The notes under the pieces were generated by a model. The model was not told where the DNA came from. It searched no databases and saw only the letters and a program-made list of their open reading frames with translations. A DNA stretch of 64,000 bases from Umezawaea sp. (GTDB taxonomy: Bacteria > Actinomycetota > Actinomycetes > Mycobacteriales > Pseudonocardiaceae). Position 1 is the stretch's first letter, and each line of letters begins with the position of its first letter. Below, in pieces: positions 1 through 64,000 of this stretch. The position numbers and the translations under genes are program-made. The stretch is taken from positions 369-64,368 of the forward strand of contig NZ_DASUSQ010000037.1 in assembly GCF_036375055.1 (NCBI RefSeq), given 5' to 3'.

Positions 1-1463
1 CAGTGAGATCAGCACCTTGAGGTTCGGGTGCTCGGCCTTGAGCTCGCGGAGCTGGTTGTAGTTGCCGCGCAACGACTCCCAGCCCGTGTCGGCGACGCCG
101 TCGACGGACTGGGCCGCGGCGAACGGCCTGCTGCGGTCGGCCTCGGCGTCACCGGCCCCGTCGCCCTGGTTCGGGTCCTGCGGGTTGGCGCTGGTGCCCT
201 TCGTGACGTCCTGGAGGCACGTCAGGTTCACCGGGTCGATGTTGCCGAACGCGTAGTTCAGGTGGGTCATCTTCGCCGCGGAACCGCTGGTGTCCAGGTT
301 CTTCACGAAGAACTGGCGGCCGTAGATCCCCCACCGCACGAAGTAGCCGACCCTGGCGTAGCCGCTGCCGACCACGTCGGCCGTGGACACCCGCAGGCCC
401 GCCGTGACCGCGGAGGTGTTGTCGTGCAGGTCGCGGGCCCGGACGGTGAACGTGTAGGCCGTGGACGGGGAGAGCCCGGTGACGGTGGCGGACGTGCCCG
501 CCACCGTCGAGTTCAGCACGCCGTCGACGAAGACGTCGTACCCGGCTACCCCGCGGTTGTCGGTCGACGCGGTCCACGCCAGCGACACGCTCGTCGAGTC
601 GACGGCCGTGCCGCGCAGCCCGCCGGGCGCGCTCGGCGCCTGGGTGTCGTCGCCAGGGTTGTTGGTGGTGACGGTCAGCGCGGCGCTCGCGGGACCGCGG
701 TTGCCCCTGCTGTCCTTGGCGCGCACCGTGAACGAGTACGCGGTGTCCGGGCTGAGGCCGGTCGCGGTCGCGCTCGTGCCGGTGACCGCGGCGACCAGCG
801 ACGTGCCCCGGTAGACCTCGTACCCGCCCAGCGGCAGCGATCCCGGCGTCGCCGCGTCCCACGCCAGCGACACGGTCCGCGTGGTCCTCACCGGCGACCG
901 CAGGTTCGCGGGCGCGGTGGGCGGGGTGTCCGCGCCGCCGTCGCGGCGGACGTCGTTGACCCGGCAGCCCGTCGGTTCGACCGCGGAGCTGAGGGTGAAC
1001 GTCGGGCTGTACGGCTCGGTCGACCCGCGGGCCGCGACGCTCTTGTTGTGGTGCAGCGGGATCAGCGTGACGGTCCGGCCGCTCTGGCTGATCGTCGAGT
1101 GCTGGGCGCCGGTGGCCGTGACCCTGGGGGCAGGTCGAAGACGATCGACCACGAGGCCAGCGCCGCGTCGGTGTTCTTCCCCGCGCCGACGGTGTTGATG
1201 TAGTGGGCGGGGGTCTGCGTGACCCTGGTGCCCGCTTGCGTCGTCGTGGCGTTCTGGGCGCCGCTGACGGTGACCCCGGCGGGCAGTTCGACCGTGATCG
1301 ACCACCCGGTGACGGCGGTGGTGGCGGAGTTGGTGACGACGACCTTCGCCTGGGTGCCGGTGCGGGTGACCGCGGCGGTGAGGCCGGGTGCGGCCTGGGC
1401 GGGTGGGACGACAGCGGTCGCGGAGGTGGCTGACGCCACCAGCGCGATGACGAGACGACGCAC
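1..1463 (-). CDS. secreted family-18 chitinase precursor (signal peptide, CBM-like beta-sandwich, 2x FN3, start of GH18 domain); gene runs off the window at position 1; apparent frame break near 1125-1135
   Basis: Minus-strand start MRRLVIALVASATSATAVVPPAQA (signal peptide, AQA-AP cleavage), followed by a CBM2-like segment (VTGWSITVELPAGVTVSGAQNATTTQAG). Manual translation of a second minus frame from ~1125 to 1 gives FN3 repeats (PTAPANLRSPVRTTRTVSLAWDA; SAPGGLRGTAVDSTSVSLAWTASTDNRGVAGYDVFVDG...TGLSPSTAYTFTVRARD) and GH18 motifs (VGYFVRWGIYGRQFFVK, MTHLNYAFGN). The first frame stops at 1062, the second has no start. Confidence 0.6.
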
Positions 1464-1524
1464 GGGTGTGCTCCTCGACCTTCGAGAACCACGGCGGCCC
1501 GTCCCCGACGGTAGGTGACCCGCG

Positions 1525-2415
1525 TCACCGGAACAATGGGTCTAGACCAAGTTGGGCCTGAGGGCGGAACTCCAGCGGGACGCCTGGTCTTGCCTGCGCC
1601 AGCAGCGGGAGCACCCCGGCGGGCACGACGCCGATCACCGGGTAGCCGCCCGTGGTCGGGTGGTCGGCGAGGAACACCACCGGCTGGCCGTCCGCGGGGA
1701 CCTGCACGCCGCCGGTCGGGATGCCCTCGCTGGGCAGCTCCTCGCCGAGGAAGGCCTCCGTGCGCTCCAGGGCCGTGCCGGTGAGCCGCACGCCGACGCG
1801 GTTGCTCTTCTCCGACACCGTCCACCGCCCGGCCCGCAGCTGCCCCGCCGGGTCGCCGAACCAGTCGTCGCGCGGCCCGAGCAGCACGGGCACCACCAGC
1901 GCGTCCGGCACCCGCGTCGGCACCAGCACGTCCGCGCCGACCGCGGGAGCCGTCACCGGGCCGAGCGGCAGGTCGTCGCCGTCCCGCACCGGGTCGGGCC
2001 CGATCCCGGACAGCAGGTCGGTGGACCGGCTGCCCAGCTCGGCCGCCACGTCCACGCCGCCGGACACGCCGAGGTAGCACCGCAGGCCCCGCTCGGGCGT
2101 GCCGACCTCCAGCACGTCGCCGTCCGCGAGGTGCACCGGTGCGTGCGAGCCGACCGCGGAACCGTTGCGCAGCACGGGAACCCGCGGCCCGGTCACCGCG
2201 ACGGTGCACGACGACCCGGCCCGCACCGCGAGGCCGCCGAGCAGGACCTCCAGGCCCGCCGCCGATTCCGGGTTGCCGACGAGCCGGTTCGCCAGCCGCA
2301 GCGCTGGCTCGTCGAGCGCTCCGGACGGCGGCACGCCCAGGTGCGCGTACCCCGGCCTGCCGAGGTCCTGCACCAGCGCCTGCGGCCCGGTGCGCAGCAC
2401 GGTCAGCCGCCTCAC
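1525..2415 (-). CDS. pxpC: 5-oxoprolinase subunit C (allophanate hydrolase subunit 2 / KipA family)
   Basis: RRLTVLRTGPQALVQDLGRPGYAHLGVPPSGALDEPALRLANRLVGNPESAAGLEV... is typical of AHS2/PxpC. GTG start overlaps the pxpB stop (GTGA). Confidence 0.85.
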   Translation of the reverse strand: MRRLTVLRTGPQALVQDLGRPGYAHLGVPPSGALDEPALRLANRLVGNPESAAGLEVLLGGLAVRAGSSCTVAVTGPRVPVLRNGSAVGSHAPVHLADGDVLEVGTPERGLRCYLGVSGGVDVAAELGSRSTDLLSGIGPDPVRDGDDLPLGPVTAPAVGADVLVPTRVPDALVVPVLLGPRDDWFGDPAGQLRAGRWTVSEKSNRVGVRLTGTALERTEAFLGEELPSEGIPTGGVQVPADGQPVVFLADHPTTGGYPVIGVVPAGVLPLLAQARPGVPLEFRPQAQLGLDPLFR

Positions 2416-3029
2416 CCGGCCACCTCGAACCGCACGCGGTCGCCGGGGGCGAGCAGCGCGGGCACGTCGCGGCGGGCGTCGAACAGGGTGGTGTCGGTGC
2501 GGCCGAGCAGCCGCCAGCCGCCGGGCGTGGCACGGGGGTAGGCGGCGGTGAACTCGCCCGCGATGGCCACCGAACCGGCGGGCACCTTCGTGCGCGGGCT
2601 GTCCAACCTGGGCTGCCGCAACGCTTCCGGCAGTCCGACGAGGTACCCGAAGCCGGGGGCGAACCCGCAGAACGCGACCTCGTACTCCGTGCCCGAGTGC
2701 AGCGCCACGACCTCGGCCTCGCTCATCCCGGCCGTGCGCGCGACCAGTTCCAGGTCCGGTCCGTCGTAGTGCACGGGGATCCGCACCTCCCGCGACCCGA
2801 CCTCGGCCGGACGGCTCAGGTCGACCTCGTCCAGCACCCGCCGCACCGGGGCGAGGTCCGTGCCCGGCCGGACCGAGACGAGCACCGTGCGCGCCGCGGG
2901 CACCAGTTCCACCAGGTCCGGGAGGTCGGCCGCCCGCACCGCCGCGCGCACGGCCGACACCTCGTCGAGCGAGTCGACCTCGACCAGCACGGCGTCCGGA
3001 CCGCATCTCCGCAGGCGCATGTCCTCCAT
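2412..3029 (-). CDS. pxpB: 5-oxoprolinase subunit B (allophanate hydrolase subunit 1 / KipI family)
   Basis: MEDMRLRRCGPDAVLVEV...YEVAFCGFAPGFGYLVGLPEALRQPRLDSPRTKVPAGSVAIAG is the AHS1/PxpB signature. Translationally coupled to pxpC. Confidence 0.85.
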   Translation of the reverse strand: MEDMRLRRCGPDAVLVEVDSLDEVSAVRAAVRAADLPDLVELVPAARTVLVSVRPGTDLAPVRRVLDEVDLSRPAEVGSREVRIPVHYDGPDLELVARTAGMSEAEVVALHSGTEYEVAFCGFAPGFGYLVGLPEALRQPRLDSPRTKVPAGSVAIAGEFTAAYPRATPGGWRLLGRTDTTLFDARRDVPALLAPGDRVRFEVAG

Positions 3030-3037
3030 CGTACGGC

Positions 3038-3967
3038 CTACATGAGGATTGTTGAACAATCTCTCAAGGCTTCTCGCTGCGCCGCCGTGAGCCGCTCGGG
3101 TCTCGCGGTGGCCGCGTACTCGCCGGACCCGACGTGGCGCACGGCGACCGGATCCGTGACGTCCGGCCGCGCCTCGGCGTCGCGCAGCGCCCCGGCGACC
3201 CGGTCGACCGGCCACCCGAGCGCGCGGGCCACCCGCTCCGCGGTGCACGGCCCGGCTGCGTGGACGAGCGCGGCGGCGACCGTCAGCGCGTCCTCCGCGC
3301 CCTCGGGGCCGCCCGCCATGTCCTCGCCGAGGCGCGCGAAGAACTGGCGCATGTGGTCGAGCCGCGCGCCGGTGGGCGTGGCGACGTCGAAGACCTCCAC
3401 CCCGCGCCGGGCCGTCTCCGCGAGCGCCGTGTTCGTCCTGGCGCTCGTCAGCCACGTCCGCAGCCACAGGTCCTCGTCGATGAGGTACCGCTCATGACGC
3501 CCCTCCCGCTCCCGTCGCACCAGGTCGAGGCCTTCGAGGTAGCCGACCGCCTTCGACACCGACGCCGGGCTCACCCGCAGCCCGCCGACGAGGTCGGCCA
3601 CCGTCAGGGCGCCCGCGTCGGTCGTCACCAGCGCGGCGAACACCCGTGCGGCCATCCTCGGCACCCCGGTGCCGACCAGCACCGCCGCGAACTCCTCCGC
3701 GAAGCGCCGCGCCGCGGCGGGCGTCGTGGCCGCGGGCACCGCCATCGACGGCCTGCGGCGGGCCCGCCGCCCGGTCGCCCGGTGCGCCCGATCCGCCCGG
3801 TAGTCCGCGCCGCCGCCGTTGCGGGACACCTCGCGGCTCACGGTCGACGTCGGCCTGCCGAGCTTCCTGGCGATCTCGGCGTAGCCCAGCCCGTCGGCCA
3901 GACCGGCCGCGATGCGCCTGCGCTCCTGGCTCGTCAACCTTCCACCCGGCATGTCCGCAGTGTGCAT
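3038..3967 (-). CDS. two-domain HTH transcriptional regulator (IS30-type N-terminal HTH + MarR-like winged helix); no transposase catalytic domain
   Basis: N-terminus RLTSQERRRIAAGLADGLGYAEIARKLGRPTSTVSREVSRNGG, then a winged-helix segment (VSPASVSKAVGYLEGLDLVRREREGRHERYLI). Ends 8 nt upstream of the pxpB start. Confidence 0.6.
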   Translation of the reverse strand: MHTADMPGGRLTSQERRRIAAGLADGLGYAEIARKLGRPTSTVSREVSRNGGGADYRADRAHRATGRRARRRPSMAVPAATTPAAARRFAEEFAAVLVGTGVPRMAARVFAALVTTDAGALTVADLVGGLRVSPASVSKAVGYLEGLDLVRREREGRHERYLIDEDLWLRTWLTSARTNTALAETARRGVEVFDVATPTGARLDHMRQFFARLGEDMAGGPEGAEDALTVAAALVHAAGPCTAERVARALGWPVDRVAGALRDAEARPDVTDPVAVRHVGSGEYAATARPERLTAAQREALRDCSTILM

Positions 3968-4088
3968 TAGCCGCCAGTTGATTGCAACGAAAGAATTGCG
4001 TTCACCGGCATCGTCATTGCACCAAATCCCAGGTGGGTGGCGTCAATGTAGATTGACGTACCTTTTCTGTGGTCGTAGCGTTCGCGAC

Positions 4089-4961
4089 ATGGTGAAGGTT
4101 GGGGAAGAGCTGGTGCTCGACGTCGAGGGCCTGCGGATGCGCTACGGCACGACCGACGTCCTGCACGACGTGACGTTCCGGGCCCGCCGCGGCGAGGTGC
4201 TGGCGCTGCTGGGGCCGAACGGCGCGGGGAAGACCACCACGATCGAGGTGCTGGAGGGGTTCCGGGCGCGGTCGGCGGGCCGGGTCGAGGTGCTGGGCGC
4301 GGACCCGGAGCACGCCGACGAGTCGTGGCGAGCACGGGTCGGCGTCGTGCTCCAGTCGTGGCGCGACCACGGCAAGTGGCGGGTGCGGGAGCTGCTGGCC
4401 CACCTCGGGTCCTGCTACACCGGCTACGCCGAGCCGTGGGACGCCGACGAACTCGTCGCCGCGGTCGGGCTCACCTCCCACGCCGACCGGAGGATCCGCA
4501 CCCTCTCCGGAGGGCAGCGGCGTCGGCTGGACGTGGCGATCGGCATCGTCGGCCACCCGGAGCTGCTGTTCCTCGACGAGCCGACGGCCGGGTTCGACCC
4601 GGAGGCCAGGCGCGAGTTCCACGAGCTGGTCCGGGCGCTGGACGGCACGACGGTCCTGCTCACCACCCACGACCTGCACGAGGCCGAGGCGCTGGCGGAC
4701 CGCATCGTCGTGCTGGACGGCGGGCGGATCATCGCCGACGGCACGGCCGACGAGCTGGCGAAGCTGATCACCGGCGAGGACCAGGTGAGCTGGACGCACG
4801 ACGGGCGGCGCCACACCCGGTCGACCACCGGGTCGACCCGCTTCGCGTTCGACCTGTTCCGCCTGCACGGCGAGGAGATCACCGAGCTGGAGGTCCGGCG
4901 CGCGTCGCTGGAGGACACGTACCTGGCGCTGGTGCGCCGTGCCGAGGAGGCGTCCCGATGA
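4089..4961 (+). CDS. ABC transporter ATP-binding protein (ABC-2 exporter type)
   Basis: Walker A GPNGAGKTT, signature LSGGQRRRLDVAIG, Walker B LLFLDEPTAGFD. Start taken at MVKVGEELVLDVEGL; the upstream part of the ORF is non-coding-like. Confidence 0.85.
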   Translation: MVKVGEELVLDVEGLRMRYGTTDVLHDVTFRARRGEVLALLGPNGAGKTTTIEVLEGFRARSAGRVEVLGADPEHADESWRARVGVVLQSWRDHGKWRVRELLAHLGSCYTGYAEPWDADELVAAVGLTSHADRRIRTLSGGQRRRLDVAIGIVGHPELLFLDEPTAGFDPEARREFHELVRALDGTTVLLTTHDLHEAEALADRIVVLDGGRIIADGTADELAKLITGEDQVSWTHDGRRHTRSTTGSTRFAFDLFRLHGEEITELEVRRASLEDTYLALVRRAEEASR

Positions 4962-5791
4962 CCACGACCGCACTGCGCGCGGGCTGGCACCGCGGGATCG
5001 TCGAGCTGCGGCAGTCGTTCACCAACGGCGCCGACCTGTGGGCCCACCTCTTCTGGCCGCTGCTGATGGTGGGGGTCACGTTCTACCTGCGGGACCGGAC
5101 GTTCGCCGGGTTCGGGCTCGGCGCGCTGGTGCTGCCGAGCGTCCTCGGCATGAACGCGTCGATGGCGATGGTCAGCATGAGCCAGCAGCTCACCGCCGAC
5201 CGCGAGGACGGCACGCTGCTGCGGGCCAGGGCGACGCCGAACGGACTGGTGGTCCACCTCGTCGGCAAGATCATCTCGGTGTCGGGCGGACTGGTCGCGG
5301 ACCTGGCGATCTTCCTGGTCCCCGCGCTGCTGCTCGTACCGGGCCTGTCCGTCGAGGCGGCCTCGTGGCCCACGCTGGCCTGGGTGCTGCTGCTGGGGCT
5401 GGCCGCCGCCCTGCCCATCGGAGCCGTGCTCGGCTCGGTGTTCACCAGCACGCGCGGCCAGAGCCTGCTGACCCTGCCGATCCTCGGCCTGATCGGCGTC
5501 TCCGGCATCTTCTACCCGGTCACGGCCCTGCCCGAGTGGGTCCAGGGCGTCGCGCAGGCGTTCCCGGTCTACTGGATGGGCCTCGGGATGCGCTCCGCGC
5601 TGCTGCCGGACAGCGCCGTCGTGGTCGAGATCGGCGAGTCCTGGCGGCACCTGGAGACCGTCGGGGTGCTCGGCGCGTGGACCGTCGCGGGTCTGCTGGT
5701 GGCACCGGTGGTGCTGAGGCGCACGGCCCGTCGCGAGTCCGGTTCCAGCGTCGCGGGGCGGCGGGAGAAGGCGCTCCAGCGGATCGGCTGA
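4958..5791 (+). CDS. ABC-2 family transporter permease
   Basis: Six TM-rich 277-aa protein, MTTTALRAG..., ATGA overlap with the ATPase gene stop. Confidence 0.8.
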   Translation: MTTTALRAGWHRGIVELRQSFTNGADLWAHLFWPLLMVGVTFYLRDRTFAGFGLGALVLPSVLGMNASMAMVSMSQQLTADREDGTLLRARATPNGLVVHLVGKIISVSGGLVADLAIFLVPALLLVPGLSVEAASWPTLAWVLLLGLAAALPIGAVLGSVFTSTRGQSLLTLPILGLIGVSGIFYPVTALPEWVQGVAQAFPVYWMGLGMRSALLPDSAVVVEIGESWRHLETVGVLGAWTVAGLLVAPVVLRRTARRESGSSVAGRREKALQRIG

Positions 5792-5831
5792 ACCGCCCGC
5801 GCCCGACCCACCGGTTTGCTGTACTCGTGGG

Positions 5832-6284
5832 GTGGAGATGGAACTGGCGTACGACCACCTCGGCAGCCGCCTGCGCCGCATCGGGGAGGTCGAGTTGACC
5901 TACGGCCGGTGGGGCAGCAGACCCCGGTCGATCGGCTCCTGGGCCCTGACCTACGACTACCTCGGGAGCAGGCTGCGGTCCATCGCGGGCCACGCGGTCG
6001 AGTACGAGCGCTGGAGCGGGCGCTGCCGCTCAGCGGGGACGTGGGAGCTGGAGTACGAGCGCCTGGGCACCCGGCTGCGCCGGATCGGGCCGTACGAGCT
6101 GGTCCACGACCAGCTCGGCACCCGCCTGCGCTCGGTGGGGCCGCTGGTGCTGCGCTACGACCTGCTCGGCAGCAGGCCCGCCGGGGTGGAACTCCCCGAC
6201 GGGTCCGCGGCGTTGTCGGACGACGACCTGATGGCCCTGTTCCTCGCGCTCCACCTGCGCGAGGTGGCCAACGAGGGCGGCTAG
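5832..6284 (+). CDS. hypothetical protein composed of seven tandem 17-aa repeats (L-x-Y-[DE]-x-L-G-[ST]-R-L-R-[RS]-I-G)
   Basis: Protein-level periodicity: ELAYDHLGSRLRRIGEV / ELTYGRWGSRPRSIGSW / ALTYDYLGSRLRSIAGH / AVEYERWSGRCRSAGTW / ELEYERLGTRLRRIGPY / ELVHDQLGTRLRSVGPL / VLRYDLLGSRPAGVELP. High GC3 coding bias. The underlying 51-nt units have diverged. Confidence 0.55.
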   Translation: MEMELAYDHLGSRLRRIGEVELTYGRWGSRPRSIGSWALTYDYLGSRLRSIAGHAVEYERWSGRCRSAGTWELEYERLGTRLRRIGPYELVHDQLGTRLRSVGPLVLRYDLLGSRPAGVELPDGSAALSDDDLMALFLALHLREVANEGG

Positions 6285-6916
6285 CCCGCGTACCGGGTCA
6301 GGTGCGCCGACGTGTGCGGCTGGAGGGGGTAGCCGACCATGGCCCGCTCCTCCACGTACGCGAGGTCGCCGTTGTTGACCACGCCGTACAGCCGCTGCGA
6401 CGCCGTGACGTCCTTGGCGGTGGAGGTGCGCACGACCGCGTCCGTGGAGAACTCCCACGACGTCTGGTTGCGCGGCTTGCCGTAGTACAGCTCCATGATG
6501 CCGGTGTTGTGCGTCAGGAGGACCTCGATCGTGTCGTCCTCCTGCGGACGCCAGAACCCGGTCTCGCGCGCGGCGGGCCGGATCACCTCGCCCGACTCCG
6601 ACAGCAGCCACGAGCGCGCCTCGTAGAAGAGGAACGGCCTGCCGTCGTGGGCGAACGTGATCTGCTGGCCGAAGCGGTACGGCCCGTCGATGCTCGGGTA
6701 CACGACCTCGCCCTCGCCCCGCCACACGCCGATCAGCGGCAGCAGCGACAGGCAGCGGTCGTGCAGGTTCGGGCCCTCGCGCAGGTTGGCCGTGTCGCCG
6801 GGCACCGGCAGGTCGGCGAACTGCGGCAGGTTGCGGGCACGGGTCACCTCGGCGCGTTCGGCGGCGGCCTGCACCGCGGCGTCGCCGCTGCCCGGTTCGG
6901 GGTTGGTCGTCGTCAT
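6281..6916 (-). CDS. FABP-family / nitrobindin-like protein (DUF1794, Rv0813c-like)
   Basis: MTTTNPEPG...LLPLIGVWRGEGEVVYPSIDGPYRFGQQITFAHDGRPFLFYEARSW is the nitrobindin beta-barrel signature. The large upstream part of the ORF is R-rich nonsense. Confidence 0.75.
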   Translation of the reverse strand: MTTTNPEPGSGDAAVQAAAERAEVTRARNLPQFADLPVPGDTANLREGPNLHDRCLSLLPLIGVWRGEGEVVYPSIDGPYRFGQQITFAHDGRPFLFYEARSWLLSESGEVIRPAARETGFWRPQEDDTIEVLLTHNTGIMELYYGKPRNQTSWEFSTDAVVRTSTAKDVTASQRLYGVVNNGDLAYVEERAMVGYPLQPHTSAHLTRYAG

Positions 6917-7125
6917 CAGCGCTGGTCGGAGTAGAGCCGGTAGACCACGTACGCGGCGAACCACGTGATCAGCAGCGAGACGAGGACCAGCAGCCCCGTG
7001 AAGAAGTGTTCCACCCGGCGAGTTTATCTCCCCCGCGCGGAACGAAGGGGACGGCGGTGGCCAAGGCCACCCACCGTCCCCTCCAGCCGGTGGCGCCGGG
7101 TGCGACCCCGTGCGCCCCGGAGGTG

Positions 7126-7428
7126 TCAGGCGACCGCGACCTCGACCGCGTGCACGCCGGGGCCCTGCGCGCTCACGAGCGCCTGGCCGTTGCCCGAGCG
7201 GTGCAGCGCCCGGATCGTCCAGTCGCCGGGGGCGGCGAAGAACCGGAAGTCGCCCTCCGGCGACGACACGACCTCGGCGGTGAACTCGCCGGTCGAGTCG
7301 AGCAGCCGCACGTACGCGCCGCCGACGGGCGCGCCCTCGGCGAACACCTTGCCGCTGAGCACCGTCTCGGTCGTCGTGTCCACGCCCGTGATGACCACTG
7401 ACTGGTCCGGGGCACCGCATCCGCTCAT
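7126..7428 (-). CDS. SseC-like DUF1416 protein
   Basis: MSGCGAPDQSVVITGVDTTTETVLSGKVF... (100 aa), immediately downstream of the rhodanese as in mycobacterial cysA2-sseC2. Confidence 0.8.
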   Translation of the reverse strand: MSGCGAPDQSVVITGVDTTTETVLSGKVFAEGAPVGGAYVRLLDSTGEFTAEVVSSPEGDFRFFAAPGDWTIRALHRSGNGQALVSAQGPGVHAVEVAVA

Positions 7429-7430
7429 GT

Positions 7431-8276
7431 TCAGCCCTCCTTGCCGCTGCCGAGCTCGACCGGCACGCCGACGAGCGAGCCGTACTCGGTCCAGGAACCG
7501 TCGTAGTTCTTCACGTCCTCGTGGCCCAGCAGCTCGTGCAGGGCGAACCAGGTGTGCGAAGAGCGCTCGCCGATGCGGCAGTACGCGATGGTGTTCTTCG
7601 AGCCGTCGAGGCCCGCCTCGCCGTAGATCGCCCTCAGCTCCTCGTCGGAGCGGAACGTGCCGTCCTCGTTGGCCGCCTTGCTCCACGGCACGTTGATCGC
7701 CGACGGGATGTGGCCGCCGCGCTGCGCCTGCTCCTGCGGGAGGTGCGCCGGGGCCAGCAGCTTGCCGGAGAACTCGTCGGGGGAGCGCACGTCGACCAGG
7801 TTCTTCGTGCCGATCGCCGCCACGACCTCGTCGCGGAACGCGCGGATCGACAGGTCCTGCTCCTTGGCGGAGTAGTTCGTCTCCGCGCGCTCGACGACGT
7901 CCTTGTCCAGCGGACGCCCGTCCAGCTCCCACTTCTTGCGGCCGCCGTCGAGCAGCTTGACCGCGTCGTGGCCGTAGAGCTTGAAGTACCAGTACGCGTA
8001 GGCCGCGAACCAGTTGTTGTTGCCACCGTAGAGGATCACGGTGTCGTCGTTGGAGATCCCCTTGGCGGACAGGAGCTTCTCGAAGCCCGCGCGGTCCACG
8101 AAGTCGCGGCGGACCTGGTCCTGCAACTCCGTCCTCCAGTCGATGCGGACGGCGCCGGGGATGTGGCCGCCCTCGTACGCGGTGGTGTCCTCGTCGACCT
8201 CCACGAACACCACGCCGGGCGTTGCGAGGTTTTCCTCTGACCATGCGGCCGAGACCAGGACGTTCTCACGGCTCAT
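7431..8276 (-). CDS. thiosulfate sulfurtransferase (tandem rhodanese domains)
   Basis: MSRENVLVSAAW...HIPGAVRIDW...YCRIGERSSHTWFAL (active-site Cys). Confidence 0.9.
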   Translation of the reverse strand: MSRENVLVSAAWSEENLATPGVVFVEVDEDTTAYEGGHIPGAVRIDWRTELQDQVRRDFVDRAGFEKLLSAKGISNDDTVILYGGNNNWFAAYAYWYFKLYGHDAVKLLDGGRKKWELDGRPLDKDVVERAETNYSAKEQDLSIRAFRDEVVAAIGTKNLVDVRSPDEFSGKLLAPAHLPQEQAQRGGHIPSAINVPWSKAANEDGTFRSDEELRAIYGEAGLDGSKNTIAYCRIGERSSHTWFALHELLGHEDVKNYDGSWTEYGSLVGVPVELGSGKEG

Positions 8277-8307
8277 CGGAGTGGCTCCTAGGTTCTTTGA
8301 TCTGTTG

Positions 8308-8742
8308 TCACTGGCGGGCGGGGGCGGGCGCGAGGCGGCGCAGGAGCAGGTACGCCTCGCACCCGAGGCAGAAGTTGAACACCGCGTTCAGGAGTGCCGC
8401 GACCAGCGCGAAGGACGTGGCGACGACGCCGACGCCGGTGAGGCCGGTGGCGTAGCCGATCGTGCCGACGAGCGTGAACGCGAACCCGACGCCCTGCGCG
8501 AAGCGCAGCGGAGCCGCGTCCTCCCGCTCGGCCGTCGGCGCGAGCCGGGGTGCGACGAGGAACCGGTACAGCAGGCTCCACGGGTTGAGGCTCAGCGAGA
8601 CGAAGCCGGACGCGGCGAAGACGAGCGCTTGGACGGCGAGGACCGGCCACCAGCCGGTGAGCAGCACCAGCGCCAGCACGGCGGCCGTCGCGGACGCGGT
8701 GAAGCGCGGACCGCGCGGGTCTACCGGGGCGTCCTCGACCAC
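8308..8742 (-). CDS. DUF4395-family membrane protein
   Basis: 144-aa, four-TM protein (…WWPVLAVQALVFAASGFVSLSLNPWSLLYRF…CLGCEAYLL). Conserved neighbour of rhodanese in actinobacteria. Confidence 0.7.
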   Translation of the reverse strand: MVEDAPVDPRGPRFTASATAAVLALVLLTGWWPVLAVQALVFAASGFVSLSLNPWSLLYRFLVAPRLAPTAEREDAAPLRFAQGVGFAFTLVGTIGYATGLTGVGVVATSFALVAALLNAVFNFCLGCEAYLLLRRLAPAPARQ

Positions 8743-8989
8743 GATGCATCTCCTGACTGGGAACCTGGACAGGGGTGTCCGTCAGGCGGTTCAGGGGCAG
8801 CCGCCCACCGCGTCGGCTAGCGGGGGACCACCGGGAACCGCCCGGTCAGCGCATCGTTCGACACAGGCTGCTGTGCACGCGGCAGAGGTCCACCGCGAGT
8901 CGCTTGGTCAGCAGCACGTACATGCCTTCGAGGGTAACCGCAGTTCTCCCATGTCGGGAGTGGTGTCCACTACTTGGAACAGGCGGATC

Positions 8990-9433
8990 TCACCCGTCCG
9001 CGGCAGGCGGCTGCTCCTCGGGCAGGTGACCGCTCAGAGCCGCCAGCAGCGCGTCCCGCTTCGGCACGCCGCCGACCCGCAGGATCTCGACCCCCGCCGA
9101 CGTCAGCGCCAGGGTCGTCGGCGTCCGCATCACGCCCAGCCCGGCGGCCACCTCGGGCAGGTTCGTCACGTCCAGGTCCACGTGGTGCAGCCCGGCGGTC
9201 CGGTCGGCCAGGTCGGCCAGCAGCACGCGCGTCTGCCTGCACGGCGTGCAGAACGTCGTCGACAGCTGGACCAGCGTCACCGGGTCGACGGGGTGCAGCA
9301 GCGCGCGGACCGGGCCCGGCAGCGCGGGCCCGGTCGGCTTCGCGGCCCTGATCCGGCCCTCGCGGGCGCGCAGCAGCAGGCCGATCGCGCCGACCGCGAC
9401 CAGCACCGCCGTCAATGCCCACACACCGGTCAT
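8990..9433 (-). CDS. membrane-anchored thioredoxin-like protein (ThiX-like)
   Basis: N-terminal TM helix plus CxxC motif (FCTPCRQT). Confidence 0.7.
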   Translation of the reverse strand: MTGVWALTAVLVAVGAIGLLLRAREGRIRAAKPTGPALPGPVRALLHPVDPVTLVQLSTTFCTPCRQTRVLLADLADRTAGLHHVDLDVTNLPEVAAGLGVMRTPTTLALTSAGVEILRVGGVPKRDALLAALSGHLPEEQPPAADG

Positions 9434-9434
9434 G

Positions 9435-10244
9435 TCACCCGTTGCCCTGGTCGAGGGGGATGTTGTCCACGGTGCCCTCCACCGTGAACGCACCACTCTC
9501 CACCTGCACGGCCGTCGGCGTCACGGTGAACGGCAGCACACCGGGGTCGATCTTGATGCTGAGCGCCTGCTTGAGCTGCTGGATGAACGGCTCCAGCGAC
9601 ACGTCGTCGATCTTGAGCTCGTTCATCGCCAGCTCGACCTGCCCGCTGACCAGCGTCACCGTCCCGTACGCGGTGAGCGAGATCTTGCGGCCCGCCAGCG
9701 TCGTGTTGCCGGTGAGCTTCACCGCGGCGGTGGTGCGCGCCGCGGCGGTGGCCGCGGCGGGCTGCCCGGCGCGCGTGTCCGGCTCGATCGCCATGTCGGT
9801 GAACGGCGTGACCTGGTTGACCAGCCGGTTCAGGTCGTTCGCCTTGATCTTGACCCGACCCTGCACCCGGTCGATCTTCGCGCCCTTGGTGTCGCCCGCC
9901 AGCAGGTTCGACAGCTCGATGCGGGTGTGCAGCAGGTTCGCCTGGATCTCCAGGTCGCGCAGCTGGTCGCGCACCGGCACGCCCGTCGCGCTGATCTCGA
10001 TGTCCTGGTAGTCGCCGTTGAGCGCCTGCGTGATGAACGGGAACCCGTTGATCCGCACCGACGGGTCCTCGGTCAGCTCCAGCTTCGTCCGCATCTTCTG
10101 CGCGACCTGGTACTCGCCCGCCGCCGCGAGCGCGAAGTCGGCGCCGACGAACAGGGCGATCAGCACCAGCACGGCGATGATCCACCTCCGGCCCCTGGAC
10201 GGGCGGCGTTTCGGGGCGGTCCTGCGGGTCGGGGCGGTCGTCAT
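9435..10244 (-). CDS. LmeA-family / DUF2993 membrane-associated lipid-binding protein (Rv0817c-like)
   Basis: N-terminal basic segment and TM (RRWIIAVLVLIALFVGADFALA), then a DUF2993-type repeat body. Start taken at M13. Confidence 0.65.
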   Translation of the reverse strand: MTTAPTRRTAPKRRPSRGRRWIIAVLVLIALFVGADFALAAAGEYQVAQKMRTKLELTEDPSVRINGFPFITQALNGDYQDIEISATGVPVRDQLRDLEIQANLLHTRIELSNLLAGDTKGAKIDRVQGRVKIKANDLNRLVNQVTPFTDMAIEPDTRAGQPAAATAAARTTAAVKLTGNTTLAGRKISLTAYGTVTLVSGQVELAMNELKIDDVSLEPFIQQLKQALSIKIDPGVLPFTVTPTAVQVESGAFTVEGTVDNIPLDQGNG

Positions 10245-10978
10245 GTCTTTCCTTCTCGTGTGGACGCTCGGTCGAGCCAAGCGGCGATCCGGTCCACCAG
10301 GACCGGGGTCATGGCCGTCTCCGCGTGCCGGGTGGCGGGTTCCAGCCAGAGTTCGGAGTGCCCGTTCGTCGCCCTGTGCAGCGCGACGGCGTGGTCCGGG
10401 CTGAAGTAGTGGTCGTCCTCACCATGGACCACCAGCAGTGGGGTGGGCGTGATCCGGTGCACGACCTCCAGCGGGCTCTCCGGGGGCGTCGTCCACCGGT
10501 CGCCCAGCCGCACGCCGAGCGCGCGGGCCGCCAGGCGGCCGTGCGGCTGCTCCAGCAGCCAGTGCACCCGGCGCATGGCCGTGGTCTCGCGCACCCACCA
10601 CCGCGACGGCCCGCTGACGGCGGCCACCGCGTCGGGTTTGTCGGACGCCAGCGCCGCGTGCCGGAGCACGATCGACGCGCCCATCGAGAAGCCCACCGCC
10701 ACGACCCGCCGGTACCCCAGGGACCGGGCCAGCGAAACCCCCGCGGCGATGTCGTGCACCTCGTCCGCGCCCACCGTGGAACGCCCGCCGGACCGTCCAT
10801 GGCCCCGGAAGTCCAGCGCGACGACGCCTCCGCGCCGGGCAAATCGATTCAGCACACGGCTCACGGCGGGCTTCCGAACGTGGTTCGTGAAGCCGTGGCC
10901 GATCACGAACGCGAGATCGGTAGCGCCGTGTGCAGGGGTTATGTGCACACCGTGCAGGAGCACGCCGTCGTGTGACAT
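10241..10978 (-). CDS. alpha/beta-fold hydrolase
   Basis: HGFTNHVRK...VAVGFSMGASIVL (GxSxG nucleophile elbow). Start uncertain; the ORF extends to 11095. Confidence 0.7.
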   Translation of the reverse strand: MSHDGVLLHGVHITPAHGATDLAFVIGHGFTNHVRKPAVSRVLNRFARRGGVVALDFRGHGRSGGRSTVGADEVHDIAAGVSLARSLGYRRVVAVGFSMGASIVLRHAALASDKPDAVAAVSGPSRWWVRETTAMRRVHWLLEQPHGRLAARALGVRLGDRWTTPPESPLEVVHRITPTPLLVVHGEDDHYFSPDHAVALHRATNGHSELWLEPATRHAETAMTPVLVDRIAAWLDRASTREGKT

Positions 10979-11151
10979 GGATGTAACAAGCGTGACGCTT
11001 GTGGAAACAACTGTGACCCTGACCTGTTGACCTGGGTCTTTCGTGGATCGCACCGGTATTGTCTCCGTCATCCGCAGGCAACGGGGCCCGGTCACCGTAC
11101 GCTGCTGGGCTGGTTCGGTGACCAGTCACCAGCCACTTAGGAGGGCCCGCG

Positions 11152-11916
11152 ATGAGCATCGACGTGCTGCTGCTGACCACCGACTCAGACCCCGAGGCGG
11201 TGCTGCCCGCGCTGTCCCTGCTGCCCCACGAGGTCCGGCCGCTCCGGCCCGAGGTCTCCGCGCTCCTGGAGGCCGGGCCGCACGACGTCGTCCTGGTCGA
11301 CGCCAGGACCGACCTGGCGGGCGCCCGCAGCCTCTGCCGCCTGCTCGACAGCAGCGGTGTCGACGTCCCGGTCGTCGCCGTCGTGACGGAGGGCGGCCTG
11401 GTGGCCGTCACGTCCGACTGGAGCGTCGACGAGATCCTGCTGCCGACCTCCGGCCCCGCCGAGGTCGACGCCCGCCTGCGCCTGGTGCGCTCCCGGCGCG
11501 GCACGGCGCAGACCGGGGGCGACGGCTCCATCCAGCTCGGTGAGCTCGTCATCGACGAGGCCACCTACACGGCCCGCCTCAAGGGCCGTCCGCTCGACCT
11601 GACCTACAAGGAGTTCGAGCTCCTGAAGTACCTCGCGCAGCACGCGGGCCGGGTCTTCACCCGCGCCCAGCTGCTCCAGGAGGTCTGGGGCTACGACTTC
11701 TTCGGCGGCACCCGCACGGTGGACGTCCACGTCCGGCGCCTCCGCGCGAAGCTCGGCCCCGAGCACGAGTCCCTCATCGGCACCGTGCGCAACGTGGGCT
11801 ACAAGTTCGTCCGCCCCCCGCGTCCGGGAGCCGTCCGCCGGGGCGGTGTTGACCAGCACGCCGACTCAGCCGACACCACGTCCTCGATCGAGGACGCGGA
11901 GTTCTTCCGGGTCTAG
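11152..11916 (+). CDS. glnR: OmpR-family orphan response regulator GlnR (global nitrogen regulator)
   Basis: Atypical receiver domain followed by the winged-helix trans_reg_C segment ([52 protein letters not shown]). Position relative to mshD and lmeA matches Mtb Rv0818. Confidence 0.8.
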
Positions 11917-12060
11917 CCGCCGCAGGCGCGGCGAGCCCGGTCCGACACCCCCACCCGCGTCGGACCGGGCTCGTCGTGCGTCCTCCGTCCCGGCCAACCA
12001 AGACGTCGGGAGATCCGCTTCTCGATCGCGGGCGACCCCCGACCCGGTACCGTCGCGGAC

Positions 12061-12948
12061 GTGGCGGAACTGAGCTGGTTCACCGAGTTGTCCGAGGCCC
12101 AGGCCGACGAGGTCACCGTGGTCCTGGAAGCGGCCGAGCACACCGACGGCGTGGCCCCGGTCGGCGAGCACGTCCGCCTCAGGATGAGGCCCGGCGCCCA
12201 CGGCAGCGCCCACCTCCTGGCCCGCGTGGACGGTGCCGTGGTGGGGTACGCGCACCTGGACCTGCTGGGCGACTCCGCGGGCAACCAGGTCGCCGAGTTC
12301 GTGGTGCACCCCGACCACCGCAAGCGGGGTCTGGGCGCCGAGCTGGGCGAAGCCGTGGTCGAGAAGGCCGACGGGCTGCGCGTGTGGGCCCACGGCGGCC
12401 ACCCGGACGCCGAGGCGCTGGCGACCAAGCACGGCTTCCGCAAGGTCCGCGAACTCCTGCGGATGCGCCTGCGGCTGGACGCGGACCTGCCCGTCGCCGA
12501 ACTCCCCGAGGGCGTCTCCCTCCGCTCGTTCGTCCCCGGCCAGGACGAGGCCGCGGTCGTCTACGTCAACCACCGGGCGTTCGACTGGCACCCCGAGCAG
12601 GGCGCCATGAGCATCGAGGACGTCGCCCACAAGGAAGCCGAGGACTGGTTCGACCCGAAGGGCTTCCTGCTGGCGGTCGACCCCGGAGGCACGCTGCTGG
12701 GCTTCCACTGGACCAAGGTCCACGACCTCGACGAGCCCCTCGGCGAGGTGTACGTGGTCGGGGTCGACCCCGACGCCCAGGGCGGCGGTCTCGGCAAGGC
12801 CCTGACGGTCGCCGGACTGCGCTACCTGAAGGACCAGGGACTACGCCAAGTGATGCTCTACGTGGAATCCGACAACGCAGCCGCTGTTCGGGTGTACACC
12901 CGGTTGGGGTTCACGCTGTGGGATGCCGACGTCCAGTACGGCCGGTAG
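12061..12948 (+). CDS. mshD: mycothiol synthase (tandem GNAT acetyltransferase)
   Basis: Two GNAT repeats (…VVHPDHRKRGLGAELGEAVV… and …VGVDPDAQGGGLGKALTVAGL…). GTG start. Confidence 0.85.
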   Translation: MAELSWFTELSEAQADEVTVVLEAAEHTDGVAPVGEHVRLRMRPGAHGSAHLLARVDGAVVGYAHLDLLGDSAGNQVAEFVVHPDHRKRGLGAELGEAVVEKADGLRVWAHGGHPDAEALATKHGFRKVRELLRMRLRLDADLPVAELPEGVSLRSFVPGQDEAAVVYVNHRAFDWHPEQGAMSIEDVAHKEAEDWFDPKGFLLAVDPGGTLLGFHWTKVHDLDEPLGEVYVVGVDPDAQGGGLGKALTVAGLRYLKDQGLRQVMLYVESDNAAAVRVYTRLGFTLWDADVQYGR

Positions 12949-13028
12949 TAGCCGGGCCGTCACTCCAGGCGAACGTGCAGGTCACGGACGTGTATCGATG
13001 AGCCTGTCCTGCTGACTGCCCTTGTCCT

Positions 13029-13050
13029 GTTCACCCGCCGTTCATCTCGA
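13029..13050 (+). promoter_or_regulatory. PHO box: two 11-nt direct repeat units GTTCACCcgcc GTTCATCtcga upstream of pstS (PhoP-type binding site)
   Basis: Direct repeats matching the actinobacterial PhoP consensus GTTCACC, located ~100 nt upstream of the pstS start. A degenerate third unit (CTTGTCCt) precedes them. Confidence 0.6.
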
Positions 13051-13146
13051 CTAGGGAATCCGTCCACTCTCGCTGCCTACCTTCCGTAGCGAGCGGCGAC
13101 GTCCGTCGCGAAACCGCGAAAGCTTCGGTAGGTGGAGGACCCTCAG

Positions 13147-14271
13147 GTGAAGATCCAGCGGCACGGCGCAACGCTCGGCCTCATCGCGGCCGGCGCGCTC
13201 CTGCTCACCGCGTGTGGCAGCGACAACAACGCCCCTGCGGGGTCGACGGGTGGCGCCTCGGCGGCCGCCTCGACCGAGCAGGTCGACTGCACCGGCAAGG
13301 CGAAGCTGAACGCCGAGGGCTCGTCCGCGCAGAAGACCGCGATCGAGTCCTTCGTGCAGGTCTACCAGCAGAAGTGCCAGGGCGCCGACGTCGCGTACAA
13401 CGCGTCCGGCTCCGGCGCGGGCGTGAAGCAGTTCAACGCCGCGCAGGTCGACTTCGGCGGCTCCGACTCGCCCCTCTCCAAGGACAAGGGCGAGGTCGAC
13501 GCCGCCGCCACCCGCTGCAAGTCCAACCCGGCGTGGAACCTGCCGCTGGTGTTCGGCCCCGTGGCGATCAGCTACAAGCTCGACGGCGTCACCGACCTCA
13601 CGGTCAACGGCGAGGTCGCGGCCAAGATCTTCAACGGCACGGTCAAGAAGTGGAACGACCCGGCCATCGCCGCCCTGAACAGCGGCGCGAAGCTGCCGGA
13701 CAAGGACATCACGGTCGTCTACCGCTCCGACGAGTCCGGCACCACGGACAACTTCCAGAAGTACCTGACCGCCGCCTCCAAGGGCGCGTGGACCCAGGGC
13801 GACGGCAAGGCGTTCAAGGGTGGCCTCGGCGAGGGCAAGGAGAAGTCCGCCGGTGTCGCGCAGGCCGTGGCCTCGGTCGACGGTGCGGTGACCTACGTCG
13901 AGTGGTCGTTCGCGCAGGACAACAAGCTGTCCGTGGCGAAGATCGACAACGGTGGCGGCGCGGTCGAGCTGACCCCCGAGACCGTGGGCAAGGCCATCGA
14001 CGGCGCGAAGATCAAGGGTGAGGGCAACGACCTCGTCCTCGACCTGAACTCCATCTACGCCTCCACCGCCGCGGGCACCTACCCGCTGATCCTCGCGACC
14101 TACGAGATCGTCTGCTCCAAGGGCTACGACGCCGACACCGCGAAGGCCGTCAAGGCGTTCCTCACGGTCGCCGCGACCGACGGCCAGGCAGGCCTGAGCG
14201 ACGCGGGCTACGCGCCGCTGCCCAAGGCGTTCCAGGAGAAGATCCTGACCGCCATCAAGGCCATCGCCTGA
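13147..14271 (+). CDS. pstS: phosphate ABC transporter substrate-binding lipoprotein PstS
   Basis: Lipobox LLLTACGS and PstS family sequence. GTG at 13147 is preferred because GGTGGAGGA lies 7 nt upstream; the ORF track starts at 13132. Confidence 0.9.
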   Translation: MKIQRHGATLGLIAAGALLLTACGSDNNAPAGSTGGASAAASTEQVDCTGKAKLNAEGSSAQKTAIESFVQVYQQKCQGADVAYNASGSGAGVKQFNAAQVDFGGSDSPLSKDKGEVDAAATRCKSNPAWNLPLVFGPVAISYKLDGVTDLTVNGEVAAKIFNGTVKKWNDPAIAALNSGAKLPDKDITVVYRSDESGTTDNFQKYLTAASKGAWTQGDGKAFKGGLGEGKEKSAGVAQAVASVDGAVTYVEWSFAQDNKLSVAKIDNGGGAVELTPETVGKAIDGAKIKGEGNDLVLDLNSIYASTAAGTYPLILATYEIVCSKGYDADTAKAVKAFLTVAATDGQAGLSDAGYAPLPKAFQEKILTAIKAIA

Positions 14272-14309
14272 GGTAGCCGGCAGACTCCCGAGTCGACGCC
14301 GTCAACGCG

Positions 14310-15374
14310 ATGAGCGACCCTGTCGTGGTCAAGCCCCCCGGGGGCACCGGTTCCGCCGGTGCCCCCAGGGGGGCAGCGGCCCACACCCCAGTGCCACCCC
14401 CGGAGGCTCCGATTCCGCCCCAAACGGAAGTCGAACCGAAGTCACCCCACGTCCGACCGGGAGACCGGATCTTCAAGGGTCTGGCGACCGGATCCGGCGT
14501 GTTCATCGTGGCCCTCATCGGGGCCATCGGCGTGTTCCTGCTCGTGCAGGCGATCCCGTCGCTCGCGCTGGACAACGTCAACTTCCTCTTCAGCCGCGAG
14601 TGGTCCACCGGCGACGTCGCCGACATGCGGTTCGGCATCCTCGACCTGTTCCTGGTCACCGTGGTGTCGGCCGCGTTCGCGCTGGTCATCGCCATGCCGA
14701 TCGCGCTGGGCATCGCGCTCTTCCTGACCCAGTACGCGCCGCGCAGGCTCGCCAGGCCGTTCGCCTACGTGATCGACCTGCTCGCGGCCGTCCCGTCGAT
14801 CATCTTCGGCCTGTGGGGCCTGTTCGTCCTCGGCCCGGTGCTCACGCCCATCGGCGAGTGGCTGATCTCCAGCCTCGGCTTCATCCCGCTGTTCGCCAAG
14901 GGCAACGTGAGCATCGCCCTCGGCGGCACCATCTTCACCGCGGGCATCGTCCTCGCCGTGATGATCCTGCCGATCATCACCGCCGTCAGCCGCGAGGTGT
15001 TCGACCGGACGCCCGGCCCCCACGTCGAGGGCGCCATCGCGCTGGGCGCCACCAAGTGGGAGGTCGTCCGCACCACCGTCCTGCCGTTCGGCAAGGCCGG
15101 TTACGTGAGCGCGTCGATGCTCGGCCTCGGCCGCGCGCTCGGCGAGACCATCGCGCTGACGATCATCCTGAGCGCGACCGGCTCGTCGTTCGGCTGGAGC
15201 CTCTTCGACGGCGGCGCGACGTTCGCCTCGAAGATCGCGCTGGCGGCGCCGGAGTTCAACGACCCCAGGTCCGCGGGCGCCTACATCGCCGCGGGCCTCG
15301 TCCTGTTCGTGCTGACCTTCGTGGTCAACGCGATCGCGAGGTCGATCGTCGCCGGTCACAAGGAGTACGAATGA
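14310..15374 (+). CDS. pstC: phosphate ABC transporter permease PstC
   Basis: Polytopic permease with the EAA-like loop ([14 protein letters not shown]). Confidence 0.9.
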
Positions 15375-16285
15375 GCACCGACACGGCCGACCTCTCGCGG
15401 TTGGCGACCCCGCCGACGTTCCAGAGCGTCAGCACCGGGCGGAAGGCGAAGAACCTCGCCGCGACCGTCCTGGTGAGCCTGGCGTTCCTGATCGCCGTCG
15501 TGCCGCTGGTGTGGGTGCTCTACACCGTGGTGCAGCGCGGCTTCCCGGTCGTGCTCAACGCCGACTGGTGGCAGAAGTCGTTGTCCGGCCTGCTGTCCCG
15601 GCAGTCCGGTGGCGGTGTCTACCACGCGATCTACGGCACCCTGGTGCAGGGCTTGGTCTGCGGCCTGATCTCCGTCCCCATCGGACTGTTCGTGGCGGTC
15701 TACCTGGTGGAGTACGGCGGCCGTTCGCGGCTGTCGAAGGCGACCACGTTCATGGTCGACATCCTCACCGGTGTCCCGTCGATCGTCGCGGCGCTGTTCG
15801 TCTACTCGCTGTGGATCACCACGTTCGGCTTCGGCCGCAGCGGGTTCGCGGTGTCGCTCGCCCTGGTGCTGCTGATGGTGCCGGTGATCGTGCGCACCAC
15901 CGAGGAGATGCTCAAGATCGTCCCGGACGAGCTGCGCGAGGCGTCCTACGCGCTGGGCATCCCCAAGTGGAAGACGATCGTCAAGATCGTCATCCCGACC
16001 GCCCTGTCCGGCATCCTCACCGGCATCATGCTGGCCCTCGCCAGGGTCATGGGCGAGACCGCGCCGGTGCTGGTGCTCGCCGCGTACGCCCCGTACATCA
16101 ACTACAACCTCTTCGACGGCCCGATGGCCTCGTTGCCGTTGCTGATGACGTCGGAGCGCAACAACCCCACGGAGGCGGGCTTCGACCGCATCTGGGGCGC
16201 GGCGATCACCCTTGTCCTGATCATCACGCTGTTCAACCTGCTGGCGACCGTGATCTCGCGGTGGCTCGCGCCGAAGACCAAGTGA
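15371..16285 (+). CDS. pstA: phosphate ABC transporter permease PstA
   Basis: [10 protein letters not shown]...[20 protein letters not shown] overlap with the pstC stop. Confidence 0.9.
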
Positions 16286-16302
16286 GCGGGCGGTAAGTAG
16301 CG

Positions 16303-17079
16303 ATGGCGAAGCGCATCGACGTCAAGGACCTCAACCTCTTCTACGGCAAGTTCCACGCCGTGCAGCAGGTTTCGCTCTCCGTGCCGCCGCGCAACGTGAC
16401 CGCGTTCATCGGTCCGTCGGGCTGCGGCAAGTCCACCGTGCTGCGGTCGCTGAACCGCATGCACGAGGTCGCCCCCGGCGCACGGGTCGAGGGCACGGTG
16501 CAGCTGGACGGCGAGGACATCTACGCGTCCACGGTGGACCCGGTGCAGGTGCGGCGCACCATCGGCATGGTGTTCCAGCGCCCCAACCCGTTCCCCACGA
16601 TGTCCATCCGCGACAACGTGGTGGCGGGCCTGAAGCTGGCGGGCGTCAAGAACAAGAAGCAGCTCGACGAGGTGGCCGAGCGCTCGCTGCGCGGGGCCAA
16701 CCTCTGGAACGAGGTCAAGGACCGCATGGACCGCCCCGGCGGCGGCCTGTCCGGTGGCCAGCAGCAGCGCCTGTGCATCGCGCGGGCCATCGCCGTGCAG
16801 CCGGACGTCCTGCTCATGGACGAGCCGTGCTCCGCACTGGACCCCATCTCCACCTTGGCGATCGAAGACCTGATCACCGAGCTGAAGAAGGACTACACGA
16901 TCGTCATCGTGACCCACAACATGCAGCAGGCCGCCCGCGTCAGCGACCAGACGGCGTTCTTCAACCTCCTGGGCGTCGGCCAGCCCGGCCAGCTCATCGA
17001 GGTCGACGACACGGAGAAGATCTTCTCCAACCCGACCCAGAAGGCCACCGAGGACTACATCTCGGGCCGCTTCGGCTGA
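16303..17079 (+). CDS. pstB: phosphate ABC transporter ATP-binding protein PstB
   Basis: [34 protein letters not shown]. Confidence 0.95.
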
Positions 17080-17094
17080 GGCCCGCACCACCCC

Positions 17095-17130
17095 GGAAGG
17101 CCCGCCCGCCAGGGCGGGCCTTCCGCGTTT
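17095..17130 (+). terminator. rho-independent terminator after pstB
   Basis: Perfect 13-bp inverted repeat GGAAGGCCCGCCC-gcca-GGGCGGGCCTTCC followed by GCGTTTT. Confidence 0.7.
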
Positions 17131-17226
17131 TCACCCGGTGTGGAACTGAGGGTTCCGCACGTCCGTCATAGCCGGGACACGGGCTGGTCCAACCGGTAGC
17201 GTGCTGGGCTGACGAGTGGGGGAACG

Positions 17227-17601
17227 GTGGCGATGAGTGTCGGGTCGATGCAGACCATGACGACCAACATGCGGAGCCTGAAGCAGGCGGCGGAATCAGG
17301 CGGCTTCGCCATCAGCCCCGAGGGCGCCGAGGCGTACGTGAAGGCGATCGAGGCGGCTCAGGCCGATTTGCGTGACGTCGACCAGGTGATGATCGCGCTT
17401 CAGCAACCGACCAAACTCGGGACCAGCCCCGATGGGCAGACCCTGAGCCGGTACAACCTGGAGAGCGCCACCGGCGGCGCGGGAACCGAGGGGATCATCC
17501 CCGCGGTGGAGCAGCTGAAGGCCGCGCTCGAGGATGCCAGGCTTGCGATGCAGAAGGCGGTCGACAACTACCGCGAAATCGATGAATCGCAGATGAAGTG
17601 A
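17227..17601 (+). CDS. small helical protein with C-terminal YxxxD/E motif (candidate type VII secretion substrate partner)
   Basis: 124 aa, predicted helix-rich, ends ...KAVDNYREIDESQMK (Y-x-x-x-D near the C-terminus). First gene of the cluster that precedes the PPE-like and EspG-like genes. Confidence 0.5.
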   Translation: MAMSVGSMQTMTTNMRSLKQAAESGGFAISPEGAEAYVKAIEAAQADLRDVDQVMIALQQPTKLGTSPDGQTLSRYNLESATGGAGTEGIIPAVEQLKAALEDARLAMQKAVDNYREIDESQMK

Positions 17602-17603
17602 GG

Positions 17604-18173
17604 ATGCAGTCGACCATGTCTCTCGTATCGCGGTCCGTCGTCTCGATCGTGGCGCTCGTTCTCGTCCTGGCGGGGTGCTCGCAGCAGGAGGGCGGCAACC
17701 CCGCTCCAGCCACGACCACGGGGATGTCGAGCACCTCCGCGGCTGAACCGACCACGCCGACCTCGTCCTCGTCCGGTGCGGGCAACGCCCTGGCGACCTT
17801 CGACGGGTGCAAGGTGCTCACCGCGGTCGCCGGGCAGTTCAGCCTGACCGACATCGAGGAGATCGCCAAGGAGCAGTGCGGTGCCAAGTACGGAGCCGTC
17901 CCGGGGGTGTCGGTCTCGCTCAGGGCTCGGCCGGACCTCGGCTACGAAGAAGCGCAGGGCGGGCCCAACGCGGAGCTCACGAACACGACCGTCGGTTCGC
18001 GCAAGGCCAAGCTGGTGAAGAAGGCCTTCTCCAGTTCTTCCTGCCTGGTCGCCGTGGAGGTCACCAGCACCTCTCGAGTGGACTTCATGTCGTCCGCGAA
18101 CGCGTCCCTCGACGACGCCTGCGCCGCTGCCACGGCCGTCGCCACCGCCGTCGAACCCTCCCTGCCGAAGTAA
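17604..18173 (+). CDS. putative lipoprotein (DUF3558-like)
   Basis: Signal plus lipobox SIVALVLVLAGCSQ, Ser/Thr/Pro-rich linker, four conserved Cys. Start ambiguous (GTG 17598, ATG 17604 or 17616). Confidence 0.55.
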   Translation: MQSTMSLVSRSVVSIVALVLVLAGCSQQEGGNPAPATTTGMSSTSAAEPTTPTSSSSGAGNALATFDGCKVLTAVAGQFSLTDIEEIAKEQCGAKYGAVPGVSVSLRARPDLGYEEAQGGPNAELTNTTVGSRKAKLVKKAFSSSSCLVAVEVTSTSRVDFMSSANASLDDACAAATAVATAVEPSLPK

Positions 18174-18185
18174 GGACGACCCGTC

Positions 18186-28221: not shown

Positions 28222-28294
28222 TGGGCCGCCAGGGACTCGAACCCTGAACCAAGAGATTAAAAGTCTCCTGCTCTGCCAATTGAGCTAGCAGCCC
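28222..28294 (-). tRNA. tRNA-Lys (anticodon TTT)
   Basis: Cloverleaf GGGCTGCTAGCTCAATTGGCAGAGCAGGAGACTTTTAATCTC…GGTTCGAGTCC…GGCGGCCCA on the minus strand. CCA is not encoded. Followed by hairpin CCCCAGCTTcacaaAGCTGGGG at ~28195-28216. Confidence 0.85.
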
Positions 28295-28583
28295 TCGTGT
28301 GCAGCGTACCGACTCCGCGGTCCCCGTGGTGCAGGGTGGTCGGCTTCACCGCCCGAGCGGTCTGCCAGCCAGTGCTCCCACGCAGGTGGTGGATGCCACC
28401 CCCGGCGCCACCGTCTCAACCGGTCACCGGAACCAGTCCTTCCCGGCCTCCTCCGACCTGCCGGAACAGTCCTCGGAACCCCCGCCGACCCAGGTGATGC
28501 ACATCACAAACAAGCATCCGAATTGCACAACCGAACATCTCACCTACGTTCGTCCCGCACGACGCGAAAAGGAGTTGGTCGAA

Positions 28584-29192
28584 ATGCGCCGGAACACCGG
28601 TCGGGCACGACGCGGCGGTGTGGCGGTGGCTGTCGTGGCCGCGGTGGGTCTCCTGGCGGCGTGCAGCGTCAGGGTCGGGGAGACCGAGGGCCCCGGCGGT
28701 GGCGGCGAGACCGGCGGCGGCTCCGGCGTGAAGGGGCCCGACACGTTCACGAGCGGCGTCGCGGAGGCGGCGGAGCAGTGCGCCGAGGTGAGGGTGGCGC
28801 TCGGCGAGGCGAAGCCCGGCGAGGGCGGCCCGACGCAGATGCGGCTGCCGCTGACGATGACGAACGCGGGCGGCACGGCGTGCCTGCTGCGCGGGTTCCC
28901 CGGTGCGCGGCTGAAGGGGCAGGACAGCCAGACGTGGGACCTGACGCGGTCCGGTGCCGAGGTGGAGGACGTGCGGCTGACGCCCGGCGCGAGCACGACC
29001 GCCTACCTGACGTACCTGCCCGAGACGGGCGACCAGCGGTGGGACGTCACGACGGTGACGGTGACGCCGCCGAACACCGACGACTCTCAGGTCTTCGACT
29101 GGCCGGCCGGGTCCGTGCTCAGGCAGGACGCGGCCACGCACCCCGGCACCTACGTCGGGCCGGTCGGCGCGTGGGCCCCCGGTGCGGCCTAG
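28584..29192 (+). CDS. DUF4232-like lipoprotein
   Basis: RBS AAAAGGAG, lipobox LLAACSV, body …TNAGGTACLLRGFPGARL… typical of DUF4232. The upstream part of the ORF is non-coding-like. Confidence 0.6.
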   Translation: MRRNTGRARRGGVAVAVVAAVGLLAACSVRVGETEGPGGGGETGGGSGVKGPDTFTSGVAEAAEQCAEVRVALGEAKPGEGGPTQMRLPLTMTNAGGTACLLRGFPGARLKGQDSQTWDLTRSGAEVEDVRLTPGASTTAYLTYLPETGDQRWDVTTVTVTPPNTDDSQVFDWPAGSVLRQDAATHPGTYVGPVGAWAPGAA

Positions 29193-30169
29193 GGCCGCAG
29201 GTAGCGCTCCACGTCGAGCATCTCCCGCGGACCAGGGGGCTCGGTGGTGGCGCAGGCGGAGAGGGCCGTCGTGAGGGCGTGCGCGGACAGGTCCGTGCCG
29301 ATCAGGACGAGCTGGGTCCCGCGCGGAACGGCGCGGGGCCACGGGGTGCGGTGCAGCGACAGGTGGTCGCCGACGACCTGGAGGGCGTAGCGGTCGTCCG
29401 TGCCGAAGTCGACGAAGCCCTTCACCCGGTACAGCCCCGCCGGGCGGTCCGACAGGAAGCGCAGCAGCCCGCGCGGGCTCACCGGTGCGTCCGTCGTGTG
29501 CTCGACGCTGTCGTACAGCGCGTGCACGTGGTCGCCGTGGTCCTCGACCAGGTCCTCGAAGGACAGTTGCCCGACCGTCGGCGTGCGCGGCCGGGGGTCG
29601 AAGAGCAGGGCCGGGTCCACGCGGCCGTGGGTGGTCTCCACGACGGGCGTGCCGGGGGTGATCGCGGCGCGCACCGCGGCCAGGTCGGTGGCGCGGTCGG
29701 TCTTGTTCAGCACCACGAGGTCGGCCAGGCGCAGGTGCTTCGCCAGTTCCGGGTGGCGGGCGCTGGTCGTGGGGAACTCCGCGGCGTCCACGACGAGCAC
29801 GAGGCCGCCGTAGGTGGTGCGCGGCTGCTCGCTGGCCAGCACCAGCTTCACCATGCTCTGCGGCTCGGCCAGTCCGCTGGCCTCGATGACGATCACGTCG
29901 ACGTTCGCGGACGGCTTGGCGAGCCTGGTGAGCATGTCGTCCATGTCGGACGGGTCGACCGCGCAGCACAGGCAGCCGTTGCTCAGCGAGATGGTGGAGT
30001 CGACCTGGCTCGCGACCGTCATCGCGTCGACGTTGATGCTGCCGAAGTCGTTGACCAGGACGCCGATCCGCGTGCCGCCCGCTGTCGCCAGCAGGTGGTT
30101 GAGCAGGGTCGTCTTCCCGGAGCCGAGGAAACCCGCGACGACGATCACCGGGATCCGCTGCTTGGCCAC
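29189..30169 (-). CDS. CobW/COG0523-family metallochaperone GTPase
   Basis: VVAGFLGSGKTTLLNHLL, CxCC motif (GCLCCAV), LVLNKTD. Confidence 0.85.
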   Translation of the reverse strand: MAKQRIPVIVVAGFLGSGKTTLLNHLLATAGGTRIGVLVNDFGSINVDAMTVASQVDSTISLSNGCLCCAVDPSDMDDMLTRLAKPSANVDVIVIEASGLAEPQSMVKLVLASEQPRTTYGGLVLVVDAAEFPTTSARHPELAKHLRLADLVVLNKTDRATDLAAVRAAITPGTPVVETTHGRVDPALLFDPRPRTPTVGQLSFEDLVEDHGDHVHALYDSVEHTTDAPVSPRGLLRFLSDRPAGLYRVKGFVDFGTDDRYALQVVGDHLSLHRTPWPRAVPRGTQLVLIGTDLSAHALTTALSACATTEPPGPREMLDVERYLRP

Positions 30170-30292
30170 GCCTCCATGCTAGAGCGGCGCTGGGTGACGA
30201 ACCCGCCGCAGCGGGTGAGGGTCGACCGCAAAAATTGCGAAACGCCACGAAGTTCGAGGTCAGCTGGATAGTGTCCAGCCAACACGGCACAG

Positions 30293-30916
30293 GTGGGGGG
30301 CGCGTTGGCGGAGTTCGCGAGGACGGCGTTCGGCTACCCGACGGCGTTCCTGAGCGTGCTCCTCGTCGTGGTCGTCCTGTACTGGTCGCTGGCCGCGGTC
30401 GGGGTGCTGGACGGGGACGACGGGGTCCTCGGCGTCGAGGGCGCGCTGGCCGGGCTCGGCCTCGACGGCGTGCCCGTGACCGTCGTGCTGTCGCTGTTGA
30501 CCGCTTTCTCCTGGTTCGCCTGCCTCGGGGGCTCCGTGCTGCTCAACGGATTCGACCTGTCGTCCCCGGTCGTGATCGCGCTCGGCCTGGTCGTCCTCGT
30601 GGTGGCCGTGGTCGTCGGCCTGCTGCTCACCAGGCTGCTGGCGTGGCCGCTGCGGAAGCTGTTCCCGAACCCGCGGCAGGCCTCCCGCAACGACTTCGTC
30701 GGCAGGCCGTGCGTGATCCGCACGGGCACCGTCACCCACGACTTCGGTCAGGCCGAGGTCACCGCCTCCGACGGCTCGTCGGCCGTCGTGCAGGTGCGCC
30801 AAGCGGGACAGGACGTCCTGGTCGCGGGCAGCACCGCTCTGATCTTCGACTACGACGTCGACGGGGAGTTCTTCTGGGTCGCGCCAGTCGATTCCGCGCT
30901 CGGCCCCGACCTCTGA
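30293..30916 (+). CDS. NfeD/YqiJ-like membrane protein with C-terminal OB-fold
   Basis: Three to four TM helices, then a beta-rich tail (…GRPCVIRTGTVTHDFGQAEVTASDGSSAVVQVRQAG…) as in NfeD partners of SPFH proteins. Directly upstream of the flotillin gene. Confidence 0.6.
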   Translation: MGGALAEFARTAFGYPTAFLSVLLVVVVLYWSLAAVGVLDGDDGVLGVEGALAGLGLDGVPVTVVLSLLTAFSWFACLGGSVLLNGFDLSSPVVIALGLVVLVVAVVVGLLLTRLLAWPLRKLFPNPRQASRNDFVGRPCVIRTGTVTHDFGQAEVTASDGSSAVVQVRQAGQDVLVAGSTALIFDYDVDGEFFWVAPVDSALGPDL

Positions 30917-30932
30917 CCGCAGGGAGACCCTG

Positions 30933-33068
30933 ATGGACGTCATCACCACGGGATTCGGCATCCTCATCGCCGTCGTCGTGCTCGTCGTGCTCGTGCTGCT
31001 GTTCATGATCAGCCGCCTGTTCCGCAAGATCGAGCAGGGCAAGGCGCTGATCGTCTCCAAGGTGCGCAAGGTCGACGTGACCTTCACCGGCGCCGTCGTG
31101 CTGCCGGTGCTGCACCGCGCCGAGGTCATGGACATCTCGGTGAAGACCATCGAGATCAAGCGCGCGGGCAACGAGGGGCTGATCTGCCGCGACAACATCC
31201 GCGCCGACATCCGCATCACGTTCTTCGTGCGGGTCAACAAGACCGTCGAGGACGTCATCAAGGTCGCCCAGGCCATCGGCACCGCGCGGGCGAGCGACGA
31301 GCAGACGTTGCAGGAGCTGTTCAACGCCAAGTTCTCCGAGGCGTTGAAGACCGTCGGCAAGCAGCTCGACTTCGTCGACCTCTACACCAAGCGCGACGAG
31401 TTCCGCGACCAGATCATCCGCGTCATCGGCACCGACCTCAACGGGTACAGCCTGGAGGACGCGGCGATCGACTTCCTGGAGCAGACGCCGATGTCCCAGT
31501 TGGACCCGGCGAACATCCTGGACGCGCAGGGCATCCGCAAGATCACCGAGCTGACGGCGATCGAGCACGTGCGCACCAACGAGTTCCAGCGCAGCGAGGA
31601 GAAGGAGATCACCCGCCAGAACGTCGACGCGCGGGAGGCCATCCTCGAACTGGAGCGCAGGCAGGCGGACGCGGAGACCAAGCAGAAGCGCGAGATCGAG
31701 ACGATGCGCGCCCGCGAGGAGGCCGAGACCGCGAAGGTGCAGTCGGAGGAGCGGCTCAAGGCGAGCACCGCCCACATCCGCACCGAGGAGCAGCTCGGCA
31801 TCCAGGACCAGAACCGGGCCCGCGAGATCGCCGTGGCGGAGAAGAACCGCGAGCGCGTGATCGCCATCGAGACCGAGCGGATCGAGAAGGACCGCCAGCT
31901 CGAGGTGATCGGCCGCGAGCGGGAGACCGCGCTGGCCAGCATCTCGAAGGACAAGGAGCTGGAGGGCGAGAAGCGCGACATCGCCGAGGTGATCCGCGAG
32001 CGGATCGCGGTCGAGAAGACCGTGGCCGAGCAGGAGGAGAGCATCAAGCGCCTCCGGTCGGTCGAGGAGGCCGAGCGCTTCCGCCAGACCACGGTGATCC
32101 ACGCCGAGGCCGAGGCCCAGGAGGGCCTGGTCAAGGACATCAAGGCCGCCGAAGCCGCCGAGCTGACCGCGAAGCACAGGGCGCGCGAGGAGCTGACGCT
32201 CGCCGAGGCCAGGCAGCAGACCGCCGAGCTGGACACGCGCGCGAAGATCCGCCTCGCCGAGGGCACGCAGGCCGCCGCCGCGGCCGAGGGCCTGGCCGAG
32301 GTGCAGGTCCGCGAACGGGACGCCGAGGCGATCGAGAAGGTCGGCCGCGCGGAAGCCGCCGTCGCGCGGGAGAAGCAGCTCGCGCAGGCCGAGGGCACCG
32401 AGAAGGTCGGTCTGGCCGAGGCCGTCGTGTCGCGGGAGAAGCAGCTCGCCGAAGCCGAGGGCGCGGAGAAGGTCGGCATGGCCCAGGCCGTGGTCGAGCG
32501 CGAGAAGGCCATGGTCGCCGCCACCGCGATCCGCGAGAAGCTCAAGGGCGAGGCGGAGGGCCTCTCCGACAAGGCCGCCGCGATGAACGCGCTCGACGAC
32601 GCGACCCGCGGCCACGAGGAGTACCGGCTGCGCCTGGAGACCGAGAAGGAGGTCCGCCTCGCGGGCCTCGACGTGCAGCGCCAGCTCGCGGAGTCGCAGG
32701 CGTCCGTGCTGGCCGCGGGCCTGGAGAAGGCCGACATCGACATCGTCGGCGGCGAGAGCATGTTCTTCGACCGCGTGGTCGGCGCGATCACGATGGGCAA
32801 GAGCGTCGACGGGTTCGTCGAGCACTCCGACGTGGCCCGGAGCCTCGGCGGGTCGTGGCTCGACGGCTCCGCGGACTTCACCCAGGACATCACCAGGGTG
32901 CTCGGCTCGTTCGGCACGAACGACGTGCAGAACCTGACCGTGTCCGCGCTGCTCGTGCGGCTCATCTCGTCCGGCGGCCCGGACTCGGGCAAGCTGACGG
33001 AACTGCTGGACACCGCGAAGCGGCTGGGGCTGGCCGAGCGACCGGTCGCCGCCCTCGCGGCGAGGTGA
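30933..33068 (+). CDS. flotillin-family (SPFH/band-7, YqiK-like) protein with long EA-rich coiled coil
   Basis: N-terminal TM, SPFH domain (…LIVSKVRKVDVTFTGAVVLPVLHRAEVMDISVKTIEI…) and an extended E/A/R/K coiled coil. Confidence 0.85.
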   Translation: MDVITTGFGILIAVVVLVVLVLLFMISRLFRKIEQGKALIVSKVRKVDVTFTGAVVLPVLHRAEVMDISVKTIEIKRAGNEGLICRDNIRADIRITFFVRVNKTVEDVIKVAQAIGTARASDEQTLQELFNAKFSEALKTVGKQLDFVDLYTKRDEFRDQIIRVIGTDLNGYSLEDAAIDFLEQTPMSQLDPANILDAQGIRKITELTAIEHVRTNEFQRSEEKEITRQNVDAREAILELERRQADAETKQKREIETMRAREEAETAKVQSEERLKASTAHIRTEEQLGIQDQNRAREIAVAEKNRERVIAIETERIEKDRQLEVIGRERETALASISKDKELEGEKRDIAEVIRERIAVEKTVAEQEESIKRLRSVEEAERFRQTTVIHAEAEAQEGLVKDIKAAEAAELTAKHRAREELTLAEARQQTAELDTRAKIRLAEGTQAAAAAEGLAEVQVRERDAEAIEKVGRAEAAVAREKQLAQAEGTEKVGLAEAVVSREKQLAEAEGAEKVGMAQAVVEREKAMVAATAIREKLKGEAEGLSDKAAAMNALDDATRGHEEYRLRLETEKEVRLAGLDVQRQLAESQASVLAAGLEKADIDIVGGESMFFDRVVGAITMGKSVDGFVEHSDVARSLGGSWLDGSADFTQDITRVLGSFGTNDVQNLTVSALLVRLISSGGPDSGKLTELLDTAKRLGLAERPVAALAAR

Positions 33069-33075
33069 CGCGGCG

Positions 33076-36000
33076 GTGACGTCGACGCGGGAGCTGGACG
33101 CGGGCACCTACGAGGTGCTGCGGGCGCGGCTGGCCGAGCAGGCCGCCGCGCTCGCGAGCCGGGCCGAGGAGCTGAACGCCGAACGCCTGCGGGTGTTCGG
33201 CAGCGCCGAACTCCAGCTCATCGGCACCGAACGGATCCGCACCGCGAACAACTGCGTGCCGCGGGACTGCATCTCCGTGCCCGCGGGCACCGGAGGCACG
33301 AGCGCGGTCGGCGGCCTGATGCTGTTCGGCTACAACGTGTTCATCGGGCTCAAGCCCGAGACGACCGTGGACGACGTGTTCTCGCTGCACCGCTTCACCC
33401 GCGACGGCGACGCGTTCCGGTTCGAGGACGCGGGCCCCGACGCGCTGCCCGGCCTGCTGCGCGACCCCCGGTTCCTGCGCGACTTCGCCGAGCTGTACCG
33501 GTACTACCGCGACACCCGCCTGCTCCAGCTCCGCCGGGTGGAGAGCAAGGTGCTGGCGATCTTCCAGACCGGTGCGCGCACCGAGGACGTCCGCGTGCTG
33601 CGCTGGCGGGTCGCGCCGGACGGATCGGTGTCCTACGTGGACAACCGGGGCGAGCGCGACCACGTGTTCCCGCCCTCGCACGACTTCGAGTGGACCACGA
33701 CGGTCCGCGAGAACCACGTGCTGGGGCGGCACCCGCACATCTCGATCGAGGACGAGGTGTTCGTCGAGGCCGTCGGCGGAGACCTCACCGTCAAGGTCGA
33801 GAACAACACCGAGAGCGGCGAGGGCGTCTACCACGAGCCGGTGGACGAGCCGCTCCAGAGCCTCGCCGACGCGGACGTCCGGTACGCGCGGGTCGGGCCG
33901 CTGATCCTGCTGAAGATCCTGCCCTACAACGAGAAGACCTGGCGGCACCTGGTCTTCAACACCCGCACCAAGGGCGTGGTGCGGCTCGACGGCGTCGGCC
34001 AGGCGTGCCAGCGGCTGCCCGAGGACCAGGGGGTGATCTTCCCCGGCGGCTACTACCTGGAGACCGGGGTCAACAAGACCTTCGACACCGACGTGGAGAG
34101 CCTGGAGTTCGAGCGGGTGATCCGCTCGACCAACGGCGAGGACGTGCTCTACGTCTTCCACGCCCGCAGCGAGGGCCGGTCGCTGCTGCTGCCCTACAAC
34201 GTCATCCGCAAGGAAGTGGCCACGCCCATCCCGTGCCACGGCTACTCGCTGTTCGACGACGGCACGCTGGTCGTGTTCCGCGCCGCGTCGGAGGAGCCGA
34301 CCAGGGTGCACCCGATGCAGGTGTGGCAGACGCCGTACCTGTCGGACACCTACGCCGCCGCGCAGCCCGTCGGCACCGGCCCGCTGGACCGGGTCGGCAA
34401 CGCGGACCTGGTGCGCGGCATCTCCGACTGCCTGTCCATCTCCCGGATGGTGGGCGAGATGGCCCCCTCCACCCCGGTGTTCGAGGGGCTGATCGCCGCG
34501 TGCGCGCGGGCGTTCGACCACTACCACTGGCTCGGCGACGCCGACCTGCACGACCTGGGCACGCCGTTGTCGCAGGTGCGGGCGACGGCGGAGCAGGTGC
34601 TGGACGAGTTCGAGACCGTGCAGGCGCTCACCGACCAGGCCGCCGCGGCGCTGGAGGAGGCGAGCGCGCAGGTCGCGTCCCTGGTGCGGCAGCAGCGCGG
34701 CGAGACGCCGACGTCGGCCGACGCGTGGGTGCGCAGGCTGGTGGACCTCCGCAGGGCGCAGGGCAGGCTCGTCACGCTGCGCGAGCTGCGGTACGTCGAC
34801 CTGGCGCGGATCGACGTGCTGGTCGCCGACCTCGCCCAGGAGCTGGGCACGTCCGCGCAGCGGGCCGTCGCGCACCTCCAGCGCGAGGACGCCTTCACCG
34901 GCTACCACACCGAGATCGACGACCTGGTGGCGAAGGCGGACGCCATCGCCACCGTCGCCGAGGCCAAGCCGGTCGTGGACCGGCTGACCGAGCAGTCGCA
35001 GGGCCTGGAGGTCCTCACCGAGGTCGTCGGCTCGCTGGACATCGCCGACGCCACCGTGCGCACCGGCATCCTGGAGCGCATCGGCGAGGTGCTCGGCGGC
35101 ATCAACCGCGCACGGGCCACCGTGGACGGTCGGCGCAGGCGGCTGCTCGACACCGAGGGGCGCGCGGAGTTCGCCGCCGAGTTCGCGCTGCTGGGCCAGG
35201 CGATCACCGGCGCGCTGGCCGTCGCGGACTCGCCGCGGCGCTGCGACGAGCAGCTCGGCAGGCTGCTGCTCCAACTGGAGAACCTGGAGTCGCGGTTCAG
35301 CGACTTCGACGACTTCCTGGCGGAGCTGGGCGCGAAGCGGACCGACGTCTACGAGGCGTTCTCCTCCCGCAAGCAGGCGCTGCTGGACGAGCGCGCCCGC
35401 CGGTCGGACCGGCTCGTCGACTCCGCCGACCGCATCCTGGCCAGCGTCACCCGCCGGGTCGGCACGCTCACGTCGCTGGACGACGTGAACACCTACTTCG
35501 TCTCCGACCCGATGGTCGCGAAGCTCCGCAGCGTCGTGTCCGACCTGCGGGAACTCGGCGACCAGGTGCGCGCGGAGGAGCTGGAGGGCAGGCTCCTCGC
35601 CGCCCGCCAGGAGGCGGGGCGCTCGCTGCGCGACCGGCTCGACCTGTTCACCGACGGCGGCGAGACCATCAAGCTGGGCAAGCACCGGTTCGCGGTGAAC
35701 ACCCAGGCGGTGGACCTCACCCTGGTGCCGCAGGACGGCCGGATGTCGTTCGCCATCACCGGGACCGACTTCCGCGAACCCGTCACGGACCCGGCCTTCG
35801 CCGCCACCGAGCCGTTCTGGGACCAGCTGCTGGTGTCGGAGTCGGCCGAGGTCTACCGCGCCGAGCACCTGGCCGCGTCGATCCTCGCGGGCCACGACGA
35901 CCCGGCCGTGCTGCACGAGACCGAGCTGCTCGACGTCGTGCGCCGCGCCGCGGAGTCCCGCTACGACGAGGGGTACGAGCGCGGCGTCCACGACCACGAC

Positions 36001-37947
36001 ACCGCCCGGATCCTGGAGGTGCTGCTCCGCCTGCACGCGGGCGCGGGCGTGCTGCGCTACCCGCCGGCCGCCCGTGCCGCGGCCCAGCTGTTCTGGGCGT
36101 TCGAGGCGACCGACGACCTGAAGGCCGCCTGGACCCGCCGCGCGACGTCGCTGGACCGCGCCCGCACGGTCTTCGGCCGGTCGCGGGCGATCGACGTGCT
36201 CGCCGAGGAGATGGGCGCCGCCATCGGCGACGAGCTCGCGGGCGAGTACCTGTTCGAGGAGCTGGTCCGCGCGCCCGCGGGGTTCGCGACCAGCGCCGCC
36301 GCCCGGTCGCTGCTGGAGCGGTTCCACCGCGCGCTGGGCAGCCGCCACGAGTTCGACGAGGACCTGCGGGCGGTCGACCTGCCCGCCCGCCGCCAGCTCG
36401 TCGAGGCCTGGTTGGGCGTGTTCCTCGGCGACGAGGTCTCACCCGACCTGCCGGAGGCCGTCGCGCTGGAGCTGTGCCACGACCTGCCGCGCTACGAGTC
36501 GTCGGCCGAGCTGACCGGTGTCGTGGACGGCCTGCTGGGCACCCACCCCCGGATCGTGGACCGGAGGCTGGAGTTCCGCGTGGACGAGCTGCTCGCCAGG
36601 ACCAGGGCGTTCCGCACCGAGCGGATCCCGGCGTTCCGGTCGTACCTCAAGCAGCGCAACGAACTCGTGGCGCGCAGGAAGAAGGAGCTCCGGCTCGGCG
36701 AGTTCCAGCCGAAGGTGATGAGCGCGTTCGTCCGCAACCGGCTGCTGGACGAGGTGTACCTGCCGCTGATCGGCGACAACCTCGCCAAGCAGCTCGGCGC
36801 GGCCGGCGACGCCAAGCGCACCGACCAGATGGGCCTGCTGCTGCTCATCTCCCCGCCGGGCTACGGCAAGACGACGCTCATGGAGTACGTCGCCAACCGG
36901 CTCGGACTGATCTTCGTGAAGGTCAACGGGCCGTCGCTCGGCCACGACGTCACGTCCGTCGACCCGGCCGAGGCGCCCAACGCCACCGCGCGGCAGGAGG
37001 TCGAGAAGATCTCGTTCGCGCTGGAGATGGGCACCAACGTCCTGCTGTACCTGGACGACATCCAGCACACCTCGCCCGAGCTGCTCCAGAAGTTCATCTC
37101 CCTGTGCGACGCGCAGCGGCGGATGGAGGGCGTGTGGGACGGCGGCACCCGCACGTACGACCTGCGCGGCAAGCGGTTCGCGGTCTGCATGGCGGGCAAC
37201 CCGTACACCGAGTCCGGCAAGCGGTTCCGCGTCCCCGACATGCTGGCCAACCGCGCCGACGTGTGGAACCTCGGCGACGTCCTGTCCGGCCGCGAGGACC
37301 TGTTCGCGCTGAGCTACGTCGAGAACTCGCTCACCTCGAACCCCGTGCTCGCCCAACTGTCCACAAGGGATCGGGGGGACGTGGAGCTGCTGGTGCGGCT
37401 GGCCCGCGGCGACGACGGCGTGCGCCCGGACCAGCTCTCCCACCCGTACTCGTCGGTCGAGCTGGAGCAGGTGCTCTCGGTGCTGCGCAAGCTGGTCCGC
37501 GCCCAGGAGGTCGTGCTGGCCAACAACCGGGCCTACATCGCCTCCGCCGCGCAGGCCGACGCGTCGCGCACCGAGCCGCCGTTCCAGCTCCAGGGGTCCT
37601 ACCGCAACATGAACAAGCTGGCCGAGCGCATCGTGCCGGTGATGAACGACGAGGAGCTGGCCGCCGTCATCGACGACCACTACGTCGGGGAGGCGCAGAC
37701 CCTCACCTCCGGGGCCGAGGCGAACCTGCTGAAGCTGGGTGAGCTGCGCGGCACGCTGACCGCCGAGCAGGCGGCGAGGTGGGCCGAGGTGAAGGCCGCG
37801 TACCGCCGGGCCCTGGCGCTGGGCGGCTCGACCGACGATCCGGTGAGCCGCGCGGTCGGTGCCGTCGGCCTGCTCGCGGACCGCGTCGGCACGGCGATCG
37901 ACCGGCTGGCGGGCCCCGAGGAGCGGGGCTGGTGCGGTAACCGCTGA
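33076..37947 (+). CDS. giant (1623 aa) protein with C-terminal AAA_5-type (MoxR/McrB/dynein-like) ATPase module and ~1250-aa N-terminal region of unknown function
   Basis: Walker A LLLISPPGYGKTTLMEY, Walker B VLLYLDDIQH, sensor/Arg region FAVCMAGNPYTESGKRFRVPDMLANRADVW. Coherent coding statistics throughout. Starts 8 nt after the flotillin stop. Confidence 0.8.
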   Translation: MTSTRELDAGTYEVLRARLAEQAAALASRAEELNAERLRVFGSAELQLIGTERIRTANNCVPRDCISVPAGTGGTSAVGGLMLFGYNVFIGLKPETTVDDVFSLHRFTRDGDAFRFEDAGPDALPGLLRDPRFLRDFAELYRYYRDTRLLQLRRVESKVLAIFQTGARTEDVRVLRWRVAPDGSVSYVDNRGERDHVFPPSHDFEWTTTVRENHVLGRHPHISIEDEVFVEAVGGDLTVKVENNTESGEGVYHEPVDEPLQSLADADVRYARVGPLILLKILPYNEKTWRHLVFNTRTKGVVRLDGVGQACQRLPEDQGVIFPGGYYLETGVNKTFDTDVESLEFERVIRSTNGEDVLYVFHARSEGRSLLLPYNVIRKEVATPIPCHGYSLFDDGTLVVFRAASEEPTRVHPMQVWQTPYLSDTYAAAQPVGTGPLDRVGNADLVRGISDCLSISRMVGEMAPSTPVFEGLIAACARAFDHYHWLGDADLHDLGTPLSQVRATAEQVLDEFETVQALTDQAAAALEEASAQVASLVRQQRGETPTSADAWVRRLVDLRRAQGRLVTLRELRYVDLARIDVLVADLAQELGTSAQRAVAHLQREDAFTGYHTEIDDLVAKADAIATVAEAKPVVDRLTEQSQGLEVLTEVVGSLDIADATVRTGILERIGEVLGGINRARATVDGRRRRLLDTEGRAEFAAEFALLGQAITGALAVADSPRRCDEQLGRLLLQLENLESRFSDFDDFLAELGAKRTDVYEAFSSRKQALLDERARRSDRLVDSADRILASVTRRVGTLTSLDDVNTYFVSDPMVAKLRSVVSDLRELGDQVRAEELEGRLLAARQEAGRSLRDRLDLFTDGGETIKLGKHRFAVNTQAVDLTLVPQDGRMSFAITGTDFREPVTDPAFAATEPFWDQLLVSESAEVYRAEHLAASILAGHDDPAVLHETELLDVVRRAAESRYDEGYERGVHDHDTARILEVLLRLHAGAGVLRYPPAARAAAQLFWAFEATDDLKAAWTRRATSLDRARTVFGRSRAIDVLAEEMGAAIGDELAGEYLFEELVRAPAGFATSAAARSLLERFHRALGSRHEFDEDLRAVDLPARRQLVEAWLGVFLGDEVSPDLPEAVALELCHDLPRYESSAELTGVVDGLLGTHPRIVDRRLEFRVDELLARTRAFRTERIPAFRSYLKQRNELVARRKKELRLGEFQPKVMSAFVRNRLLDEVYLPLIGDNLAKQLGAAGDAKRTDQMGLLLLISPPGYGKTTLMEYVANRLGLIFVKVNGPSLGHDVTSVDPAEAPNATARQEVEKISFALEMGTNVLLYLDDIQHTSPELLQKFISLCDAQRRMEGVWDGGTRTYDLRGKRFAVCMAGNPYTESGKRFRVPDMLANRADVWNLGDVLSGREDLFALSYVENSLTSNPVLAQLSTRDRGDVELLVRLARGDDGVRPDQLSHPYSSVELEQVLSVLRKLVRAQEVVLANNRAYIASAAQADASRTEPPFQLQGSYRNMNKLAERIVPVMNDEELAAVIDDHYVGEAQTLTSGAEANLLKLGELRGTLTAEQAARWAEVKAAYRRALALGGSTDDPVSRAVGAVGLLADRVGTAIDRLAGPEERGWCGNR

Positions 37948-38030
37948 CCCCCTGCCGGGTTCGCGCCGTTCAGGGCCGCGAGGGGTCCACCCCGGCCGCG
38001 CGAAACCCGGTGAGGACCGCGGCCACCGCC

Positions 38031-38567
38031 CTAGCGGTCGCCGTGGCCGCAGGCGATGCCGTCGGAGTTGTCGTCCAGGTCGTGCCGGTCCTGCCCGCGG
38101 ACCTCGATGTGCCGGGACCCGTGCCGGTGCAGCCAGTCGCACTCGTCCACCAGCAGCGGGAGCAGCCACGGCACGCAGGTGCCGTGGGTGTCGTAGTCGT
38201 CGTCGCAGCCGCCCAGTTCCTCCAGCCACGGGGGGAGGTCGGTGCGCGTCGGGTCCGGTGGAGGAGGAGGAGGAGGTGGTTGCGCGGCGCTCGTCGGTGC
38301 GGGGGGCAGGTCCGCCCCGGTCGTCGTGGGTGCTCGCGGTGGCGCGGGGGGCGGTGCGGGCGGCGGTGGCGCGGCGGTCGTCGGGCCGACGCCGAGCACG
38401 CTGGTGGTGTAGGTGGCGCTGAGCACCGGTTCCGGGCCGAAGCTGCCCTGCACCTGCCGCACGTCGACGGGTTTCGGCCCGCCGGACAGCACGAGCGTGC
38501 CGATCATCGCGCCGCCGACCAGCGCTGCCCCCGTCAAGACGAGGACGCGGCGTCTGCCACTGATCAT
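38031..38567 (-). CDS. secreted Pro-rich protein with C-terminal excalibur-like calcium-binding motif
   Basis: Signal/TM VLVLTGAALVGGAMIGTLVL, polyproline stretch, C-terminal DRHDLDDNSDGIACGHGD (excalibur DxDxDGxxCE-like). Confidence 0.55.
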   Translation of the reverse strand: MISGRRRVLVLTGAALVGGAMIGTLVLSGGPKPVDVRQVQGSFGPEPVLSATYTTSVLGVGPTTAAPPPPAPPPAPPRAPTTTGADLPPAPTSAAQPPPPPPPPDPTRTDLPPWLEELGGCDDDYDTHGTCVPWLLPLLVDECDWLHRHGSRHIEVRGQDRHDLDDNSDGIACGHGDR

Positions 38568-47427: not shown

Positions 47428-49668
47428 TCAGCGAGCGCGCGAACGGAACCGCTTCAGCCTCAAGCTGTTCGTGACGACGAACAGGCTGGAGAAAGCCATC
47501 GCGGCCCCCGCGAGCATGGGGTTCAGCAATCCCAGCGCCGCCAACGGCAAACCGGCAACGTTGTAGGCGAACGCCCAGAAAAGATTTCCCTTGACGATGC
47601 CGAGGGTCCTGCGGGACAACCGGATCGCGTCGGCGACCACCAGGAGGTCCCCGCGCACCAGCGTCAGGTCGCCCGCCTCGATCGCCGCGTCGCTGCCGGT
47701 CCCCATCGCCAGGCCCAGGTCCGCCGCCGCCAGCGCGGGGGCGTCGTTGACGCCGTCCCCGACCACGGCCACGACCCGACCGCGGGCCTGGAGCTCCCGG
47801 ACCGCGTCGACCTTCTCCGACGGCAGCGCGCCGGCGACCACGTCCGCCGCGTCGATGCCGACCTCCGCCGCGACCGCCCCGGCCACCACGGCGTTGTCCC
47901 CGGTCAGCAGCACCGGCCGCAGGCCGAGCGCCCGCAGCTCGCGGACCGCGGCGGCGCTGGTCGGCTTCACCGCGTCCGTCACCGCCAGCAGCCCGTGCGC
48001 CTCGCCGTCCACGGCGACCGCGACGACCGTGCGACCCGCCCGTTCCGCCGCCGCCGCGGCTCCCCGCAGGTCCTCGGGCAGCTCCACGCCGAGTTCGGCC
48101 AGCAGCCGGGGCCTGCCGACGACGACCTCGCGGCCGTCCAGCTCCGCCGTCACACCGAGGCCCTCGCGGTTGCGGAAGGCGGTGACGGCGGGCGGTTCGC
48201 CTACCTCGGCGCCCGCGCCGCGCACGATCGCACCGGCGACCGGGTGCTCCGACGGGTGCTCCGCGGCCCCGGCGACCCGCAGCAGGTCCGCCCGCTCGAC
48301 CCCGGCGGCCGGGACCACGTCGACCAGCGTCAGCTTGCCGGTGGTCACGGTGCCCGTCTTGTCCAGCAAGACGGTGTCGACGCGCCGGGTCGACTCCAGC
48401 ACCTCGGGGCCCCTCACCAGGATGCCGAGCTGCGCGCCCCGGCCCGTGCCGACCAGCAGCGCCGTCGGCGTCGCCAGGCCGAGCGCGCACGGGCAGGCGA
48501 TGACCAGCACGGCCACCGCGGCCGTGACCGCGAACTCGACCGGCCGCCCGACCAGCAGCCAGGTCGCGAGCGTCGCCAGCGCGATGCCCAGCACCACCGG
48601 CACGAACACCGACGAGACGCGGTCGGCCAGCCGCTGCACCTCGGCCTTGCCCGTCTGCGCCTGCTCCACGAGCGACGCCATCCTGGCCAGCTGGGTGTCC
48701 GCCCCGACCCTCGTGGCCCGCACGACCAGCCTGCCGCCCGCGTTGACCGTCCCGCCGACGACGTCGTCGCCCGCGCCGACCTCGACCGGCACCGACTCGC
48801 CGGTCACCGTCGAGCGGTCGACCGCCGAGCTGCCGTCGACGACCACGCCGTCCGTCGCGATCCGCTCGCCTGGCCGGACCACGAAGCGCTCGTCCACCCG
48901 CAGCGACTCCACGGGGACCCGCACCTCGACGCCGCCCCGCAGGACCGCGACCTCCTTGGCCCCCACCGCGAGCAGCGCCCGCAGGGCGGCGCCCGCGCTG
49001 CGCTTGGACCGCGCTTCGAGCCAGCGGCCCAGCAGCAGGAACACGGTCACGCCGACCGCGACCTCCAGGTAGACGTCACCGGAGGTCGACGGCCGCGGCA
49101 CGAGGCTGAACTCGTGGACCATGCCGATCACCCCGGCGGAGCCGAGGACCAGCGCGTGGACCGACCACAGGTAGGCCACGGCCACGCCCATCGACACCAG
49201 CGTGTCCATGGTGCTCGCGCCGTGGCGCAGGTTCACCGCGGCGGCCCGGTGGAACGGCCAGCCGCACACCCACACCACCGTGCTCGCCAGCGCGAGCGAA
49301 AGCCACTGCCACGCCGGGAACTGGAACGCCGGGACCATCGACAGCACGACGACCGGCAGCCCCAGGAACACCGCGACGGCCAGGCGGAGCCCGAGGTCGT
49401 CGCCGTGCTCGCCGCTCGCCCCCTCGGTCCGCTCGGGGCTCGGCGGCGTGGCCTCGTAGCCCGCCGCCTCGACCGTGGAGACCAGGTCCTCGACGCGCAT
49501 CCCGGCCGGGAACGCCACGCTCGCCCTCCCGGTGGCGTAGTTGACCGAGGCGGTCACGCCGTCGAGCTTGTTGAGCTTGCGCTCGATCCGGTTCGCGCAG
49601 GACGCGCACGTCATGCCGCCGATGGCCAGCTCGACGCGGTCGTGGGGCCTGGACTCCGTGGTCGTCAT
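47428..49668 (-). CDS. copA: copper-translocating P1B-type ATPase
   Basis: N-terminal HMA domain (GMTCASCANRIE), CPC motif (IACPCALGLATP), DKTGT and GDGVNDAP. Confidence 0.95.
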   Translation of the reverse strand: MTTTESRPHDRVELAIGGMTCASCANRIERKLNKLDGVTASVNYATGRASVAFPAGMRVEDLVSTVEAAGYEATPPSPERTEGASGEHGDDLGLRLAVAVFLGLPVVVLSMVPAFQFPAWQWLSLALASTVVWVCGWPFHRAAAVNLRHGASTMDTLVSMGVAVAYLWSVHALVLGSAGVIGMVHEFSLVPRPSTSGDVYLEVAVGVTVFLLLGRWLEARSKRSAGAALRALLAVGAKEVAVLRGGVEVRVPVESLRVDERFVVRPGERIATDGVVVDGSSAVDRSTVTGESVPVEVGAGDDVVGGTVNAGGRLVVRATRVGADTQLARMASLVEQAQTGKAEVQRLADRVSSVFVPVVLGIALATLATWLLVGRPVEFAVTAAVAVLVIACPCALGLATPTALLVGTGRGAQLGILVRGPEVLESTRRVDTVLLDKTGTVTTGKLTLVDVVPAAGVERADLLRVAGAAEHPSEHPVAGAIVRGAGAEVGEPPAVTAFRNREGLGVTAELDGREVVVGRPRLLAELGVELPEDLRGAAAAAERAGRTVVAVAVDGEAHGLLAVTDAVKPTSAAAVRELRALGLRPVLLTGDNAVVAGAVAAEVGIDAADVVAGALPSEKVDAVRELQARGRVVAVVGDGVNDAPALAAADLGLAMGTGSDAAIEAGDLTLVRGDLLVVADAIRLSRRTLGIVKGNLFWAFAYNVAGLPLAALGLLNPMLAGAAMAFSSLFVVTNSLRLKRFRSRAR

Positions 49669-49675
49669 GGCTCGA

Positions 49676-49885
49676 TCAGCCCGCCAGCTGGTAGCCGGCC
49701 TCGGTCACCGCGGCCTCCACCTCGGCCCGGCCCAGCTCGCGCTCGCTGGTCACGGTGACCGCGCCGCTGTCGAGGACGACCGAGACGTCGGTGACGCCGT
49801 CCAGCTCGGTGAGCTCCTCGGTGACCGAGCTGACGCAGTGGCCGCAGGTCATCCCGGAGACGGTGAAGGTGGCGGTGACGGACAT
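49676..49885 (-). CDS. copZ: copper chaperone CopZ (HMA domain)
   Basis: MSVTATFTVSGMTCGHCVSSVTEEL…. Confidence 0.9.
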   Translation of the reverse strand: MSVTATFTVSGMTCGHCVSSVTEELTELDGVTDVSVVLDSGAVTVTSERELGRAEVEAAVTEAGYQLAG

Positions 49886-49923
49886 GACCGTTGTCCTCTC
49901 GATCGTGGGCAGTGAGACCAGAA

Positions 49924-49938
49924 TACCCCCAGGGGGTA
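49924..49938. promoter_or_regulatory. CsoR-type operator-like palindrome TACCCCCagGGGGTA upstream of copZ-copA
   Basis: GC-rich hyphenated palindrome of the TACCC…GGGTA type bound by CsoR/RcnR copper sensors, ~40 nt upstream of the copZ start. No csoR gene recognised in the window. Confidence 0.5.
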
Positions 49939-50015
49939 ACCCTGAAACAGGGTGCGGCTGGTCACTGCGGGGGTGTCCGTGGTGCTCGGGGAGCGCTCGG
50001 CGTGACCGGGTGAGT

Positions 50016-50243
50016 CTACTGTGGAGGGTCGACCCGACCCTCGAAGAGATCCATCTCGCCCTCGATGCGGGACACGAGCTGGTCCAGCCCGTCCAGCATC
50101 TCGTCGAGCTTGCTCATCCGGTCGTTCATCAGGGCTTCGACATCCGCCTCCATGTCCGCCATCGACAGACTCGCCAAGATCGCCTGCGGGTCCATCGGGG
50201 AAGAGTTCGACGCGGACTCGGGGTCCGGCTCCACCTCAGTCAT
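50016..50243 (-). CDS. small acidic hypothetical protein (75 aa)
   Basis: MTEVEPDPESASNSSPMDPQAILASLSMADMEADVEALMNDRMSKLDEMLDGLDQLVSRIEGEMDLFEGRVDPPQ. Coding-like GC3. Not CsoR-like (no Cys/His ligands). Confidence 0.4.
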   Translation of the reverse strand: MTEVEPDPESASNSSPMDPQAILASLSMADMEADVEALMNDRMSKLDEMLDGLDQLVSRIEGEMDLFEGRVDPPQ

Positions 50244-50394
50244 ACGTCCATCCTTCCTCGCCCGTTCACGGTCGGTTCCGCGCGGGCACCTACTGGGAGT
50301 GACACTCAGTCGCGAGCGAATCACTCTCCGGGGGGCTGCGGTGCCCGACCGAGGTCGCTTAGCCTCGCGCCAACCTCAAGTCGGGGAGGGTGTC

Positions 50395-50640
50395 ATGAGC
50401 GGGTCCCTTGAAGTCCGCCAGTTCCTGTGGACGCAGGACGACGGTTTGTCGCGGCAGGCAGCGGGCGGAGTCCCCGCCCAACGAACCGGAGAGCCGTCGA
50501 GGATCTCCGACGATCAAGTCCACCGAGCACGGCTGGCGGTGGCCCGCGGCGCCACGGGCGCCGAGGACTGCCGCCTCCTGCTCGACATGCTCGGCCTGTC
50601 GCCGGGCGAGGACGGAGGGCCCACGCCCGTCCAGCGGTAG
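50395..50640 (+). CDS. small hypothetical protein (81 aa)
   Basis: RBS GGGGAGGG 5 nt upstream of the ATG. MSGSLEVRQFLWTQDDGLSRQAAGG…. Followed by hairpin CTCCGACGGGTG-tgtcggc-ACCCGTCGGAG at ~50650-50680. Confidence 0.4.
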   Translation: MSGSLEVRQFLWTQDDGLSRQAAGGVPAQRTGEPSRISDDQVHRARLAVARGATGAEDCRLLLDMLGLSPGEDGGPTPVQR

Positions 50641-50829
50641 TGGAAGCGGACCTCCGACGGGTGTGTCGGCACCCGTCGGAGCCGATTTCCGCAGATCAGA
50701 CCTAAAGTAGGACCCCCGTTTTGGAGTAATGGGCACTCGTGTCCTATGCTTACGGAGCTTCCAACGGACAGCGGTTGGAGGGCCCGAGACAGAGGGTGGC
50801 CCACACAAGGGCTGCCGGAAGTTGCAAGG

Positions 50830-50902
50830 GTCCCCATCGTCTAGCGGCCTAGGACCCCGCCCTTTCAAGGCGGTAGCACGGGTTCGAATCCCGTTGGGGG
50901 CA
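50830..50902 (+). tRNA. tRNA-Glu (anticodon TTC)
   Basis: GTCCCCATCGTCTAGCGGCCTAGGACCCCGCCCTTTCAAGGCGG…GGTTCGAATCCCGTTGGGGGCA. Confidence 0.85.
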
Positions 50903-50956
50903 CGTGTTAGGCTAGGAAAAGTGACAAGCTAGACTGCACGAAATGCACGAGAGCAA

Positions 50957-51030
50957 GGCCCAGTGGCGCAGTTGGTTAGCGCGTCGCCCTGTCACGGCGA
51001 AGGTCGCGGGTTCGAGTCCCGTCTGGGTCG
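50957..51030 (+). tRNA. tRNA-Asp (anticodon GTC)
   Basis: GGCCCAGTGGCGCAGTTGGTTAGCGCGTCGCCCTGTCACGGCGAAGGTCGCGGGTTCGAGTCCCGTCTGGGTCG. Confidence 0.85.
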
Positions 51031-51061
51031 CTATAGCGTTCGGTCATCCCGGCCGCTACAT

Positions 51062-51134
51062 GGCCAGGTAGCTCAGTTGGTACGAGCGACCGCCTGAAAA
51101 GCGGTAGGTCGGCGGTTCGACCCCGCCCCTGGCC
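51062..51134 (+). tRNA. tRNA-Phe (anticodon GAA)
   Basis: GGCCAGGTAGCTCAGTTGGTACGAGCGACCGCCTGAAAAGCGGTAGGTCGGCGGTTCGACCCCGCCCCTGGCCA. Followed by hairpin AATCCCCGTCTGCG-gaaatc-GCAGGCGGGGATTT at ~51155-51190. Confidence 0.85.
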
Positions 51135-51308
51135 ATTCGACATCGAAAAATCCCCGTCTGCGGAAATCGCAGGCGGGGATTTCTCATTCTGCGCGTCCCT
51201 GGGGCTCCCGTCCCAGGCCCCGAGGCAGGGAGGACTTCGCCCCGCACCCCCGGTGGTTCGCGGTGATTCGTGCGTGCCGGTTTCTTTGTGGTGTTGATCA
51301 CTGCTGTT

Positions 51309-52082
51309 TTATTCGGTGAAGTTGATTAGGGCTAGGGCCTGGTCGTCGTGGGTTTTGGTTCTCGGCCACCTGGTGTGGTTCGGGTCTGAGAGTTCTGCGG
51401 CCCTGATGCGGTCGAGAACCGCTTCCGGGCCTTTTTCGGTGATGAGGTCCAGGACCGATTGCCAGGTGTCGAAGATTTGGTAGTCGTCCACCGCGCACGA
51501 GACGCCGTCGGTGGCGATGATCACTTTTTCCACGGCCGACCTGGGCAGGGTTTTGCGTTTTGCCTGGTGAGCCGCTCGCGGGTCTGCTTCGGCCACCCAG
51601 TAGCCGTTCGGGCGGTTGCGCAGGAGCGGGACCCGGCTCGCGGTGATGGGACGCAGCGCCGCCAGGCGTGTGTCGGCGATCACCTCCGTGGTCCTGCCGA
51701 AGGTGATGATCGGGCTGTCCGCGAGGACGAGGGTGTCGACCTCGGTCCCCGTCCACCTGGCGATGGCCACGGTGCTGGCCGGGGAGTCGCCGGGGACCAG
51801 GCCGTGGCGGGTGGTGACGCGGTTGATCGCCGCGGCCAGCAGGTCCGCCAGGTCGCCGCCGCTCGCCAGCAGGTCCACGAGTTCTTCGCCGAGCGTCTGG
51901 GCGTACCAGGCGCCGTTGTTGTCCGGAGGTCTGGTCGAGGTGACGCCGTCCAGGACGACCACCGCGTTGGCGGTGGTGAAGACGCGGTCCTCCGTCGGTC
52001 GGCCGGGTGCGGCGCGTTCGGCTGTGCGGATCACTCGAACACCGTATGCGTCAACCTGGGTTGACAAAGGCCCGAATGTCAA
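51309..52082 (-). CDS. PP2C-like (PPM-family) phosphatase domain protein
   Basis: …ANAVVVLDGVTST…GAWYAQTL… and …VIIATDGVSCAVDD… resemble PP2C metal-binding motifs. Modest confidence. Confidence 0.45.
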   Translation of the reverse strand: MTFGPLSTQVDAYGVRVIRTAERAAPGRPTEDRVFTTANAVVVLDGVTSTRPPDNNGAWYAQTLGEELVDLLASGGDLADLLAAAINRVTTRHGLVPGDSPASTVAIARWTGTEVDTLVLADSPIITFGRTTEVIADTRLAALRPITASRVPLLRNRPNGYWVAEADPRAAHQAKRKTLPRSAVEKVIIATDGVSCAVDDYQIFDTWQSVLDLITEKGPEAVLDRIRAAELSDPNHTRWPRTKTHDDQALALINFTE

Positions 52083-52096
52083 CTTAGGTTGACGCC

Positions 52097-52309
52097 ATGA
52101 CGAAGGCTACGGAGTTGGCCTCGGCAGCGGGTGATCAGGATCCGAGGGTCGGGTTGCGGGCCGTCAGCGCGTTGCGGCGGTTGTTGGAGCAGCTCGAAGC
52201 CGTTCAGGTCCGGAACGCGCGGGTGCGGGGTTGGTCATGGCAGGAGATCGCGGCTGAGCTGGGGGTCACCCGGCAGGCGGTGCACAAGAAGCACGGAGGG
52301 CGGGGCTGA
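52097..52309 (+). CDS. small helix-turn-helix (sigma-70 region-4-like) protein
   Basis: …WSWQEIAAELGVTRQAVHKKHGG… HTH. Stop overlaps the start of the Clp_N gene. Confidence 0.6.
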   Translation: MTKATELASAAGDQDPRVGLRAVSALRRLLEQLEAVQVRNARVRGWSWQEIAAELGVTRQAVHKKHGGRG

Positions 52310-52842
52310 TGCTCGGGGAGCGGTTCACGAAACAGGCCCGGCGAGCGGTGCTCGACGCGGCGAAGGAGGCGGAGCGCGAGTCCGTCCCCGAGGTCGGTCG
52401 GACGCACATGCTGCTGGCGCTGCTGGGGTCGCCGGTGCTCGCCGGGTTCGACCTGTCGCGCGAGGAGATCGAGGGGGCGTTCCGCACCGCTCGGCGCAAG
52501 GGCGGGCTGAGCGAGGCCGACGCGGCGGCGTTGCGCGGGCTCGGGATCGACGTCGACCAGATCGTCGACAGCATCGAGCGCTCGTTGGGCGAGGGTGCGT
52601 TGGCGACCACGAAGACGCGCCGGAAGCGGTGGCTGTTCGGGGAGCACCGGCCGTTCGAGCCCGCGTTGAAGAAGACGCTGGAGCGCAGCCTCGTGGAGGC
52701 CAGGGACCTGGGGCACCACTACCTCGGCAACGAGCACCTGGTGCTCGCGCTGCTGGCGGGCGGTGGGCTCGTCGCCGAGGTGTTGGAGGCTCGCGGGGTG
52801 ACCTACGCGGAGGTCAGGAAGCTGGTCGCGGCTCAGGGCTGA
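52309..52842 (+). CDS. Clp amino-terminal (Clp_N repeat) domain protein
   Basis: Two Clp_N repeats (FTKQARRAVLDAAKEAERE…THMLLALL ; …LERSLVEARDLGHHYLGNEHLVLALL). Confidence 0.75.
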   Translation: MLGERFTKQARRAVLDAAKEAERESVPEVGRTHMLLALLGSPVLAGFDLSREEIEGAFRTARRKGGLSEADAAALRGLGIDVDQIVDSIERSLGEGALATTKTRRKRWLFGEHRPFEPALKKTLERSLVEARDLGHHYLGNEHLVLALLAGGGLVAEVLEARGVTYAEVRKLVAAQG

Positions 52843-53476
52843 CCTCGACCCAGGTCAGCCGGGGCAGGAACGCCTGGGTGAGCGGGCCGATCGCCACGGC
52901 GTAGAGGACGGTGCCGATGCCCAGGGTGCCGCCCAGCAGCCAGCCGCCGGTCAGCACCCCCAGTTCGATCACGGTGCGCACCAGCCGGAGCGAGGTGCCG
53001 GTGCGGGCGCAGAACCCCGTGGTCAGGCCGTCCCTCGGGCCGGGGCCGAGGCGGGCGCCGATGTAGATCGCGGCGGCCAGCGCGTTGAGGACGATGCCCG
53101 AGGTCAGCAGCGCGATCCGCGGGAGCGGTTCCACCGGCGCGGGCAGCACCGCGAGCGTGACGTCGACGGCCACGCCGATCAGCACCACGTTGGCGACGGT
53201 GCCGACGCCGGGACGTTGTCTGAGCGGGATCCAGCAGAGCAGGACCAGGGCTCCGACGACGACCGTGACCGTGCCGAAGCTGAGGCCGGTGCGCTTGGTC
53301 AGGCCCTCGTGCAGGACGTCCCACGGGGCCAGGCCGAGCGCACCGCGGATCTGGAGCGCCATCGACGCGCCGTAGAGCCAGAGGCCGACGGCCAGCTGGG
53401 GCAGGCGGCGAGCGGGGGAGACCGTCACCGGTGCGGACGTGAGCGCGGCGAGACGAGGGGAGGCCATGTGGCCCAT
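52814..53476 (-). CDS. YczE/YitT-like membrane protein
   Basis: …LAVGLWLYGASMALQIRGALGLAPWDVLHEGL… family pattern. Divergent from the MocR regulator gene. Confidence 0.65.
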   Translation of the reverse strand: MGHMASPRLAALTSAPVTVSPARRLPQLAVGLWLYGASMALQIRGALGLAPWDVLHEGLTKRTGLSFGTVTVVVGALVLLCWIPLRQRPGVGTVANVVLIGVAVDVTLAVLPAPVEPLPRIALLTSGIVLNALAAAIYIGARLGPGPRDGLTTGFCARTGTSLRLVRTVIELGVLTGGWLLGGTLGIGTVLYAVAIGPLTQAFLPRLTWVEVSPEPRPAS

Positions 53477-53529
53477 CCTGCGGCTTGATTGGCCTTGTAT
53501 TCCAGGGCCAATCGACAATAATTGGCCTC

Positions 53530-54990
53530 ATGGACCAGGCAATCCCGCTAGGTGGACGCATATCCGGGCAGCGGTTAGCCCAGTTGCTGGGCGACTGGCG
53601 TCGGAGAGGGGTCCGGCAGGGCACCGCAGACCTGGCCGCGGGGATCCGGATGCTGGTGCTGGAGGGCCAGTTGCCCGCGGGCACCCGGCTGCCCGCCGAG
53701 CGCGAGATCGCCGAGGTGCTGCCGGTGAGCCGGACGATGGTCACGGCGGCGCTGGACCAGCTCCGAGAGGAGGGCGTCGTGGCCAGCCGCCGGGGCGCGG
53801 GCTCGTGGATCACGCTGCCGACCGGTGCGCTGAACCCGGTGGCGGACCTGGTGCCGTCGAGCCGCGGCCTGATCGACCTGGCGCGGGCCGCGCCACCGGC
53901 CGTGCCCGCCGTGGCCGCGGCGATGGAGGCCGTGCGGCTGCGGATGCCCGAACACCTGGCCGGTCACGGCTACCACGAGCACGGGGTGCCCGACCTGCGG
54001 CGGGTGATCGCGGACCGGTACACCGCACGGGGTTTGCCGACCTCGCCGGACCACATCGTCGTCACCAGCGGCGCCCAGCACGCCATCGGGCTGGCCCTGC
54101 GGCTGTTCACCGGACCCGGCGACCGCGTGCTGGTCGAGCAGCCCAGCTACCCCAACGCGCTGGACGCCATCCGATCCGCTTCGGCGATCCCCGTGCCGGT
54201 GCCGCTCCTGCCCGACGGGTGGGACCTCGCGGGCATCGAGGCCGCGGTGCGGCAGGCCGCGCCGCGGGTCGCCTACCTGGTGCTGGACTTCCACAACCCG
54301 ACCGGGCACCGGTTGGACGAGCTGGGCCGGGCCAGGCTCGGGGCCCTGCTGAGGCGGGCCCGCACGCCCGTGATCGTCGACGAGTCGCTGGTCGACCTCG
54401 ACCTGGACGGCGACCCGGCCGACGCGCCGCTGCCGATGGCCGCCTTCGCGGACGAGCTGGTGGTGACCGTCGGTGCGGTGAGCAAGTCGCTCTGGGGCGG
54501 ACTGCGGATCGGGTGGATCCGGGCGCGGCCGGACGTCGTGCACCGGCTCGTGTCGGCGCGCACCGCGATCGACCTCGGCACGCCGGTGTTCGAGCAACTG
54601 GTGACGGCCGAGCTGCTCGCCGACCCCGAGCCCGCGCTGCGCGCCCGCCGCGCCGAGCTGGCCGTGCAGCGGGACGCGCTGGTCGACGGCTTGCGCGAGC
54701 ACTGCGGGGGGTGGACGTTCCGGCGGCCGTCCGGCGGGCTCGTCCTGTGGTGCGAGCTGGACGCGCCGATCAGCACGCGGATCGCGGTCGTGGCGCAGAG
54801 CCACGGGATGCGGTTGGTGCCGGGGGCGAGGTTCGCGGCGCAGGGAGGGCTGGAGCGGTGGCTGCGGCTGCCGTACGCGCTGCCGACGGACGTCCTGCGC
54901 GACGCGGCTCGGCGGCTGGGGTCGGTGGCCGCGCTGGTCGCGGGGTCCGCGACGGCGATGGACGGCGACCTGGCCGTTCCGGTGGCCTGA
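53530..54990 (+). CDS. MocR/GabR-subfamily GntR regulator with PLP-dependent aminotransferase-like domain
   Basis: N-terminal wHTH (LPAEREIAEVLPVSRTMVTAALDQLREEGVV) plus AAT fold-type I domain with PLP lysine context (VTVGAVSKSLWGGLRIGW). Confidence 0.85.
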   Translation: MDQAIPLGGRISGQRLAQLLGDWRRRGVRQGTADLAAGIRMLVLEGQLPAGTRLPAEREIAEVLPVSRTMVTAALDQLREEGVVASRRGAGSWITLPTGALNPVADLVPSSRGLIDLARAAPPAVPAVAAAMEAVRLRMPEHLAGHGYHEHGVPDLRRVIADRYTARGLPTSPDHIVVTSGAQHAIGLALRLFTGPGDRVLVEQPSYPNALDAIRSASAIPVPVPLLPDGWDLAGIEAAVRQAAPRVAYLVLDFHNPTGHRLDELGRARLGALLRRARTPVIVDESLVDLDLDGDPADAPLPMAAFADELVVTVGAVSKSLWGGLRIGWIRARPDVVHRLVSARTAIDLGTPVFEQLVTAELLADPEPALRARRAELAVQRDALVDGLREHCGGWTFRRPSGGLVLWCELDAPISTRIAVVAQSHGMRLVPGARFAAQGGLERWLRLPYALPTDVLRDAARRLGSVAALVAGSATAMDGDLAVPVA

Positions 54991-55376
54991 GGAGGGGCCG
55001 GGGTCGAGGTCCCCGCCGCGTCAGCGGCGGCGGGGACCGACCGGCGCCTGCCAGCCGGGCTTCCAGCACAGCCCCTCGATGTGCCGGGATGCCGGTGGAG
55101 GTTCCCGTGGACCTGCGGTGGGGGACGTTCGGGGCGGAACGTCCCCCACCGCAGGTTCGGGGTGAGGCCCTGGTGTCGCGGGGCAGTGCGGCACCTGGGC
55201 CATCCCGACCTGCTGGGGCGCGGTCGGCAGGTCGGGAAGCCTGGGCGGACGTGCTGTCGCTGCGGCGCGAACGCCGGGGACACGCACGACCTGGGTGCGA
55301 CTAGGGGAGGAATACGGCCACGGGACCGGGACGAGCACCGGTCAACGGGCGTGCTGAGGGCACACTCGTGCCCTGG

Positions 55377-56306
55377 TCAGTCTGGTGAGGAACTCGGCAG
55401 ACCCTGGACGCTGCCGGGGGTTCGACCGTCGTCGCGCCGCGCGGCGGTCCACAGGGACGGCCGGTGCAGCGCGGTCTGGGCGGTCGTCACGGCGAGGCCG
55501 CCACGGGCGCCGCCGGAGTTGTCGTGGGCGCTGGACGACGCCGTGGGCGCCGTCGGGGCCTGAGCGGGCTGGGGCGTGGGAGTGGGCGCGGCGGGCCGCG
55601 GCGTCTCCCACTCCAGGCCGCTCGCCGCCGGGACGTCCTCGACCTCGGCGACGGGGGCTGACACGTGGATCTCGGGGACGTCCCACCGCGGTGCCTCGTC
55701 GACGACGGCGGCGGCGACCACCTCGGCCGCCACGGGGGCGACCACCTCGACCGGCACCGGCGGAGGTGTGGCGGCGGCGAGCTTCGCGGCCGCCTTGGCG
55801 GTGACCTTCGCCGTGTACAGCTCCTCCGGCATCGAGTTCGAGACCGTGCCCGAGCGCTCGGTGTGGTTGCTGATGACGCCGCCCGAGTAGACCAGCGACA
55901 CGCCACCGGAGAACTCCTCGTCCTCCTCCGGCTCCGCCGCCTGCTCGTGCTCCGCCCCGTGCTCCTGCTCCGGTCTGGCGACACCCGGCGCGTGCTCCAC
56001 CGGTACGCGCACGGGGGAGAGGGACTGGAGTTCGACGGGCGCGGTCGTGAGCGTCGCCGTCCACTGCTCGCGGATGCCCGCCACCTCGGCCTGCGTGTCC
56101 TCAGCGGACTCGTGGTGCTCGGCGATGACCGCGTGCACGTACTCGGAGATGCTCGACGCGTCCGGCACGTGGTCGACCGGACTGGCGGAGGCGACGGCGC
56201 CGCCGAACAGCCAGGCCGCCGCCGTGAGCCCGCCGACGGCGAGGGCCCGCACCAGCAGAGACCCGGTGCTGCGCACCGCATCTGCTCCTGCCACGGAAAT
56301 CACCAC
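55377..56306 (-). CDS. secreted low-complexity (Ala/Pro/Glu/Val-rich) hypothetical protein
   Basis: Signal-like LLVRALAVGGLTAAAWLFGGAVASASP. Start uncertain. Confidence 0.4.
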   Translation of the reverse strand: MVISVAGADAVRSTGSLLVRALAVGGLTAAAWLFGGAVASASPVDHVPDASSISEYVHAVIAEHHESAEDTQAEVAGIREQWTATLTTAPVELQSLSPVRVPVEHAPGVARPEQEHGAEHEQAAEPEEDEEFSGGVSLVYSGGVISNHTERSGTVSNSMPEELYTAKVTAKAAAKLAAATPPPVPVEVVAPVAAEVVAAAVVDEAPRWDVPEIHVSAPVAEVEDVPAASGLEWETPRPAAPTPTPQPAQAPTAPTASSSAHDNSGGARGGLAVTTAQTALHRPSLWTAARRDDGRTPGSVQGLPSSSPD

Positions 56307-56528
56307 CGTTCCGGGTCACCGCGAACACCGCCGGCTTTCGGGGCTGGCACTGTGCTATGTCTAGCACTGGTGACGCCGTTTTCGAACGTTATCCGGCGGA
56401 ACCACTCGGAAGGGCTGCGCGGTGCGGCTGTCCGGGTAGTCGCTGAGGCGGGTGAACACTTTCCGTCGCTGTTCACGAGTTCGGGTGATGAGTTCCGCTG
56501 TCCGCTGTGGACTGTCCCGGCGTCGGCG

Positions 56529-57671
56529 ATGGTGTCCACCGTGGACTACGAACTTTCGGGAAGTGCGCAGGTCACTTCGCTTGAGGAGCTGGTCGGCGGG
56601 TGGCGGTCCGAACGGCCGGACCTCGTCCTGCACGACGCGGGCGGCCCCGCCGAGTGCTTGGTCCGTTCGGGCGAACTCGTGGTCTTCCCGGACGAACTGC
56701 CACGCGTGGTGGACCGGATCGGCCGCTGGATCGACCGGGTCGACGAGGCCGCGGGCCTGGGCGTGGTGCGCGTCCGGCTGCGCCCCGCCGAGCGCGGCCA
56801 GTGCGTCCGGATCGCGCGGGACCACGGCTGCGCGCCCAACAACGTCCACGTCGGCAGCCCGATCATGATCGGCACCGCCCGGCCGGTGCCGGTCGGGGCG
56901 GAGCCGCCGAGGCCGCCGCGCCACGAGCGCTGGGACGTCACCGCCGCCGTCCTGGACACCGGTCTCGACCCGCACCCGTGGTTCGCGGGCAGGCGCTGGT
57001 TCTTCGAGTGGGGTCACTCGCCGGAGGTGCTCGACGCCGACGGTCGCGCGGGCCAGGACCGCCAGGCCGGGCACGGCACGTTCGTCGCGGGTGTTCTCCT
57101 CCAGCACGCGCCCGGCGTCGTCGTCCGCCACCACCGCGTGCTCTCCTCGCTCGGCCTGACCGACGACGTCACCGTCGCCACCGGCCTCCGGCGGCTCCGC
57201 GCGCAGGCCGCTGAGCACGGGGAACGCCTGCACGTCGTCGTGCTCACGGCGGGCTGCCACACGGCCGGTGACGAGTGCCCGCCGCTGCTGCGCAGCGAGA
57301 TCAGCGCGTTCCCCGACGTCGCCGTCGTGGCTGCGGCGGGCAACGGCGGCACGTCCCGCCCCCACTGGCCCGCCGCGCTGCCGGACGTGCTCGCCGTGGG
57401 CGCGGACGCCTCCTTCTCCAACCGAGGGCCGTGGGTCGACGCCGTCGCGCCCGGCGTGGACGTGGTCAGCAGCCACGTGCGGCTGCGGCCGGGGCGCGGG
57501 GCGCCCGAGGGCACGGAGACCAGGGAGTACGGGTTCGCGAGGTGGAGCGGCACGTCGTTCGCGGCACCGCGCGTCGCGGCCCGCGTGGCGTGCCTGGTCC
57601 GCGACGGTCGGACCCCGCGCGAGGCCGCTGCCGTGGCGGCCGAGGAGTTCAGCCCGGCCCGGAGCAGCTGA
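56529..57671 (+). CDS. S8-family (subtilisin-like) serine peptidase, apparently without signal peptide
   Basis: Catalytic triad contexts DTGLD, HGTFVAG, SGTSFAAP. Start MVSTVDYELSG at 56529. Confidence 0.85.
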   Translation: MVSTVDYELSGSAQVTSLEELVGGWRSERPDLVLHDAGGPAECLVRSGELVVFPDELPRVVDRIGRWIDRVDEAAGLGVVRVRLRPAERGQCVRIARDHGCAPNNVHVGSPIMIGTARPVPVGAEPPRPPRHERWDVTAAVLDTGLDPHPWFAGRRWFFEWGHSPEVLDADGRAGQDRQAGHGTFVAGVLLQHAPGVVVRHHRVLSSLGLTDDVTVATGLRRLRAQAAEHGERLHVVVLTAGCHTAGDECPPLLRSEISAFPDVAVVAAAGNGGTSRPHWPAALPDVLAVGADASFSNRGPWVDAVAPGVDVVSSHVRLRPGRGAPEGTETREYGFARWSGTSFAAPRVAARVACLVRDGRTPREAAAVAAEEFSPARSS

Positions 57672-59719
57672 ACGAGCGGTCGTCGTGGAGCAGTCGGGCC
57701 TCGGCCAGCGCGGTGGCCGGGTCGAGGCCCGCGCGGAGTCCGGCGTGGACGGTCGTCATGAACGCGGGGGTGCGGTCGTCCGGGACGGCCAGGGTGCTGG
57801 CGATGACGGCTCCGGCGCCGCGGTCGAGGAACGCGGTGGCGAGGCCGGAGTCGCACGAGGACAGGACGACGATCCCCGGTGGACGCCGAAGCCTGGCCAG
57901 GTCGTGGATGTGCAAGTCGCCGTCCGCGAGTTGCAGCGAGGAGAACAATCCTCGCGCCCGGCCGTGCGCGGCGACGTGGACGACGTCGACGCCGTCCATC
58001 GCCCGCAGCGCGGCGTCCACCGTGGCCGATCGGCCGGTGAGCAGCGTGCCGCCGTGGGCGCGGTGCAGGGTGGACACCTCCTCGGTCGCGTGGGTCAGCT
58101 CCGGGCCCGCGATCCACGCACCCGTGCGCGGTGGGGCGCCCGACCTCGCCGGAGCGCCGTCCAGGGAGAACGGGCGGCCCCGGTAGGACGGGAGGGCGGC
58201 CCACGGGAGGCCAGCCGGTGAGCCGGTGATGGTGATCGGCCCGTCGCCGGTCGGGGGCAGGAGGGCGTCGAGCGCGGCGGCGGCCAGCTCCGCCGCGGTG
58301 TCGCGACCGGACTCCAGCGCCAGGCGGAGGGCGCTGGTGCGGTGGTCGAGCGGCGCCAGCCGGTGGAGGCGGGCGCGGCCTGCGACCACCGTGACGGCGT
58401 GCAGGACGCCGTCGTGCTCGGTGAAGGCCAGCCGGGTGGTGCGCGCGGCGGGTCTGGGCGGGGTCGGGCGGGTGGTCAGCGCTCGCCTGCGGATCTCCCG
58501 CTCCAGAGCGACCACGCGGTCGTGGTCGGCCCTCGCCCTGGCCAGCCTGAGTTCGGCGGAGTGCTCCGTGGTGGGGGCGACGGGTGCGACCCGGCGCGTC
58601 CAGCGGAGCACGGACCTGGCGTCGCCGCCCATCAGGGCGTGGCGCAGGGCGATGTCCCGGAGTTCGGTGCCCGGCCAGGTGGTCGGGTCGACGAGGGCGA
58701 GGCCCGCCCGGCACGCCGTGGCGGCCTCCCGGCGGGTGGAGGCTCGACGGGCGGTGTCGAGCAGGCCGAGCGCCCGCAGCCGGGCGGTGCCGCGCCGGAC
58801 GTCGAGCGGGAGGCCCGCGGCGAGGCGGAGTTCGGCGGCGTCCTCGTGCCTGCCCCGGCGGTCGCACTCGGTGGCCGTGCGCCGGACCGCCGGGCGTTCG
58901 CCCGCCGCCAGCCGCGCCCGCAGCGACACCGACCTGGCCACCCAGCCGCCCACCTGGTCGGCCAGCACCCGAGCCTGCCGGAGGTCGCCGTCCGCCAACG
59001 CGCACCGGGCCGCGAGCAGGACCGCGTCCGGGAGCCGGGAACCCCGGTCGCACCGGTCCAGCAGGCTGATCGCCGGGGTGAGCACGGATCTCGCCTCGCG
59101 CACCAGGCCCGCGGCCAGCAGCGCCTCGGCGCGGTCGATCAGCGCTTCCGGGCGGTGCGCGACCGTGAGCCCGTCGTGCGCCGCCTGCTCGTAGTGGCGC
59201 AGCGCGGTGGGCAGGTCGCCTGCCACCATCGCCACGAAACCCCTGTTGTGCAGGCACATCGCGGCCCGGTCCGGTTCGCCGATGGCGAGCAGCGTTCTCC
59301 GGGCGGCGGTGAAGTCGGCGTCCGCCTCCGCGAGCCGGAGGGAGTGGGCGCGGGCGATGCCGCGGCCCACCAGGGCGTTGGCGAGCCACCGGGGGTCGTC
59401 GTGGCGCTTCAGGTCGCGGATGACCCCGGTGAGGTGCGCGGCGGCCAACCCCGGATCGGCGGTCTGGCAGAGGTGCAGTCCCTGGAGGCAGCGCGCGCGG
59501 GCCAGGTCGTTGCCGCGGAGGTGGGGGAACGCCCTGGTGAGGTGGCTCGTGCTGGCCTTCGGCCTGCCCCGGTCCAGTTCGATCCAGGCCAGGGTGAGGT
59601 GGAACCGGGCCCGCTCGTGGTCGGTGGTCGCTCGCCGCAGGCCTTCGCGGGCCAGTGCTCGCGCTCGGGGGAGGTGGCCGCGTTCCACCTCCTCCAGGCA
59701 CTCGGCGTGGAGGGTCACT
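57649..59719 (-). CDS. TPR-repeat + CHAT-domain (caspase-like) protein
   Basis: N-terminal TPR-like helical repeats. C-terminal CHAT His/Cys dyad contexts (VDVVHVAAHGRA … GIVVLSSCDSG). GTG start overlaps the stop of the anti-sigma-like gene. 3' end overlaps the S8 gene by ~23 nt. Confidence 0.75.
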
Positions 59720-60164
59720 GGACGAACCAGCCGGTGCTGAGGTCCGGCAGGCCGGGTTGGCTGATCACGAACCGGAGCGGACCGGTGGGGAGCAGGTCGG
59801 CCTGGAACCAGCCGACGTCGTCGATGTCGCCCGCGGTTCCGCCGTGCGGCCACGTCACGTGGACCGTGCCTCCCCGCGGTGGGTGGACCAGGCCCAGCGC
59901 TCGGACGCCGCGGTCGTCGACGGTGTCCAGGCGGAGGTCCACGGTGGTGCCGTCCCCTTCGTGGCCGAGGTGGAGGGTGCGGGACGGTCCGGCGCCGCGG
60001 GTGTTCGGCGGGGTCGCCACGGCGGAGTCGGCGAGCCAGGTGAGCGGCACGAGGTCGGCGGGAGGTCGGAACAGCGCGGCCTCGGCGAGGTGGGGCGGGA
60101 CCGGGTCCACCTGGTCCAGGACGGCCGCCAGGGCGTCCAGCAGGTCGCGGTCGGTGCTCACACG
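59715..60164 (-). CDS. hypothetical protein (anti-sigma-factor-like position, no TM)
   Basis: VSTDRDLLDALAAVLDQVDPVPPHLAEAALFRPP…. Translationally coupled both to the ECF sigma gene (4-nt overlap) and to the CHAT gene. Confidence 0.5.
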   Translation of the reverse strand, partial: RVSTDRDLLDALAAVLDQVDPVPPHLAEAALFRPPADLVPLTWLADSAVATPPNTRGAGPSRTLHLGHEGDGTTVDLRLDTVDDRGVRALGLVHPPRGGTVHVTWPHGGTAGDIDDVGWFQADLLPTGPLRFVISQPGLPDLSTGWFVQ

Positions 60165-60706
60165 CCCACCTCCGCGCCGACGCGGCGGCGCAGGACGGCG
60201 AGGCAGCGGCTGCGGGTCGAGCCCAGGCTGTTGACGGGCATCCCCAGCGCCTCGGCCACGTCCTGGTAGGTCAGGTCGGGTGCGTAGGCGATCAGGCGGA
60301 GGATGTCGCGGCACTGGTCGGTGAGGCCCGAGAACGCGCGCCACAGCTTCACCGCCTGCTCGTCGGCCAGGACGAGCTCCTCGGGGCTGGGGAAGTCCGG
60401 TTCCGGCGGGCCCCAGAGGTCCACCGGGAGTTCCCGGCCCCGGACCTTGCGGACGCGCAGCGCCTCGTGCCTGGCGGTGGTGATCAGCCAGCCGGAGAGC
60501 TTCGCGGGCGTGCGGATGTGGTGGAGGTTCTCGGCCAGGGCGAGCCACGTGTACTGGCAGACGTCGGCGGCGTCGGCGTCGCGGAGGCCCGCGGACCTGG
60601 CGGTGGACCAGAGGAGGGGGAGGTGGCGGCCGACTATCTCCCGCCAGGCGGATTCGTCGTGGAGCTTGGCTCGGGACACCAGTTCGGCGTTCGTCAGGTC
60701 GTGCAT
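60158..60706 (-). CDS. ECF-subfamily RNA polymerase sigma-70 factor
   Basis: Region 2 (…DVCQYTWLALAENLH…) and region 4 HTH (…TYQDVAEALGMPVNSLGSTRSRCLAVLRRR…). Confidence 0.85.
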   Translation of the reverse strand: MHDLTNAELVSRAKLHDESAWREIVGRHLPLLWSTARSAGLRDADAADVCQYTWLALAENLHHIRTPAKLSGWLITTARHEALRVRKVRGRELPVDLWGPPEPDFPSPEELVLADEQAVKLWRAFSGLTDQCRDILRLIAYAPDLTYQDVAEALGMPVNSLGSTRSRCLAVLRRRVGAEVGV

Positions 60707-60938
60707 GGCGGGTTGGAAGACCGATGGTCCAGTTCGGCTCCGATACTCGCTCGATCGTGTGGTGTTTTTGTGGGGCTGGGTGGCTGAGTTGGTGGGTGGG
60801 TGGCGGGGGGAGTCTGGGTGTCGCCCTGGTTGCGTGCTTCCGGTCAGGTGGTGGCGGGGTGCTCGCTTCCGCTCGGGTGGTGGCGGGGTGCTCGCCTTCC
60901 GGTCGGCTGAAGGGCTTGGTGCTGCTGGTGGTGGTTCG

Positions 60939-62111
60939 CTAGTTGGTCAGTTTGTGCAGGCGGCGCAGTGCCTCGTCCAGGACCTCGTCCTTCTTGCAGA
61001 ACGCGAACCTGACCAGGTGTTGCCACTGCTCCGGGTGGTCGGTGAAGACCTGCACCGGCACCCCGGCCACGCCGATGCGTTCCGGTAGGGCGCGGCAGAG
61101 TTCGGCGCCGTCGGTGAAGCCGAGCGGGCGGACGTCGGCGGTGATGAAGTAGGTGCCCTCGCTCGGGCGGACCGCGAAGCCCGCTTCCGCCAAGCCCTCG
61201 GAGAGGCGGGAGCGCTTGGCCGCCAGGTCGGTGCGGAGGGTTTCCACCCAGGGCATCTCGTGCCGCAGGGCGTGGGCGACGGCTGGTTGGAACGGGGCCC
61301 CGCCCACGAAGGTGATGAACTGCTTCGCGGCGCGGACGGCCGCCACCAGTTCCGGGGTCGAGCAGACCCAGCCGATCTTCCAGCCGGTGCAGTTGAACGT
61401 CTTGCCCGCGCTGGAGATGGTCACGGTGCGGTCCGCCATGCCCGGCAGGGTGGCCAGCGGGACGTGCTCGTGGGTGTCGAAGACCAGGTGCTCGTAGACC
61501 TCGTCGGTGATGGCCAGCAGGTCGTGCTCCACGCAGAGGGCGGCCACCTCCTGGAGTTCCGCCCTGGTGAAGACCGTGCCGGTCGGGTTGTGGGGTGTGT
61601 TGACGAGCACAGCCCTGGTCTTCGGGCCGATCGCCTCGCGCAGGCCCGCGACGTCCAGGCCGAAGCGGCCGGTCAGCGGGTCCTCGATCAGGCCGACGGT
61701 GCGCCTGGTGGCACCCGCCAGCGCGACCGAGGCGGCGTAGGAGTCGTAGTACGGCTCGAACAGGACCACCTCGTCACCCGGCTCCACCAGTGCCAGGAGG
61801 GTGGCCGCGATGGCCTCGGTCGCACCCACCGTGACCAGCACTTCCGTGTCCGGGTCGTAGGTGGTCCCGTACCGGGTGCGGTGCTCGGCGACGGCCTGCC
61901 GCAGCGCCGGTGTGCCGGGGCCGGGCGGGTACTGGTTGAGGCCGCCGTCGATCGCCGCCTTGGCCGCTTCGAGCATGCCCACCGGGCCGTCGGTGTCCGG
62001 GAAACCCTGGCCCAGGTTCACCGCACCGGTTCGTTGGGCCAGGGCCGTCATCTCCGCGAAGATCGTCGAGGTGAACGGCCGCAATCTGGGGACTAGCGCT
62101 GGTACCCGCAC
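60939..62111 (-). CDS. PLP-dependent aminotransferase (class I; DapC/MetC-like)
   Basis: …LGQGFPD…, …VLVNTPHNPTGTVF…, PLP lysine TISSAGKTFNCTGWKIGW. Confidence 0.85.
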   Translation of the reverse strand: MRVPALVPRLRPFTSTIFAEMTALAQRTGAVNLGQGFPDTDGPVGMLEAAKAAIDGGLNQYPPGPGTPALRQAVAEHRTRYGTTYDPDTEVLVTVGATEAIAATLLALVEPGDEVVLFEPYYDSYAASVALAGATRRTVGLIEDPLTGRFGLDVAGLREAIGPKTRAVLVNTPHNPTGTVFTRAELQEVAALCVEHDLLAITDEVYEHLVFDTHEHVPLATLPGMADRTVTISSAGKTFNCTGWKIGWVCSTPELVAAVRAAKQFITFVGGAPFQPAVAHALRHEMPWVETLRTDLAAKRSRLSEGLAEAGFAVRPSEGTYFITADVRPLGFTDGAELCRALPERIGVAGVPVQVFTDHPEQWQHLVRFAFCKKDEVLDEALRRLHKLTN

Positions 62112-62140
62112 AACGTCGAATCTTCACGGACAATGGTGCG

Positions 62141-63394
62141 GTGGAGCAACTGACGGCAGCCGACCAGGTCAAGCGGCGAGACCTGCGCAGGATGAAACTC
62201 GTCGCCACGGGGTTCTTCGTCGCGGCGACGGTGGTGTTCCTCGTCGCGCTGTTCCTGGAGGGCGACGGGGACGCGTGGAGCTACGTGCGCGCCGCCGCCG
62301 AGGCGGGCATGGTGGGCGCGCTGGCCGACTGGTTCGCGGTGACGGCGCTGTTCCGGAGGCCGCTGGGGCTCCCGATCCCGCACACGGCGATCATCCCGAC
62401 CCGCAAGGACACGTTCGGCGACGCGCTCGGCGACTTCGTCGGCACGAACTTCCTGGCCGAGGACGTGGTGCGCGACAAGCTGCGTCGGGTCGACATCAGC
62501 AGGCGGGTCGGGACGTGGCTGGTGCAGCCGGTCAACGCCGAGCGGGTCACGTCCGAGCTGGCGAACGTCGTCAAGGGCGCCGTGACCGTGCTGCGCGACG
62601 AGGACGTGCAGGCGGTGATCGACCAGGGGATCGTGCGGCGGCTGGTCGACAAGCCGTGGGGGCCGCCGCTGGGCAAGCTGCTCGGGCAGGTGCTGACCGA
62701 CGGGGCGCACCACAGGTTCGTCGACCTGGTGATCGACCGGACCTACGACTGGGTGCACGACAACCACGACAAGGTCGTGCAGGTCGTGGCCGAGCGGGCG
62801 CCGACGTGGTCGCCGAAGTTCGTCGACTCGCTGCTGGGCGACAAGGCGTACACGGAGCTGCTGAACTTCGCCTGGGCCGTGAAGACCGACCTCAACCACC
62901 CGATGCGGCTGGCGCTCGACCAGTTCATGATCGAGTTCGCGCACGACCTCCAGCACGACCCGGCGACGATGGAGCGGGCCGAGCTGGTCAAGAACCAGCT
63001 CGTCGAGCACCCGGACGTGCAGCACTTCATCGGGTCCGCGTGGGGCGCGGCGAAGAAGATGCTGCTCGACGCCGCCGAGGACCCGTCCAGCGAGCTGCGC
63101 AGACGAGTGCGTGAAGGCCTGGAGTCGTTCGGGCGGCGGCTCTCGGACGACGACGCCATGCGCGAGAAGGTCGACGGCTGGCTGGAGGGCGCGGCGGCGT
63201 ACGTCGTGTCGAACTACCGGGCCGAGATCACCACCCTGATCACCGACACGGTCGAGCGGTGGGACGCCGTGGAGACCTCGCGCAAGATCGAGTTGCAGGT
63301 CGGCCGCGATCTCCAGTTCATCCGCATCAACGGCACCGTCGTCGGCGCCCTGGCAGGCCTGGTGATCTACACCGTCGGCCAGCTCGTCACCTAG
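62141..63394 (+). CDS. DUF445-family membrane protein
   Basis: …GALADWFAVTALFRRPLGLPIPHTAIIPTRKDTFGDALGDFV… typical DUF445. Confidence 0.75.
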   Translation: MEQLTAADQVKRRDLRRMKLVATGFFVAATVVFLVALFLEGDGDAWSYVRAAAEAGMVGALADWFAVTALFRRPLGLPIPHTAIIPTRKDTFGDALGDFVGTNFLAEDVVRDKLRRVDISRRVGTWLVQPVNAERVTSELANVVKGAVTVLRDEDVQAVIDQGIVRRLVDKPWGPPLGKLLGQVLTDGAHHRFVDLVIDRTYDWVHDNHDKVVQVVAERAPTWSPKFVDSLLGDKAYTELLNFAWAVKTDLNHPMRLALDQFMIEFAHDLQHDPATMERAELVKNQLVEHPDVQHFIGSAWGAAKKMLLDAAEDPSSELRRRVREGLESFGRRLSDDDAMREKVDGWLEGAAAYVVSNYRAEITTLITDTVERWDAVETSRKIELQVGRDLQFIRINGTVVGALAGLVIYTVGQLVT

Positions 63395-63921
63395 GAGGCG
63401 CTCAGGGCTCTGGTGCGCTCGCGCCAGAGCCTCGCCTTCTCGCGGTTCCCGCACACCTGCATCGAGCACCACGTCCGGGAGCGGTTGCGGGATCGGTCGA
63501 AGAACGCGGCTTGGCAGCTCTCCGCCTGGCACACCTTCAACCGTTCCCACGACCCCAGCAGGGCGACCCGCGCCGCCGCCGCGAGCACGGCGCCGAGCGC
63601 GTCCGTGGTCGCGATCATCGGCACGCCCTGGCTCAGCTCGATCCGGACGGTGCCGGAGAACGGCTTCGCCGCGGCGCGCTCACCGAGGGCGGACCGGAGC
63701 GCCACGCGGGCCGAACGGACCTTCGCGAGGTCGTCCACGTGGCCCAGTCCTCTTTCGGTGACCCACGCCCGCCACGAGGCCGCGTCGTCCAACACGTCGG
63801 TGCCGAGTTCGAGGTCTCGGGTGTTGAGGAAGGCGAGCAGCAGTTCGACATCGTGTTCCGCATCGCCGGCTCGATCGTGCGCGAAGCTCGCGTGATCCCA
63901 GCCGGCTGCCAGACCAGTCAC
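63391..63921 (-). CDS. CGNR zinc-finger (ABATE domain) protein
   Basis: C-terminal …CQAESCQAAFFDRSRNRSRTWCSMQVCGNREKARLWRER (CGNR motif). Confidence 0.85.
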   Translation of the reverse strand: MTGLAAGWDHASFAHDRAGDAEHDVELLLAFLNTRDLELGTDVLDDAASWRAWVTERGLGHVDDLAKVRSARVALRSALGERAAAKPFSGTVRIELSQGVPMIATTDALGAVLAAAARVALLGSWERLKVCQAESCQAAFFDRSRNRSRTWCSMQVCGNREKARLWRERTRALSAS

Positions 63922-64000
63922 CTCTCCACTGTAGCCGGCAACCCGGCCGTGAGGGGCCCATCCACCCGACCCAACCTGTCTTCCAGGGGTATGAACCGTG

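Follow-up and report, generated by a model that had tools for sequence, protein, structure and literature searches.

A three-gene operon of Umezawaea sp. encoding a putative YqiJ-type membrane protein, a flotillin and a 1623-residue AAA+ ATPase: a further member of an uncharacterised operon type

The window analysed here is a stretch of 64,000 nucleotides from the genome of Umezawaea sp. (Pseudonocardiaceae). It harbours an operon of three genes, all located on the + strand at positions 30293/30305-30916, 30933-33068 and 33076-37947, with open reading frames of 207, 711 and 1623 aa. Gene 1 and gene 2 are spaced by 16 nt, and 7 nt lie between the flotillin stop (33068) and the ATPase start (33076). 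The three reading frames, their coordinates, motifs and tight spacing were thus all present as given in a preliminary description of this DNA. Base composition is native, and the GC3 of the three genes, 0.96-0.99, is typical for real genes in a window of 72% GC. The trio is flanked by cobW (29189-30169) and an unknown ORF (38031-38567), both read from the opposite strand, and a terminator scan of the + strand between the genes of the trio revealed no terminator-like site, so that the trio forms a discrete unit. The flanks within the window consist of housekeeping-type genes without defence genes, and no nuclease gene adjoins the trio. A candidate -10 hexamer of the operon, TAGTGT, is proposed from comparison with related loci; a consensus promoter scan did not call it. 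The features of the locus are as follows:

30269..30274, + strand: candidate -10 promoter hexamer TAGTGT of the operon (TAnnGT kept at equal distance 5' of gene 1 in related Pseudonocardiaceae loci)
30305..30916, + strand: gene 1, putative divergent YqiJ/YuaF-type (short NfeD-like) membrane protein, 203 aa (hydropathy, family profile comparison, gene position)
30677..30904, + strand: gene 1, C-terminal soluble beta-rich domain, putative NfeD-like OB fold (conserved alignment pattern)
30933..33068, + strand: gene 2, YqiK-type flotillin (SPFH protein), 711 aa (Band_7 match, BLASTP to YqiK)
30933..31034, + strand: gene 2, N-terminal membrane anchor, aa 1-34 (single hydrophobic segment, Kyte-Doolittle)
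31026..31457, + strand: gene 2, SPFH/Band_7 domain, aa 32-175 (Pfam PF01145 on N-terminal fragment)
31575..32732, + strand: gene 2, long coiled coil rich in E/A/K/R, about aa 215-600 (composition, alignment with the YqiK coiled coil)
32733..33065, + strand: gene 2, C-terminal segment of the ATPase-linked subfamily, aa 601-711 (cross-phylum alignment)
33076..37947, + strand: gene 3, predicted cytoplasmic ATPase, 1623 aa, database name 'DNA repair ATPase' (Pfam DUF3686, DUF7902, AAA, AAA_5)
33088..33198, + strand: gene 3, N-terminal long helix, aa 5-41 (AlphaFold2 model m934ed8141f68, mean pLDDT 88.7)
33214..34329, + strand: gene 3, beta-propeller of about seven four-stranded blades, aa 47-418 (predicted model, fold search; core of DUF3686, aa 26-484)
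34381..36675, + strand: gene 3, helical bundle or coiled-coil 'stalk', aa 436-1200
34888..35139, + strand: gene 3, DUF7902 within the stalk, aa 605-688 (Pfam)
36823..37335, + strand: gene 3, MoxR-type AAA+ core, aa 1250-1420 (motifs, predicted model, fold search)
37336..37905, + strand: gene 3, C-terminal helical lid and extra helical domain (helices of model B, invariant columns)

Gene 1 probably starts with the TTG at 30305 rather than with the GTG at 30293 chosen by the ORF finder (203 versus 207 aa), because orthologues begin with an ATG at the aligned position and the sequence aGGTGGGGGG precedes it. Its hydropathy segments at aa 6-38, 46-80 and 78-117 are read as three transmembrane helices, and the last 75 aa form a conserved region rich in beta structure, with the pattern VGR..V.T..V...FGQAEV...G....V.VR......L..GS.A.I.DYD in the alignment of homologues. 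The designation 'canonical' NfeD/YqiJ protein in the preliminary description was too strong. Among the Pfam models considered were NfeD (PF01957) and YqiJ (PF21001/DUF1449), and gene 1 gave no Pfam match even at E<=10; a weak match to NfeD was obtained for 1 of 14 homologues (E 0.0078), and a search of the PDB with the family profile returned no relative. The protein has diverged too far to be recognised by the Pfam models of YqiJ or NfeD. It is assigned to the YqiJ family transitively: hhalign gives a collinear alignment of the gene 1 family with E. coli YqiJ (probability 56.6%, E 1.1e-4), and a Verrucomicrobial homologue, which matches the gene 1 family with 99.8% probability (E 3e-29), passes the Pfam YqiJ_N model (25.2 bits, cut-off 23). 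The Dysgonomonas homologue shows a weak YqiJ_N match and that of Hymenobacter is named DUF1449 by NCBI.

The identification of gene 2 as a YqiK-like SPFH/flotillin protein was borne out. Its N-terminal 256 aa match Band_7 (PF01145) with 40.1 bits (E 5.1e-10, cut-off 23.6), and BLASTP aligns it with E. coli YqiK across the transmembrane segment, SPFH domain and coiled coil (1e-37, 28% identity over 459 aa). The full-length protein gave no Pfam match, most likely due to masking by the compositional bias of the coiled coil, and Flot (PF15975) was found neither in the full-length protein nor in aa 523-711. The basic residues RLFRK directly follow the hydrophobic anchor, which by the positive-inside rule suggests a cytoplasmic location of the remainder of the protein. 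ATPase-linked flotillins are 41-50% identical across phyla and 24% identical to YqiK (24-28% for gene 2). Those of several phyla share a C-terminal block, 'AKIDIVGGETxFFD..GKxVDR', and a tail of about 90 aa, which are mostly missing from E. coli YqiK; the corresponding segment of gene 2 (aa 601-711) is a candidate docking site.

Gene 3 encodes a modular protein composed of an N-terminal helix, a beta-propeller, a helical stalk and a MoxR-type AAA+ domain, and hydropathy analysis revealed no transmembrane segment in it. The family comprises more than 6204 homologues. Clustering at 50% identity of matches with E<1e-30 gave 469 clusters, and full-length relatives reach down to 28% identity. The approximately 1250 N-terminal residues, which had been described as helical and free of recognisable motifs, match DUF3686 (E 5.6e-220) and DUF7902 in Pfam, and aa 47-418 are modelled with high confidence as a beta-propeller. 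Within the stalk, a short segment at about aa 866-910 is beta-rich, and aa 970-975 form an invariant GVHDxD motif. In the AAA+ core, the Walker A motif SPPGYGKTT is located at nt 36850-36876 (PPGYGKTT, aa 1260-1267) and the Walker B motif LLYLDDIQH at nt 37042-37068 (aa 1323-1331), followed by a pre-sensor-1 beta-hairpin (aa 1349-1362), the sensor-1 residue N1375 and R1393; the third motif quoted earlier, GNPYTESGKRFRVPDMLANRAD, is also present. GYGKTT, LDD, N1375 and R1393 are invariant in the family and the alpha/beta core fold was modelled, likewise with high confidence; MoxR proteins were the closest fold relatives of the modelled domain, and NCBIfam gave sub-threshold P-loop matches to RuvB/Cdc48 only. 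Walker B reads DD instead of DE throughout the family, which makes the hydrolysis rate of the enzyme uncertain. The C-terminal domain carries an invariant loop, EPPFxLQGSYRNM (aa 1500-1512). Domain searches detected no nuclease, toxin, DNA-binding, protease or other effector domain in gene 3.

The comparison of related genomes that the preliminary description had proposed as its refutation test upheld the linkage of flotillin and ATPase: at 76 of 76 informative genome loci the ATPase gene is immediately preceded by a flotillin gene of the same orientation. A gene 1 homologue directly precedes the flotillin gene at 63 of 75 informative loci; detectable gene 1 is missing from twelve Streptomyces loci, and the trio is therefore not obligatory. 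Across 88 loci no conserved gene family besides the trio itself was found in the surroundings. The trio occurs in at least eight phyla, with flanks that differ between lineages. It is present in Streptomyces (with flanks syntenic within the genus), Deinococcus, Planctomycetota, Dysgonomonas and Aureispira, and in Deltaproteobacteria, Clostridia, proteobacterial and Myxococcus genomes or metagenome-assembled genomes. It follows a PspA/polyamine module on the Pseudomonas fluorescens plasmid pQBR103 and genes for a Tir chaperone and PspA on a Hymenobacter plasmid, is accompanied by divergent PspA and AAA genes in Verrucomicrobiota and by divergent LemA and TPM genes in Proteus, and is followed by PLD and TelA genes in Vibrio. 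PspA thus adjoins the trio in three phyla; one distant ATPase homologue, in Aureibacter, has no flotillin neighbour. In the window and the other actinobacterial loci, tblastn with two queries for PspA and one for Tir, a weak test since the queries are distant, found neither PspA nor CesT/Tir beside the trio, and similarly weak tblastn searches with distant queries detected no PLD or TelA gene there. Among actinobacterial genera the gene 3 family is 60-93% identical and looks vertically inherited. The flotillin subfamily varies together with the ATPase, a pattern that direct partners would show.

The arrangement is already contained in a comparative-genomics study of the phage shock protein (PSP) response (mSystems 2024, PMC11237479; preprint 10.1101/2020.09.24.301986), whose Table S3 entry has these three gene types in an identical order: a YqiJ/YuaF transmembrane protein, a Band-7/coiled-coil/flotillin protein and a beta-propeller/coiled-coil/AAA ATPase. 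Its authors propose that the operon acts together with PspA, encoded elsewhere, in sub-membrane or membrane dynamics. In Dokdonia they describe a CesT/Tir-PspA dyad beside the trio, and the form without this dyad is called the 'abbreviated operon', to which the trio of the window, having no adjacent PspA, CesT/Tir or PLD gene, corresponds. The Hymenobacter plasmid shows the Dokdonia layout (Tir chaperone, PspA, DUF1449, a 722-aa protein and a 'DNA repair ATPase'), and this ATPase shares 43% identity with gene 3 across 97% of its length, which is indirect but strong evidence that the 'novel AAA+ ATPase' of PMC11237479 represents the gene 3 family. For the ATPase, that study gives no Pfam names, structures, linkage statistics, actinobacterial examples or experiments, and no experimental work on this operon type was found in the literature. 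The operon type has hence been known since 2024 but is uncharacterised, and the locus of the window adds a member to it.

Several known systems resemble parts of the locus. In yqiJ-yqiK of E. coli and yuaF-floT of B. subtilis, a small multi-TM gene is likewise located directly 5' of the flotillin gene; these are two-gene operons (SPFH2 'p-flotillins', PMC2636767) which, unlike the trio, have no third gene for an ATPase (checked for E. coli). The closest structural relatives of the gene 3 AAA+ domain are CbbQ, a Rubisco activase (6l1q), and NorQ (9qh4), to which its sequence identity is 16%; they are proteins of about 260 aa, whereas the gene 3 motor, with its Walker B DD, forms one chain with a propeller and helical stalk of about 1250 aa. 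CbbQ and NorQ also pair with separate VWA-domain adaptors, CbbO and NorD, but no VWA domain was found in the trio or its immediate neighbours. A functional analogy can be drawn to HflK/C-FtsH and to the eukaryotic prohibitin/m-AAA protease pair. FtsH, however, is a membrane-embedded AAA+ protein of the classical clade with a protease, whereas gene 3 is soluble, of the MoxR type and without a protease domain, and the SPFH domains of HflK/C are periplasmic, whereas that of gene 2 is predicted to be cytoplasmic. The association of an SPFH scaffold with an AAA+ ATPase at the membrane in HflK/C-FtsH, a precedent for the pairing proposed below, is described in PMC13220708. A further parallel is Vps4, an AAA+ protein remodelling a membrane-bound polymer, ESCRT-III, of the PspA/Vipp1 superfamily, PspA being the neighbour of the trio in three phyla.

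From the observed domain identities and the conserved gene linkage we infer, with modest confidence, that the locus on balance encodes an AAA+ remodelling machine that is tethered by the flotillin and serves under membrane or envelope stress. The flotillin would be held in the membrane by its N-terminal hydrophobic segment, its SPFH domain and long coiled coil being cytoplasmic, and the gene 1 product would be a small partner that is expected to bind the flotillin oligomer or to nucleate it, a function of NfeD proteins towards other SPFH proteins. The MoxR-type AAA+ domain of gene 3 would form a ring, and its propeller, carried on the helical stalk of about 750 aa, would likely be the recognition head. 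The ATPase would dock on the cytoplasmic flotillin assembly, possibly via the subfamily-specific C-terminal tail of the flotillin, and use ATP to remodel, through assembly, disassembly or extraction, either this assembly or the proteins that it retains. Such remodelling would serve membrane maintenance under envelope stress, a role suggested because PspA (ESCRT-III-like), CesT/Tir, TPM/LemA, PLD and TelA recur near the trio in other phyla. Against this reading count the missing VWA adaptor gene, the DD of Walker B, the Aureibacter homologue, the twelve Streptomyces loci lacking a detectable gene 1 and, on the weak tblastn test, the absence of PspA, CesT, PLD and TelA genes beside the actinobacterial trio.

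Flotillin and the YqiJ-like protein might instead be a mere platform, the ATPase acting on clients held there and not on the flotillin lattice, which we regard as unlikely. Candidate clients are PspA/ESCRT-III-like polymers, misfolded or unassembled membrane proteins, or, in the manner of NorQ/CbbQ, a membrane enzyme receiving a metal cofactor. CbbQ and NorQ, the nearest structural relatives, function in the remodelling of client enzymes. The proximity of PspA in three phyla and the joint action with PspA proposed in PMC11237479 are in accord with this alternative, as are the stabilisation of unfolded proteins by S. aureus FloA-NfeD, described in PMC11222466, and protease genes that interrupt or neighbour some of the operons (M54 in Dysgonomonas, a rhomboid protease in pQBR103). 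However, only the flotillin and, in most cases, the YqiJ-like protein are universally conserved with the ATPase, a client gene is not among the conserved neighbours, and the co-variation of the flotillin subfamily with the ATPase is what direct partners would show.

A defence-type role, suggested in the preliminary description, was not supported. In an anti-phage, conflict or abortive-infection system, the flotillin platform would sense membrane perturbation and the large NTPase would be the effector or switch. Defence islands often hold large multi-domain NTPases beside membrane proteins, copies reside on megaplasmids, a PLD-family gene follows the trio in Vibrio, and RtcR/Ro60/RtcB genes lie downstream in one Verrucomicrobial locus. 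But PADLOC yielded only noise, IetA and mad8 matches of about 30-70 residues surrounding Walker A (E 0.004-0.013), and 50,697 phage records contain zero homologues. The high conservation and apparently vertical inheritance of the family, with syntenic Streptomyces flanks, the native base composition, the housekeeping-type flanks and the lack of a recognised effector domain in gene 3 likewise make such a role quite improbable. That gene 3 is a DNA-repair ATPase with incidental flotillin adjacency is hardly credible: the inherited labels 'DNA repair ATPase' (NCBI) and 'ATPase involved in DNA repair' (Pfam DUF3686) and a LexA-family regulator upstream of the Hymenobacter operon are opposed by the single C-terminal MoxR-type AAA+ fold, which is not an SMC/SbcC/RecN-type ABC head, by the absence of detected DNA-binding or nuclease domains and of an adjacent nuclease gene, by neighbours that across phyla are membrane proteins, and by literature searches in which no paper mentioned DUF3686 or joined 'DNA repair ATPase' with flotillin or SPFH. 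Presumably, the label arose from coiled-coil similarity to SbcC-like COG entries.

Within the preferred reading of a flotillin-tethered remodelling machine, a more specific and rather tentative version is that gene 3 is a dedicated assembly/disassembly factor, driven by ATP, for flotillin cages, a 'Vps4 for SPFH scaffolds', in which the propeller would grip the subfamily tail of the flotillin and the MoxR ring would pull. We know of no enzyme that controls the dynamics of SPFH scaffolds, and gene 3 would be the first. If this is true, flotillin microdomains would form or dissolve as needed under envelope stress, and the operon would provide a genetic handle on the actual function of bacterial flotillins.

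ORF finding in the window confirmed three adjacent open reading frames on the + strand, which the preliminary description had read as an operon of an NfeD-like protein, a flotillin and an AAA_5 ATPase. These genes 1 to 3 (the trio) and the features adjoining them are as follows:

29189-30169, strand opposite to the trio: CobW-family GTPase gene, one flank of the trio
30269-30274, + strand: TAGTGT, a -10-like TAnnGT hexamer about 30 nt upstream of gene 1, conserved in several Pseudonocardiaceae loci
30293-30916, + strand: gene 1, small membrane protein, 207 aa as called
30933-33068, + strand: gene 2, flotillin, 711 aa
33076-37947, + strand: gene 3, ATPase, 1623 aa
38031-38567, strand opposite to the trio: ORF without assigned function, other flank of the trio

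GC3 values of 0.96-0.99 and GC2 values of 0.40-0.45, in a window of ~72% GC, mark genes 1 to 3 as real genes. Both neighbours lie on the opposite strand, the intergenic gaps are short (16 nt between genes 1 and 2, 7 nt between genes 2 and 3), and a consensus promoter/terminator scan found no + strand terminator within the operon, so that the trio constitutes a discrete unit. The same scan called no promoter in the operon and left the TAGTGT hexamer uncalled, which has no recognisable -35 element; from the conservation of this hexamer, a promoter belonging to the operon itself is probable. When the upstream regions of related Pseudonocardiaceae loci are aligned, gene 1 orthologues begin at an ATG aligned with TTG 30305 of the window, and this TTG is preceded by a G-rich, Shine-Dalgarno-like run (aGGTGGGGGG); on both grounds gene 1 probably starts at TTG 30305 and encodes 203 aa, rather than starting at GTG 30293.

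Downstream of the trio (38659-40664), a YbaB/EbfC-like gene and a WXG100_2-domain gene look like a cluster related to ESX or type VII secretion; in Umezawaea endophytica (L002; L-numbers designate loci with gene 3 homologues, and coordinates after a colon are those within the locus) the counterparts of the two are separated by a small WXG100/EspC-like gene. The same locus carries an integrative element (RepSA, an excisionase-like HTH protein and a tyrosine integrase; L002:434-3122) upstream of the DUF4232-cobW genes, and the matching position of the window is occupied by Dus, GGDEF and other genes. A 1051-aa ORF on the - strand of the window (21294-24449) has gene-like codon statistics.

Gene 2 is assigned by sequence to the YqiK-type flotillins. 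BLASTP aligned its product with E. coli YqiK over 459 residues (1e-37), which extend from the transmembrane (TM) segment through the SPFH domain into the coiled coil; a PDB sequence search gave no meaningful match. A single N-terminal hydrophobic segment (aa 1-34) is followed by basic residues, which under the positive-inside rule would place most of the protein in the cytoplasm. The full-length product has no Pfam Band_7 match, whereas residues 1-256 alone reach 40.1 bits against a cut-off of 23.6 (E 5.1e-10), and likewise the full-length subfamily flotillins (window, L001, L002, L088, L089, L093) remain without a Band_7 match and pass only as isolated N-terminal fragments. Since the precomputed annotation of subfamily members in the protein collection searched is also empty ("-"), this flotillin subfamily is under-annotated in databases. 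ATPase-linked flotillins share 41-50% identity across phyla, as against 24% to YqiK, and have in common a C-terminal block that is largely missing from YqiK.

For gene 1, the designation "canonical NfeD" proved overstated: its product has no Pfam match even at E<=10, and only one of 14 family members has a weak NfeD match (E 0.0078). No PDB relative was found, either by protein or by family profile. The protein has hydrophobic segments, read as three TM helices, and after them a C-terminal domain that is beta-rich and conserved. Against E. coli YqiJ, the family profile gives a collinear alignment of moderate confidence (probability 56.6%, E 1.1e-4), a Verrucomicrobial equivalent clears the Pfam YqiJ_N threshold and matches the gene 1 family of the window (probability 99.8%, E 3e-29), and the equivalent in Hymenobacter bears the NCBI name DUF1449. 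Through this transitive assignment from relatives, gene 1 probably encodes a divergent YqiJ/YuaF-type protein.

All ATPase motifs cited in the preliminary description were found in the gene 3 product. Its N-terminus, previously regarded as helical and free of motifs, is instead a DUF3686 beta-propeller (Pfam, aa 26-484, E 5.6e-220); DUF7902 follows at aa 605-688 (Pfam, E 2.2e-31), and AAA and AAA_5, each above the Pfam cut-off, at aa 1255-1380. Structural assignment predicts a seven-blade propeller and a CbbQ/NorQ-like motor as the parts of this protein, which has no TM segment by hydropathy. Conservation is highest in the AAA+ core. When scored over 19-40 homologues with a lowest identity of 28%, the Walker A motif SPPGYGKTT, a DD Walker B, N1375, R1393 and the loop EPPFxLQGSYRNM were invariant. 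The Walker B reads LDD instead of the usual DE (37054-37059, aa 1327-1328), both aspartates being invariant, and the EPPFxLQGSYRNM loop (37573-37611, aa 1500-1512) lies in a helical domain past the AAA+ lid. By composition, helices dominate the middle region (aa 436-1200), in which an invariant GVHDxD motif (35983-36000, aa 970-975) and a short beta-rich segment (about 35671-35805, aa 866-910) are embedded; neither has a Pfam or PDB relative, and together they could form a putative metal or catalytic site. A PDB search with a profile of aa 840-1235 yielded nothing meaningful, and full-length gene 3 matched PDB sequences around Walker A only.

The ATPase family is large and widely distributed. 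The nearest homologue, in Umezawaea endophytica, is 93% identical, identity is still ~75% to Streptomyces and Dactylosporangium, and full-length relatives (1600-1900 aa) reach down to 28%. More than 6204 proteins match gene 3, most of them named "DNA repair ATPase" by NCBI; an exhaustive comparison of its first 1200 aa with 50%-identity representatives yielded 469 clusters at E<1e-30. Bacteroidota, Verrucomicrobiota and Planctomycetota are represented among the full-length relatives. In species-representative genomes, a relative is encoded by at least 581 candidate stretches, and 13 PLSDB records carry one, among them pQBR103 (Pseudomonas fluorescens) and replicons of Proteus mirabilis and Vibrio campbellii.

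Eighty genome loci were taken, and in all of the 76 with usable upstream DNA a flotillin gene lies directly upstream of the ATPase gene on the same strand. With an iterated profile, the gene 1 family was detected directly upstream of the flotillin gene in 63 of 75 informative loci; the other 12, all from Streptomyces, keep flotillin and ATPase (L055, L059-L061, L064, L070, L071, L073, L074, L077, L079, L082), and gene 1 is shortened or weakly matching in L042, L045 and L046, which suggests that it is decaying in some Streptomyces. When all ORFs of 88 loci were clustered, the trio alone emerged as conserved. The runner-up, in about 30 Streptomyces loci, is a PucR-like regulator (GGDEF_2 and HTH_30) encoded divergently upstream of the operon, e.g. 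L043:3565-4623 (-), and lacking from the window; it is a candidate local regulator of the Streptomyces operons.

Outside the actinobacteria, the trio occurs with unrelated flanks in Deltaproteobacteria, Clostridia, proteobacterial and Myxococcus genomes or MAGs, as well as in Deinococcus, Planctomycetota, Prosthecobacter and Aureispira. Two genes, one for an M54 peptidase, are inserted in the Dysgonomonas trio. A Verrucomicrobial genome combines the trio with divergent PspA and AAA genes, genes for a Tir chaperone and PspA precede it in Hymenobacter, and on pQBR103 it follows a PspA/rhomboid/DUF2491/DUF350/DUF1190/glutathionylspermidine-synthase module. LemA and TPM-domain genes are located divergently upstream in Proteus mirabilis (L094:1582-3362), and PLD-like (PLDc_2) and TelA genes follow in Vibrio campbellii (L095:11855-13633); both sets are membrane-stress-associated. 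Three RNA-repair genes, RtcR, Ro60-like (TROVE/vWA) and RtcB, are located downstream of the trio in Verrucomicrobiota (L088:13444-19151). The most divergent full-length homologue, in Aureibacter tunicatorum (L090, 28%), has neither a flotillin nor a YqiJ-like neighbour; a PRiA4_ORF3 gene lies upstream of it. Mere shared ancestry of close relatives was rejected as the source of the linkage, the flanks varying between genera and the trio being present in unrelated phyla and on plasmids. The lack of conserved linkage that the preliminary description named as refuting it was therefore not borne out: the ATPase-flotillin linkage is conserved in 76 of 76 loci and across phyla, and this recurrence, together with the subfamily-specific flotillins, makes it real and old.

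The arrangement is not new: an operon joining the three gene types has been published in a comparative genomics study of the phage shock protein response (PMC11237479, mSystems 2024). There, CesT/Tir-PspA is added in some lineages and a PLD hydrolase in some Proteobacteria, abbreviated operons without PspA are widespread, and the Dokdonia entry of Table S3 has the same gene order. The Hymenobacter and Vibrio loci with gene 3 homologues reproduce these layouts, so that the trio and the published operon are the same system, and the window operon is an actinobacterial member of a system described so far by computation. Literature searches that paired "DNA repair ATPase" with flotillin or SPFH, or YqiK/YqiJ with an ATPase, returned this paper alone; no mention of DUF3686 and no experimental study of the system were found, and such an ATPase goes unmentioned in a P. 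aeruginosa SPFH survey. New here are therefore not the operon's existence but the Pfam identity of the ATPase (DUF3686/DUF7902), its predicted propeller and CbbQ/NorQ-like motor, the quantified linkage to the flotillin gene, and the case against the "DNA repair" label.

In outline, the preliminary reading of a flotillin-linked machine holds, with conserved linkage and a MoxR-type motor. Beyond the observed domain identities and gene linkage, we infer that the flotillin and its YqiJ-like partner would form a membrane-bound, cytoplasm-facing assembly, on which the soluble ATPase may dock via its propeller and stalk, the subfamily-specific tail of the flotillin being a possible site. From there, its MoxR-type ring would act on the flotillin assembly or on clients gathered at it, remodelling them for membrane maintenance in envelope stress. 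Such a machine is suggested by the matching cytoplasmic topology predicted for both proteins and by the general precedent of SPFH cages with AAA+ machines (HflK/C-FtsH), and its stress role by the recurring PspA, TPM, LemA, PLD and TelA neighbourhood. Weak points are the absence of the VWA adaptor that MoxR ATPases usually need, the DD Walker B, and the stress genes, which were not found beside the trio in actinobacteria (tblastn searches of the window and 90 loci with PspA and CesT/Tir, a weak test with distant queries, gave nothing outside the source loci).

The likeliest of three alternatives is that the substrate of the ATPase is a client such as PspA or misfolded membrane proteins, and not the flotillin itself. 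A defence system comes second: PADLOC lends no support (like NCBIfam, it returned nothing beyond P-loop noise), no record of the phage collection contains a gene 3 homologue, and the family is highly conserved and apparently vertical, with native base composition. A true DNA-repair ATPase is the least likely, the database label alone speaking for it against an AAA+/MoxR fold unlike SMC/SbcC and conserved gene partners that encode membrane proteins; the label "DNA repair ATPase" is a mislabel.

Flotillins are widespread in bacteria, but what they do is still a matter of debate. In at least eight phyla, the subfamily described here is tied to a MoxR-type motor of ~1600 aa. The ~75% identity between distant actinobacterial genera and the more than 6000 database proteins argue for an ATP-dependent activity of importance at flotillin assemblies. 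The mislabelled ATPase and the flotillin's lack of precomputed Pfam annotation in the collection searched caused the system to be missed in routine annotation. As the system is present in tractable Streptomyces, Proteus mirabilis and Vibrio campbellii and on the Pseudomonas fluorescens plasmid pQBR103, its proposed part in remodelling under membrane stress would be directly testable.
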